Source of the DNA: Pelomyxa schiedti
Lineage: Eukaryota > Protista > Evosea
Direction of reading: 5' to 3'
Assembly: GCA_020536535.1 (NCBI GenBank)
Contig: JAHLWZ010000113.1
Coordinates: 62,001 to 126,000 of the forward strand
Length of the DNA: 64,000 bases
Shown: positions 1 to 64,000 of the stretch, one piece after another
Layout: each line of letters begins with the position of its first letter
Position numbering within the stretch: the first letter of the stretch is position 1
Made by a program: the position numbers and the translations under genes
Notes under the pieces: model-generated
What the model saw: only the letters and a program-made list of their open reading frames with translations
Told to the model about the DNA's origin: nothing
Databases searched by the model: none

Positions 1-1
1 A

Positions 2-2047
2 GGACAAGCACTGTCCGCTCTTGGTGAAGATAAACAAGCACTCGAATCGATTACACAAGCAGTTGAGATTTTAGCACGGTCCGGCCCGCCAGAGCAAATA
101 GTCGAACCTCTGCAACAACGTGGACTACTGTTACTAAAAATGCATAATTATACACGTGCTATGCAAGATTTCAAGCAAATCCTTGCCATACAACCTGGGA
201 GACCAGGCACATGGAACAACTTGGGGATGTGCCTAGCAACAATTGGTTCACCTAGACTTTCTATTGATGCACATGCGAGGGCAGTGGCGTTTGACCCCCA
301 CTACAGAGAAGCATGGAGCAACATCTCCCAAGCCTGGAAGGAGTTAGGTGTCTTTAAGAAGGCAGCTCAGACATTAGATCAGGCCTTGGAGGCAAGTCCT
401 TCATACTCTCACGCTCATTACATGTGGGGAATGTTGTGCCATGGCTCCGGCCAGCATTCTCTGGCAATACCACATTTTGACCGCGCGATTTCATGCAACT
501 CATCGAGTGAGGACCAAGAAGGGATAAGAGGAGGAAACTCTCTTTTGGACTCTCTGCAAATGCGTGGGGTTACCTATCATGCACTGGGGTTGTTTAGGAA
601 GGCAGTTAGCGATTACGATGCTGTTGTTAAAGTTAGCCCATTTCATGTTGCATGGTATCATAGGGAGTGTGCGCTCTACCTTGCCTCACAGCTTGATACG
701 CCGCTAGACAAATTTGATTTCGATGCTGGTATGGACCCTTATTTCAAAGAAGCCTGGTGTAAACGACACCACCCTGCCACGCTCAGTAAGTACAATCACC
801 AGTCCCCCACAATTTTGAATAAAGTACCCGATGTAACGCCATATACTCCTGATTATACCGCCGTACCTCAAGTTGCTGAGCTTGTTCACACCGCCGCAGT
901 TCTTGGCAGAGCACTGCAGTACAACTCACCAGGATTTCTCCCCAATATCCGACAGTATGCCACTCTGGGTATTGGTGCTCTTAGCACAGCACAGTGGATT
1001 AGGCAGCAAACAGCACCAGTTGTGAGCTCAAGTTGTAAGTGGAGGAATATGTATAGTATAGCATCCAAGTGGAGGCAAATTTCTGAACCAAATGACTCTA
1101 CTTGGTGGGTGGACATGCTTTCACCGGAACAATTCGAAGAAGGATTCGGGTCAACGACCCCCATAATAACTGGCCAAACAAATGTGGTGCGGTACTACCC
1201 TCAATTTGAGAGGGCTTTTGGAATTGTAAAAGCTGCATTATGCTCCCCAACATCTCTTAACACACCACCTGGAATAGTTCCCGATGAAATAATGCTAGCC
1301 AAAGATTGTTCTGACCTCTGGAAGCTCGTTCAACACGATTTCTGGATTGTCACACCTTGTAAGAGTATGTGCTCGCCAGGACGAATTCTGGAAGGCACGA
1401 GACTAACACTCCAAGCAAGTCCACCTGAAGGATTTGAGTTCACAATAAGGACACCCGGAACCCCGCCACGCTGGAAGTTATATGATGAAGAACTATCCTA
1501 TGCGTTCCAAAAATTTGTCCAGTGCTTCCAGAAGGTAATTCAAGAGAGGCAGGATACACCCACGCCACCTCCAACCCCAAATCCAGTTAATACTAGTACG
1601 TACACTCCCGCTGAGATTGCAACAATAGACGCTGCTCTGATCCTGTCATTTTATTGGTATAACTTCATGCCTCTCAGTAGAGGAACCGCAGCGGTTGGTT
1701 ACGTTTGCTTGCATGCCATGCTGCTATCTATAGGCTTCCGGCTTTCAGCAAGAGGAACGCCGCCAAATTTACAAGTTGATTGGGATGCTATCCTCGGGTC
1801 TGATCCGCTAGAATTTGTGGAGACACAAAAGAAGTGGATTTTGAAGTCATTGATAAAGGTTGATCCGGAACAGGTCCAAGCACTACCAATCAAACAAACC
1901 TGCGCAAGTGTGCGCGGCGCTGTAGCATTCCTCAATGCGACGTGTATCAGGGAATCCAACCTTGTAGAAGACTATGAAATGTGGGAAGACACCACCAACA
2001 AGCCCGAAAATCCCTACACAGAACCCCACCTCAGCATAGATTGTTGA
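2..2047 (+). CDS. TPR-repeat protein, SRFR1/TTC13 family (5' end truncated by window)
   Basis: Frame is open from base 2, upstream of the ATG at 140. TPR repeats (e.g. WNNLGMCLATIG, WSNISQAWKELG, RGVTYHALG) are followed by SRFR1-like blocks WRQISEPND..WWVD..EEGFGSTTP..GQTNVVRYYP and YWYNFMPLSRGTA. No introns in view. Confidence 0.85.
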   Translation, partial: GQALSALGEDKQALESITQAVEILARSGPPEQIVEPLQQRGLLLLKMHNYTRAMQDFKQILAIQPGRPGTWNNLGMCLATIGSPRLSIDAHARAVAFDPHYREAWSNISQAWKELGVFKKAAQTLDQALEASPSYSHAHYMWGMLCHGSGQHSLAIPHFDRAISCNSSSEDQEGIRGGNSLLDSLQMRGVTYHALGLFRKAVSDYDAVVKVSPFHVAWYHRECALYLASQLDTPLDKFDFDAGMDPYFKEAWCKRHHPATLSKYNHQSPTILNKVPDVTPYTPDYTAVPQVAELVHTAAVLGRALQYNSPGFLPNIRQYATLGIGALSTAQWIRQQTAPVVSSSCKWRNMYSIASKWRQISEPNDSTWWVDMLSPEQFEEGFGSTTPIITGQTNVVRYYPQFERAFGIVKAALCSPTSLNTPPGIVPDEIMLAKDCSDLWKLVQHDFWIVTPCKSMCSPGRILEGTRLTLQASPPEGFEFTIRTPGTPPRWKLYDEELSYAFQKFVQCFQKVIQERQDTPTPPPTPNPVNTSTYTPAEIATIDAALILSFYWYNFMPLSRGTAAVGYVCLHAMLLSIGFRLSARGTPPNLQVDWDAILGSDPLEFVETQKKWILKSLIKVDPEQVQALPIKQTCASVRGAVAFLNATCIRESNLVEDYEMWEDTTNKPENPYTEPHLSIDC

Positions 2048-2160
2048 GTCCCTGTAACCTCCAGATAACAATAAAAGACACCCATTACCCAACAAACAAG
2101 AACGAGAACTGGCAAAAATTCAGTTTTCTCAATTTTACACACAAAACTATTTTTTTCTAT

Positions 2161-5100
2161 TTAGCTTCTCATAATAGAGGTCCTACAGACAGGGCACGAA
2201 GCCGTAGCGGGTGCACAAATACTACACACACATTGATGTCCACAGGCAAGCATGATGAGTTTCCTGCCTGAGATTGAGCAGACCAAACAGTCTCTGGACT
2301 GAGGTGGGTGGGGTTGTCTTGGTGTCTCTGTCTTGGCAACTCCAGATGGTATCTAGAGGTGGTGTGAGATTCACGGGGTTGTAATTGTGGGTCGTGTGGT
2401 GTGGGGAATTCTTACCGCAGTGGGAGGACCAGGAGGCGGTTTTGGCTTGAATGTGAGAATCGCTTCGAATATCGCGGCAAGTGCCCGGAGTAGTTCTTGG
2501 AACTAGTGGGAATCAGGTTTGCCGGACTACTATTGTGGGAGGAGTGGGAATTACCTTGGGCAGTGATACAGCGCTGAGAGTGACAGAGCGAATTAGCTGA
2601 ATTGGCTGTGCAAGTTGTGGGTTGGCACGGCATACATTATCAACTTTCATGGTTGTTGGCTAAAAACACAAGTAAGATAGATGGGAATAGCACAAGAAGA
2701 GCCTTACCCAGGAGGGAACCCACGCTGGGCCACACAGAAAAGTTCCAAGGCAGGATAAAATCACGTTCTCCATCCAAATAAAAACTATTCCAGGTAAGAG
2801 GGAGTAAATGAGACAAGGAGACTTACTATCGTTGGCAATTCTACCGTACTGCTGGGTTTGGGAAATGTCACATTGGAAAGATTTTCGCACTGCGGCGGAA
2901 ATTCCTGGTAGAAGAGAGTCCACTGCATCTCCCAGACGTACAACTTGATTAAGCTGGGTAACAAGGGTTTGATTCGAAAATGGACTGGCGGGAGTTTGTT
3001 GTGGAGGCTGCGCACGCTCTTGGGGTTCTGTTTTGTATCTTAATGAAGCAAAAAAGCATAAACAAGCAAGGAAAACTTACTTGGTGGGTAACCTGACCCT
3101 GATGTGCCCGAACCTACACGGATTATCTCTAGGCATCGCCCTTCTAAGTTCTGCAAACATATTACTGTGCAAAATTAAAATGAGTAGTACTTACAAATCC
3201 ATGAAGAGAGAGGGCAATGTTATATGACTTCTCATCTTCCAGTGATACATAACCATAGCCTCTTGATCTCCCTGATGGCTCCTGAAGAACCTCTGCAGCT
3301 GCAACCTACGACCATTTAGACCAAGAAAGTTCGAAATTCGAAGGAAATTTACGACCTTGCATCCTTGGTTCACAAAAAAGTTGTGTAAAGTGTCGCTGTC
3401 CACTTGAAACTTGATGTTGTTTACCCTCAGTCGATAAGGATCATTGTTACTGTAAGCTGGTAGTGAAGACTCAACGGGAAGTGTTGCCAGTCGTCCCAGT
3501 ACCCTTGGGCTGACTGAAATGGTAGCTCCATCAAGTGTCTTTTGTTGTCCACATCAGAAAAAAAACTTTCTGTAAATATTTTAAACCTTTCCACTGCACC
3601 TCAGAGCGTTATGATAGGAGTTGGAATCAGCAAGTTCCAATACACCATACAAGCAATCTTTCCCAAATTTATCGGCTGATAACTTGCAGGTTTGTACCTT
3701 TTGTGTTCAGTACAAACCACAACAAACTAAACCTGACTGTACCCTGCAATCGTGACTTTGGAAAAAGTGCACCAAACCATCACGTGAAGTCTCTACAGCA
3801 ATATTAGTGATCTGGACAGTGAGTCCAGTATCAGATTTTCGTTGGTGTACTGAAATGCGCCTGTCATGAACAATCTAAGTAGAATTAATACTAGTTTTTA
3901 AAAACAGACAAAAGTACAGTTCCGTCTAAAGTGAGTGCTGTTTCATATGATTCAACATCAAAAAAGTCTACAAATCCATATTTCCCAACCCCCCCAGATT
4001 TTTCTGGTTTAAGATCACACTCTTTTACCTGTAGAATATGAGTGATTCCAAGTCATTTATATGCTACATACTCGGCAACCCTTATTAATGAATAGCTGTG
4101 CAACTTCATCTCTTGTGGCATCAGAAGGTAGACCACCCAAATAAAGACTATATCTCTCCCTTATAGGCCTCTCTGTTTCGTCAAATCGGACAAGATCAGT
4201 CCTTCCTGCCAGTTTGCTTTCGAAGGTTTCCCTATTTCTGTCATTTTCCCTTTCCCGACTCCTGCTCTTGTCCCTTCCCCTACTTCGGTCTCTGTACCGA
4301 TCACGATCCCTGTCCCTATCTCTATCCCTGTCCCTGTCTCGATCTCTGTATCTATCCCTGCTTCTGGACCTACTTCTACTTCTGCTCCTACTTCTGGTTC
4401 TGCTCCTACTCCTGCGTCTATCTCGCCTATCTCTGTCCCTTTCCCTACTATTTTCGTGATCTCTTGTACTTGTTTCAGGGTACGGCTGAAGAGGTTGCTG
4501 GTATCCAGATTGTTGTGTGTCATATGAACTATATTGTTGTTGAGATTGCCCATAAGGAGTGGAGTAGCCACTCTGTGGCTGACTAGTGTATGCTTCCTGA
4601 GGAGGCATCGAAGGTGTTTGTGGGTAGGAGTACTGGGGGTAGTTCATAGGGGGAGGAGATTGGTATGGGGAATTGTATCCCGGAGGATTGAAGGTTTGTT
4701 GTTGGTACAGTTGTGACAGTTGTGACTGAGGAGGGCCATAGGGATTGGGTTGCTGAGTTGGGGCAAAATTGGGAGGAGGAACATTGGAGCTATAAGCTGG
4801 AGTTGGATTGGGATTATTGTAAACAGGGCCAGTGGGTGTATAATTAGTGGCATAAGGATATCGAGGAGGCTGCGTCGAACCACCAGTGTAATTATTCTGT
4901 GGGTAAGTTCCAGGAGGAGCCTGGTGCTGAATAGAAAAGTCCTGCTGCACTCCGGAATATGGGGGATTCCCTCCACTTGGAGGATAAGGGTAAGACTGTG
5001 GCATGTTTTGGGAAGGTGGAGCTCCTCCCATGACTGTTGATGATTGTGGGTGTGGTTGCTGTTGTAATTGAGGTTGATTTGGAGCTGCCGGGTAGCTACC

Positions 5101-5970
5101 AAAGCCGGTCATGGAGGCCTGAGGCCGGTTCTGAGCAGCGGCGTTTGAAGTTGGAGGAATGTTAGAGAATCCTCCACCTGGAATAGGAATTGAACTAGTA
5201 GTGTTGGTGGAGTTGGTGTTGATTAAGTTAGAGTAAGTTCCGACTGTGCCGCCAGTGGGATTCGATCCTCCGACCAACTGATGCTGCTGCTGTTGGTCGG
5301 AGGAACCAGAACCGGAACCATTAACATTCACATTCACTGTGGATCGCATTCCGGCTCCCGAAACCGAATTCGCAACCGAACTCGAACTCGTCGTTATCGC
5401 ACTCGAACTCGAATTCGGATTGGCACTAGATTGTTGTTGTTGATACGCCTGTTGTTGGTAGTTGTTGTTCTGGGCCAGGCTCGATGTAGCATTTGACGTC
5501 ATAGTATTGGCATTTGCGCTCGTAGCCCCGGTTGTAGTCGATGACGGCGGATTGGATGAGACGGCTGCGTAGGGGTTCGAACCTCCTACCTGCTGCTGCT
5601 GCGACTGTGACACCCCCTGCGGCTGGTGCGTGATCGGCCCCGACTGCGACACTAGCGAGGCGGAGGAAAAATACGAGGGAGGGGCGGATGGAGGGAGTTG
5701 TTGTTGCATCGAGGGGGGCATGGGGAAGCGAGGGAGGGAGGGGACGGGCATGGGCTGGGGGCGCTGGGCGGGGGCGGCGGACATCGGGAGGGGCATACCG
5801 ATGGGCATAGGCATGGGGACCGGCATCGGCGGGGGCGGCGGCGGGCGGAACGACGGGGGCGGCGCCGGCATAGCAGCCGTCGACGTCGGTGGCGCCATGG
5901 ACGAGGGTGTGTACATGCCAAGCTGTTGGTTTTGGTTGGGGAACCTACTCGGTGTCACCGTAGGCTGCAT
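2161..5970 (-). CDS. Multi-exon RNA-binding protein: Pro/Gln-rich N-terminus, RS/RD domain, three RRMs, C-terminal RING finger
   Basis: ATG at 5970 (MQPTVTP). RRM1 YSLYLGGLP..|..KYGFVDF; RRM3 RLRVNNI..|..GRSRGYGYVSLEDE; the middle RRM is less clearly resolved. The 3' exons splice in frame to the last exon CLVC-x11-CGHQCVC-x2-C-x6-CPVCR, stop TAA at 2161-2163. Confidence 0.8.
4240..4445 (-). repeat. Coding low-complexity repeat (RS and RD dipeptides)
   Basis: Imperfect 6-nt repeats encoding RSRSRSRS..RDRDRDRD within the RRM gene. Confidence 0.9.
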
Positions 5971-6068
5971 CACCACCAAGAAATAAAATTTTCTTATTGG
6001 TTTGGAAATCAAAAAAAAACATCAAAATTCTCGGTGTTTGTTGTTGTTGCACTTTGCACGTTTAGTTT

Positions 6069-8192
6069 TTAAGGCAGAAGGCTTTGTATTCTTTTCAGGA
6101 ATTCTACCATTGTGGCACCGAAGAAGGGAACATCAGAGAGAGCGGCGTTTGTGAACACCAGGCCGAGAAACTCACTCGTTGTTATGCATTCACCCGTTGT
6201 GTTGTTGCTTGCACTTGTGGTTGTTGTTGTGCTTGTGTTCGTGGTTTGTGCTGCTTCAGAAACAAGCGAAATGTGGGGCACATTTCGCTCATGGATTGGC
6301 AACAGAATTGAACACACTGTCTCATTATTGGAATACAGATCAATAGCTTCCTGCACACTCTGGTGGGTTGCCACTGGAACCAGGAATGATGCACACCGAT
6401 CAACAGGTAGGAAAATGAGGGCGCCGCACACGAGCATAGCCTTCCCTGCACTGGGTCTTATGTGAGGATCCCTCTCCAAGAGGTACCCCACCAGGGGGCT
6501 CAGGATGTGGTGTCTGTGATTTGGGGGAACTTGATGTTGCCCAAGGCTTAGGTTGAGAATGAGGTTAGTGTCGAGGTTGTTGTTGTGGTCGAACGGGTGC
6601 ATGCCTGTGATGAGCTCATATACAACACAACCAGCTGCCCACACATCATTCTTTTCCAAGCACAGTGTGGATGGTGACTGTGGAGGTTGTATGACTTCTG
6701 GGGAGCGGTTTTTTGGGCAACCGTCAAGGGATTGTGATTGGCCTTGTGGAATGCAGCCCAATGAATCACACTCTCTCACAGTGCCAAAGTCACACAGCAC
6801 CCAGAGGTTACCATGGATCCTTGACCTAGAAACTGCCAGTATGTTGCTCAGCTTGATGTCACCATGGTAGCAGTTGTTGCCATTGAGGTGTGTGCAGGCA
6901 CACATTAGACAAAATGTAAGCTCAATTGCCTGTTGTGACAGCGAAAATCTGGAGATCTGGCCTGTCAGAAACATCTCGGCATTGCCCAAACCGAGCTCCT
7001 GCACGATATATGTAGTGCGGGAGAAAACAGGTGTTGGATTGGGGTCCTTGCATCCTTCCACAAAGTTGCCGCTGTCATCCACAATGCAATAGTTTTGCCG
7101 AATATCTGCTGGTATTAGATCTAAGAGCGATTTTGAGTGGAAGAAGCTGTAAATGTTGCACAGGCTCCAGTGTGGGAAGTTTTTGACGAATATGTACTCT
7201 GCGGAAAACCACTTATTAAGGCTCTCAGTACTGTTGCCTGCCGAGTAGTTGTACATCATTTTGAGTGCCACTTGGCTGTTAAAATGGTCCTGAACTGGAA
7301 CCTTGTTCACACACCCATTACTCCCCTTTCCAAGGCACACTGCTCTGCTGATATCAAGGTCATTCATCCCAATTGTTCCAAGGTTTCCCTTGTCAAATCG
7401 GGAGAATGCATGAGAATGAAGAACAGGTTCTGGTTGGGCTGGGTTCTCTGTTGCCCAGTGGTCACTCCTTTCGTTGTAGTTTTTGCTTTCCTCTTTTGCT
7501 TCCATGTCACTTGCTCTGAGAAACCTTTCTAGGTTGTTGTCTTGGCGCAGCTTAGGAAATGCCCCAGCTAAGGAATCAAGGGAGCCCCTGGCTATAGAAA
7601 TGGAACCGTGGGGAATTGCAACAGCAGGAGCGTGCTGAATAAAATTCCTGAAGTCTGCAGAACCGGCAAAAGCACGGTGGTCACAATTGGGTGAATCCCA
7701 CGATTGAAAAAAAGGAAAGTAGTAAAAATAGGATGTGGGTGGGAGGCCTTCTTGCAGATTATTTTGGATCGCACTTTTGTTATCTCTGCTGGCACTCATC
7801 ACTGCTGCTGAAGCTTTGTTTATCACAATGCTGTAATTGGATCCAATGGCAGGAACAGCCTGGTGCAAAAGAGACATCATGGCGACGTCACCAGGCTGCA
7901 CACGCACCGACATCAGATTTACAACAAAAACTACTCGGAAAATTCCTCCTTGGTTGAGTGCCTCCAGTACCGCCTGCTGTTGCTGCCTCTCAACACCAAG
8001 AGCTGGAGTGTCAATGTACATTTTGCCATCCACATCAGTATACCGCTCACACGTTGTCCATCCAGTGCTGATCCAACTACCGAGGCGGAAAGGCGATCCC
8101 AGCGGGCCTTGAACAACGGCGCTCAGCAAAGCGCTCTTGCCCACTCCCAAAGGACCCATGAAGATCGTGGTAATGGCAGGGGGATCCGACAT
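6069..8192 (-). CDS. AIG1/GIMAP-like P-loop GTPase fused to a Ser/Thr protein kinase (non-RD, PINK1-like features)
   Basis: Single intronless ORF, ATG at 8192 (MSDPP). GTPase motifs GPLGVGKS, DTPA, FRVVFVV, YSIVINK. Kinase motifs LGKGSNG, VALK, HGDIKLSN, DFG, SPE, DVWAAG. Confidence 0.88.
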   Translation of the reverse strand: MSDPPAITTIFMGPLGVGKSALLSAVVQGPLGSPFRLGSWISTGWTTCERYTDVDGKMYIDTPALGVERQQQQAVLEALNQGGIFRVVFVVNLMSVRVQPGDVAMMSLLHQAVPAIGSNYSIVINKASAAVMSASRDNKSAIQNNLQEGLPPTSYFYYFPFFQSWDSPNCDHRAFAGSADFRNFIQHAPAVAIPHGSISIARGSLDSLAGAFPKLRQDNNLERFLRASDMEAKEESKNYNERSDHWATENPAQPEPVLHSHAFSRFDKGNLGTIGMNDLDISRAVCLGKGSNGCVNKVPVQDHFNSQVALKMMYNYSAGNSTESLNKWFSAEYIFVKNFPHWSLCNIYSFFHSKSLLDLIPADIRQNYCIVDDSGNFVEGCKDPNPTPVFSRTTYIVQELGLGNAEMFLTGQISRFSLSQQAIELTFCLMCACTHLNGNNCYHGDIKLSNILAVSRSRIHGNLWVLCDFGTVRECDSLGCIPQGQSQSLDGCPKNRSPEVIQPPQSPSTLCLEKNDVWAAGCVVYELITGMHPFDHNNNLDTNLILNLSLGQHQVPPNHRHHILSPLVGYLLERDPHIRPSAGKAMLVCGALIFLPVDRCASFLVPVATHQSVQEAIDLYSNNETVCSILLPIHERNVPHISLVSEAAQTTNTSTTTTTSASNNTTGECITTSEFLGLVFTNAALSDVPFFGATMVEFLKRIQSLLP

Positions 8193-10361
8193 ATTCGGTG
8201 ATGAAAGGGAATTTCGGCCCTTGTGCAAACGGGTTGATTTTCACGCACTGCGTTAGACAGGATTGTATTCCACCTCACCTGACACAACAAGGGAAAGGAC
8301 CGGCACGTCACTGCCCACAGTCCAGCTGTCCTGGCGTCTTGGATGCACAATAAGGGAAAAAAAACACTGTCCTTCTGCTAACAGCTGGAGTCAGTTCGGG
8401 TCCTGCACTGATGCTGGGAGGCACTATTCCTACATATCTTCGTGGGTCTCATGGTAGTTGGTAAGGGTCAGGTCCTCTCTGTTGGTTACCCTCTCTGACC
8501 TGTGGATCAAATCGGCTATAGTTCTATCAGTCGCCGTGACATCACCACACACTGTTTAGAACTATCCTAAAGGATTAGAAGTTATAGAAACTCGAGAACG
8601 ATCTTTGTTCGCTTTACCGACTTCTCTTTTGACATCTATAACGGTTTGTCTTACAGTATGCTACTGTCTAATCGTATGGCTATGGTCCAATCTTCTTTAT
8701 ACGGAGCCTCGTTGGAATTTGACTCGAAAGAAAAACAAGAAGTGAGGGGGTCCGGAAAAAAATCGTTTCACAGGCAAAGGGACATCATGGAATCGTAAGG
8801 CTGTACACGCGATGACCTCAGCGTGACAGCAAATACTACTTGGAAAATTCCTCCTTGGTGGAGTTGTGGTCTATCAGCACCAAAAGCGGGTGTGTCATGG
8901 AATGCCGCGTTGCTGCCCACATCAGTATACTGCTCACACGTTGTCAATCCAGGGAATCCGGTCCCGCTCGGGAAAGGTGCAGGCGACCCGGAGGGAGTCG
9001 CAAAATTGTGTACAGCAAAGCACTCTTGCCAGCTTGTGAATGACAATAAAAATCGTTTTAAGGAAGGAACCGCTTGGACTCGACATCGTCGATACTATCA
9101 CATGCAAAAGGATTAAATTTTTACGATTTTTTTCCCCGAAATGGGGAAGAAAAAAGAGCCTGGTCCTGACCATAGACATACATGACATCTCCTGGGTGAA
9201 CTGTTCTTTCCTGTCTGGGAGTGGTACCTTGCCAGCTGTATGTCAGCATCTCAGGCCCATTGCGTGCCCATTCATGGGTTCCTCCCTTTGGAATGTTAAA
9301 GCAGCTGTCTTCCCCTGTGGAATCACTGGTTTTTGTGAGGTGGCAGGATACCATATTGGCTCCGCGATTCACGACAATTACATGGTGTGACTTATTCAAT
9401 TCATGTGCGGTCCTTCGGGTTATGTTTTAAAAGACCGCAACTGATGTGGTGACTGCACACCTAAGGGTTTCCGTTCTTTGGTTGCTGTTTTTGGTCTCTT
9501 CCTCAAATTCTTGTTTCACCTCATCGGCTCTTCGGCTGTGAAGAATGAGACTAATATTTAATGAAAATGAAGCATGCCTGTGTTTACTGTCCCCCGTGGC
9601 GCAGAACAGTGCCAGTTGCAAGTCATATTCTTTTTTTAGAGCTGCGGCTCTTTCTCTTTGTATTTTTGCCACCAGTTCCTGAAGCAACTGTTCCATAATT
9701 GACTGATTCATCCGCTCAGTCCATAACGTACTTTCAAGTGCATCAACAAGTGACTCTCGCCCATCTGGGAGGAAGGAAGAAATGGAACCGTGGGGAATTG
9801 CAACAGCAGGAGCGTGCTGAATAAAATTCCTGAAGTCTGCAGAACCGGCAAAAGCACGGTGGTCACAATTGGGTGAATCCCACGATTGAACAAAAGGAAA
9901 GTAGTAAAAATAAGATGTGGGTGGGAGGCCTTCTTGCAGCTTATTTTGGATCGCACTTTTGTTATCTCTGCTGGCACTCATCACTGCTGGTGAAGCTTTG
10001 TTTATCACAATGCTGTAATTGGATCCAATGGCAGGAACAGCCTGGTGCAAAAGAGACATCATGGCGATGTCACCAGGCTGCACACGCGCCGACATCAGCG
10101 TGACAACAAAAACTACTCGGAAAATTCCTCCTTGGTTGAGTGCCTCCAGTACCGCCTGCTGTTGCTGCCTCTCAACACCAAGAGCAGGCGCGTCAATGTA
10201 CATGTTGCCATCCACATCAGTATACCGCTCACACGTTGTTGTCAATTCGGTGCCGGTCGATTTACCAGGGCGGAAGGGAGTACCCGTAGGGACTGGGAAA
10301 ATTGTGGCCAGCAAAGCACTCGTTCCCACCCCCGAGGGTCCCATGAAGATCGTGGTAATGG
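7597..10361 (-). repeat. Near-identical ~580-bp direct repeat pair (7597-8177 and 9779-10361) covering the GTPase domain
   Basis: Long identical stretches (e.g. gaaatggaaccgtggggaattgcaacagcaggagcgtgctgaataaaattcctgaagtctgcagaacc) are present in both copies. Identity stops abruptly right after the GTPase domain. Confidence 0.92.
8768..9090 (-). pseudogene. Frameshifted remnant of the same AIG1-like GTPase
   Basis: TIFI.. / AGKSALL / GLTTCEQYTDV..DTPAFG..QGGIFQVVFAVTL..RVQP..MMSL lie in three different frames, with an internal deletion relative to the paralogues and a premature stop at 8768. Confidence 0.8.
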
Positions 10362-10395
10362 GAGGGTCCGAGCCAAGCAGCGGGGGGTCCGACAT
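9121..10395 (-). CDS. AIG1-like pseudo-GTPase + coiled coil + small C-terminal beta-rich domain
   Basis: ATG at 10395. P-loop GPSGVGTS lacks the Lys and G3 is DAPA. Coiled coil EQLLQELVAKIQRERAAALKKE. A 48-nt GT-AG intron at 9413-9460 removes the stop at 9427 and joins ETLR to TAHELNKSHHVIVVNRG..EWARNG, stop at 9121. Confidence 0.75.
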
Positions 10396-10509
10396 CAACG
10401 CCCCTGTGTCTTCCACTCAATTTTTTTTTTTTTTGCTCCATCACATACACCAAGTGAACGAAACTCGTCAAAAAAAAGTTGGTTTTCCGTCTCTGAAGGA
10501 GGGGATGTT

Positions 10510-12793
10510 CTAAGGGATGGATGTAGGGTGCACAGCAGTTGTCGACGGTGCGCAAGTGGTTGTGACGTTGCTGGAGCTCCTTGCTTCTACTACTTCTTCT
10601 TGCAATTCAAGCATCTGGTCTACAGCAGTGTTGGCTGTGGGTCCAACTATTTCCCAGACCACAGGCACTGGATCCACAATCAAGGAACTTGGAGGGAGAT
10701 CCACAACCGGAGCTCGCTTGGTGAACTCTTTGAAGTCGCTGGGAAGCAAATTGAACGCATCTACATTATCCACATCCTCCCAGGCCTCAATGAATGGTAA
10801 GAAATAAACACTTGATGTTGGAGGTAAACTCTGTGGCAGCTGTGCTATTAATGACTCCTTTCCTCCTGGGGTGTTGTCAAATAGGCCATGAGGGGTCCTG
10901 TTAACGATGATAGAGTAATTCCCTTTGATCATTGGAACAGCCTTGAGCACAGAGCTAAGTATAGCTTTGTCTTCCATTCGGATGTGGCCTGCTTCAAGAA
11001 CTACAACAAAGATCAGCTTGGATATTCCTGAAATCATATGACTGATTATGTCATCCATGTTTGGCTCATAGAATCCCGGTGTATCAACAAACCAGAACCC
11101 TTCATTATCCAACTTTTGCTGGCAGGTAGTAGTCAGACCAGTGCCAAACGAAAGGCCCGAGGGAAACGGTAAAGGACAACCAGGTCCCCGTGAGAAAATT
11201 GAATTCAGCAAAGTGCTCTTACCAACACCAGGGCTCCCCATCATAATGGTGGTGTGCCACTGTGTACCGTTGCATTGGGGTCTGTTGTTCACAATCTGTG
11301 TTTTGTTTGTTATCACAAGTTATCCAAAGTGATAGATAGTTCAGGGAATGAACCTCTGATTCCAGCCTAAAAAGGCCTCTGTCGGGGTGTGACATGATCT
11401 GGGACTTGTAAGGTGCAATGACAGGTTTAAATGGGTCATCCATGGGTGTCCCCCAATTCAAGGCGTCTGCAAGACTCTCCGAGAAGCCCCATGGGTCGAA
11501 GAAGGGCAGATTATGTGCCTTCAGCATAGAAGCAGCTGGAGCATTCCCAGGGAGGAGACTGGAAATCGGGGAAGAAATGTAGTCATGCAGCTGTAGCACC
11601 TTAACTCGTGTCCTATGCTCCACAGAGTCACGGAGTGAGGCTAGATCAGAGAAAAAAAAGGACTTTCCTGAGCCAGATCTTCCAATCTTGTGGTGGGAGT
11701 AAATGGATGAGCTATCATATTTGTCACCAAAGGAACATACAGGAATGTCGAAATCTGGCTGGGCTAGATTTGGCGACCTCATTCTTTCTGCTCCAAACCA
11801 CGCTCTAATTGCAACCTCTTTTGATGATGTACCATGTGTGGACTTGAAAACAGTCCAATTTCTTAATGGAGGCAAAAGACAAGCTGGCATCCATATTGTT
11901 AAGTTCAAATAAAAGAACTTGGAAGAGTGATGCACACATTCTGTTTGGTTGTCGAGTTTCTGTTGTACTTCATGTCGTTCTTGTTCACCTCGATTCATCC
12001 ACCCGGTCGGTGAAGCAACATGCACCTAATTCTGGATTAGGAAACATTAAGAAGTTCGCAAATTATGCCTTCTCCTCTGGAAGGTTATTTTCCTTCTGCT
12101 CTGTAAGCTTAGCTTGGTTCTTTCCCAGTGTAGGAACCACTTTTTCCACACAATAATTATTTGCCGCAAGTGCTTCTTCAACCTTTTTCTCAGAAACTTC
12201 GGGAGGATACCTGCCAGTATGTAAGCAGAAGTAATGGGTATGAAATAGACGAACGACGCCACTGCCGTCAAGAAAGCTGACGGTTGCAGCAATTTCTGAG
12301 TCGATTGACTCAATCGGTTGGCCGTGGTCGAGCCACCATCAAACGATTTCGCATCACGTGCGAAATCACCCCACCCATGGAACATATCGTCCTTCCACTC
12401 CCCAACGTAGCTCCCTCCATCCCTGTACAGCATTCTCCCATTCCCATTCTTCTTGCCGTGGTCGAACATGCGACGGTAGATGTCGCTCCAGCCATCAGGT
12501 GACCTCCATGTGCCACGCCCATGCCACTTGTCCCCGTCCAACTCACCCTCATACACTGCCACACGTTCCCCGCCCATTTGCCTCCTTTGGACGCCCCACC
12601 CATCCTGTGGTGTTTGATTCCACTCGCCATCCTTGACTTCACCCTTCTTGTAGTACCACGTTGGCTTCGTCAAACTGCCCAGTCCACTCCACCGACCCTC
12701 GTACCACATGTTGACACCTGGACCGTGCTTATTTGCGTCACCCCACTCGCCGTCGTAGGTGTCGCTTTGAAACTTGCAGCCAACAACCTTCAT
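10510..12793 (-). CDS. MORN repeats - CUE/UBA-like helical domain - unknown domain - intact AIG1-like GTPase (predicted single spliced gene)
   Basis: MORN motifs YDGEW..HGPG, YEGELDGDKWHGRG, YVGEWKDDMFHGWG. Frame-consistent introns 12211-12254 (GT-AG), 12026-12068 (GC-AG) and 11296-11353 (GT-AG) link these to the GTPase motifs GSPGVGKST, GTGLT, DTPG, LIFVVVLEAG, YSIIVNR. The start codon is uncertain. Confidence 0.65.
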
Positions 12794-12994
12794 CGTGGGT
12801 TTTGACAATGCACTAGCTGGCTCGTAATGTTGTGATTATGCGAAGGTGAACAAAAAAATCCGATTCTGAGTACCTAAATATAGTTGCAGACAACTCGAAA
12901 AACCCAACTTAGACACCAAGTTTAATGTTGGCAGCTGTGGCAAGGGTTCAATGCACACTCCCCCATCTGTTATTCATTGAGAAAGGGGAAAACA

Positions 12995-14411
12995 TCAGTG
13001 TTTATTGGAACAGTGGCTGTGTTTTGTGGCTGGAGGTGAGGGTCTTTCTGTGGTTGGTGAGGTGGTGTCGGCTCCGGCGTCTTTGTTCCTGGGCCTTTTG
13101 CTGGGAAGTGAGACTGCTGTTTTGTTGGGGTAGTCATCATCAGGGGCAGGCGGATGTTTGTTGCCGGTGGTGTCAGTCTTGAAGTACACCCTCTTCTTCT
13201 TCTTGTGCTTTGTGGGCACAGTGTTTGGCTTTGAGGGGACTGTTGTTGATGACGAGGATGAGGTGGTGGATGTTGATGATGATGAGGGTTGGGGGCTGGC
13301 TTTGTGCTTTGTTGTGGGGGTGGTTGAGTCGTGGGAATGATGGGCCTTTTGGGAACTCTTTTGCTGTGGACTTTCTTCTTTTTCAGTGTTTGTGATCCCT
13401 GGTCCTATGAAATGTGAGTTGTTGTGGAGGTTACTGGCAGATTTTACCTGGGTCACCTGGCTTTTTCTTTGCTGGGGACTCTTCATCTTCACTTTCGCCA
13501 TCTGGGGAGGATTCAGAGTCTTCACTATCTTCACTGTGGGGTTTTTTGTCACAAATGCTGGCGTTTTTGAAAGCAGGTGTTTCCAGCAGTGTGAGCATCT
13601 TGTCATGCGATAAAAAGTAGACTGTCTCACTGTAACCATCCTGTATCAGTGTTACCACCGAGTTTGTGAATTCCAACGTAGCTATAAAAGAATAAACTCA
13701 CAGGGCCAGAATCCCATTGTGCTAATTTGTATTCTTCAGGAATGAGAGAGTGGTAAATGAGAGACGTGTCACTATCATCATCATCCTCATCAGAACCTTG
13801 ATTCAGAATTTCAGCTACCACCCCTGTGGGGCTTCCACTAACAAAGTAGGTTGTGAAGAGCTGTTTTTGATAGTAAGTGTCAGTTTAGTCATAGTGGGAA
13901 ATACAGAGTGCAAGTTGAGCTAGTGAGACAAGACAGATTGTGAGGAGAGTTGTACAGTAAATAGAAAGCTCTGGAAACAAACAGTCCACTACTAATCAAA
14001 GTGAGTTGCAAGAATGGGAAGATGCATGTTCCACAAGGAAATGAAACAGTTTAGAACAAGAAACAAAGGCTCCATTGTAGGGAGGTGACGTTGCAAATGC
14101 CATGTAACCAACTTCAAAGTTGCAAAGAGTGAGATAGAAATGGATACATTCATCAAATTACAAATGAATCTGTTAAATCCAGAGTGGACAAACTTGTTTT
14201 TGTTCACTGCTTGGAAATTCTAAAAAAAAAAAAATTGAAAAAGAATGCAAAGGAGAATTGATGTTGAAGAATCTTGATCACAAACAATGGAATTATGATC
14301 AGAAACAGACACCAACTGTCCCACTTTTTCAGAAACAGATGAGAGGTTCTTTGGGTTTTTTTCTGTAACACACCCCCACAACTTCTTTCCATCCTGTGCC
14401 ACATTCTCCAC
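12995..14411 (-). pseudogene. Fragmented hypothetical gene with acidic and Ser/Thr/Lys-rich C-terminus (probably decayed)
   Basis: Protein-like pieces (GSDEDDDDSD; SEDSEDSESSPDGESEDEE; STSTTSSSSSTT..KHKKKKR) lie in different frames, and I could not join them with clean introns. Confidence 0.35.
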
Positions 14412-14589
14412 CTCTAAGACTTGAAGGGATACACCTGGTTACCACACCACTATTACACAAAACCATAAATAAAAACCATAAAAGACCATAAAAAAAAAAT
14501 CCACCACCAACAAAAATGGAGCCAACAGGCCAAGATGGGAGATAGAAACTCTGAATAAGCATCTCCCATGCCACCTCTCTTCTCCCACA

Positions 14590-15540
14590 GTCATTTATAG
14601 GAGCATACTAGAAAGCATCCCCCTCAATCTGGAACCAAGCCCTCTTGGTTGTAACCAACATGAAACCATGGGCCCATGTATGCAAAGTCACTCCAACTTG
14701 CTGGTATGGCTGGGATTCACCAGAGACAGTAAAACACATCCTAAACAGGTGCAAAAATAACTCTGGCACGAACTGAAACTGCACCCAATGAAGACCCTAA
14801 ACATAATTCCGAACTCCCCAGACTCAGCCATTTGTTGTAGGGCTATATAATATCCACAGTACCAGGCACCACCAATCATAGCAGAAACCAATCACAGCAT
14901 ACTCCACCCATAACAGACACCAGCCAACCAACCCACCATCTCAACCCCCTCTTGTGTACTTCCACAAAGTACACGAACTCAGCCTTGCTCACAAGGCTCT
15001 GAAGTCTGGTGCACTTTAGCAGGATTGGAGAGACTGAGGACTGAGCCGAATCTGGACCATTACCAGAATGAGACAGCGAAGGTAATGATCAGCACACAGT
15101 GCAGCTGGGCGCACAAATACAGCAACAAGAACGCGGCAGGCGGTTTTGATTATCCATTTGAACATCACAGCCTTTTAACCCAATCACACAACCACTCTGC
15201 GAGATTTTACACACTCCCTTTTTATCCCCTTACAACAATGACCAAACAAACAAGAGAACCCTTTATTCTCTTCACTCTCACTCGTTTTCTTCCTCTGTGG
15301 GACTTATTCTCGAGCCCACAGAAGCTAACACTCTGTATTGTGTAAACACTATTTAGTTAAGACACAGTTGTTAAGCAAACACATAACACATGAGAACAGT
15401 AACACCATTCAGCCCACAACATCCCTCTCCTAGACCACCACTCTTACATATTTACTTTCCTTGGTGACTTTTCCCCTACAACCTAACATCCACACCTTGT
15501 GACTTTGCCTTGACTACAACAATGTCTCTGAAACTTCACC
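14590..15540 (+). mobile_element. Possible degenerate 3' relic of a non-LTR retrotransposon (CCHC zinc knuckle)
   Basis: 14699-14752 translates C-W-Y-G-W-D-S-P-E-T-V-K-H-I-L-N-R-C, like the CRxGCxxxETxxHILxxC knuckle of non-LTR ORF2. It is flanked by stops in CpG-poor DNA. Boundaries are approximate. Confidence 0.4.
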
Positions 15541-15693
15541 CTTTCTTGGAGCTGTTTTGTGGAGCATTCAGCTGAGCACTGTGAGAGACCCTGGGCCCAG
15601 ACGTCACTTTTATTGAGTTGGCTGAAAAAAAAAAACACCGGACCGCAGACCCAGAGCACCGGACATTCCTGTCTGTTGAATCAACACAATTTG

Positions 15694-18600
15694 ATGGATC
15701 GAGGAATGCGAGGGGGCCAGTACACGGGTGTGTTCGTTGTTTGACAGATCTCTCCAACAAACACGTACCGTTTCTTATGATGATGATGTAGTGAGCACAG
15801 TCGCGGGGACGGGTATTAGCGGGCGTTTGGATGGCAGGTGCTATACCGCGCAATTTTGCTCGCCTAGTGGTGTTGCGTTGGACTGGGATGGCAATATTTT
15901 CGCAACCTCTAGTAATAGTGTGAGGGTGATCACTGTTTCAGGTTCACAACTCTTATGCGTTTTAGTATGATTGTAATCTATGCTGTTTGCAATCGGTTTT
16001 TGTTTTGTTGATTGTTTGTAGTGTGGGCGCTTTCCTACTACGGGAATTTCACTACAAATAATTGAAATCAACAAAAGGAGATGTTATGACAATTGGATGT
16101 GGAACTGCTGGGCATTTAGATGGCAATGGTACTGACGCTATGTTCAATGAACCATATGGAATAGCTGTTGATTTTTTGGGAAATCTTTTAGTTTCCGATG
16201 TGGCCAATCATTGCATCAGAAAGATCACACCACAAGGTAGCGAAAGAAACCTCGTTAATCAATACTCAATAGTCTTCGATATTAGGTGTTGTAAGCACAA
16301 TTGCTGGACAAGGTGGCAAGAAGGGATTTGTTGATGGGCCTTCTCAAAATGCCAGATTCCAAAGCCCCTATGACATCGCTGTCGATATTTATGGAACAAT
16401 TTTTGTGGCGGATTATGGAAATCACGCAATCAGGGCTATTTACTCCCAAGGTTCAAATGGAGGCCTGCTCTCACATTGACAACACCATGTTCTTGGCTTT
16501 GCTATACACCCTCCACTTCATCAGACAACGTGTTGATTACATGTACACTAGGTTATGTTGTCACAATTGGGGGAAACGGTAAGGCTGGCTTTGCTGATGG
16601 CCAGGGTTCAAAAACACTCTTCTCCTCACCGAGCAGTATTGCTCTTGATGGAGCCTCAAATATTTATGTGACTGACTCTGGGAATTTTCGAATAAGAAAG
16701 ATCACCCAAGATGGTAATAGTGGCCGTAATCAAACCAATTAATCCTCAACGTCTCTACAGGTACAGTCAGCACAGTCGCTGGCAGTATTTTTGGATTTGC
16801 TGATGGCCAGGCATCATTTTCCAAATTTGGATCCACAAGTGGAATTGCAGTTGATGTACTCGGTAATATCTATATAGCAGATTACTCAAATCATAAAATT
16901 AGAATGATATCTCAGACTGGTACTCAATTTCTGGTTATACCATTCCTTTTTATAAAAATGCATAGGAATGGTTAGTACAATTGCTGGAACTGGGAGTGGA
17001 GGTTTCTCAGATGGACTGGGTTCCACTGCTTCGTTTAACTATCCATATGGTCTCGCAGTGGATTTTTGTGGAAACGTCTACGTTGGGGACTGTGCAAACA
17101 ACCGCATCCGCAAACTAGTGCCTCCCACACCCTTGAATTACAAAAGCCCTAAGTATCTGCAACATTAATATATGCAATCCTTTCTATATCTCAGTCCTTT
17201 CCTAGAATTGTTTCCGACAAGGTGCGACAAGTCTTTTTCACTGGGTCTGCCAAGCAAATTCAACAGATACCGCAAGAAGAGTTATACTCATACGCCTTAC
17301 TTGATGTCATCCTCTCAACTACTAAGTTTCACGAAGGCAGTTCCGAAGTGCAGCGTGCTGTTAAGGCAATAGAGTGCCTGAAAAAGAGAGCCTCACCTCA
17401 AACAGAAATGATGCATGAGTGGTTACTTGGTGAGCTGCCCGGATGGATGGGATTTCAATCACTTGGTGTTGCATGCATGACTGGGCACTTAAAAATTGTT
17501 TCTGCTATACTTGATTGTGACCCCGACGGGTCTTTACACGGAAGTGACACATCTAGGTGTCTTTCATGTGGCTTGTCAAAAGTTTGTGAAAGTATGCAAG
17601 CACAAAATCTGTTTTTTTGCGGGTACATTGTGGAAAGGGTAGGAACTTACTCTAGCTAGGCTCTTCTCTCTGCCGAATGATAATAGAGCGCACTGCACAT
17701 GGGACGCTCTTCCTGGATTCTTGTACTATCGACAAAATTGCGTGCAATTATCCTGAATTGGTTCTATCACAAGACTCCCTTGCCAGTCAACTGACTCGTG
17801 AAACTCTTGCAAAACTCGCAACTTTATATCCCAGGGTCTTACTTAGCTATCCTTCATATGCAATCAAAGCACCTCCAGAAACTTTTATCCTGGCCATAAA
17901 ACAGCATGACCACGACGGTGAGTTCTCTACGGAACTCATTTCAGCTGGTGTTACAGTTGAGAAACCTAGTCTTCTTTATGATGCTCTCTCCGACGTTCTC
18001 ACATCTTCTGTTGTGGATAGTCTGCTTTTGGCTCGTTCCACTGTCACGAAGGAAAGCAAGACAACTACCAAGCCGTCTGTAACCACGAAAACGAGTCAAA
18101 TTGCTCCAACTTCTAAAACCCCTGTCAATAAAAGCGCAAAAAAGACTGCTAAGTCTCTGGGCACTACTAAGAGCTCAGTCCCACTCAGTACTAGTGCTCC
18201 TACCAAAACCACTTCCTCCCCTGCCAAAACTGGTACCTCCCCCACCAAGGCAAGTTCCAGGAAACAAGTTCAACACCCTGCCGATACTTCGTCCAGTACG
18301 AGTTGCAGTCCACTGCCCACTGAACCTCTTTCCAATGATAAGACTAGTAAGACTTGCACAGAAGCTCCCAGCGGTGCTAGTACCTCAACTCTAAGCAGTG
18401 CTCATACTCCAGACCAGTCTACAGTATCTGTTTATGTCGATGGGGACAAGACACCTGCCACCTTGGTTATCAGTTCCACTGATACTTTCGGCTCTGTCAA
18501 AAGCAAAATCGAGGTCTGCTGTGTTATTCCTTTCCTTGCTTACTCAAATGTTCCTCAAACAGGAAGAAATTCTGGACCCAGGAAAGCATGTTGGCAAGAT

Positions 18601-18718
18601 GTTCCTCGAGAAACCCCGTGTATTAATTAGAAGGCCACAACCAACCCACAACTTCCTTTCCCTAGCCTCCGAAGTCATGTTCGCCACCTTCTGCATCCAC
18701 GTTACAACAACCAACTGA
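15694..18718 (+). CDS. NHL-repeat (6-bladed propeller) protein with helical/ankyrin-like middle, Ser/Thr-rich linker and possible ubiquitin-like C-terminus
   Basis: Six repeats VSTxAG..G..DG...A.F..P.GIAVD..GNxYVxD..N..IRKI. Introns at 15942-16077, 16237-16285, 16451-16551, 16714-16760 and 16920-16965. Continues through ORFs at 17222 and 17677 to VSVYVDG..DTFGSVKSKIE. The start is uncertain. Confidence 0.8.
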
Positions 18719-18886
18719 ACCCCACAACCACACAAATAAAACAAATGCCCAACACCAGCCAAACAAAATCATCCTCTTTTTAAAAAAAAAACCTCCATAC
18801 CCATCATTACGAGATTCGCGAAAAGCGCTGTAGCGTACTCTCGCCGAACAACAACCAGAGCAAGGTAAAGGGGGGGGGGGGCAAAT

Positions 18887-20957
18887 ATGAGCAGCACGTG
18901 TTGCAGCGGGGCGGGGGTGGGGAGCACGAGCAGCCACAGGCAGCTGCTGCGGCAGAGCGCGGCGCTGCGGGACTACCGGCGGGGGTTCAGCGAGCAGCAG
19001 TGGTGGTACGTGGTGCAGCTGACCATGACGCACGGGCTGCGGACGCTGCGGGGGTGCCTGGACCTGACGCCCCTCAGCCCCGAGGAGCTCAGGCAGCTGG
19101 TCGTGGCCGTGGGCGACGACGGCGACCTCCCTGCTTATCTGGCGAAGCACCATCCTCAGTGGTGTGTGTGTGTGTGAGAGTGTGTTTGCGTTTGTTGAAT
19201 GCTGTTGTATCTGTTTGTGTTGGTTTTGTTTGCGGCGTGAGTATTCTCATTTTGTATTGTCGGTGCCCGCTTTTTTTTTTTTTTTTTTACATTTTAATCG
19301 GAATTCTTGTTTATGCAGTTTACTTCCTGGTGTTGATATTGATGTTCCATTGAGCACTAGTTACAGAGAGACTGATACAGAAAGAGAACGAGAAAGAGAA
19401 AAGCCCCAGGTTGTTGTCTGCCATTGTGGAATGGGGTGCAATTCAACTTGCAATCATCATGGAACCTCTTGTGTCTCAACACCGGAGAAGTGCTGCAGTA
19501 CCAGCACACACAATTCTCCTTGCGGCGGATGTTCCGTTACCTCCACCACCCGTTCGCCCGATTCTGTGGGGTGCTGTCAAAGTGCAGCTGCACGTTGTTC
19601 TTGTACAAACTGTATAAATTCTCACTCATGTAGACAACAACAGTACCATGAAACACCCTTGAACACCCAACATAATCACTTTCAAACACCTTTGCAAAGA
19701 ACTCCTTTCGTTACCCCAATTCGTCCATCAGTAGCAAGAAACCAAGGGTTACACCCGCCAACGGGTTCGCAACACTTCCAGTTTGCACAATCCCCAACAA
19801 GATCACAACACCCTCAGACTTTAAGTCACTCCAACAAACATTGTGTACACTGCCCACACCATTGTACTCCAAGTCACTGTCAGCCCCATCCCAAACCACG
19901 TGCCGAACGAGCTTGCTCTCCCGAAAGATCAAACCATCCAGCAGAACCTCACACTGTATACCCGCCTTGGTGGTACGGGGAATCACCTAATCCCCACACC
20001 CAAGAAGCTAAGCCACCAAAAGTACCTGTGATGGAATTTTCTCCTCCACACTCGCCTAGAGTGGCTTTACCAAAGCAGCGGTATGCTCCGCAATTAAGTT
20101 GTACTTCTATTAACCATAAATTGGGGGAAATCAAGGTTTTCGCTGAGCTGGGATGAACCCTACGGGTCAAGGCATTGTGTGGCCTGCAGAGCGGATCGTA
20201 CTACATCAAAGCAGTGGCGAGAACCAAGTACCCCAATGATGCGTCACAACAAACAGTATTGCTAAATAAGTCTCTCCACTCCTATCTGAGGCTGGTATTC
20301 AGGATAACACTGGGACTTCCATATGACCTTTCCAAAGTAAAATCCAAGGTGAAAGAGCAACTTGACATCGACAGAGAGAGAATGAGACTCATGAAACAAA
20401 GTAATTTTTACTTCATAACACTAAGTCACTAAATGCCTTGAAAGACCGTTCCCCCCCTTCCCAGACTGCCAGTCCTATTGACAAATCCCGCATGTTTACA
20501 ACTCCTAATTCAACAGTGCACTAAAATCCTTCACAGTACTACAAACAATACCAATCACAATACACATGAAATACCCAGCGGCATTCCCAAGCATGAAAAT
20601 CATTCCGAGTTAAAGGAATCCCACGATGTTCACAACGGGGATGTGGGTAGTGGTGATGATTGTAGTATGGAGAGCAATAACAACAATACTCACACAAAGC
20701 ACAACGGCGAGTCACAAACACAAAGTTCACCACAAGTCAACACAGGCACCACAACCAATCACTCAAGTGCCACTCGGTGGACAAATCAAGTTGGACTGAG
20801 TCAAACGGCTCAGATTATAAGGTTTCCCTCACATAAAGTACTGCATTGGATTGAAACACTTTTGAATAGGAAAGAAGCCTTGGAGATAGCTGCAAAACTA
20901 AAGGAATTGGAAGCAGATAGACTTAGACTACAACAGGAGCTCTTGGATGACCCCTAG
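18887..20957 (+). CDS. Hypothetical protein (Cys/His/Pro-rich, C-terminal coiled coil)
   Basis: GC-rich first exon 18887-~19160, then ORF segments 19319-20134, ~20190-20400 and ~20450-20957 ending LKELEADRLRLQQELLDDP. No family recognised. Confidence 0.55.
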
Positions 20958-21067
20958 CTTGTGAGAGCTAACCGGTATTTATGTAAATAAAGAAAACAAA
21001 AAGAGACTACGGCAATTGCCAAATAAGCCATTATTTTTTCCCCCGTTATAGTCAAGAAAAAAAGCCC

Positions 21068-23474
21068 TTAAATCGAACACGTAGAGAAGTCTGGAACGTC
21101 CATTGGGAGAGAAGAAGCCGGAGGTAAAAGGTCCAGAGTCTCGCCATTGAGAGAAGAGAAGACCCTCCAGAATTCCCTTTGGGTTATAAACTCGAACCTC
21201 TCCCACATTCCTGTGTGAGCCCGCATGTATTTCTCAGTAAAGGGTCCCACTCCTCCCAAAGCCGCCACAACTGTAAACGTTTAGTACTAAAGGTGTGTGT
21301 TAAGTTGGTTGGTACGTGTGGTAATCTTAGAGTCCCAAGTCATGCAAGGGCAGATAGCAGTCCCATCAATGTCAATGGACTCAGTGGAGCCGTAGTTACC
21401 TAAGAGATTGGTGGTTCAACAGAATGCGTGGAAAAAATACTTTGCATTGCTGGGCCAAGAAGCATGGTTTGGTACCACGATAACCCTATTCCTTGGTCGG
21501 CAAGAATAACAGGGAACGCGGCATATGGCGTGACCACCTTGGAGATTGATCAGTTAGTGTTGACTTATTACCGCAATTCTTACTTGAAGATGAGTGACAG
21601 GTTCAAACGCGATTGAGGGGATACCACAGTCACTAATATATGCAAAGGTAGGGGGCTGTACGCTAGGGGCACTTGGTTCAGTAACTGAAGCATACAATCC
21701 TATTTGTTGGTTTGTAGTTGGTACTCTTCATACAGTTAGATGGTATTTGAGAAAGGTAGAACAACCAGGAATGCCATTGATGACCGAATTCCAAGTTCTG
21801 GCTCGTTCTCCATTTAGAAATACTCTTTCAGCAATTTTAATTTTTTGGTAAGGCATCATGAGGTATTTCCACTGTTCGTGTGCTGAGAACCTAAGATGGT
21901 GACAAAGAAATTACAAACGCAATGTTGCCTACCACCAGCCACGGGTGACAGAAATTGTTCCATCAGACGGTGTGCTGAATTCCACCTTTTGTAACTTCTT
22001 TCGTTTTAATACCCACATATCCTCCTTCTCAGAGGGGTCGTCCCACTGACAAAATAAGTCCATGAACCATACAAAGAGCTCTCCTTCGTATGGATCATCC
22101 AAGTAGCAAGGGTCACCACAGTACGGGGTAGTGTAGTAGTTGGAAGGTGTCGGTTGTGCTGATGTATTAACAATGTTTGAAACTGCTCTAACCTAGCATG
22201 TGTTATTTTTACTGGTCAAAACTGAAAGATTGCAACCTGTCCATCACCATCCCAAAACACAGTTCTTGCATTAAGAGCAAGTTTCTGAAGATATTGGTCA
22301 TATCGATCAGCGAGATCAAGGTAACCTACACAGTGTAAAAGATATGATGAAAGAAAGGAGATACCAGTATCAGAAAGAGCTTGGATGATTCCAATTATTC
22401 CCCAAATCATTTCTCCATTGTCTAAAACAATATTAACATTAGAATTCACAACAGAAAAGTACCTAAAGAAGGAACCCTATCCTCAAAATCTTGGAAAATA
22501 TTGTTAGAAGAGCATTCAAATGTTACTTGATTTACCCCATGTTGGGGAGATCCCAGCATCTGTCACATCAAACCACGGAAGGAAGCCTCCAAAGCTGAGA
22601 GCAGAAGGACAAGGTAAAAAAAACAATAAAATAAAAAATGTAGGGTACCCTGGGAAGTTTTTATCAAAGTCCTCTATAGCTTGAATTTTCCTTTCTAAAA
22701 TATCCACTGCTTCATCAGGGGTCATAAGATCAGATACTCTAGTTTAATTCTCAGAAAAAAAAAAGGTTCTGGCCGTAACAGTGAGAAGGGAACCTAGAGT
22801 CACCAGCAAGGACGTAAGCTAAGTATCCCATGTGAACTGATTCTTTCGATGGAGCACTGAATGCCCAGTTTTCAGAGGTAATTTCACCAGTGGTATAGTT
22901 CAATGGCCTCCCGTCTGTTATCCATTATTCTCGTAAGAGAAAAAAAAAAAAAAAAAAAATCAATCATAAACAGAAATACCATATGTCATGCCATTTACAG
23001 CGTTCGAACCCACGCCCCCTGCCATGAAATTGGACTCATAACGGGCCATATCGGCCACGAACAAGTCTCTGGTAGCTTGGTCCGTTTGAACCATAATTGG
23101 GTCGTACTTGTACGCCCATCTGCACGAGTCCAGCCCAAAAACGGTCGCCAAACCTAACTACCCACCCACGTGAGTTCGGCATGTTTAGGGAAAACAAAAA
23201 AAAAAAGGCTCAACTGTGTCGGTACCAAAAAAAGAAGAACCGGACTCATCACCGCCTCTTTTTATTTCTCCTTCGGCTTTTTTTTTCTTGAAGAAGATTT
23301 CTGGTAACGGCCAAAGAAAGATAAAAAAAATCAAAAAACAACAAGGACCAACAAAAAGTACCCACACCATCATCGGGGAGCTAGACAACAAGGACTAACC
23401 CAGAGGTACATCTCCAAACAACACAACCACAAGAAAAAACGATCAACCAACCTCGTCCTCCGAAACTTCAGCAT
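21068..23474 (-). CDS. Secreted endo-beta-1,2-glucanase, GH162 (fungal SGL-like)
   Basis: Signal-like N-terminus. Spliced motifs NGMTYDG, FSAPSKES.H, FPGFGGFLPW, VPSLDNGEMIW, LDDPYEGEL, FSAHEQWKYLMMPY, VTPYAAFP and TWDSKITT, as I recall them from GH162 enzymes. Confidence 0.8.
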
Positions 23475-23650
23475 TCCTCTAACACCAGAGCGCATAAAAA
23501 AAAATTAAAAAAAAATCAAGACGCACTAATCCCCTGTCGTCACTTGACATCTACTAATAGTAACAACCCTCGGATCGTCATCGACAAGCGCCGGCGGAGC
23601 AAGAAAAAAACCCATCCCCGAAAATCCCATTATTTCGAAGCTGCAACGCA

Positions 23651-26600
23651 ATGTCGTCCTCAAGGGTCAGGCACTCACCGCGCAGGCCGTCGACGCGCTC
23701 GCGACCTTCACGAAAGAACTCCGACGACGAAGATTTCGTGGAAGGGTCTGAGGCTGAAGAAGATTCTTCTGATTCTGACTTCGACAGAGAACCACCCCCT
23801 GCTCCGAAACGATCTCGCAAGTTAGTTCTTTCTTTTCACTTTTTCCGCGTTTTCTTTCTTCACTTTTTCTCATAGCTTTTTAAAACCTATCCTCATTCGC
23901 TCTTTCCTTCTTTCTCTCTCTTTCTTGTACCTTTCAAGTTTTTCTTTTGTCTTTTTTTTTTTCCCCTATTCTTTTGTTGCCTCAACGAAATCATTGTATT
24001 AATATGGGTCTTCCCTCCAAAAAAAGCACTAGGCGTAAAGTGGAACCCAAAATAGAGACTAAAATAGAACTCAAGGCAGAGCCACATGTTTCAATGCTAC
24101 CCCCAAAACCAATAACCCAACCAACTGGGGTACTCCACCAAATGGCCCAGAGCCTGGGCCTGGCTGTCCCACTGGGTGCAGCACCTTTCAATGTCAATAC
24201 ACCCCCACCCCCTGTGACAAACACAACTACTCCAACAAACACCACTACTGCGACAGGTACACCTCTGACTAACTTGCCTCCCCCCTCATCACCATCTCCC
24301 CCCAGTCCTCAGAGTGGGTCTGGCGGGGCAACTAACACTGGGGGAGCTGCAAATGGGTCACCTGATAGTCCTAACACTGGTGCACAGGTATCCTCCTGCT
24401 ATCCTTATTCACTTGATCCTTATCACCAACCACATTTCATTTTCTAAAGGGCACGGAAACTGCTGCAGCCTCTGTTCCCACTTCATCTCCAAACACAACT
24501 TCATCTTCAACACCCACACTCCCAAATCCCTCTGTCAATGAACAAGAGGAACAACTACCATTCCAACCCCCAATCAACACTGTACAACAGGTATAATAAA
24601 ACAGGCAGCGTAGTTTCATTGTTTAACTTGTTCAATAGATCCTCAACACTACTGTTGGGAAGTGCCGCATCTTTGTAGTTACACTTGAACACATTAAACT
24701 CAGTCAAAAACGTATTCTTGATCTTCCACCTCTGGATTGTGCTGTAGTATGTTTCCCCTACACACCATCGCCCTAATAACTTGAATGTTTTAGAATTTGG
24801 AAGCCTTATCAAGGCAACATAAGGAATTGTATGATGCTATGGCAGTTGAAACGAGCATGCTTGCTCGGCTTTTTGATGAAATCATTCTTATCCCTGCTGA
24901 GATGCACCATACTAAAAGATTGCAGATGGTATCACTTCTGTTTGTTCTTCTTGGGAATAATTTTTGTAGAACCTAAGCAAATATATGAAGCAACTTGACC
25001 TCTATCAACTCGAACTAATGCACTATATAAGACCTGACACTATTCCCTGGTGCGTTTACCCTTCTATGAGAAACTACCTTGGGTCTTTCTAACTATTTTC
25101 AGTCCGGCGGCGCTTCTTGTTACTGATCAGCCATTTTCCCGCTCGATTGTTAAAGGGCAAACAGTTGCTCTAGAAGCCCAACTTCTACTACCTTCGTCAA
25201 TTGATCTCAAGTAAACTTCCTTATCACCTGGGTTTGTTATTGACTTGGAACACCCAAGAAATGTTGGCCCTGTAGATGCTGATATAGTACAACTTCATGG
25301 TACCTCTAAAAAAGGTGTCAAATGTTCCACACCATCCATTGAAAATGCCTCTGAAACAATTGATACTGAAGGAAAGGTACCCAAATTTACATTTAGATTA
25401 CACTTTTTTCCTGAGGGGTAAATAAGGTGCGGTTTCATCTGCGGTTTCCAGCAGGAACCAATAAAAAGCCTGTGACTCTTCGTCTACATGCAACAATCTC
25501 CTACCACCCACTGAAGTGTCACAATCCTGCCCTTGCAGTAACTACCTGAAAATCAACTAAGCCTTTTTAACAATAAAAAAAAAGCAAGCAGGTACAAGAG
25601 TTGTTGAAAGCAACGCTTCGAGACCATTTATTATTACCACCAATTCCATTCAATGGTGACTTGAACCCTTCTCGTTAGTTGAAGTAACCTTTGCTGCAGG
25701 CGAGATTCTGAAGGGATACTGCTAAAAATGGAGGCGTTTGGAGATGCAACTGAAATTACTTGGGCTAAATTTGCCAACACACTTCAGTCGTATTACCTTG
25801 TAGGGCTTTTGTTACCGCAACTTATTTCTTATTTACACCATCATAGGGAGCCACAAGGCAAAATCCAGAACAGCCTAATAGACCCCTTACACTGAAAGAC
25901 TTCGAGTTTCTCAATAACCTGAAGTTTGATGGAAACACTGTGGTTACTCTGCAAACCTTTGATAACTTTTGGGAGTGGTTTGGTGCTGCTTTAGAAAAGA
26001 TAAGACACCAAAAGAACCTATGTCCTCTCTGGCTAAAAGGGTAAACCAACCCGAGAATTTTCCAAAGATTAACCCAATTCAGGTATATATATGGGTTCAT
26101 TAGCAAAATTGACTCTGAGAAACTCCTCTCCCGATTCGAAGAAGGAAGTTTCCTTATCAGACTAAGTGATAGATTCCCAGGGAAATACGCCTGTGCCTAT
26201 GTATATGATGTGAGTGAGCCTTAGAAGAACCTCGTAGTTACTTGTCATTCTAACTTACATTCTTTAATCAGGGAGTGGTCCGCCACTCGCTGATAAAAGA
26301 TACTGATGTGGCCGGCAACAAAAGAACTCTAGTGGATTTCTTACATGAAATTGATCACGTCCGCATCATAGTACAAGTGAGGTGCGATTTCAATGGTCAT
26401 ATCCAGATCAACAAGTGCATCAAGGTTCGTTTGGCTTTCCCACCCACTACCCACACCCACAATCATAATCCACCGGCGCTTTATTTAGCCTTTTTGTTCC
26501 CCCTATCAGCCCCTAACACTCTCACAGCAAGACATGTTACAAGAATTCCTTTCGGAGAAGCAGGACGTGTGCACCCCTGGATACGAGGAATTTCCACCAC

Positions 26601-26719
26601 CGGGAATGAGACCGGCTCCCAGAGTTATTCAGCCAGATCCGACGACTGTCAGCCCACAACAGTTATTGGCACATGCTGCACTGTATGAGCAGCAACACCA
26701 ACCGCAACAGCAACCGTAA
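23651..26719 (+). CDS. STAT: STAT transcription factor (Dictyostelium type: coiled coil, DNA-binding, linker, SH2, Tyr tail)
   Basis: Spliced motifs QPFSRSIVKGKQL, PFIITTNSIQW..EGILLK.EAF..EITWAKFANTLQ, ATRQNPEQPNRPL, FWEWFG..IRHQK, GYIYGFISK, SH2 GSFLIRLSDRFPG, RHSLIK..KRTLVDFL and C-terminal PGYEEF match Dictyostelium STATa organisation. Confidence 0.92.
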
Positions 26720-27011
26720 AAATAGACAGACAACACGAAAATAGATCAGATAGAACACGCACAGCAAGTCACTTGACACCCACCCCTTCCCCCTACAAAT
26801 ACCGATACAGAATTAAAACCCTTCCACGCAACAGGACTGGCCCACCAAACTGTGATAGCAATAAAAAAAGTTTTTTTGAGAGCAGTTGCTAGCAGATTAA
26901 TTGGCTCGCGACGAACGAGTTTTAATTACGCCGTTCGTTCTTGTGAAAAAAAAAAGGATCTTTTAACGCAAGGAGACACGACAGCCCGCGCCGTCCGGTT
27001 TTTGTTGCAAG

Positions 27012-29391
27012 ATGGGCTTAAAGGACTTCTGGAAGACACTTAAAAAAATGGGGCGGTTTAGTGTTGCGTTGCCACCGGGCTCGTGCGACTTCTTGTACGT
27101 AGATCTTAACTCCTTCCTCCACAACGCTATGAGGGAAAGAAAATCCTACCAACGTAACCCGAATCCGGTCCCTACTACGGATTCCGCTTCCGCTTCCACT
27201 TCTACTTCTACTTCTGCTTCTACTTCTGCTTCTGCTTCTGCTTCTGCTTCTGCTTCTGCTTCTGCTTCTGCTTCTGCTTCTGCTTCTGCTTCTGGTTCGG
27301 CTTCGACTCAGTCTCCTCCGCCACTGAAACAGGTATTGCGTTCCTATAATAAAATACATCATTTTTGCTTCGCCTTACGTGACTTACTCTGTGGTGTAGT
27401 TCGTCCCGCCGTCGGATCTTACTCAAGATGAACGTCGAAAACTGTTTGCTCGATTGGGTTCTAACTTGAGAAACACCCGACCTCGACGTTTATTGTACTT
27501 TGCATTGGATGGTGTGGCGCCAGTTGCAAAAGTGAGGAACCAGGCGCTTCACAGACGTGATCACTTGAGGTTTGCATTATTACCAGCGCCGACGCCTCTG
27601 AAAAACCCTTGCGTTCAGACATCAGCCCCGCTCTGTTGCCATTTCGCCTGGAACAGAAATGATGGCAAACGTTTCCCGGCACCTCCGTAATTGGATTATT
27701 TCTCAGCTTGAAGCAAATCCTACCTGGCATAATCTGTGTGTTATATTGAGTGACAGCAGTGTTCCAGGTGAAGGGGAACAGAAATTTGTCAACTTCATTA
27801 GAGCGCAGTGCGCGTCTCCGCAGTGGTCTCCAGACATCGAACACACAATTTGTTCCAGCGACTCTGATCTCGTACTGCTTATACTTGCAACGCGTGAGCG
27901 AAATGTTGCAATTGCCAGAGAACAAGTATCCCTCCTATTAAGTTGGACTTTTCTAATCCCATCAGGGAGACACTTTCCTCATTGGGCGGCTGACTCCATT
28001 CCTGAAAAAGTACTTTGAAGCCTTTTCACAGAACATTGATATTGAAAAAGTGCTGAATGACTGGGTGTTTCTTGTATTATGCTGGTTTGACAATGACTTC
28101 CTCCCCGGTATTCGGAACGGCGGAGGTTTAAAGCGGGCTATGAAGTTGTATGGGAACTATCTGAAGGAATGTGGCACCCGAATCGAATACCTCACAAATG
28201 AGGGGAAGCTCAATATAAAAGCCCTGGGCGCAATGATCAAGCCCTTTCTGGATAGAGATGTGAAACGTAAAGTTTTTGATCCCAGTTTCTTGAAGACATG
28301 GTGTTCCAGTCATATAAGATCCCTGTGCTGGGTTCTCGATTATTTTACCCAAGGGCACCCATCGTGGGTGGTGTGTATTGACATACTTGTTTTCAATCAA
28401 CCATACGCAGAAAGTAATCCCCCAATGGGAGTATGAATATTCCCGGAGTCCTTCGTTACGTGACCTGGCAAGCCAAATAGGTTCTATGTCGGAGTACCCG
28501 CAGTTTGAACTGGTACCCCGGTGTACACCTCTCGAAGTTCTTACATGTATCACCCCTTTCGAGTGTGTTTCTTTGGTTCCTGAGTGTTACCGCGGTCTTC
28601 TCACTGACGAATCCTCGCCGTTTCGTCGTTTTACTGGCAAAGTCTCCGCCGCAGAAGCAAAGAAACTCCCGGAACACGAAACACTTTCGTATTTGGTGAA
28701 TGCTGTGAAGTCTATACAACTGACTGGCCTATCTGAACAACAACAGAAACTTAACACCTTTGGGTCAGAAACTATATTCTTCTCCTCGCGACACCCACTT
28801 GCCCGACTACTGCCAAAGGACTCTCCCAGTTGTGGGGTGGCTATTCCAAGTGCTCTTCAGAATAAGCTCTCACTTAGTGGTACTCTTTCAGATTTTTCAA
28901 CTGTGAAGTCCGTCATGATGGCAAAGTTCGAGCTTACTCCAGGTTCCCAACAACCGGTCCAAATTCCCAAAGCACCCGCGCCGAGCGCCACCGTGCCTAA
29001 ATTCACCCAACACAGTGAGATGAAGTTTTCCAAGTCAGCTCCAAAGCCACCACCACATGGGGAAGTGAAGTTGCATGTGCCCGTTCCTCAACCTGCCAAA
29101 ACGATCTTGCTACCAACTCGTCTCCAGCGCAAAGCCCCTTCAACACATGACAGCAAAGTGATTTCAANNNNNNNNNNNNNNNNNNNNNNNNNNNNNNNNN
29201 NNNNNNNNNNNNNNNNNNNNNNNNNNNNNNNNNNNNNNNNNNNNNNNNNNNNNNNNNNNNNNNNNNNCCACGCACCACCACGCCCACGACTGAGGTATCT
29301 CAACCGAACCCCAAGCGACCCAGAATATGCACACTCAAAGTCAGACCCGCACCTGGCGAGGTTTTATTTTAGCTCCATCTTCCCCTTGTAG
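27012..29391 (+). CDS. XRN-family 5'-3' exoribonuclease-like protein (divergent, compact)
   Basis: DFLYVDLNSFLH, YFALDGVAPVAK, ISPGTEMM, LSDSSVPGEGEQK, SDSDL, NDFLP, LCWVLDYF..G.PSW, PLEVLTCITP. The 3' end is interrupted by an N gap. Confidence 0.85.
27180..27300 (+). repeat. (TCTGCT)n / (TCTACT)n coding microsatellite encoding a Ser-Ala/Ser-Thr tract
   Basis: Tandem hexamers, directly visible. Confidence 0.95.
29168..29267. other. Assembly gap (100 N)
   Basis: Run of 100 N. Confidence 1.
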
Positions 29392-29456
29392 ATTCGTCTA
29401 AAAATTTCTCTTGTAAACCAAAAAAAAAAAAAAAAAAAAAAAACGCTCCAAGAGAA

Positions 29457-30691
29457 ATGAGCACTGAAGGTCCCACTAGTACGTCGACGACAACGGCAGC
29501 AGCTGAGACGACGAGGCCGGCGACACCACCCCCGCCGAGTGGCGAGGACAGGGCCGACGACGGGGCAGCGGTTGCAGACGAGCTGGGGGAGTGGAGGGCA
29601 CAGGGGCGGAGGGAGGCAAGTGCGAACATGAAGGCGTGGCAGCAGGGATGGACTGACTACTGCGGAGAGTGCGTAGTACACATTACAAATGCCACAGGAA
29701 ACTATATATATAATATGCCACACTAGTCATTTATTGTCTGTAGAGTGTTGTTGGAGGGTGGGCATGTGGGTTATGGTTAATGGAATCTGTAATGTAGAGG
29801 AGGAAATAGGGGTGGGAGTTTTTTTTTTTTTTTTTTTTTCTTAGAATTCTTGACGCCAAGGATACACAAACAAAAAAACGCAGCCGGTGTTGTTATTCTC
29901 CTGCGTGTGCTACTATTCGATGTGACTGCTGTATGTCAGTTCTTACTAGGGGTGCGCCCCCACCAGACCGCTACGTCTGCATGGAGTGTGCGTTGGGGGA
30001 TGAGCCGACGTTGTGCCCGACTTGTTTTGTTGGGGCTGAATTTCCGCACAACCACACCAAATGGTGCCTTGTGACAGCAGAAACTGGTGACCACACCATC
30101 ACAACAAGGACAAATTCGTCAGTCTCTCTTCCCGCCACAAGGAAGAACCTCACCGATTCCGGCAGCTGGCTAGACGAATTCCTCGGGGCGTTCTCAGCCC
30201 TTCATGACTGCTTCGAGACCACATACAACTCAGGAACCACTACCCCCACAACAGCGCCGATTGCCGGCGGTGGCCCAACCACCTCCACCACAAGTGCAGG
30301 AGTGGCCGGGAGTGAGAAGGATGATAAGCAACAGTCATCAGCAAAGCAGGACAGCAAGGACCAACAAAAGGACCAGAAGTCTACACAGGATGACAAGAGT
30401 GGAAGCCCAGATACAGCAGCAACTCCCCCAACGACTTCTTCTTCTTCAGCATCCACATCGACGACCGAGCGGACGATCAGCAGGGCGCAGTTGCGTGCGT
30501 TGCTGACGTCACTGCAGGCGCATGTGCAACTGCCCCCAATTCCGCCTGGTGACGATTCGGCGCTTTTGCTGCCTCAGGTCACGAATTACACTGAGCGGGA
30601 CTGTGCCAATGTCTTGAGGTTGCTTTTGCTGGATCTGCACCCGCAGCAATGGATTCAGAGGCTCATTGCTGCTGCCTACGACTCCTTTTGA
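29457..30691 (+). CDS. ZZ-type zinc finger protein
   Basis: Exon 1 from 29457 splices (phase 2) to the exon at 29884, giving IRCDCC..DRYVCMEC..LCPTCF..HNH, the ZZ finger pattern. Confidence 0.7.
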
Positions 30692-30886
30692 GGGGTTGCC
30701 TTTGTCCTTCCGCGCGACCGATGTTCCTGATTTATGTGAAGTTTTTGAAACGTCCTTGAAAATTCGTTCCCGGGACATCCATCAATGTTCACTTGAACAA
30801 CCGATCACAAAGGAAAAAGCCAGATCCGACGAAAAGACGGGACGTTTGTGTGCCGTGGAAAAAGGCAAACGAAAAACACAGATTGA

Positions 30887-32604
30887 ATGCAGGCGGCCGA
30901 ATCGCCAACGCGGCGTAAGTTGGTGACTCTGGGGCTGGGAATGGCGATGATTTTTTGTGGTTGTGGGACAACAATCACCCTTGATTGCATTGATGCCACA
31001 GAGTGTGTCAGTATTTTCCTGCCTCTCCAACGCTTGAAAATTTTTGTTTTGTGGCATTTGGTCCTTCCTTTTGTTGTTGGTTTTGACATGTGACAGGCTG
31101 GCCTTTCAAAAAGTAATAAGTACTATCTCTATGTAACACGGTTATTTGCAGATCTCCGGGGTGGCAAGGTGATGTGCACTTGTTCTCGCACCCATGGACC
31201 GAGACCCTATTCATGTTTGTGGGTAATCAAATCAGACTTTGTGTTGTCATTGCGTTGCTCACTTATCCACAGGAGAGTCGCTGGCGGTTGGTTTCGCATT
31301 CTACCAAATTGGAGATCACATCAAGTAATTGACTTTTCAATTGTCCTCATTTTGATTTTTGTTGTAGGATTCAGATGAAAGCAACCCTGCAAAGAGAGGT
31401 TCTTACCAACTTGAAGTTATGATTACATTAATCCATCTCAGAAAGCTCAACGCAAGCCTACACTGTTAAACCGAGTTCGGACAGTTTTGAACTGGAAAAT
31501 TTTGGCTCCCACCCTACTGGATTTGCTAAGCAGTGCCCTGGGATGTATGGAGAGTGTTGTAGCGGTATGATTTTTTTGACTAGACTGTCCAGGCATAGGG
31601 CTTCTATACTGTGCAGCCTCCATCTGGCAGATGTTGCGTGGCTCAGTTGTGATTTTTGCTGCAATTATCTCTGTGATCCTTAAGCAACGGCAGCGCTCCT
31701 ACCGTTGGATTGCAGTGGGAATAACAACAGTTGGAATAGTCGTAGCTGGCCTGACTGACGTATTGAACGCCGTTTTTATACATAAATCCTCATCTTCGGG
31801 CATGGCCTCTGCTAGTGTCACCGACCAACTCGTTCCAGAAGTATATCAACATATTTTCGGAATTGTTGTGGTCGTAGTGGCACAAATTCCGCGTGCACTC
31901 AAGTCGGTACTGGAAGAGAAATATCTCAAGATGTATAGATTTATCCCTTCTCAAATTCTTGGAGCTGAAGGAGTGTTTGGCACAGCAACGATGTGCCTTA
32001 TACTACCACTATTATCTGTGATCCCTGGGAAAAATGTTCACTTTCCTTCGCTTCACCTTCGTGTTTTGAAACTCAGGACAGGTATCTCCATTGCCGTATA
32101 ACACATATGAGTGCATTGCTGACGCAGCTCTGCAACTGTGGAACACCCCATGGCTATTAGGGATGGCACTTTTATACATTCTGTTTGCTTTCCTCTATGG
32201 CGTTGTTGCCCTGTATATAACAGGGCGATTGTCAGCAGTGGACCGTACTCTCGTTGATTCATGTAGGACAGTTTTCGTTTGGGCCTGTGATTTGTTCATC
32301 TACTACATTATAAGCAAGCAATATGGTGATCCTTGGACTGTGTTCTCCTGGCTGCAAGGTTGGGATTCCATCTCAGATTACCTTTAACCCATTTCCAGTT
32401 GGGTCATTGGTATTGATGCTATCTGGTACTCTTATCTCCAATGAAGTCATCAAGTTCCCGTGCCTGGATTACACGGCCGACGCACTACCTCCCACCAACT
32501 GGAAGAAGCCACCAACAGACAAAGATCCCCTTTTAAGCAGCGGCACCATCCCCATTCTACCACCTCCGGAACCCCGACGAGACGATCGTGAGTCCGCTCT
32601 GTGA
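30887..32604 (+). CDS. SLC35F6-like drug/metabolite (nucleotide-sugar) transporter
   Basis: FSHPWTETLFMFV|GESL, PTLLDL, ASIWQMLRGSVVIF, VLEEKYLK, GAEGVFG, RTLVDSCRTVFVW; multiple TM helices. Confidence 0.85.
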
Positions 32605-32726
32605 GTGCATAGCGGTACTCTTACCTCCTGTATTTTTTATGCACGAATTCAACAGCGAGTTTTTTTGTTCGTAAGTTGAAAGAAATGGGGAACCCCAACG
32701 AAAAAGGAGAAAAGTGATGTTACGTT

Positions 32727-34248
32727 TTAGTAAGTTCTTTCTACAAGGTAGTCTGCCAAGGCAGTTAAAAATTGAATACCTTCTGTACTGAGGCTGATTG
32801 TTTCCAGGGAAGCTTTTGCCTCCAACACAAGCTGATGAATGCGCTCTTTGACAACTGGTAGGCCATGTTTATTTATAATCCTTGCCGCTTCATGTACGCG
32901 AGCTTCCCATGCCTCGTTTGCAACTCCCTTAGAAGGGTGTTAGGGCGAGTGATTGAAAGCTATGAAGGTCCTACCTGGTTATTGCACGAGGCACTGCACA
33001 GTACTTCTTTCAGTATTGCAACCTCATCAGGTGGTGCCCGGGCAAGGGCAGTTGTAACGAGCATGGTTGCTTTTCCTTGTCTGATGTCGGAAGCAAATTC
33101 TCTCCCTTTTTGACTGTTATCGCTGATGTCGAGCACATCGTCCTGCAACTGAAAGGCGATGGCTGCGGCATGGGCGTATTTGGTGAGACCAGCGAGTTGC
33201 TCCGGAGTTGCACCGGCAATAAGGGCGCCCGTGCACACAGAAAGTTCGAATAGCTTAGCTGTTTTGTAGGCCATCATGTACTCATATGTAGCAGTCCACT
33301 TGGTCAAATCCCGGACTGAATTGCTTTCTGTAGTTGTAGATACTTGTTCAGTCGGTAGCTGGCATCCAACCATGTCGAGCACTTGGCCAAGGTTTACCAC
33401 TGTATAGGCATCCAGAAACCTCCTTTCCAGTTCATTCTGCAAGGATAGGGTCGCGCGTGTCACATCTTCCGTTACGCCAAATGTTACCGGACAGCAAGGT
33501 GTGGTACAACTTGGTGGGAGCGCCGAAGTGGACGATAAACGCAGAGCCTCAGATGTTAAAATGTTGCCAGCCAGTATACCATGTGAAACTGCAAACAAGT
33601 CCTGGGAGTTGTGGAATAAAATGCCTCGGTGCTGTTGTTGGTGTGGGTGCTGCTGTTCCCAGTCGCGAAGAATCTTAGTGAAACACTTTGAGTTAGAAAT
33701 GATACTTTGGCAAGAGAGTAACGGGAGGAAAAAGACAAGTAAAAAAACCTTCCAGACAGTTGGGTTTCCCCTCCTGAGGCTATCTTCATCCATTATGTCA
33801 TCATGGACAAGAGTTGATGTGTGCAGCAGTTCAGCAGCCAGCATTATATTTGCAAGTGAGCGGTTGGCAACATCCTCCTCCAAAGGTGGTGCCGGTTTGT
33901 CAATGTACTTCACAGCCCGATAAGCCATCAAACAAGCTTCATGTTAACGTTTTTAAAATAAAACTGCGTGTTCCAAAAGGCAAAAACTGCCACCACAACA
34001 CCCCATGGTGAAGTAAAGGTAAAAAACAAAAAAACAAAAAAAACCAAACAAAACATACCGGCGGGCCTCAGTCTCTTTCCACCGCAGAGTACGAAACCCT
34101 CCAGAGTTTGGTACAAGTAGCTCACAAATGCGTCGTCGGCACACATGCCGCTGACGATCCCTGGTCTGAGAATGTTGTGGAAGTGCCCCACAATGACGGG
34201 CTGAAAGAGCCCCGCTATTTGGGATAGAGTGCGCACAACGTCACACAT
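32727..34248 (-). CDS. trans-Polyprenyl diphosphate synthase (prokaryotic IdsA/GGPPS-like)
   Basis: GGKRLRP, ELLHTSTLVHDDIMDEDSLRRG (FARM), GQVLDM, YKTAKLF, AFQLQDDVLD (SARM), SDIRQGKATML. Confidence 0.9.
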
Positions 34249-34538
34249 TTGATAGTATCACTGCAGCCTTTGGAGTCGTGATCTCAATAAGTCAGTGCAG
34301 AGTCCCGATTCTGATCGGTGGAGAGCACTCAACCCCGAGCAAAATTGTGGTCCTCAGTGCTCCTCTGAGGTGGAGGGTTTGATTCTTCTTGATTGCCTGG
34401 AAAACAAAACTACAAAAAGAAAAAACGCCGCTGTTTAAACGTTTATCAACTACTCTCGTTGATGGTTGGTGTGTCTGCTTTTTTTTTTTTTTTTGTTTCC
34501 CTCCACACCCTGCCCAACGCCATAACCAACGACCCACA

Positions 34539-35303
34539 ATGCACCCTCCTCCTCCCTCAGACCTCGAAATCCTGGGCGACATCGGTTCGGGCATCGCGTC
34601 GGCGGCCATGAGCGCGGGCCGCTCCACCTACGTCGAGACCACGATCCCCGCGTCGGCGCTCACGCGGCGCGGCAACCTGCGCCCGGGGTACTACAACCGC
34701 CTCTTCTACGGCGCGGTCGCCGAGCACGTGGAGTCGCCCGCCGACGCGCTGGTGATGCCCGCGGTGAGCTTCACCAAGGGCCCCTGCGCCGCCTGCTGCA
34801 TGTGCGGCGACTGCTGCGCCGTGTGCCAGCCCGGCTGCGGCACCGGCGACTGCTGCAACTGCGAGACCGAGGACGGCTGCGCCGGCAAATTCTGCTGCAT
34901 GTGCGGGGGAACCAAGTTGGTCAGGCACAGGAAGGACAAGGACGAGGACGCGGGCGGGGGCGGGGGCGGCAAGGGGGGCTCTGGCTTCGAGTCGGGTCCA
35001 ACGTGTGTGACGATGACGGCGGTGTCTACTACTACTACTACAACAACCACCACCACGACGACGACGAGCAGTCCCACGGCAAGTTCTGCGGATTCGGTGG
35101 ACCCACCTCCGGGTGGTAAAGAGGGGAATCAGGAGTACGAGGAGGAGAAGGAGGAGGGGTGCAATGCTTGCTTTCTGTTGTTCTCACTGGTGCAGGGGTG
35201 TTGCTTGTGTGAGAGGTGTGAGTGCATCACAAACAAGAATGATTGCTCTGGTTGTAACTGCCAAGGTTGCTCTGGGACCTCTTGTGAAAATACATGGCTG
35301 TAG
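34539..35303 (+). CDS. Cysteine-rich hypothetical protein
   Basis: Intronless GC-rich ORF from ATG 34539 with two Cys clusters (CAACCMCGDCCAVC..; GCCLCERCEC..CSGCNCQGC) separated by Gly and Thr tracts. Confidence 0.65.
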   Translation: MHPPPPSDLEILGDIGSGIASAAMSAGRSTYVETTIPASALTRRGNLRPGYYNRLFYGAVAEHVESPADALVMPAVSFTKGPCAACCMCGDCCAVCQPGCGTGDCCNCETEDGCAGKFCCMCGGTKLVRHRKDKDEDAGGGGGGKGGSGFESGPTCVTMTAVSTTTTTTTTTTTTTSSPTASSADSVDPPPGGKEGNQEYEEEKEEGCNACFLLFSLVQGCCLCERCECITNKNDCSGCNCQGCSGTSCENTWL

Positions 35304-35689
35304 CCTGCTTACTGTTGCCAAACTTTTTGGCGTGTGTGATAAACACTCAAAATAAAACAAGCCCAATGTGGCGTGTCTTCATTTCTGGTAACTAGTTCTC
35401 ATTGCTGATTCTCTGAGGGTAAAGTTAGACCAAACTTCAAGGAGATCACTGGGATATGTGATTGTCAAGTGCCAACTGGGAATCTTATTCCCTGTGTACA
35501 GGTGATGAATGATGGCGAGTGAACCAATTTTTCCAGCCTTGATTTCAGTGGAATAACCGCCACTCAATAAGACAAAGAAAGAAAAAAAAAAACAAAAAAA
35601 CCCTCCAACGATCACGTGCGGCGAGCGACACGATTTTTTTTTTGGTTGTCCCTTAAGGGCAGAGGCGAATACTAAGGGACAAAACAAAA

Positions 35690-38600
35690 ATGGATTTGAT
35701 GCTGGGATGTTGTGATGAGAACTCTGGATCGGACTGTGATGGTTGTGATTCAATGCCATGTTGCATCTTGGAAAAAGGGTTGGTGATTGCATTGGTCTGC
35801 CTTTCGCTCCTAACAAAAGCCCTTTGTGAAGGTGTTCCTGTGTGAAGTTTACACCACTTATCTATGTGAGCAAGGCTAGCAACTGGATGGGCGTCCATGT
35901 CCTATGGCCGCTTTTTGTTTATGCATCCACGGTAATTCTATTTTATTAGTTCTTTCTGGGGTTTTGGCTTCTCTTTTTTTTTTTGTTTTTTTTTTTTTTG
36001 GGAAAACTTCTCATTGACGTGAACAGGGCGCTCAAGCGTTGTGTGTTTTCTTGGGTTGCTTGTTCAACTACTATAAAGATGATGACTATTGGTGCTGCCA
36101 GTTTTCATTCTTGTGGTGGCACTTCAACCATGATCGAAATGAGACTTCTACAGTATCCTTGTTCCCCCCATTTTGTAGAGAAAATCGGGATGGAAGACGC
36201 AGAATTTTTATATTAGTGCCACCCATATATTGGAGGAGTGGTTTGGACATTTATTGTGAGCCTTCTCTCTGTATTATTAGACGTAACTTTACCCAGTTTT
36301 GCAAATCGTTCCACTGTTCGGTGTTATCATCAACCACATAAATGACTCTATTGACTTCAACATACTTTGTTACCTGTTTCGAGTTAAAACCTCAGAGAAG
36401 TCTACAGTGGTAATAGTGCTCTCACCCAACTTTATTGCTGAAAGCAATTTGTACTTTCCCTCGACAGGTCTGGCTTCTTCCCTTTTTCACTTTCTGGTCG
36501 AAGTCAGGTGACTTCTGGGAGTTTTCTATGTTCTGCTATCTCATTCGGTTTCGTAAGTATGACGACCATGGATTCTTATTTACTGTATTACCATTTGTCT
36601 GGATACACTCCAGAGTATGCTCCACTAGATTTCTTACTCTGCTAACTCTGCATTCCTACAGCTCGCCAATGGAGACAAGAAATTTACAATGACGCTGCTT
36701 CCTATACTCACATTTCACTCTACTGATGATAATTACGTTTTTGTGTCTGCGTTATATTGGCAGTATGCTCACGGGGTTGGCTCTCCAGCTCTCACGTAAT
36801 GCCTGTAGATTCCATGGTTCAAGGGGAACAAACCACTTTATTGTACCACTCCTATTGTACTGGCACAACTATGGAGAATCAAAATTTTTCTTCTGTCCAT
36901 TTTGGCTATGGTTTGTGAGATTCTTTTCTCTTTCTCCCACCCCTAAACTCTGCATTCAGGCGTAAGGGTGAGGATTATGTATATCACTACATGCTCCCTC
37001 TTCCTCTTTTTGTCTACCATCGGACTGGACACAGTAAGATGATCCACGTTTTACCACTATTCTCCTGGAGAAAACCCGTTGGCGACTCTGTCGGTTGGTT
37101 CACATTTCTATTTCTGTTTTGGTATTTAAAGCAGGGCAAAGTAATACATTTGTAATTGCTTTCAATCTCAAATCTTGAAAGAGATCATGGCTGCTGCTTT
37201 TTATATTCTATTACCATGCAGTACGGAGTCACGAAATATTGAACCGCGCAGTGTTATTCTTAATTTTATTGAAATATGACTGGCGAGGACATATTGTTGG
37301 CTTTCACTTCCTGTGGCCCCTTATACACGTTGAGTGGGGAGATGATGTATGCACCTTAGTTTCTGTGAAAGTTCCTTATTGTGGTATAACCTGGAATAAT
37401 TAGGGGAACTCTGTGAGAGTCATGCCACTCTATTGGCACAGGAAAACAAGTTATACTTTCTGTCAAGTACTATTCCCCTTGTATGTACTCACAAGTCTCC
37501 TTTTGTCCAACTCAACCCGAATTAAGTTACGTGAATTATCGACATCTCAAAAAAGGAGACGGTAATATCAACTCGCCACCCTTTTTTCCAAAATGGAACC
37601 TTTTTTAAACAATAATTCATCTTCACACCACAACTCCAAAAAACCGAAGTTAACTCACGTACTTAGCAAGATTTGATCATTGGCTTCTAATATTTCCACT
37701 TGCTCTACTACAGTAACAACTCTTCTTTCATGCCTTTTACTAATAAAAAAAAAAAAACAAAATAGTGAACAACAGAACAGTACTTGGTGCTATGGAAGTC
37801 CTGGGTTGGTGATTCCACCATACGTATGGGTGTGGAGACAGAAAGAATCAGAGTCATCACAAACATTTATCATTCCACTTTTTACCAGGTGGTGCTTTGG
37901 CGGGAATAAGGAGACGTCTTTCCTTTGGCCTCTGGTGTGCCATTATCCAACCCCTTCAAGTTACAATTAATGAGAACCAAGTTCCGTTTTTGGAGCAGTG
38001 AAGAAAAAATTGGTTGCCATATACTACTATTCTGGTATTGCCGAAACAAACTCAACGATGAGACTGTTATTACACTCTACCCCTTTTTCTGGGCAACCAA
38101 GACTAAAGAAGCAACATACCTGGGCGTGCTACTGATCTTCCCTTATCCATTTTATGAGTCACGCTTTGCATTTTTCCGGTACTTCCCATTTTATGTTAAA
38201 GTGTGGAGAAAAGGATTCCATAAGCCTAATACAAGTAGTTTTCATAGCACTGGTAAAGATACCATTGTACACCTTTGGCCTTTTTTTTATATTTTGCGCG
38301 CTGAAGACATGAGCACAACTTCCTTTTTCTGGATTTTTGCTGATGCAGCACTGATATATAAAGGCCACTTAAGAGATACACATTGGTTTTATATAGCCTT
38401 CTTGGTGTGGTTGGGATACAGTGACGATGGTTCGTTAATACTACTTGGCTACAACTGAACCCTTACAGGTTCCTTCAAACGACTTTCTATCCTATGGTTC
38501 GGAAACTCAAGGTCCCGAATAATTTCCTACACAAAGGAGAGTTTTTGGATGGCTCTTGTTTTTTGGTGGGGTTTTGGTGACGAAATCAAGTTCAGTATTT

Positions 38601-39543
38601 TATGGGTACACATTCCATTCCTCATTTCTTAACTCATCCACGTTAGGTTACAACACCTATAACGGCTATGATACGTTATCACCAAGGCGAGGTGTTCCAC
38701 TTGTTCCCAATTTTCTGGATAAGGCAAAAGGAGTACGGAAATTCTTTTGGGTTTCTCTGGATCGGTCACTACAGACTTAGCCTCGCAGGTAAGCGTGACA
38801 AAAAACAGAAAGTTTCATAACCAAACAAAAAAAGGGCGTTTCAAGTCTAGCTCTTCCACCTACCACATGTTTCTGCCTCTATGGTACCATTACAAAAATG
38901 GAGACACAACACTGACACTCCTGCTGTTTGGTGCAGTTGCAAAATACCACGAGACCAATTCGTGGGTTTTTCCCGACTGAATTTAAAATTACTAACGCAC
39001 GAATGTTCTGATTGAACAGTATTTATGTAATTGGATATGGCATTCTCGTAGCCTACGCTACATCCGATACGTTCACATTGGTCTGTGCCGGTGGTGCCAT
39101 CTTCATATACAGGACCACATCTGATTACACTCTATTTACAATGGTTGCATGTGCCCTGTGGTGGAAAATCAAAGACGGTATCTATGACTTTAGAGTTATC
39201 TGGAGAGTAATGAGGTTTGCTGAATCCTCGCACCCATTCTGAAGAACCTAACCTCCGACCTAATACAGATTCACGTGCGGTGGCAAAGTCTGCCGTTTCG
39301 AAATTCACCCGTTCATCTACGTAGCTTCCGGTACTGACACTGAGGTGTATCTGTTCCTATGGGGCTGGGGACGTGTTAAGGTTTCTATTTTGGGATTAAA
39401 ACAAACTCAAGACAAATATAAACAACACAACAACCTACGAATATGACCCTCACACCACACAGAGAGATGGCGACAACTGGGTTCACCTCGGTTGGTTGTG
39501 CTGCTTCACTACAGACTGTGACAAATGCTGGTACCTCGACTAG
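35690..39543 (+). CDS. Large multi-exon protein built of aromatic-rich [hydrophobic]-W/F-P-[L/F]-[F/W/Y] hairpin repeats
   Basis: Spliced segments HVLWPLFVY, VSLFPPFC, LVPPIYWR, TVLPFVW, FIVPLLLYW, HFLWPLIHVEW, RVMPLYWH, SFLWPL, TLYPFFW, HLWPFFY, MFLPLWYHY. Cys-rich termini. Stop TAG at 39541-39543. Confidence 0.7.
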
Positions 39544-39622
39544 AGACCCCACCTTTTTCCTTCCTGTAAAAAGAAGCGAGTCGAAAAAAAAAAAAACCAA
39601 AAAAAACAAGCTTGTTTATGGG

Positions 39623-41018
39623 ATGTCGTCCACACCCAGTGCCCCAAGCCAGTTAATACCTCAACAAGGCGGCAAGCACGCAGGGAAAAAAAGGAGGAGG
39701 AGGCAGCGAGATGGTGGAGCCACGGCGAGCGCTGCACCCAGCAACAACAGCGGCAGCAGCGCCGACAAGAAGGGTGGCCTGCGTACCGACGGCCTTGGCC
39801 ACGCCATAAAGAACACCGCCTACGACGGCACCTTCTTCACCACCACGTCCAAGCGCCGCCGCGACTCGGCCGCCAAAGCCAAGCCCAACACCCCCGCCAA
39901 CAGCTGCAGCCGCGCCGAAGCCCCAGCGACATCCTGCAATGGCGAAGGCAATGGAGCCGCAGCTGCCGAGGAGGGCGAGGCTGTGGAGGAGGAGGAGCGG
40001 GGGGGGACTGTGGAGGGCGGGCGGCAGCAGCAGCGGGGGCGGCAGGAGCTGCCCAAGCACAGGCTGGGGCATGCGTGTGTGTACACGAGGTTCGCGCACT
40101 CGTACCACACGGGGTTGTGCTTGCACCAGGACTACAACCACAACTTACCGAGGTATGTGCCGCTGCCCTCCCTCCACTGGCTGTGCTGCGTTTGTTGGCC
40201 CCGTTTTGGTTTTGGCATTTTCTTTGTGGTTTTGGATTGTGGGAGGTAATAATGGCGTGACTAGAGAACTTGAGAGAATTGGAGTTATTGGTGGAGAAGG
40301 CACCAACAAGATATTGCTTGAATTGGGTGCTGGAACTGGGAAGCTGAGTGGAATTATGGCTCCCAGTGTTCTTCATATTACTGCGTGTGATAAGGCCTCT
40401 CATATGTGCGGTTGGTTGCATCACAGTGATACTTGATTGCTGCTTACCTCGGCAATAGAATATTTGAGCATGGATATGGCGAGGAGAGGAATCACTAATG
40501 TATCCACTGTAGTTGCGGACAATTCCAATCTGCCCTTCTCATCGCACATAGCCGATTCCGTTGTTGCTGGCTGGTCTATCTGTGAAGATGTGTCAAAACT
40601 CTTTGGCAATGATGATGGCATCGAGGAATGTGTTCGACGCGTTGTTGGTGAGATGACTCGCTGTGCCACAGTCGGTGGAATCATTGTAATTATAGAAACT
40701 CTTGGTTGCGGCTACGAACTGCCAAGAAGAACAGGCAGCCACTACTACAAGATGCTAACAGAACGTTTTGGCTTTCAGTTCACCTGGGTTCGCACTGACT
40801 ACATGTGGGAATCCAAACAAGAAGCTCACGAGGCTGCTCTCTTCTTTTACGGGCCAAAGGTTGCCTCCATGGTAACTGAAATACACATAAACGCCCCACA
40901 ACCATCGCAGCAACCCACACCAGAGTCCACTGCCCCAACAGAACCCAAGTATGTGCTTTTGGAATGCACTGGGATATGGTGGAAAAAGATAGAAGCACAA
41001 ACACAAACAGAGGGTTAA
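39623..41018 (+). CDS. Class I SAM-dependent methyltransferase, bacterial type
   Basis: LLELGAGTGKL (motif I), ITACDKASHM, ADNSNLP..ADSVVAGWSIC, GGIIVIIETLG.G, FTWVRTDY, ECTGIWWK; two introns. Confidence 0.85.
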
Positions 41019-41282
41019 CATAGTGAAAGAACGAGACAATTACAGAGAGAACAGTGAGCTCTGTGCTGAATAACCAAAAAAAAAAAGATCTTTTTTTTCG
41101 TGTAATGACGGATTGATAAAGAAACCAACAAGTGCACAGGTACAGGCAACCTGCCTGGCAGCGGGAGTTCCCGAGAATTGTACTTAAACACAAAACAAAC
41201 GGTTTTCCTCGTTCCTCTACTAGTTTTTCTATTTTTTTCCTCCTGGCTTTCGCACCAAGAGTAATGGCTGTGGTTTGTTTGT

Positions 41283-44200
41283 TTAATGTCCACCGGCGGC
41301 AGTTGTGGCCGAGGCAGCTGCGGCTGCGTTGGCAGCTTCCTTTGCGGCTTCGATGGCAGCTTCGAGTGTTGGTGGCATGGGGGCACCGAAGAGGCCGGTG
41401 AAGGAGGCGCCACCACAGCACGGGATGACGCAGGGGTATACTGTAGGTGCTGTGGGTTCGTTGGGGAGACCAGTGAGAACGGTAATTTCTTCGCCGTTCT
41501 GGGAGAATGTTAGGAGAAAAGAAGTGGTCAAAAGAGTGGTCGGTCAACCTTGTAGAAAGTGACTGTTCCTTTGCTTGGTGTTCTGTCAACGAACACTCCA
41601 AGGCGATCTCCTTCCACGAAGCAGGCATTTGCCAATTGAGAAACTGCAACACCATTGGAAAGGAATCTGCCTATTCGCTCCCACTTCCAGCAGCCAGTCT
41701 TGTCTGCGTAGCTGTTCAGCCCAATTGGAGCTCCTTCAACAATTACGGCAATGCCGCTGGCACTGCAGCTAGCGACGTCAATCATCACTTCCCAGTAGCG
41801 CTGCACTCCAGGAGCAATTCCATAAAGCGAGATAGTACACTGAGTTTTCTTTCCTGGATTTGTGACTGTGGCTGCGTTGTTGGAGAACTCCAAGTCAAGG
41901 CCCTCCAGTGGCCTCCAGGTATCCTTGTGGTAGAGAGTAACATCTAGAAAGAGGTAAATACAAACTTCAACCGGACAGGTACACACCAATGACAGGGGGT
42001 GGTGGAGGGGGTGCAAGTTCGGGAATTTCACGGCAAGTATCGTCAGAGGGTACCGCACAGAAGTCCACGGTGAAGGAGTCGTTTGTGCAGCAAGGTGTGA
42101 TTGATGGGAAAAGGTTGTCCGATGTGGCGGGTAGCCCAGTCAGAGTCTTCAAAGCGCGACCGTTTTTGTAGAAGGTAATGGTGTGTTTGTTGGGGCGTCG
42201 ATCAACGAGGATGCACATCAAGTCACCAGTCCGGAATCTCTCATTTCCATCAATGGTGGTACCGTTCTGGAAGAACTTTCCAGTGGCTTCCATCTTCCAA
42301 CAGTTGGAAGTGTTGGCGTGGTTATTGGCCATGTCTCCTACTTTGTTCTCGTGTACGACGCCAAATCCACAAGAGTCGCAGCTTGAGTTGTGGATCGTAA
42401 TCGACCAGAATCGGGCTGTTCCATTAGGAATGGGCATCTTGGAGCACGTGGACTGAGTAGTATTGGTAGTGTTGGTGACAGTAAGATCGCCGTTAGAGAA
42501 GACGGCATTATTGCCTGACAGATGGCGCCAGCAATCGTCAGCCCATTTGCTTGTAAGGCACCTTCGGGGCTTGACAACTGTAAAAAGTATTGAGCTCATC
42601 TTTAAAGAGAAACGTTTGCGTACTTGTAGAAGCAGCCTTGGCTGCGGCCTCTTTCTCGGCGGCCTCCTGAGCGGCTACTACAGCGGGATCAATGAATGTT
42701 GCGGTTTCGAGGTTCAAAGCTCCTGGCAATTCAATGGCAGTGGGCTGTTTGGTGGAGAAATCAGCAGTGAAAATATTTCCGCGGCAGCAAGCACCAACAA
42801 ACGGGATGAGAACCTCCCCTTCAGCACTCTGTAGTCAAGTCAAAAAGGAGAAAGGAGAAGCAACAAAAACCATACAATAGTGAATTTCCTCTGGTTAGTT
42901 TCGTCGTTATTCTTGGTGATTGTAAAGAGTGTGGGTTCCTTTCTTCTATCACAGAAACAGGTCAGCACATCACCTGCACCGAATCTCTGACCAGTGTCGT
43001 TGCAGCTGCCGTTAATGTAGGCAGAACCACCTGAAGAATGCGGTTAACTAAGCTTTTTACAAGAATTGACCAAACCTGCTTGCCACTTCCAGGATCCAGT
43101 TCCGTCTCCGTGGTTACCTCTTCCGATGGAAGCGCTTGGTTTGGCAACCCCCACACCAGCGTGGCTGCAATCAACGGCTCCAACCTTAACCTTCCATGTG
43201 AAGCAACAGCCTGGGGGGATGCCGTACTCCGCGAAGGTACTTTGAGTGTTGTTCGTAGTGTTCGTCACAGTCAAATTATTGTCGGAAAATACGATATCAA
43301 GGTTAGTAAGCTGCTTCCAGAAATTCTTTGGCCACTGCTCGATCGCTTTCCCAATGCCACCGACAGCTTTAGAACCACTAGCGCTCATATTGCGTTTCAC
43401 TCCAATCATGTTGGCATGAGACACGTCTAAGCCGGTGATGGTGGTGTTGCTTAGGTCAGCTCCCATCAAGTTGCAGCCCCTCAGTATGCACTTGGTGAGA
43501 TCAGCTCCGCGGAAGGTGGCGCCAACCATGATTGCCCCTGCAGCGTTGGCCGTTGTTAAATTGGCCCCCTTAAGCTTGGCTTGAATCAAATTGGCTCCAG
43601 TCAAATTTGCACCAGTGAAATCAGCCATGGAAAGATCACACATCTCGAGATTGCATCCAGACAAATTGGCGCCAGCGAAATTCCATCCGCGCATTACTTT
43701 TCGTGAAAGATCCTGGCCAGAGAGGTCTTTCCCCTTGTTGTTATAAGGGAGGGATGCGCCTCCAGTTGTAATGGTATCCATAATTGGCCCCAATAAATCC
43801 TTGAGTGCAAGGAATCGGCAGGTTTTTTCGTGATCAGGGAGGGATGGTTTGGGACCTGTCAAACTGTCAACTCGAGAAAAAAAGCCAAGAAAACAAGGTA
43901 CCTATCCAAGGGCACAAAACCGAAGCAGCAGAACATTTGACAGGTGCCATTTTGCACCCAGAGCGTTCATGCTCTGCCATGTCCTTGGGGGCAATCTTCT
44001 CACCACATGGGCAATCTATGGGACGTCACCTCGTGAGAGTAACGCTAGGATACTAACCAATAGGACAAATTGGTACGTGCTCGCCGCTAAATTTCCCGCG
44101 TTTCACCTTTGTAGCGCACCTGGGGCAAGGAATAATGGTCTCCGGACAAACTTCATCGTGTCTGGCGAAATCTTTTGGGGCAACACGCTGACCACAACCG

Positions 44201-45051
44201 TTCACACAATCTACCAAATGTCACAGAAGGGAAATAATTGCGGGAGATTTACCAATTGGGCAAGAGTCCTTATGATCAGGAGCCAATATTACGTTTCGTT
44301 TTGCTGTCAGTCCGCAAAGCTTGCAAGAAATTTCCTGCTCAGTGCAGACGTTATCTCTGTGGATCTCGAAATCAAGCGGTGTCACCGAGACACCACAACC
44401 AAGAGGGCAAGCTAAAGCAAGTCAACGTACAACAAACGCCCGAGGGAGAAGCCAAACCTTGGGGGCAGTGATTCCAATGACGATTTAAGAGTTTCCTCTG
44501 CACTGCGGTTTTGCAAGTTGGGCAAACTACTTCAAGAGAATCGACGAGTTGCAACATTGTGAGCGCACGCACAGGCACCTTCTGATGAACCAACATCTCA
44601 GAAGAGCATTGCGGGCATTGTGAAGACTACAAAGTGAAAGCAACATTACTCTCAGGTAAGAAAAACCCCCGCAATCTCGTACCTTGCAACTGCAACTAGC
44701 ACAGAACGTGCCACCGCATTCAAGATGGGTCATGGGATCAAGGACTGGGCCCTTGCACACAATACAGAGAACCTGTGCGAGAGCGGGGTTGCTTTCCACT
44801 GGCTCCTTGTACTGAAATTCGATACCGCTGTTTGGTCGGTACAATTTCATCATCACGGGAGGTGTCTTGACGGGCTTTGCTGGTGTTGGCGCCGCCGCAG
44901 GAGTAGCACTTGTTGTTGTCGCAGTTGAGGTTGTAGCTGTTTTACGAGTGGAAATAAAGAGGAGAGAAAAAAGTTACGACACGAAGATCTCGAAGGGGGG
45001 AAAAAAAAAGGGAAGGGAGAAGAAGATCTCGGGGTGTAGAGGCGTACCCAT
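41283..45051 (-). CDS. RING + TRAF-type Zn fingers + pentapeptide repeats + three SPRY/B30.2-like domains (putative E3 ligase)
   Basis: 4-nt first exon ATGG at 45051. RING CIVCKGPVLDPMTHLECGGTFCASC; TRAF fingers (VCPTCK..HWNHCPQ, CPLGC..HRDNVC, HEKTC); A(D/N)LxG pentapeptides ~43420-43735; three SPRY-like units (FSxxxxTVTN..W.V.I..G.GV..GD.l.v.vDR..TxTFYKNG). Confidence 0.8.
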
Positions 45052-45322
45052 TTGTCACTCGAAGGTTTTATTTTTTTTTCTGGGAGGGTATCGCTCCGGG
45101 TGTTTGTTGGTTTATTTTTTTTTATGTTTGGTTTGGTTCCAAACCGTTTAAAGGAAGCAAAAAATTGTTGACAATTCTCGATTTTTTCCCCTTTGTAGAA
45201 ACTAAAAATAAAAGAAGAGAAAAATAAAAAAACGACGTTTCTGGCTCTTTAGGAGTTTTTTCTAACCTACAAAAAACACTGACATAGAAATTCCCTCTTG
45301 TTGATTGAACCTGTTGGTTCAA

Positions 45323-46193
45323 TCAATGGCGGCCCATGAATGAACTGAATAGTCCCCTTTTCTTTGTTGATTGCGAAGTGGAGGTAGTGTTGCTGGTAGT
45401 TGTAGCAGCAGCTGAAGAAGTGGTAGTAGTTGTAGAACCACTGCTGGCACTGGCGGTTGTTGTTGTAGAACTTCCGAGGGATACTTTTGACCACAGGCTC
45501 CTCACAACAGACTCAAATGCGGCAGTGACACTGGCTGGTTGTGCGGGGTCGGCATCCACTACGTTTACTCGGGTGGAATTCGCAAATGCTGTTACTTGAG
45601 CAGGGTCAACTTCGCGTGGTGTGGCCGGCCTCACATTTCCAACAACTAGCTTTTTCACATCGTCTTTGGTGTATTTGTCCGCTTCGGCTAGCCAGGTACT
45701 AAGACCTTCAAAAGTTGCTGCTCTCGTAGTATCAAAGACGAGAACAATGGCATGCACGCCACGGAAAGAACTCGTAGTGACAGTATCGACAGATTGCATT
45801 CCTTAAGTTAATTAGAAAAAGAACAGAACAAAGGAACACTAGTGTTTAGTTTTGTATGCCTATTCATGCCAAAGATAAATTATTATGTGTTATGTGAAAA
45901 TAGAAGTGGATTCGGCGTACCTGTGGTTTCGTACAACATTAATTTCACAACTTTCCCCTCGAGGTTTATGGTTTTTACATAACAACCCTCACTATTCGGC
46001 GGATTCGTGTTCCCAATGAATGACTGTATTAGTGTCGTCTTTCCAACCTAAAGTTTTTGCAAAGAAATGAGACCGACCATTACCCACAACAAAAAGGAAA
46101 CAAAAATGGGAAAAAAAAAAGTGTGGGGAATGCCTTTGGATCGCCGGCAACGAGAATTTTAAACAAGAAATCATATCCTCCCTTTTTGGCCAT
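45323..46193 (-). CDS. Rab1-like small GTPase with degenerate G3-G5 motifs and no prenylation motif
   Basis: YDFLFKILVAGDPK|VGKT (GC-AG intron 46048-46133), KTINLEGKVVKLMLYETT|G, TSSFRGVHAIVLVFD, WLAEADKY, KLVVGN. Ends KKRGLFSSFMGRH. Confidence 0.85.
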
Positions 46194-46437
46194 CGTGGTT
46201 GCTCGTATTAACACAAACAAAAAGGAAACGACACGAGCGCTCGCCTTCACCGATCTTGGGTTTTTTTTGTTTTGTTTCGAGCGTTCCCCGAATCTGCTCT
46301 TGCACTCGAAATTCTCTAAAGTTGGTGCTGGGAGTGGGGAGGTACAGTCCCTACCATGCAACACTGCAGCTTACTGTTGTTTTGGAATGGGTCCCAGATA
46401 GTAGATGTGAGAGACGAGACACATTGTGTCGACTTAA

Positions 46438-47849
46438 ATGGATTCCCTCGACTCTTTCGCGTGGCCCGACAGCGGAGATGCCGTAGATGACACTAGCCCC
46501 CACTCCCAAACCACAGATTCCCGCAACTCAGCAGAAACACAACCCCCGCCTTCGGCCACCACGACGTCGTCTTGCTCATGCGACGAGCCCAACGCCGCCG
46601 CCGCCACAGCCACGTGCACCCGCCCGCCAGGAGGCCGGACCAAGGCCCCCTCCCCTTTCTCCCGCATCGCGGCGCGCACCGCGTCCTACTCGGGGATCGA
46701 CCCTGCCGCGGCGTCGCGGGGCCTGCCCTCCAAGTGGGAGAAGGTCGGCGACGTGGCGATATTCAAGGGGGCGCGGGACGACTCGCTGGTGGCCCGCTGC
46801 GGGCTGCACTTCGCGCGGGCCGCGGCGGAGGTGATCCCCAACACGAGGGTGGTGTGCCTGCAGAGCGGGGGCGTCGGGGGCGAGCTGCGGGTGCCCAGCG
46901 TCGCGGTGCTGGGCCCCGTGCTGCCTGCCCAAACCACCACTGTCCACGTCGAGAACGGCATAAGGTACACTCTCGATATCACAAAGGCATGCAATCCATC
47001 TCTTTCATTTTTTTTTTTTTTTCCCCCCCACAATATGGTTTTTTTTTGGGGTTGGTGGTGGATTCCTTGCCTATTCCTAAATTGGTAGTATACCAAACAA
47101 AAAATTAATGAGCAAAATTTAATTAAATAGGACTCCATTGCATGGTGTGATTTATCCACATTCAGGTGATGTTCGCGTCGGGAAATGGAACGGAACGCAT
47201 GCGGTTTTCTCACATTCGTGCCGATAACGAAGTTGTTGTGGACATGTTTGCTGGGATTGGGTACTTCAGTATTCCCTTGGGCAAGCACGGTCACCCGAAG
47301 TGCATTTACAGCATTGAAAAGAATAAGGACTCCTTCCAATTTTTGGTTGCCAATATTGGTAGGTTGTTCTGTCGTACGTTTTTAACTCTCAAACATAACT
47401 TCCTCCCTAGAGCTGAATTCTGTCTCTGGAGTCGTTACTCCAATACTTGGTGACAATAGGGAAGTTGGAATAGAGGCACTTGGTATTGCCGATCGAATAC
47501 TTATGGGCTACATTCCCACACCATCAGTATATTTCCTTTTGTGCGGTGTTACTTCTCAAAGAGTGTAGAATTTTCTTCCCAGGGCCTTCCAGTTTGCTAA
47601 CCCAAGTGGGTGCCTTGTACACTACCACTATGTGTGTAAGCAGTCAGAGAAGGAGGAGATGCCTCAACAGCACTTTGTGACAGCCTGCACAGGAACACCC
47701 TGGCAATTCCAAGTAGAGAACATTGTAACAGTCAAGTCCTATGCCCCTCAGGTATTATTTTTTTTTCCCTGCAAAACAACACAGTCTAACTACCTTTCCT
47801 CTTACAATAGCTGTACCACTTTGTGGCCGACATCAAAATCCATCACTGA
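46438..47849 (+). CDS. TYW2: tRNA wybutosine-synthesizing protein 2 (Met-10+/Trm12 family)
   Basis: LPSKWEKVGDV, GELRVPSV, HVENGIRYTLDITK|VMFASGNGTER, VVDMFAGIGYFSIP, LGDNR, ADRILMGYIP, VKSYAP. Confidence 0.85.
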
Positions 47850-47996
47850 GAAACTTTTCATCAAAAAATAAAAACAAAAATCGATTGAACGCAAAAAAAC
47901 CAAAGGCGAAAAACCCAACGCGCCACGCTCAGCGTCAATTGGTAGCCAGTGAATCCATCCAAGCAGTAGACCAATTGATACACCCAATTGAGTGAG

Positions 47997-49047
47997 ATGC
48001 CCGAGCAACAGACTTTCAGCGGGGTGGCGATGGCGGCCACGGTGCTATTTTTGGCGGGCGCGGGCGTGGGGTCGTGCTACATGTTGTCTTTTGTTCAAAA
48101 CTACGACTCCTTGCCCAGCGTCCCTGGATTCTCTGACGTCATCTCCATGCCACCGGTGGGTCACACTCTCACTTTAATTTCACGCTAACACTCGCACTTC
48201 ACTTATTGACTCATTTTGGCCACAAAACTAAACTAATTTATTATTAAACGGTATATTTATTTTTCTTATTTAACAACATGGGGCCAATCTAATACACGTT
48301 TCCCTTATGCTATTGTTGCAGGCTAGTTGTATTGGGAGTGTGTTTATAACAACAGCTGCAGCCTTGGCTATGATTGTTGCGGTACTAAAGTACTGTAACC
48401 ACTTGCTGAGTATCTACGATTTGGACAGTACCTCAATTGTTAAGAAACGCGGCTGCATCAGGTTTCTGAGGCCATCAACTTGGTCCGCTTCAGCTCAGAT
48501 GAGGCTCTCCAGGCTTGTACTTGCCTTGGGACTGTGGACAGCTTTCCTCCTTGGGCTGGCTGCTTGTGTTCAAAGGTCGGCCATGCCCAAAGCACACGAA
48601 GTTTTCCTTGGAGGATTTGTCGAAGGAGCCGCTTTGTATTCTCTACTAAATTCATGGCTGGAGATATCACTGCGGCAGGATTCCGAAGGCTATTCTCCTA
48701 GCTCCGCAATCAGCAGTCCAGGAGGGCCCGTTGGGAATCGAAACAAACCCGGCGCCATTCTTAGAGTGCTACTGTGCATTGGCTTGCTTATATTTGGAAT
48801 TGTCTATGGTGGTTGTATTGGTCTTGCAGTTCTCAGGCTGATGGCAGGCAGGAACATTGGAATGATCAGGACCGGTGAAGCTATATCCTCCACGGCGGCG
48901 CTTGTATTATGGGTGCTATTTGTTGCAACCTCGGTAGGGGACTTCAAACAGGCCAAATGTGCAGTCTTCGCATCCAACAACAACAAATCTGTTGTGAGAG
49001 TAAACAAAGGTGCAGTCCTACCACTGGACGACCTTTCTGACTCATAA
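47997..49047 (+). CDS. Frag1/DRAM/Sfk1 (TMEM150-like) membrane protein
   Basis: About six TM helices; VPGFSDVISMPP|ASCIG resembles the family P.ISD.G..PP.S..F motif; conserved His before TM4. Confidence 0.65.
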
Positions 49048-49193
49048 GTTGATATCAATAAATAAATATCCCACTTTTTTTGATCTTTTCTTTATGCAGT
49101 ACATTGGTTACTTTGCTGTTTGCCTAGAAGGCAGGAGCACAGAACTCGTAAAGTCCTGACAGGAACAGTAACCTCAACAGGATTATGAATGCA

Positions 49194-50829
49194 TCAACAC
49201 CAGCCGTGTTGAGCAGACTCTGTGCACGTGGAATCAGAAGGCCACGGGTCATCAACTAGGAAAAATGTGGAATTGGTGTCCAACCACCATGAATGAAAGG
49301 CATCACTTGAAGTAACACCTTTGATGGATGGATCGTACCAGTCCGGATCAGAACAGGTCTTGGCGAGGTGGTGAGGCAACTATGGATAGAAGAAGGAAGG
49401 TACTTGGCCGTGCTGATAGCATGATGTCAAGAAGAGAGAGAAGGTGTCAGTGTTTTGTTGTACTACTTGCTGTATAGATTGAGATAAGGCGTCCTCGAAA
49501 ACTGCGAAGGCATCGAGCTGGTCAGAGTTACAGTTCAGTGAAATGGGATCACACCCTGGTTTTAAGAGTAACATTAAAAGGGTGATGGAGTGCCAAAACC
49601 TTCACTAACCAAGCTTCAATAAGTTTTCAACTTGCCAGCTGTCGCCCATGCTCTGAGGTAAGAAGAATCTCAACCTTGGGTCCTCCACTAAAGGTAGGAT
49701 ATATTGTGGGAAAAAACACATCCACAAATCATCTCCATGTGCAGCAGCACAATTAGGGTCAACACTGCCCGTTGCATTCCACAAGTGTGGTCCTATAGCA
49801 TTCTTCAGTTGGTTCCGCATCACATATACTCCCCACTGACGAACTCGTCATAATTGATAATTTCGTAGAAAATATACCTGATAACTGGGATAGTCTAAGA
49901 AATACCCTGAATCAGGCATGACACCGAATGCAGTCGTTTTCGGTAATTTTTCTGCAACACGAGAAGATATCATTATGGTTGACAACGCGCCAGCAGATGT
50001 TCCCGTTAGAACGACTTCTGTTGCTGTTTCCAGAAGTCCGCCAACTTGGTTCAAATCGTCAAGTATTACGTCAACAACATTGCGTTCGCGGAACCAAAGT
50101 TGAGTATTGGGTAAAACGAGAGGCTCTTCACGGTTACTGGTATGACTTGTACCGCCGCAATACATCCAGAACACTAATAACAGTTACAAGATATTTCGGA
50201 ATTGGGTTCCGACCTAGATTCCAATCTGCAAAGGGATTCACAGTAGAATTGTCATTCATGAAGCCTTCAGCGATATTGGGTGAGTCACAAAAGTGTTCAG
50301 TAAAGTAAAGTGAGCTCCCAAGATCACTCTGTGCCCTTGATAAACATTGCGAGGCAGTCCAACACCAACCACCTCCCCTGAATTGGTGTTAAAAATTTGG
50401 AACCATTTCGACAACAATAGAGTAGTTTAGCCAACCTTATATGTATGCGCCACTTGTCTTTCTGTGCCCCTGTTCTCAGGTAATATCCAGGAGGTGATCT
50501 AAAGAGGAAATCACACAAGTTTTCTTAATGTCAATTGTTGGGTTTTTGTTATCCCTCGAGAGTTCACTCATTTGGATTGATTGTCAATTACAATACTATT
50601 ATTATCCGTGGTGCCATTTATTGTTCTTTATGCCACGTGGAATCGTATCTATCCCTCGTTCCCATAATGGAGGATGATGATACCCATCGAGGCAATAACC
50701 ACCGTATTTGTCGGCTACATCGGCGCTCACCACGTGCAGAACCAATCCCTCGTCGTCGCACCCCGTCGTACATCCAATCCCCACCACGATTGCCACTATC
50801 ACACTGACACCCACTACGGTGGGCTTCAT
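49194..50829 (-). CDS. Secreted pectin acetylesterase / Notum-family hydrolase
   Basis: Signal peptide; CLDG|SPPGYY, GGGWC, NPFADWN, YCGGTS, LTGTSAG (nucleophile elbow), DSGYFLD, CFFPQY, DSWQV, SCYQHGQ. Confidence 0.88.
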
Positions 50830-51047
50830 CGCTCAACGTACGAAAAACGAGCAATTTGGGAGTGAGAATGGGAAAAAGTCCAATCTATGAGATGACCCCA
50901 TGATGAAACCCAAGAGTTCCACACACCCAGGAGGGACGCGCGGTTCTGTTGATTCTTGGGTTGATTCTCGTGATTTCACAAACATCTCGCAGGAAAAGCA
51001 CCCTCCGAACCGTTGCTTATCTGGAAAATCAAAAAATCAACAAAAAA

Positions 51048-54000
51048 ATGAAGGGTGTTTTGGGCGTGGTTGTGGTTGGTTTCGTTGTTGGTGTGTCTTT
51101 CTACGCCGCGATTGTGTTGATTGATTAATTTAATCATTGTAGGTTTGGCAAGTGCTTTGATACCCAGCCCGGTTGGTCTTAGGGTACAAGGACTGACCCA
51201 AGACAATGCCTTGGGTATCTTTTTTCTTTCTTTCTTTTCTTCTTTTAGTTGCAACACTTTTTGTTTTTTTAACCTGGAACTCTATTTTCTTGCAGGCATT
51301 GGTGTGAAGAATCCAACCTTCTCTTGGAAACTGCCACTTCCATCCAAGAAGGATTACGCTAACACTCCTGCATCCTGCCAGGTTGGTTCGCTGGTTATTT
51401 TTATTTTCATATTTATGACGGGCTAAGGTTATTGTTTCATTGTCTGATGGAACAACCGTTTGGAATAGTGGCGAAGTTGCTTTGCCATCACACAAACAAA
51501 GCCTGGAGTACAAGGGTCCAGATTTACTCTCTGCTCACACCTATACCTGGACAGTGCGCTGGTGGAACACTGATGGGGAAGTATCTCCATGGAGCCAACG
51601 TTTTAGGTAAGTTACTACCCAGCTCTCTGCCATGCTCTAATCGCTTTTGCAAAAGATTTGGTACTGGTTTACTTAATGATGTTGATTGGAGTGCCCAGTG
51701 GATCACGGGGTACAACATGTTTCGAAAAGGTCACCATACAACTTTTCACATGGAAATTGAGTTACACCTGGACAGACTTCACGCTTTCAGCCGGCTATGG
51801 AGAAGTTAAAGTTTTTCTCTGTGGACTTGGATATTATGAGCTTTGGGTAAATGGTGCACGTGTTGGTGACTCTGTTCTTGACCCTGGTTGGACTGTATAC
51901 AATAAAAGGTAAACCCGAAAATAGGAATCTACCTAACATGTTTTTCCTCTCCAGATCACTTTATACTACTTATGATATAACTGATTTAGTAATGACTGGA
52001 ACAAATGCAATTGGTGTTCTTCTGGGTAGAGGTAGTTCACTGGGACTTATTGAGCGTATCTAATTAAATCGTCTTACAGGCTGGTGGGGACAAGATCCGA
52101 ATTTTAACCAAGATCCTGTGTTGATTCTACAGGTGTGACTATTTAACAATTAGGCTCCTAATTGGCAAAAGGTTGCTGTTGATGGCGTTACTTCCGTTAT
52201 TACAGATACAACTTGGAAAGGCGCAGCCTCTCCAATAACTAGTGATTCTATCTACAATGGGGAAACATATGATGCTAGGTGCTCAGCAAATTAATGCTCT
52301 ACTTCATTCACACTCTACATAGACTGGAGAAACCTGGCTGGGCAAACCCTAACTTCGATGACAGCACCTGGTCTACTGCTAAGAGCTCAAGTGGTCCTGG
52401 AGGGTCCCTCCTTGCTCAAGCAATTCCTCCAATCAAGTTTGGCTTTTGTGTGCTTCAAAACTTAACAATCACATCACAGGCGTATGGCCTGGTTATCTGC
52501 TGGCTCTATTTCCACTCCTAAATCTGGAGTATATGTCTATGATTTTGAACAAAATTTCAGTGGGTGGTGTGTTCTGAATGTCACTGGTGCTAGTGGAACA
52601 ACTGTAACTCTCAGGTGCACTATTAGTACCATCAAGTATAATTAACTCTTTTAGACATGCAGAAATCATTAACTCTGATGGTACCATATACGTTGATAAC
52701 CTCCGTTCCGGTCAGTGCCCAACTTTGTGTGCCTATTTCTCACTCAGCTTTTTCTTTAGCTGCTGCTACAGACACATACATTTTGAAGGGGAGTGGGGAC
52801 TGGGAGATATATGAACCTAGATTCACTTATCATGGCTTCAGGTTCACTCACAACCAATGAAGTATTTCTCAGCTTTCATTTAGATTTGTGGAATTGACGG
52901 GCTATAACAATCCGACACTTGAAACTCTTCAATGCACTCATGTCTATTCCAGTGTAGAAGCTGTTGGTGAAGTAGTATTTTCTGACAGTGTTCTCAACCA
53001 AATTCAACACAACATTCATTGGGGACAAGAATCCAACTTAATGAGTATTCCAACTGACTGCTGTCAAGTATGTCTTCACTTGAATTGAGTGTACCTAATA
53101 TACTCCAAGAGAGATGAGAGATTGGGTTGGATGGCTGATGCCGAATTGTCCTCAGAGGAAGCAATTCACAACTATGACATGCAAAGGTATGGAAATCAAT
53201 CTACTTGATTCTCCTTATTTTACCCAGTTTTTACACCAATTTCGCTGCCGATATTCTCAACGAACAAGTTTCAAGCGGTGCTGTTCCAGATACAGTTCCG
53301 TACATTTGGGGCAGTATCCCCGCAGATCCTGCCTGGGGTTCTGGTTTGTATCTTTACTTAGCTTTCTGTATGTGAAGAAAAGAAAAGAATTCCCTCACTC
53401 GATCTACTGGCTTTGGAAGTACTATGGAGATACTGATATCGTAGCTACTAACTACGCAGCAGTGAAGAATTATGTTGATTTCCTTACGACCCAAGCCTCA
53501 AATGGTAATACTCACAACTAACCTGTCACCGCTAATATTTCTTCACCTTCCAGGTCTTGGTAACTTCTATGGTTATTATGGTGATTGGTGTCCCCCTCCA
53601 CCCTCACCAGAATGTTCGATATCTTATACCTCTTCCTACTACTACATAATGAACATTGGGTTGCTCTGTGAGATGGCTGACATGCTTGGAAAAACTGATG
53701 ACTACCAAACTTACACACAACTGAAGTCCACTCAAATTGAAGCAGTTAATCCGCTAACCCATTTCAAACTCCTTTCTCATTGTTTTTGTGATTGATAGTT
53801 CAACTCTGCCTTCAAAAGAGACTTGACATACAATATTGGTGTTCAAACAACACAAGCACTGGCACTTGACCTGGGAGCAGTACCTTCGACGGAAATAAAA
53901 AATGTTACTTACAACCTTTTGGATGATATTTGGGATCAAGACACGTAAGTTTTATCTTTTCTAGTGAAACTTTCACCCTCCCCAGGCATGTGACAACAGG

Positions 54001-55712
54001 AATTATTGGTGTGAAAGTACTTATGGAGCAGCTTAGCAAAAGTGGGAGGACTGACACAGCATTGGCCCTTGCTCAGCAAACAACATATCCTTCTTGGGGT
54101 TATATGTTCCAACAAACTGCTGAAACGCCTGCTGTGAGTTATAAATGACACTCCAAAGCACTAACCCATCTTTAAAATACCAGACTACCCTCTGGGAGCT
54201 GTGGGATTCACCACGGGAAGGATCGGGCATGAATAGCAGAAATCATGTTTGTGCCATGATCTTTTGTAGCTATCCTCTAACATGTTGCAGATAATGTTTG
54301 GTAGTGTTGGTGCGTGGTTTTATAAGTATTTAGCTGGTATCACACAGGACGCTGACTCAGCAGGGTTTGTTACACACAGTATCTTTCAAATCTCATTGGA
54401 TTTACAGATTCGAGCACATTATTATAAATCCTCCGCAGTCCCGTGTGATTGCGCACTCTACACTTGCAAATGTTTCTGCACACACAGCTTTTGCAGGTAA
54501 AGATATCTCCGTTTCATGGTCACATCAGGTAGCATATTTCTGGCAGGAGGCCAGGCCGTGGCTAACTAATACCTAAAGGGAGGAACTCAGTGCAGAGAAG
54601 CCCCTGAGAATCGTGCCGTTAGTATGTGGTGTGGAGATGGCGGAGTCATTTCTTCCATTACATTTGCCAGCTTTGGAACACCAACCGGTTTGTTTGAAAG
54701 ACACCCAACCCCGTTTAAGAGGAAAAAGGCGAATGTGGGCATTATTCAATCAATTCCAAGTGCCATTCCGCAAATTCGAGCACTGTGATGTCCTCTTGCA
54801 TTGGGAAGTCTTATTGTGAGATTGAGGCAAGCAATACTGAATTTGGTGGAGACCCATGCTATGACACAGTGAAGAAGCTCATTGTTCAGTTTACTTGCTC
54901 CAACTCTGAAAGTTGTACTTATAGGAATCTCTTTCCTGTTGTATTTACTCCTTTGTTACAGCGTACAAACTTACAACGTCAATTCCTACTGGAAGTGATG
55001 CCGTAGTCCATATTGCAAAACTAGATTTTTCTGATCTCGTCGTTTATGATGGTGATGTGCCTATCTGGAAGAATGGTGTGCAAGTTTTTTTTTCCCCCAC
55101 CCCAATATCATTCTCAAATTCCTTTCAAATTACAGGGCAGTTAATTCCGGGCGCTCCAGGAATTCTATCTGCAACAAGCACACCTTTGGATATTGCCCTT
55201 TCTGTATCATCTGGCGAATATGAGTTCAGCACTTACGGAACAAGCGGCACAGTGATTTGCTCAGTCACTGCCGAGGTTTTTTCCTTTTCCTTTTTCGTTT
55301 TGCATTTTCTCTGTTGTCCTCTTCTCAGAAATGAACCTCACTTCTTCTACCATACCCACTCACTTTGTACATCCAGGACTCCACCGCCGTAATGCAGTGC
55401 CCTACCGGTTACATCATATCAACAATATCCTTTGCTTCTTTCGGAACCCCCACCTATACTGCCGGCACTTGTTCTTCGTATCAGCTTAGCACCTCTTGCC
55501 ATGCTGGATCCTCTGTTGCTGCTGTTGAAGACTTCTGCCTTGGCAACAACATGTACGGCAACATTCCGATATCCTTATTCTAATAAGCCAAACCATCAAC
55601 TAACCTCATATTAAGGTGCGAGATTTCCGTCCAGGACGATCTCTTTGGAGATCCATGCTACGGAACACTCAAGTGGCTTGCAGTTGAAGCAATTTGCACC
55701 ACCAATTCGTAG
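51048..55712 (+). CDS. Secreted alpha-L-rhamnosidase GH78 with two C-terminal SUEL/galactose-rhamnose lectin domains
   Basis: GLGYYELWVNG..VLDPGWT, IYNGETYDAR, VYDFEQNFSG, YEPRFTYHGFR, SIPTDCCQ|RDERLGWMAD, YGDWCPP, TTGIIG, YPSWGYM, TTLWELW, SRNH|IMFG. Lectin motifs FASFGTP..FGGDPCYDTVKKL and FASFGTP..FGDPCYGTLKWL. Confidence 0.92.
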
Positions 55713-55934
55713 ACCACTGTGATGGAATAATAACTTATATTGTCATACTGCAGTTGTTTTTTGGTGTGGTGTAGAACGCCTGTAGTTCTAACTTTTCCTT
55801 TTTTCCAATTTCGAGCAGTAAGTCTAAGCTCATACCAGTTTCTGTTGAGGGCTTAGTTTAAGTATTGTGCTTCAACTAAAAAAAAGACATTTCTTTGTTC
55901 AATCACTTATTTCTTTTTATTTTTGGTTGGCGAC

Positions 55935-57509
55935 CTAGAACCCTTCCTCTTGCTTTTCAAGGTCGTAGGGGTCTGGGTTGTCAAAATGTGCTGGTTTCCC
56001 AGCCATCAGAATGTCCAACATCTGCGCCATGGAATACTGGGAATTGGGTTCCCTGGCCTTAATGAAGCCGGAGAGTGGTGGAGGTTCTTGAGGCAATGGT
56101 GTGGTAAAGAAATAGGGATCCACGAGAGCCTGACATGACAGGTTAGTTCAGTGAATTGTGGGAAACTGGCTGACCTGTGCAGCAGACAATCTGGAATCAG
56201 GGTTGTAAACCAGCAGTTTGGAAATAAGGTCAATGGCTCCTTGTGAGCATCGCGGAATTACATCCCTGAACGGGGTGGCAGCAAGTGGACTGAACACTAG
56301 CTTGTTGAAATCGGGAAGTGCTTGGACACCCTAAATCCAACAAATCAGATTAACTTGAAAACTGTGAGACTATTTACGGGCCAGTTTTGTACTGTGGGAG
56401 TTCCAAGTATTTGCACAATTTTAAACAACTGGTCTATGTCAGTTTCTAAAAAAAAAGTGTTACAAAATTAAAATGCTGTTGAGTACTCCATACCACCTGG
56501 AAAGAGGGGCTCTCCGCATAGGAGCTCCACAAATACACACCCCAATGCCCAAATATCAATCCCAAAGTCATACCTCTGTGCACCAAGCAGTAACTCTGGA
56601 GCCTTGTACCACCTAAGAAGCGTGGAAGCACAATAAAGGCACGAGTTTTAATAAACCTTGTTGCAACTTGGTTTGTCATCAACTCCTCTTGCCCTCCAAT
56701 GGTACACCGTGGCAATGCCCGTGCCAAGCCAAAGTCAGCAATGACAAGGCGCCCAGTGTCATCCAAAAGGATGTTTGAAGGTTTTATATCCTTATTTTGC
56801 TCAACAATGAGAATGCCACACTGGCACAGAGAAATTTGCATACTCTGTGAACAACGCCGTGAAGATGACAATAAGCGAGACCTCTTAGTATGAGTCTCAA
56901 GAAATATTTCGCGCATGCCTCTGGCACATCCCACTGCTTGAGAACCTGACAGAGTGTGTCACCATTACTCTTTTTCCCCTTCGGATTTCCTCTCACACTT
57001 GGTCTAAATCGTATGGCATAAATTCAAGGACCACTGTAATGCTGAATGGCTTCGCAACAGTATCGTACAGTTTCACAATGTTAGGGTGCCTCAATGCCTA
57101 GCAAAACAAAAACAAAAACAAAAACAAAAACAAAAAAGAAAGAAAGGAAAAGCAGAGTCAAGAATTGAGAAAAAAGAAGCGGGGAAGAAAAGCATACCAT
57201 AAGTGCGGTGATCTCCCTGTGAACGGCCACGTTTGATTGCAACAACGACCTCGGGCACCGTGCCGGGACTTGGTCCCCACGGCCGTCGTTGAGGCTGCAG
57301 CTGCCAACCAGCGTAGTCGTGGTGGCGGCGGTGGTGGTGCACTTGACCTTCTTTAGTGCGCACAACATCCCGTCAGCGTTGCGCCGTGCCTTCTTTACAG
57401 TGGCGTAGGCCCCGTCACCAATCACTCCCAGCACTGTGTACTCCCCCTGCTCCTCGTTGTTGTTGTTGCTTGCGTGCCCTGGGACACACTCAGCCGTTTC
57501 GGGTCTCAT
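55935..57509 (-). CDS. Cyclin-dependent kinase-like protein, CDK20/CCRK-like
   Basis: [24 protein letters not shown]|[21 protein letters not shown]|[29 protein letters not shown]. Confidence 0.85.
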
Positions 57510-57582
57510 TCCTTTCGGTTATTTATCTGAATCACACAATCAGAAAAAGCAGCAGCCTCCAGATTCTCCTCTGGTCTGTGTG

Positions 57583-60500
57583 ATGCCAGCCAAAAGGATG
57601 CGAGGAGGCTCCCTGCAGCAGTACCTGTGTGAGCTTCTCGTGTGGCACACCTCGACACGCCTGGATCTTAAAAAAAAAAATGTGTTCCTCTGATGTCTTT
57701 GTTCTTTCGAGAATCATCACAATGATCTCAATTTCTTTTTGGCTTGTAATGATCTATGAGCAGCGGTGTGGTTCGTAGTAAAGCGGGGACGGTGTTAGCG
57801 GAGAAGTTCTGTTTGTGTTTGGATCTAATCCTTCGGGTTTGTTTGATTTGCCGAGTACGTGTCATTAATGCGCAGCACTGCAATTAGAATGCAGATGTCT
57901 GCAAGGAGGAGTCTTTTTGGTCCGACTTCTTCATGTTGAAAGTAAATTCTGGATATATTCAATCCGTGCTTTCTCGTATGTCACCTGACGTGTTGGCGGC
58001 AAATAAGGTTTTTCTTCCATTGCTTTCCGCTATTTCGGTATTCCTAAATTCTTGGCCAAGGCACACATCAACATGTTATTTTCCAAATGCTGCGATATGG
58101 TGAATAAAAGTGACAGTACACGGAGCCTGCGTGCATTAGAGGTTCCATTTCAGCATACTTTGGAGTTAGAATTTATTTTTCACTTAAATTTTTTGTGACA
58201 ACAAAAACTTCAGCTCCTCTGTCCCCTGTTTAACACTATGTTGCATCTCAGCTTTGCTTCAGCCCAGTTTGGTTACAGTGCAATCGATGTTATTTGTGGG
58301 TCACATATAAACTCCTTCAATGTTTATCCCTTTTTCCCCTACCAATAGTAAAGTATTTCACTAGAGCCTTCTACTTTCACTTAAGAAGACCTTGGACCAT
58401 ACCTACACAGTGGTGCAAAATCCTATTGATGGTGACCACTCAACCTAATACTTCTCTTTAACATTTATTTAGACCTGTCCGCGAAGTTGAAACCATTGTG
58501 TCTAAAGTTATTACTTACGGTATTTTATAGTCTCGCCTTTTTAAAAACTCAGGGTACACCTTTAGATAATACAAGCATCTAACAACTTGAACCAAAATAC
58601 TCTGGTTCAGTATCTAATGCTTGTGGATATGTTCAGTAGTGTTATATCGGTACCATGATTTCACGATAGCTCTTTATGGAATTTACACATTCTAGACAAT
58701 TAAAACTGCCACATTTGGGCCTCCATGTGAAGAAAATTTTTTAATTCTTTGTTCCTCAGTTGCAGTAGCTGCAGCTCTTACTAACTACCGTCGCTATGAA
58801 TCAACAAACCCCTACCTTGTACAACTGCAAACACTATCAGATCCTCTGGCCTTGCGGGTACCTTTTTTGCCAATTACCTTCCATTGGTTTCATTAACCAC
58901 CATAAAGGCTGTTGCACACTCTTTCACAATGGCTTTTGATTCTGTGAATAGGTAAATATAATTCCAATTTAGTTCGCTTCTTTTCACTTAATCTGGCTCC
59001 AAGGCTACATGTTCTTACCTACAGCAATTCTAGCCCTTTTTACTCTTGGATATTTGGATCGACTCCCGCCTCCATCAAGATTACACCAACTCTTTCCACA
59101 TCTACCGAAACATTACCCACTACTCAAAGTACCACAACAACCTCCACTCCACAGTCCGCACCTACTAGTACTACACCTGCCGAAACTGTCCTCACAGTAA
59201 AGGATGAACAAAGCCTGCTTGCCTTTGTTGGTTCATCTTTGTTACTCCTGCGTGATTTGTTGCAATCCAACCCACACTTCCCTGACACACTGGTCTCCTT
59301 TGAAGGTGACTTTTTCNNNNNNNNNNNNNNNNNNNNNNNNNNNNNNNNNNNNNNNNNNNNNNNNNNNNNNNNNNNNNNNNNNNNNNNNNNNNNNNNNNNN
59401 NNNNNNNNNNNNNNNNAGTAAAGGATGAACAAAGCCTGCTTGCCTTTGTTGGTTCATCTTTGTTACTCCTGCGTGATTTGTTGCAATCCAACCCACACTT
59501 CCCTGACACACTGGTCTCCTTTGAAGGTGACTTTTTCCCAATAGTAGTGCAGCTCCTAACTGTCACTACAGCCGCACTGCTTGGACAAGTTGTGCAATTC
59601 TTGAGTTTTCTTACTGTTACAGCTCCCTCAAACGTGACTCTTTCTTATACACAAATATGTTACGTTGTTCTTTTGGGAGCAATGAAGGCAGTCCCGCAGT
59701 TATTTTTGTCTGAGAGTCAACCTCTTGACCTATTTTCATTGGTCTTCTTCACATTCGTCTTCATTATACGGCGTTGAAAATCTTGAATAATGTTAAATTA
59801 ATATTAATTCAAAAACTTTTTCCTCACAAGACCCATAGAACAAATCTAAAATTTACGTGGAAGCTATACCAGGGGCTACAATTCTATGCAAACATGTATT
59901 AATACTCTGTAGAAAAAGACTATGGACTGTATTCAATGTAATGAGTATCCCACTTTACTTGTATGTAGGGGTTGGGGCACCAAAACAACCACAGAAAATC
60001 CTTATAAAAAATGGTAACAAATCATAGAATAAATGAACTTTTTAAAAAAAAAAAAGGAAACTTCTATCACTTCTACAAATCATCGTTTCCACTCTGAGAG
60101 AACAGCATTCCACAATCGATTTCGACTGGAGAACTCTTCTTGAAAGGCTATTTCTTTTGATGAAGTTTTTTTCTAGTGAAGAAATTTTCTCTCAACCCAA
60201 CTCATTGTCTGTAATCATTAAGGTACTAGAGTTGAAAAATTACATGTGTGACTGATCTTTTTAGATTGTGAATCTTATCAACTACTTCATTACATATGGC
60301 GATTCATTTCTTAGGGATGCTGAGTACGATTGTTTGTTCTACGAAATTGTGCGAAATTCATCGATAATAAATTCCATGTCACGTTCAGGCAAGTGCTCAA
60401 ACTCCTTGATCCATGCAGATAATAACAACTGAGTAGTGCAAAGTCACGGGAAAAATGAAGACCTACTTCTTGGAGTTTCTTTTGCCAATATGCGTAGTAT

Positions 60501-60862
60501 CGCTGCTCATTTTGAGGCTTGCCTCGACAAGCTGGGACATGAAAGCTCTGAAGCAATGTCCTATGACGAAGTAAGCCAGCTTTTCCAGTAAAAATTCAAA
60601 ACTAAGGGTGCTTTCAAAACCAGATTGTGAGCCTTCTCCGGTTGAACTACTCCACCCTGAAGCTCACTTTCATTGATGCACCCAACCCAACCCAGCTGAC
60701 ATACCACGAGACACAATTTGACAGTGTTCTTTTCACCAATACACTCAACCTCATACTATCCATGGGCCCACAACAGCACCCATAAAAACACCAAGTTCAA
60801 GGGTCCTGCACCATTCATTCTTCTCAAGGGGCTTTCTGCGGCCCGCTTCCATTTGTGAGTGA
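57583..60862 (+). CDS. ARMH3: ARMH3 / C10orf76 (DUF1741) armadillo-like protein
   Basis: FWSDFFMLKVN, NYRRYESTNPYL, NLINYFITYGDSFL..YDCLFYEIVR, NMRSIAAHF and LRLNYSTLKL match ARMH3 blocks. Interrupted by an N gap. The start is inferred. Confidence 0.8.
59317..59416. other. Assembly gap (100 N) flanked by a duplicated 120-bp overlap
   Basis: 59197-59316 is repeated exactly at 59417-59536. Confidence 0.97.
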
Positions 60863-60964
60863 AAAATAGAGTTCACAGAACACAGAATCTCCTTCGTCCG
60901 CTGGGTTTTCCTGCTTGTGTTGGTGAGGTACTTGTTGCACTCTCTGTGCAACAAACATACCGAA

Positions 60965-62271
60965 ATGAAGAAGGGTAGGCTTTGTTGTGGGGTCGCTGTC
61001 CTCATGGCACTGAGCGTGGTTCCTTTGATTGTATTGAGCCCTCCTCGTCATTTGTATGACTATACTGGTGGTGAGAACGAGTTGTGGGAGAAACAACACA
61101 GCCTTTTGTTTTTTCCCCGACTATCTTTTACTCTTTTTTAGGGGCTTTGCAGGCACCAACTTTGGTGACTTCTTTCTTTGATATAGGAAGAGGTGAGGTG
61201 TCTGGGAAGTACTCTCGGTCCGTGGGCAAATACCTCTCTTGGCTGAATGGTTGACTTATTGTGTAAAATTTGCAATACCCTTAAACTCCTCAAGATACTC
61301 TGAAGTTCAGTAATCCAATGGTGATATTTTGTGAAGAGGACGAAAACAACATTCCAGAGTTTGTCAGGGTTAGTTCCAAAACAATATAAAGTACCCTGTG
61401 GTAACGGAATTTAACAACACAGCAAGTTAGAGGAAATCTTTCCACGAAAATCGTTATCCTACCAAATGGGAAAATGGACTGGGAACTTAGCTACCTACTA
61501 AAAAACGTTACCCTCTAGCCACTACTCTAACACTATATTCAATGTAAACAAAGGTATCTGAAATTCTCAACTCTTCCGACTACAAAAGTAAAATGCCAAA
61601 ATTATCGCGGATTGAGTGCTTTCTTCCATCCTATAGCATTCTCATGTTCCAGAAGTTTGTGTGGGTGATGAAGGTAGCCAATGAAAATCCCTTTAATACA
61701 AGTATATTTGCTTGGATTGATGCAGGAGCCAGTCGCTTCTGCTTGCGTTGCCAAGGTGTTACCAATAATGTTCTTACCTTTCCCCACAGATCTTGGCTTG
61801 AGTTTTTGAATGACGGAAAGGTTTTCATAACCAGTTCACAACAACCCCGTAATTCTGCTGTTTAGGTCACAATTCAAAGGCTAGGCTCCCTAATGAAAAA
61901 ACCAGTCCACGACATAATGTGGAGTTCTTCTGTTCCAGTAGCCGGAACTATCTGGGCAGGTTCATTCCCTTCACAGACCCACCCGAAACAACCAACCAAA
62001 AACAAGGCAACAAAAAGCTCACACAACCAAAACAGGAAACAAAGAATCCGTGATTCAACTATGCGAAAAGGGCCTTGACTTTTTCATCTCGGAAATGCTC
62101 ACACAGGAGCAGTGTGTCAACAATGACCAGATGGCACTTTATGCCGTGTGGCAAAGGAACCCCGGGCTTTTCCACACCATGTCAAGACACACTATGCTCC
62201 ACACTGCAAAAACGTGGCTGCCTCTAATTGATAGGCTTCTGGCGCCAAAAACAAAACCCTGGTGGCAATAG
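60965..62271 (+). CDS. HtrL/YibB (WlaTC)-family putative glycosyltransferase with N-terminal signal anchor
   Basis: TLVTSFFDIGRG, NPMVIF, YSILMFQK, NPFNTSIFAWIDAG, AGTIWAG, VNNDQ. Confidence 0.8.
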
Positions 62272-62429
62272 CTTGCAAGCTATTCTCCTTGCCACTCTTC
62301 TCCCAAGTTGGCAACTTTTTTGATCACTCTCAACGGAAGAGCAGAAAAAACCGGGAAGAAACCCGGTTTTGGCAGTTTTGCTGGCACAAGGACAAGGGAA
62401 GAAAAAAATGCAACGTTTCAAACCAAAAA

Positions 62430-64000
62430 ATGGGCAACGCGATTGGGAAAAGGCGTCCGCCTGCTGGGGAGAGACAAAATACACCGGAAATTGTATCAGC
62501 CAAAACACCCCCAAAACAGCACAAACCCACAATTGGAGATTGCGTCCGCGTGGGTCCGCAGTACCCCATCCGCTCCTCTCCCGTCGTCACTGAAACAACT
62601 GGGACCCTTTTGGGCAGAATCACACGGCTAAATAGCAGTTGTGGGAAATTTGTGACTGTGGAGTGGAGCTCTGGCCTGGTGGAGTCGAATCTAAGATTCG
62701 GAGAGAGGAGGAACTTCGATGTAGTCTATGCACCAAGTGTTGATGCACCGGGAACAGGCTCCGCTGTTGATCCCATAACGGAGGCTTTAGCCTCAACTTC
62801 AAAGAGTTCCGAGGCGAAGGGCTGCATTCTGTGCAGGAACAAGAAGTTCATTGGACTCAGGGTTGTTAGGGGCCCACGTTGGAACCTGAACTGTCTGGTC
62901 GATTCATTTGGTGCCGGAACTATAATTCACGTTCACAAGCCGGGACTTGCAACTGTGAAATGGGACTCTGGAAGGTTGCTAGAGTGCCACTTCACTGGAA
63001 CAGTATCTGAAGAGGCGGAAATTTTGCCTTTGATAGGTAGAATATTTCTTCGTGCTCTTTCCCTCACAAGTTCTTTAGTTTTGGAGCGCGACGCCAAGCT
63101 TCTCATAGGCTTAAGAGTGATGCGGGGACCTTCATGGAACTATGGACTTGAAGATTCCTTTGGTCCAGGTGTTGTCACTGCGCTGGGGAACAACCCTCGT
63201 ACTGTTGTTGTACTCTGGGACTCAAACACAAATGGATGTTACAGATGGGGTGAGGAAGGAAATTTCGACCTGTCCATTGCCCCTGAAGCTGGTGATTTCC
63301 CCTGCGTGTTCTTTTTCATTTTCCAACCGACGCAGGTGGGAACGCCTTCCCCGAAGAGTTGCTGAACAAGTCAGTTATCCGCGGCCCTAATTGGCAGTGG
63401 GGAGACGACGATGGGAACAGCGTCGGGCAAGTTATACTTTCTGAAAAAAACGAGAGAGGTTGGGTTTGTGTAAGATGGCAGCATGGCGCTACTGGATCAT
63501 ATCGCTGGGGTGCTTCTGGTTCCATTGACTTGGAACCTTGCCTTCCTTCTGGTATTTTTTTTTTTTTGACTTACGGAAAAACTTTACATGCGTTCATTTA
63601 ACAATTCTGACAGGAGACAAGCTATTATCATCAAGTGAAATTGTAGGCAAGACGGTGGTTCGTGGCCCAGACTGGGAATACGGTAACCAAGACGAAAACG
63701 AGTCCGGAGTTGTAGTTTCTGTGCACCCAGAAGACACACAAGCAGTCCTCGTGCAATGGAAAAGCACCGATGCATGGGCCTATAGGTTTGGGGCCAGTGC
63801 TTGTTTTGATGTTTCACTGTCTACTACATCTGTACCAGCATTGCCCTCCACCTCAAATTCAACAACGGCACAAGGGAAAGGGCAACCGCAGCTTCCTGCA
63901 CCGCAAGTAGCACCACGTATAGAAGCCACCCCTCCTCCCTCAGTACAACCTGTGCAAGCTGTACAACCTGTAGCCAGAACACCTCAAACTCAACCACAGG
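62430..64000 (+). CDS. Tandem MIB/HERC2-domain protein (3' end truncated by window)
   Basis: MGNAIG start; five repeats of G.RV.RGP.W.WG.QD...G.V.....V.V.W..G....YRWG..G.FDL. Confidence 0.85.

Follow-up and report, generated by a model that had tools for sequence, protein, structure and literature searches.

The window, the whole 64,000-nt stretch of DNA analysed here from a Pelomyxa schiedti contig (C113), contains four copies of one P-loop GTPase (G) domain between positions 6069 and 12793, all in one orientation on the minus strand. This GTPase cluster is real and partly expressed. An earlier note on this DNA had placed four co-oriented copies within 6.7 kb, and its limits are right. The copies and the parts that compose them are as follows.

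10510–12793, minus: copy 1, A-type, deposited as Pelo_1353, 676 aa, six exons (12793–12255, 12210–12069, 12025–11938, 11883–11741, 11686–11354 and 11295–10510)
12375–12793, minus: MORN repeats (Pfam MORN) of a family that is large in Pelomyxa; the nearest relatives are 60% identical
12098–12300, minus: CUE/UBA-like fragment that recurs, together with its intron, in just one gene on contig C170 (80% nucleotide identity over 206 bp)
11354–11810, minus: 'X', running from the P-loop (GRSGSGKS) to DPWG; it is the N-terminal half of a second GTPase-like family
10681–11259, minus: copy 1 G domain; GKST and DTPG retained, His in place of the conserved-box Arg, loss of the post-G3 helix motif
9121–10395, minus: copy 2, B-type, 394 aa, exons 10395–9578, 9535–9461 and 9412–9121
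9781–10362, minus: degenerate copy 2 G domain (P-loop GPSGVGTS, G3 DAPA), followed by a putative coiled coil and a C-terminal all-beta domain
9121–9412, minus: the beta domain, about 85 aa, the most constrained part (dN/dS 0.14–0.19)
8770–9086, minus: copy 3, B-type pseudogene, ATG at 9086, two frameshifts, truncated by a repeat near 8770
8278–8760, no strand assigned: dispersed repeat with a second repeat (8503–8655) nested inside, between copies 3 and 4
6069–8198, minus: copy 4, intronless, one open frame of 709 aa; B-type G domain, linker, kinase
7596–8177, minus: copy 4 G domain; GKS and DTPA (G3 glycine missing)

Nested repeats and short segmental duplicates surround the array.

Comparisons between the copies by tblastn give E values of 1e-28 to 1e-32, far beyond chance. 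Copies 2 and 4 are 91.5% identical in nucleotide sequence over 589 bp, with 65–84% identity at the 5' end and 96–100% in the 3' part. The four different architectures that had been proposed are indeed found, as a mosaic, a G–coiled-coil–beta gene, a pseudogene and a G–kinase gene, with three amendments: copy 1 falls short of fully intact, the G3 glycine is missing from copy 4 as well, and 'X' is half a GTPase. On contig C1255, a sister array likewise has A followed by B, with different N-terminal pieces; this A-then-B order is seen in three of three places, and the Pelomyxa genome holds about 12 copies of the G-domain family. The start of C1255 matches positions 15675–16166 of the window at 97%.

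The genome was obtained from single-cell libraries and a short-read assembly, copies 2 and 4 have about 300 bp in common at 98%, and the match at the start of C1255 adds to the case for an assembly or haplotype artefact. We nevertheless regard an artefact as highly improbable. DNA Logan contigs (two runs of one sample, probably the assembly's source) cross both 3' junctions, at 6851–7625 and 9443–9807, and hence the G–kinase fusion is not an assembly join. Moreover, the copies differ by 9–65% and in architecture, and the left flank of the array is single-copy. The most that could be wrong is an exchange of 5' halves between copies 2 and 4.

Our model of copy 1 equals deposited Pelo_1353 in length and exon joins, and its four-source mosaic stays in frame across five introns. 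RNA contigs support four of these introns, three by joints and the GC-AG intron at 12026–12068 by a loose end; intron 12211–12254 is supported solely by its intron-like counterpart in the C170 gene. The RNA joint 11295–11354 splices 'X' to the G exon. Expression evidence is shallow: splicing is supported for those four introns of copy 1, and the RNA contigs placed on 6851–12850 include none over 6851–8250, where copy 4 lies, and none over the MORN part of copy 1. Donors of the CUE-like piece, 'X' and the kinase were located in other Pelomyxa genes. The CUE/UBA-like fragment has no Pfam match and is presumably CUE-like, as judged by its motif. 'X' stops short of the core strand and G4; its donor family is fused to VWA at eight other loci, has no match in Pfam, NCBIfam or PDB, and may be IFI44-like. 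GKST and DTPG are present in the copy 1 G domain as claimed, and this copy keeps 24 of 32 near-invariant family positions, compared with at least 29 of 32 in 112 members from outside. A helix follows the G domain in the structural model.

Copy 2 lacks the P-loop lysine, as had been noticed, with threonine in its place in GPSGVGTS, and its tail is helical and charged. A transcript from the paralogue on C1255 shows both of its introns; the deposited Pelo_1352 differs from our model in that it continues into copy 3. The beta domain is also found behind a G domain on contig C804 and has unnamed look-alikes in fungi and bacteria, with Atlas matches to unnamed small proteins at 0.90–0.92. It has no match in Pfam or NCBIfam, and its low-confidence model (pLDDT 58) reaches a best Z of 4.7. 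Copy 3, truncated and with two frameshifts, is the pseudogene it had been taken for.

The kinase of copy 4 scores 86 bits against Pfam Pkinase. From its motifs it is predicted to be an active non-RD Ser/Thr kinase, the Gly loop GKGSNG, VALK, the helix-C Glu, HGDIKLSN, DFG, SPE (APE-like) and the invariant Arg all being present. A linker of about 60 aa joins it to the G domain, with no match to a Roc or COR domain in copy 4. The kinase belongs to a family of some 35 or more Pelomyxa loci, whose members closest to copy 4 (63–66%) stand behind ankyrin repeats and which elsewhere is fused in the same frame to ankyrin and actin or lies directly behind Sel1 repeats. Since this family fuses just as freely, domain shuffling is a genome-wide habit and not special to the array GTPase. 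A search of limited reach for other G–kinase fusions of the clade found only Pelo_1352 among proteins of 395–1258 aa, and no kinase motif in about 210 homologues.

The earlier assignment of the G domains to the AIG1/GIMAP type is supported for the fold and unsupported for strict membership. The copy 1 model (pLDDT 88) matches GIMAP7 with Z 14.1 (r.m.s.d. 3.6, 188 residues aligned), Toc33 with Z 12.7 and Era with Z 12.6; Toc34 heads the Foldseek matches, septin and GIMAP follow closely, and other TRAFAC GTPases trail by a small margin. Against Pfam AIG1 (PF04548, gathering score 27), copy 1 scores 21.5–22.3 bits and copies 2 and 4 give no match, although several relatives outside Pelomyxa do pass (36–46 bits). 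The IAN motif RxxxFNN at G5, as defined for AIG1/GIMAP proteins (PMC7053062), occurs in none of 112 members of the array's family, and the one true AIG1 gene of the genome falls far outside the array clade. Nor are these housekeeping GTPases: scores for Era, EngA, EngB and RsgA lie far below the NCBIfam equivalog cut-offs. Copy 1 has canonical G1 (GxxxxGKS), G2 (Thr) and G3 (DxPG) elements, whereas copies 2 (GTS, DAPA) and 4 (DTPA) fail at G3. The family profile contains a box between G3 and G4, FVxTLExGR, that aligns to VLQLGR of GIMAP7; its arginine is 96% conserved and is histidine in copy 1. All three intact copies have lost near-invariant residues, copy 1 at the arginine-finger position and copies 2 and 4 at the G3 glycine.

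The array belongs to a large unnamed GIMAP-like clade that lacks IAN and extends to red algae, oomycetes, fungi, Mastigella and Amoebophilus, the array profile retrieving 811 clusters at E<1e-30. Of 208 clade proteins, 43 have CaaX-like ends and 22 have several G domains; relatives carry U-box, RING, LRR, TPR, Sel1 or jacalin domains, and tandem clusters occur in Gracilaria and on one metagenome contig. We found neither a dedicated Pfam or NCBIfam model for this clade nor a study of its function. In a quick tree, A and B form separate clades (SH-aLRT 97 each), and the Pelomyxa copies group near Mastigella sequences and are not nested with Amoebophilus; recent transfer from Amoebophilus is unsupported by this tree. 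No relative was found in the viral contigs scanned. In pattern-limited searches of bacterial genomes, the array profile found none and the Amoebophilus query one Cytophagales MAG.

With transition bias allowed for (kappa about 2.3; uncorrected Nei–Gojobori overstates constraint), dN/dS is 0.5–0.9 for the G domains, about 0.33 for the kinase and about 0.17 for the beta domain. Selection on the G domains is then borderline, comparisons with copy 4 giving p 0.09–0.6, and no whole-domain comparison gives dN/dS above 1. These values are pertinent to a mostly neutral reading, in which fragments accumulate in a repeat-rich, duplication-prone region, are transcribed by chance and decay. The pseudogene, the repeats and segmental duplicates near the array, the half domain 'X', the lack of an RNA contig over 6851–8250 and a copy 4 G-domain dN/dS indistinguishable from 1 all fit such debris. 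However, the frames of copies 1, 2 and 4 are open although dS from their paralogues is 0.2–0.3, constraint is clear in the beta domain (p<0.001) and in the kinase, and copy 1 splices in frame. We consider this reading unlikely.

The layout had been thought to be without a described counterpart, which does not hold. In the snail Biomphalaria glabrata, AIG/GIMAP genes form tandem arrays with partial copies, coiled coils and 19 architectures including a protein kinase fusion, and gene conversion has been suggested (PMC7053062). The snail proteins, however, have complete AIG1 domains with IAN and an N-terminal kinase (PMC7053062), whereas the Pelomyxa genes belong to a sister clade without IAN, number only about 12, have degenerate catalytic motifs and, in the fusion, carry the kinase at the C terminus. 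Amoebophilus asiaticus has GIMAP-type GTPase effectors (PMC3417536, PMC3482391), and its protein ACE05497.1, which we infer to be the effector of those studies, scores E 5e-88 against the array profile; the Amoebophilus proteins are bacterial, secreted and intact in their motifs, unlike the Pelomyxa copies, which lie near Mastigella. Human GIMAP7, Toc34 and septins (paraseptins) are the best structural matches, and the GR of their conserved box aligns with that of the family, but identity is 13–18%, IAN is missing, copy 1 has histidine at the arginine and the B copies lack the G3 glycine. The paraseptin group has described arginine fingers, and cases of their loss after duplication are known in septins (PMC10996617).

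Comparison can also be made with architectures of other families. Roco GTPase-kinases fuse a G domain to a kinase, and paired NLRs are paired genes with variable added domains. The array differs from both in having no Roc/COR, NB-ARC or LRR, in its head-to-tail genes and in a kinase drawn from a Pelomyxa-expanded family.

In a reading of the array as an immune or symbiont-control locus, A and B would, like paired NLRs, form hetero-dimers, A with integrated host-protein baits and B with the output, a beta domain or kinase. This reading draws on the conserved A-then-B order with variable N termini of A, on complementary losses (copy 1 is without the arginine, which the B copies retain while lacking the G3 glycine), on the in-frame mosaic with four RNA-supported introns and on the partner domains of relatives. 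GIMAP/AIG genes respond to infection in the snail (PMC7053062), and the host harbours three endosymbionts (PMC10579272). Yet no whole-domain dN/dS exceeds 1, the A copy on C1255 (A1) retains its arginine so that complementarity is not constant, the kinase family shuffles partners equally freely and the GTPase family is small. An immune role is doubtful, and the sensor, decoy and kinase-effector roles that had been proposed for the modules find no support, the kinase family joining other partners just as freely. Less probable still, and a long shot, is its fullest form: that A and B, both half-disabled paraseptin GTPases, pair obligately as a hetero-dimer, A showing captured host-protein baits and B delivering the beta domain or kinase, with the C113 and C1255 arrays as duplicates or hyper-divergent alleles of a single surveillance locus through which the amoeba governs endosymbionts or invaders.

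The array is, in our view, probably a birth-and-death cluster specific to this lineage, formed by members of a GIMAP/Toc/septin-like clade and under weak purifying selection in a widely domain-shuffling genome; the birth-and-death turnover that had been proposed is supported, and so is variability of the partner domains elsewhere in the genome. Canonical members (on contig C1219, and in Mastigella, red algae and Amoebophilus) would be membrane-associated G domains followed by a coiled coil, often with a CaaX end, that dimerise via the conserved-box arginine. In Pelomyxa, diverged subfamilies A and B would have been duplicated as one A-then-B unit. Recombination at the DNA level may then have added pieces of expanded families (MORN, CUE-like, half VWA-GTPase, Sel1, ankyrin and the kinase cassette), and gene conversion or re-duplication may maintain the likeness of the G domains in their 3' part. 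GTPase activity is probably poor or lost in the array copies, which would serve, if they have any action, as scaffolds that bind nucleotide or dimerise; loss of catalysis, dimerisation and any cellular role are inferred. Such scaffolds would carry a cargo domain, the beta domain or the predicted active kinase, while other copies decay.

Were the immune reading true, the locus would be a testable candidate for microbe sensing in an amoeba with three endosymbionts, using a GTPase-based integrated-decoy logic. Under the more probable reading, it plainly illustrates how new genes are built from fragments of four families with introns retained. The cluster further draws attention to the GIMAP-like clade, large and unnamed, which comprises hundreds of clusters in protists, algae, fungi and an amoebal symbiont.

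The G domain occurs in four copies, all on the minus strand between 6069 and 12793, which bears out the co-oriented array described in the earlier note. Gene models of copies 1, 2 and 4 come from exon arithmetic.

Copy 1, minus strand, six exons, 676 aa: mosaic of MORN, CUE-like, X (a partial second GTPase) and G domain; exon number and length agree with deposited Pelo_1353
Copy 2, minus strand, three exons, 394 aa: G domain, coiled coil and beta domain
Copy 3, minus strand, ATG 9086 to near 8770: pseudogene with two frameshifts, its end meeting two nested dispersed repeats
Copy 4, minus strand, single frame, 709 aa: G domain and kinase

Deposited P. schiedti proteins matched were Pelo_1352 and Pelo_1353 on one contig and Pelo_17101, Pelo_17103 and Pelo_17104 on another. 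RNA contigs cross three joints in copy 1 (11295–11354, 11686–11741 and 11883–11938), and the half-GTPase X is therefore spliced to the G exon; the loose end of an RNA contig is compatible with a GC-AG intron at 12026–12068. Neither the MORN part of copy 1 nor copy 4 over 6851–8250 is covered by an RNA contig, which with two shallow runs is weak evidence either way, and the spliced RNA contig over copy 2 originates from its paralogue on contig C1255 (18 of 19 variant letters). Over 10836–11254 one RNA contig mostly fits the window, yet at 8 sites in 10870–10905 it has the letter of C1255; an assembly-graph switch, a template switch and a recombinant allele are candidate readings. Within the assembly (52.4 Mb in 5337 contigs) an artefact is highly unlikely to account for the array, since DNA contigs, likely from the same sample as the assembly, bridge the two 3′ junctions of the repeated G sequence. 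The kinase fusion is therefore real at the DNA level.

Copy 1 matches Pfam MMR_HSR1; AIG1, the other family proposed for the Pfam check, stays below the cut-off. With representatives clustered at 50% identity, a profile search returned 811 clusters at E<1e-30. Named members of the clade come from Gracilaria, Agarophyton, Timspurckia, Pythium, Allomyces, Mastigella eilhardi and Amoebophilus asiaticus, with weaker profile matches in Mortierellaceae. Among 208 retrieved proteins, 43 carry a CaaX-like C-terminal motif and 22 contain two to four G domains. Partner domains in the clade include U-box, RING, Sel1, TPR, LRR, MORN and jacalin. Its genes are arranged in tandem in Gracilaria and on one metagenome contig.

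The G-domain model, a confident one (pLDDT 88), most resembles GIMAP7 (Z 14.1) and Toc33 (Z 12.7), although Era and further TRAFAC GTPases trail by a modest margin; Foldseek ranks Toc34 first. The family motif FVxTLExGR aligns to the conserved box of GIMAP7. The IAN motif, part of the GIMAP definition in PMC7053062, is present in 0 of 112 clade proteins from other organisms (outside members), and a quick tree places a true AIG1 gene with a fused RING finger on C775 (L039:955-2133; AIG1, 47 bits) at a great distance from the clade. The G domain is thus GIMAP-like in build yet no GIMAP by that definition; of the AIG1/GIMAP assignment in the earlier note, the fold is supported and strict family membership is not. 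The GIMAP-type GTPase effectors in Amoebophilus mentioned by Aravind and colleagues (PMC3417536) presumably belong to this same clade.

At 32 positions, each at least 90% conserved in an outside set biased to strong matches, copies 1, 2 and 4 keep 24, 20 and 22 residues, respectively, and outside members at least 29. Copy 1 (A-type) has His in place of the conserved-box Arg. The invariant G3 Gly is Ala, or its motif is lost, in every B-type copy (copies 2–4 in the window), and copy 2 has also lost the P-loop Lys. From general knowledge of GTPases, these changes should impair switching or catalysis. The genome's canonical member, on C1219, has every motif and ends in CaaX; two Mastigella proteins are its neighbours in the tree. 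Its gene (L017:833-5751, ~1,650 aa) joins zinc fingers, a URGCP/VLIG-like GTPase, the fully canonical G domain, a coiled coil and the CaaX end, placing two different GTPases in a single chain.

The genome holds ~12 G-domain loci, on C113 (five; the window's contig), C1255 (four), C1219, C34, C476 and C804. C1255 carries a sister array in the order A1, B1, A2, B2, its A1–B1 block being 82% identical to window 9119–11289. Degenerate Sel1-like repeats lie upstream of A1 and two other P-loop pieces upstream of A2; the remaining copies are associated with ankyrin, tail-collar-like, astacin-adjacent and zinc-finger plus URGCP-like GTPase parts, so that the variability of partner domains noted earlier extends through the genome. 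The phage tail-collar-like motif precedes the G-domain copies at L020:5521-7989 (C476) and L021:3400-5013 (C804; weak Pfam match), and an astacin-like metalloprotease frame is immediately upstream on C476. Window 15553–16166, in an NHL-repeat gene, is 94–97% identical to C1255:1-581 and faces the same way with respect to the GTPase array, but the arrays are just 82% alike and the DNA between is wholly different; C1255 could represent either a divergent haplotype or a segmental duplicate.

Types A and B separate into two clades (SH-aLRT 97 for each, quick tree), and A precedes B in 3 of 3 places. This stable order and the complementary residue losses would suit a paired sensor–effector role, as would the septins, where arginine-finger loss after duplication is linked to hetero-oligomers (PMC10996617). 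The arginine is, however, retained in C1255-A1, and we regard such pairing as unlikely.

The CUE-like piece of copy 1 is 80% identical over 206 bp to a single C170 gene, and because the match includes an intron, copying took place at the DNA level. X corresponds to the N-terminal half of a P-loop domain; eight other loci have the whole domain, fused to VWA and with identical intron position. At least eight genes of this VWA plus unnamed P-loop GTPase-like kind, some in tandem pairs, lie at L060–L067 (C482, C164, C392, C262, C359, C1357), and their P-loop domain has no Pfam, NCBIfam or PDB match. The copy 4 kinase, with every catalytic motif found in its sequence, is one of a family represented at ~35 or more loci; its nearest relatives (63–66%) sit behind ankyrin repeats, one relative shares a reading frame with actin and one lies after Sel1 repeats. 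Loci L043–L054 show a Pelomyxa-expanded non-RD kinase cassette behind varied N-terminal modules, the actin–kinase fusion being on C663. The G domains of copies 2 and 4 are 96–100% identical in their 3′ part, but identity drops to 65–84% at the 5′ end, and there copy 4 is closer to C1255-B1. This pattern suggests that the copies have undergone gene conversion or recombination with one another.

The window also holds other repeated DNA. The nested dispersed repeats occupy 8278–8760, where no terminal inverted repeat was found; a ~380-bp repeat at 14953–15331 has at least 40 genome copies (84–95% identical); short segments at 12949–13785, 16406–16867 and 18190–18599 have duplicates on C67 (96%) and C676 (91–92%); and 59196–59537 contains a perfect 121-bp direct repeat with 221-bp spacing.

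Allowing for transition bias (kappa ~2.3), dN/dS is ~0.55–0.7 for copies 1 and 2 against their C1255 paralogues (p 0.005–0.07), 0.6–0.86 for the copy 4 G domain (not significant), ~0.17 for the beta domain and ~0.33 for the kinase, and exceeds 1 in none of the comparisons made. Constraint is evident in the cargo domains and weak in the G domains. Neutral debris is an unlikely explanation for the array, though X and the copy 4 G domain may be such remnants.

The earlier note knew of no described system with such a layout. The AIG genes of Biomphalaria provide one, resembling the present array in their tandem arrangement; they comprise 19 architectures and include partial copies as well as a kinase fusion, which is also reported from salmon and fungi (PMC7053062). 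The layout is therefore already known; we did not find a description of the IAN-less clade as a family, of the degenerate A/B pair or of the RNA-supported mosaic gene. The array is probably a cluster under birth-and-death turnover, made up of degenerate paraseptin-like scaffolds that have acquired fragments of other genes; shuffling of this kind is common in the P. schiedti genome.
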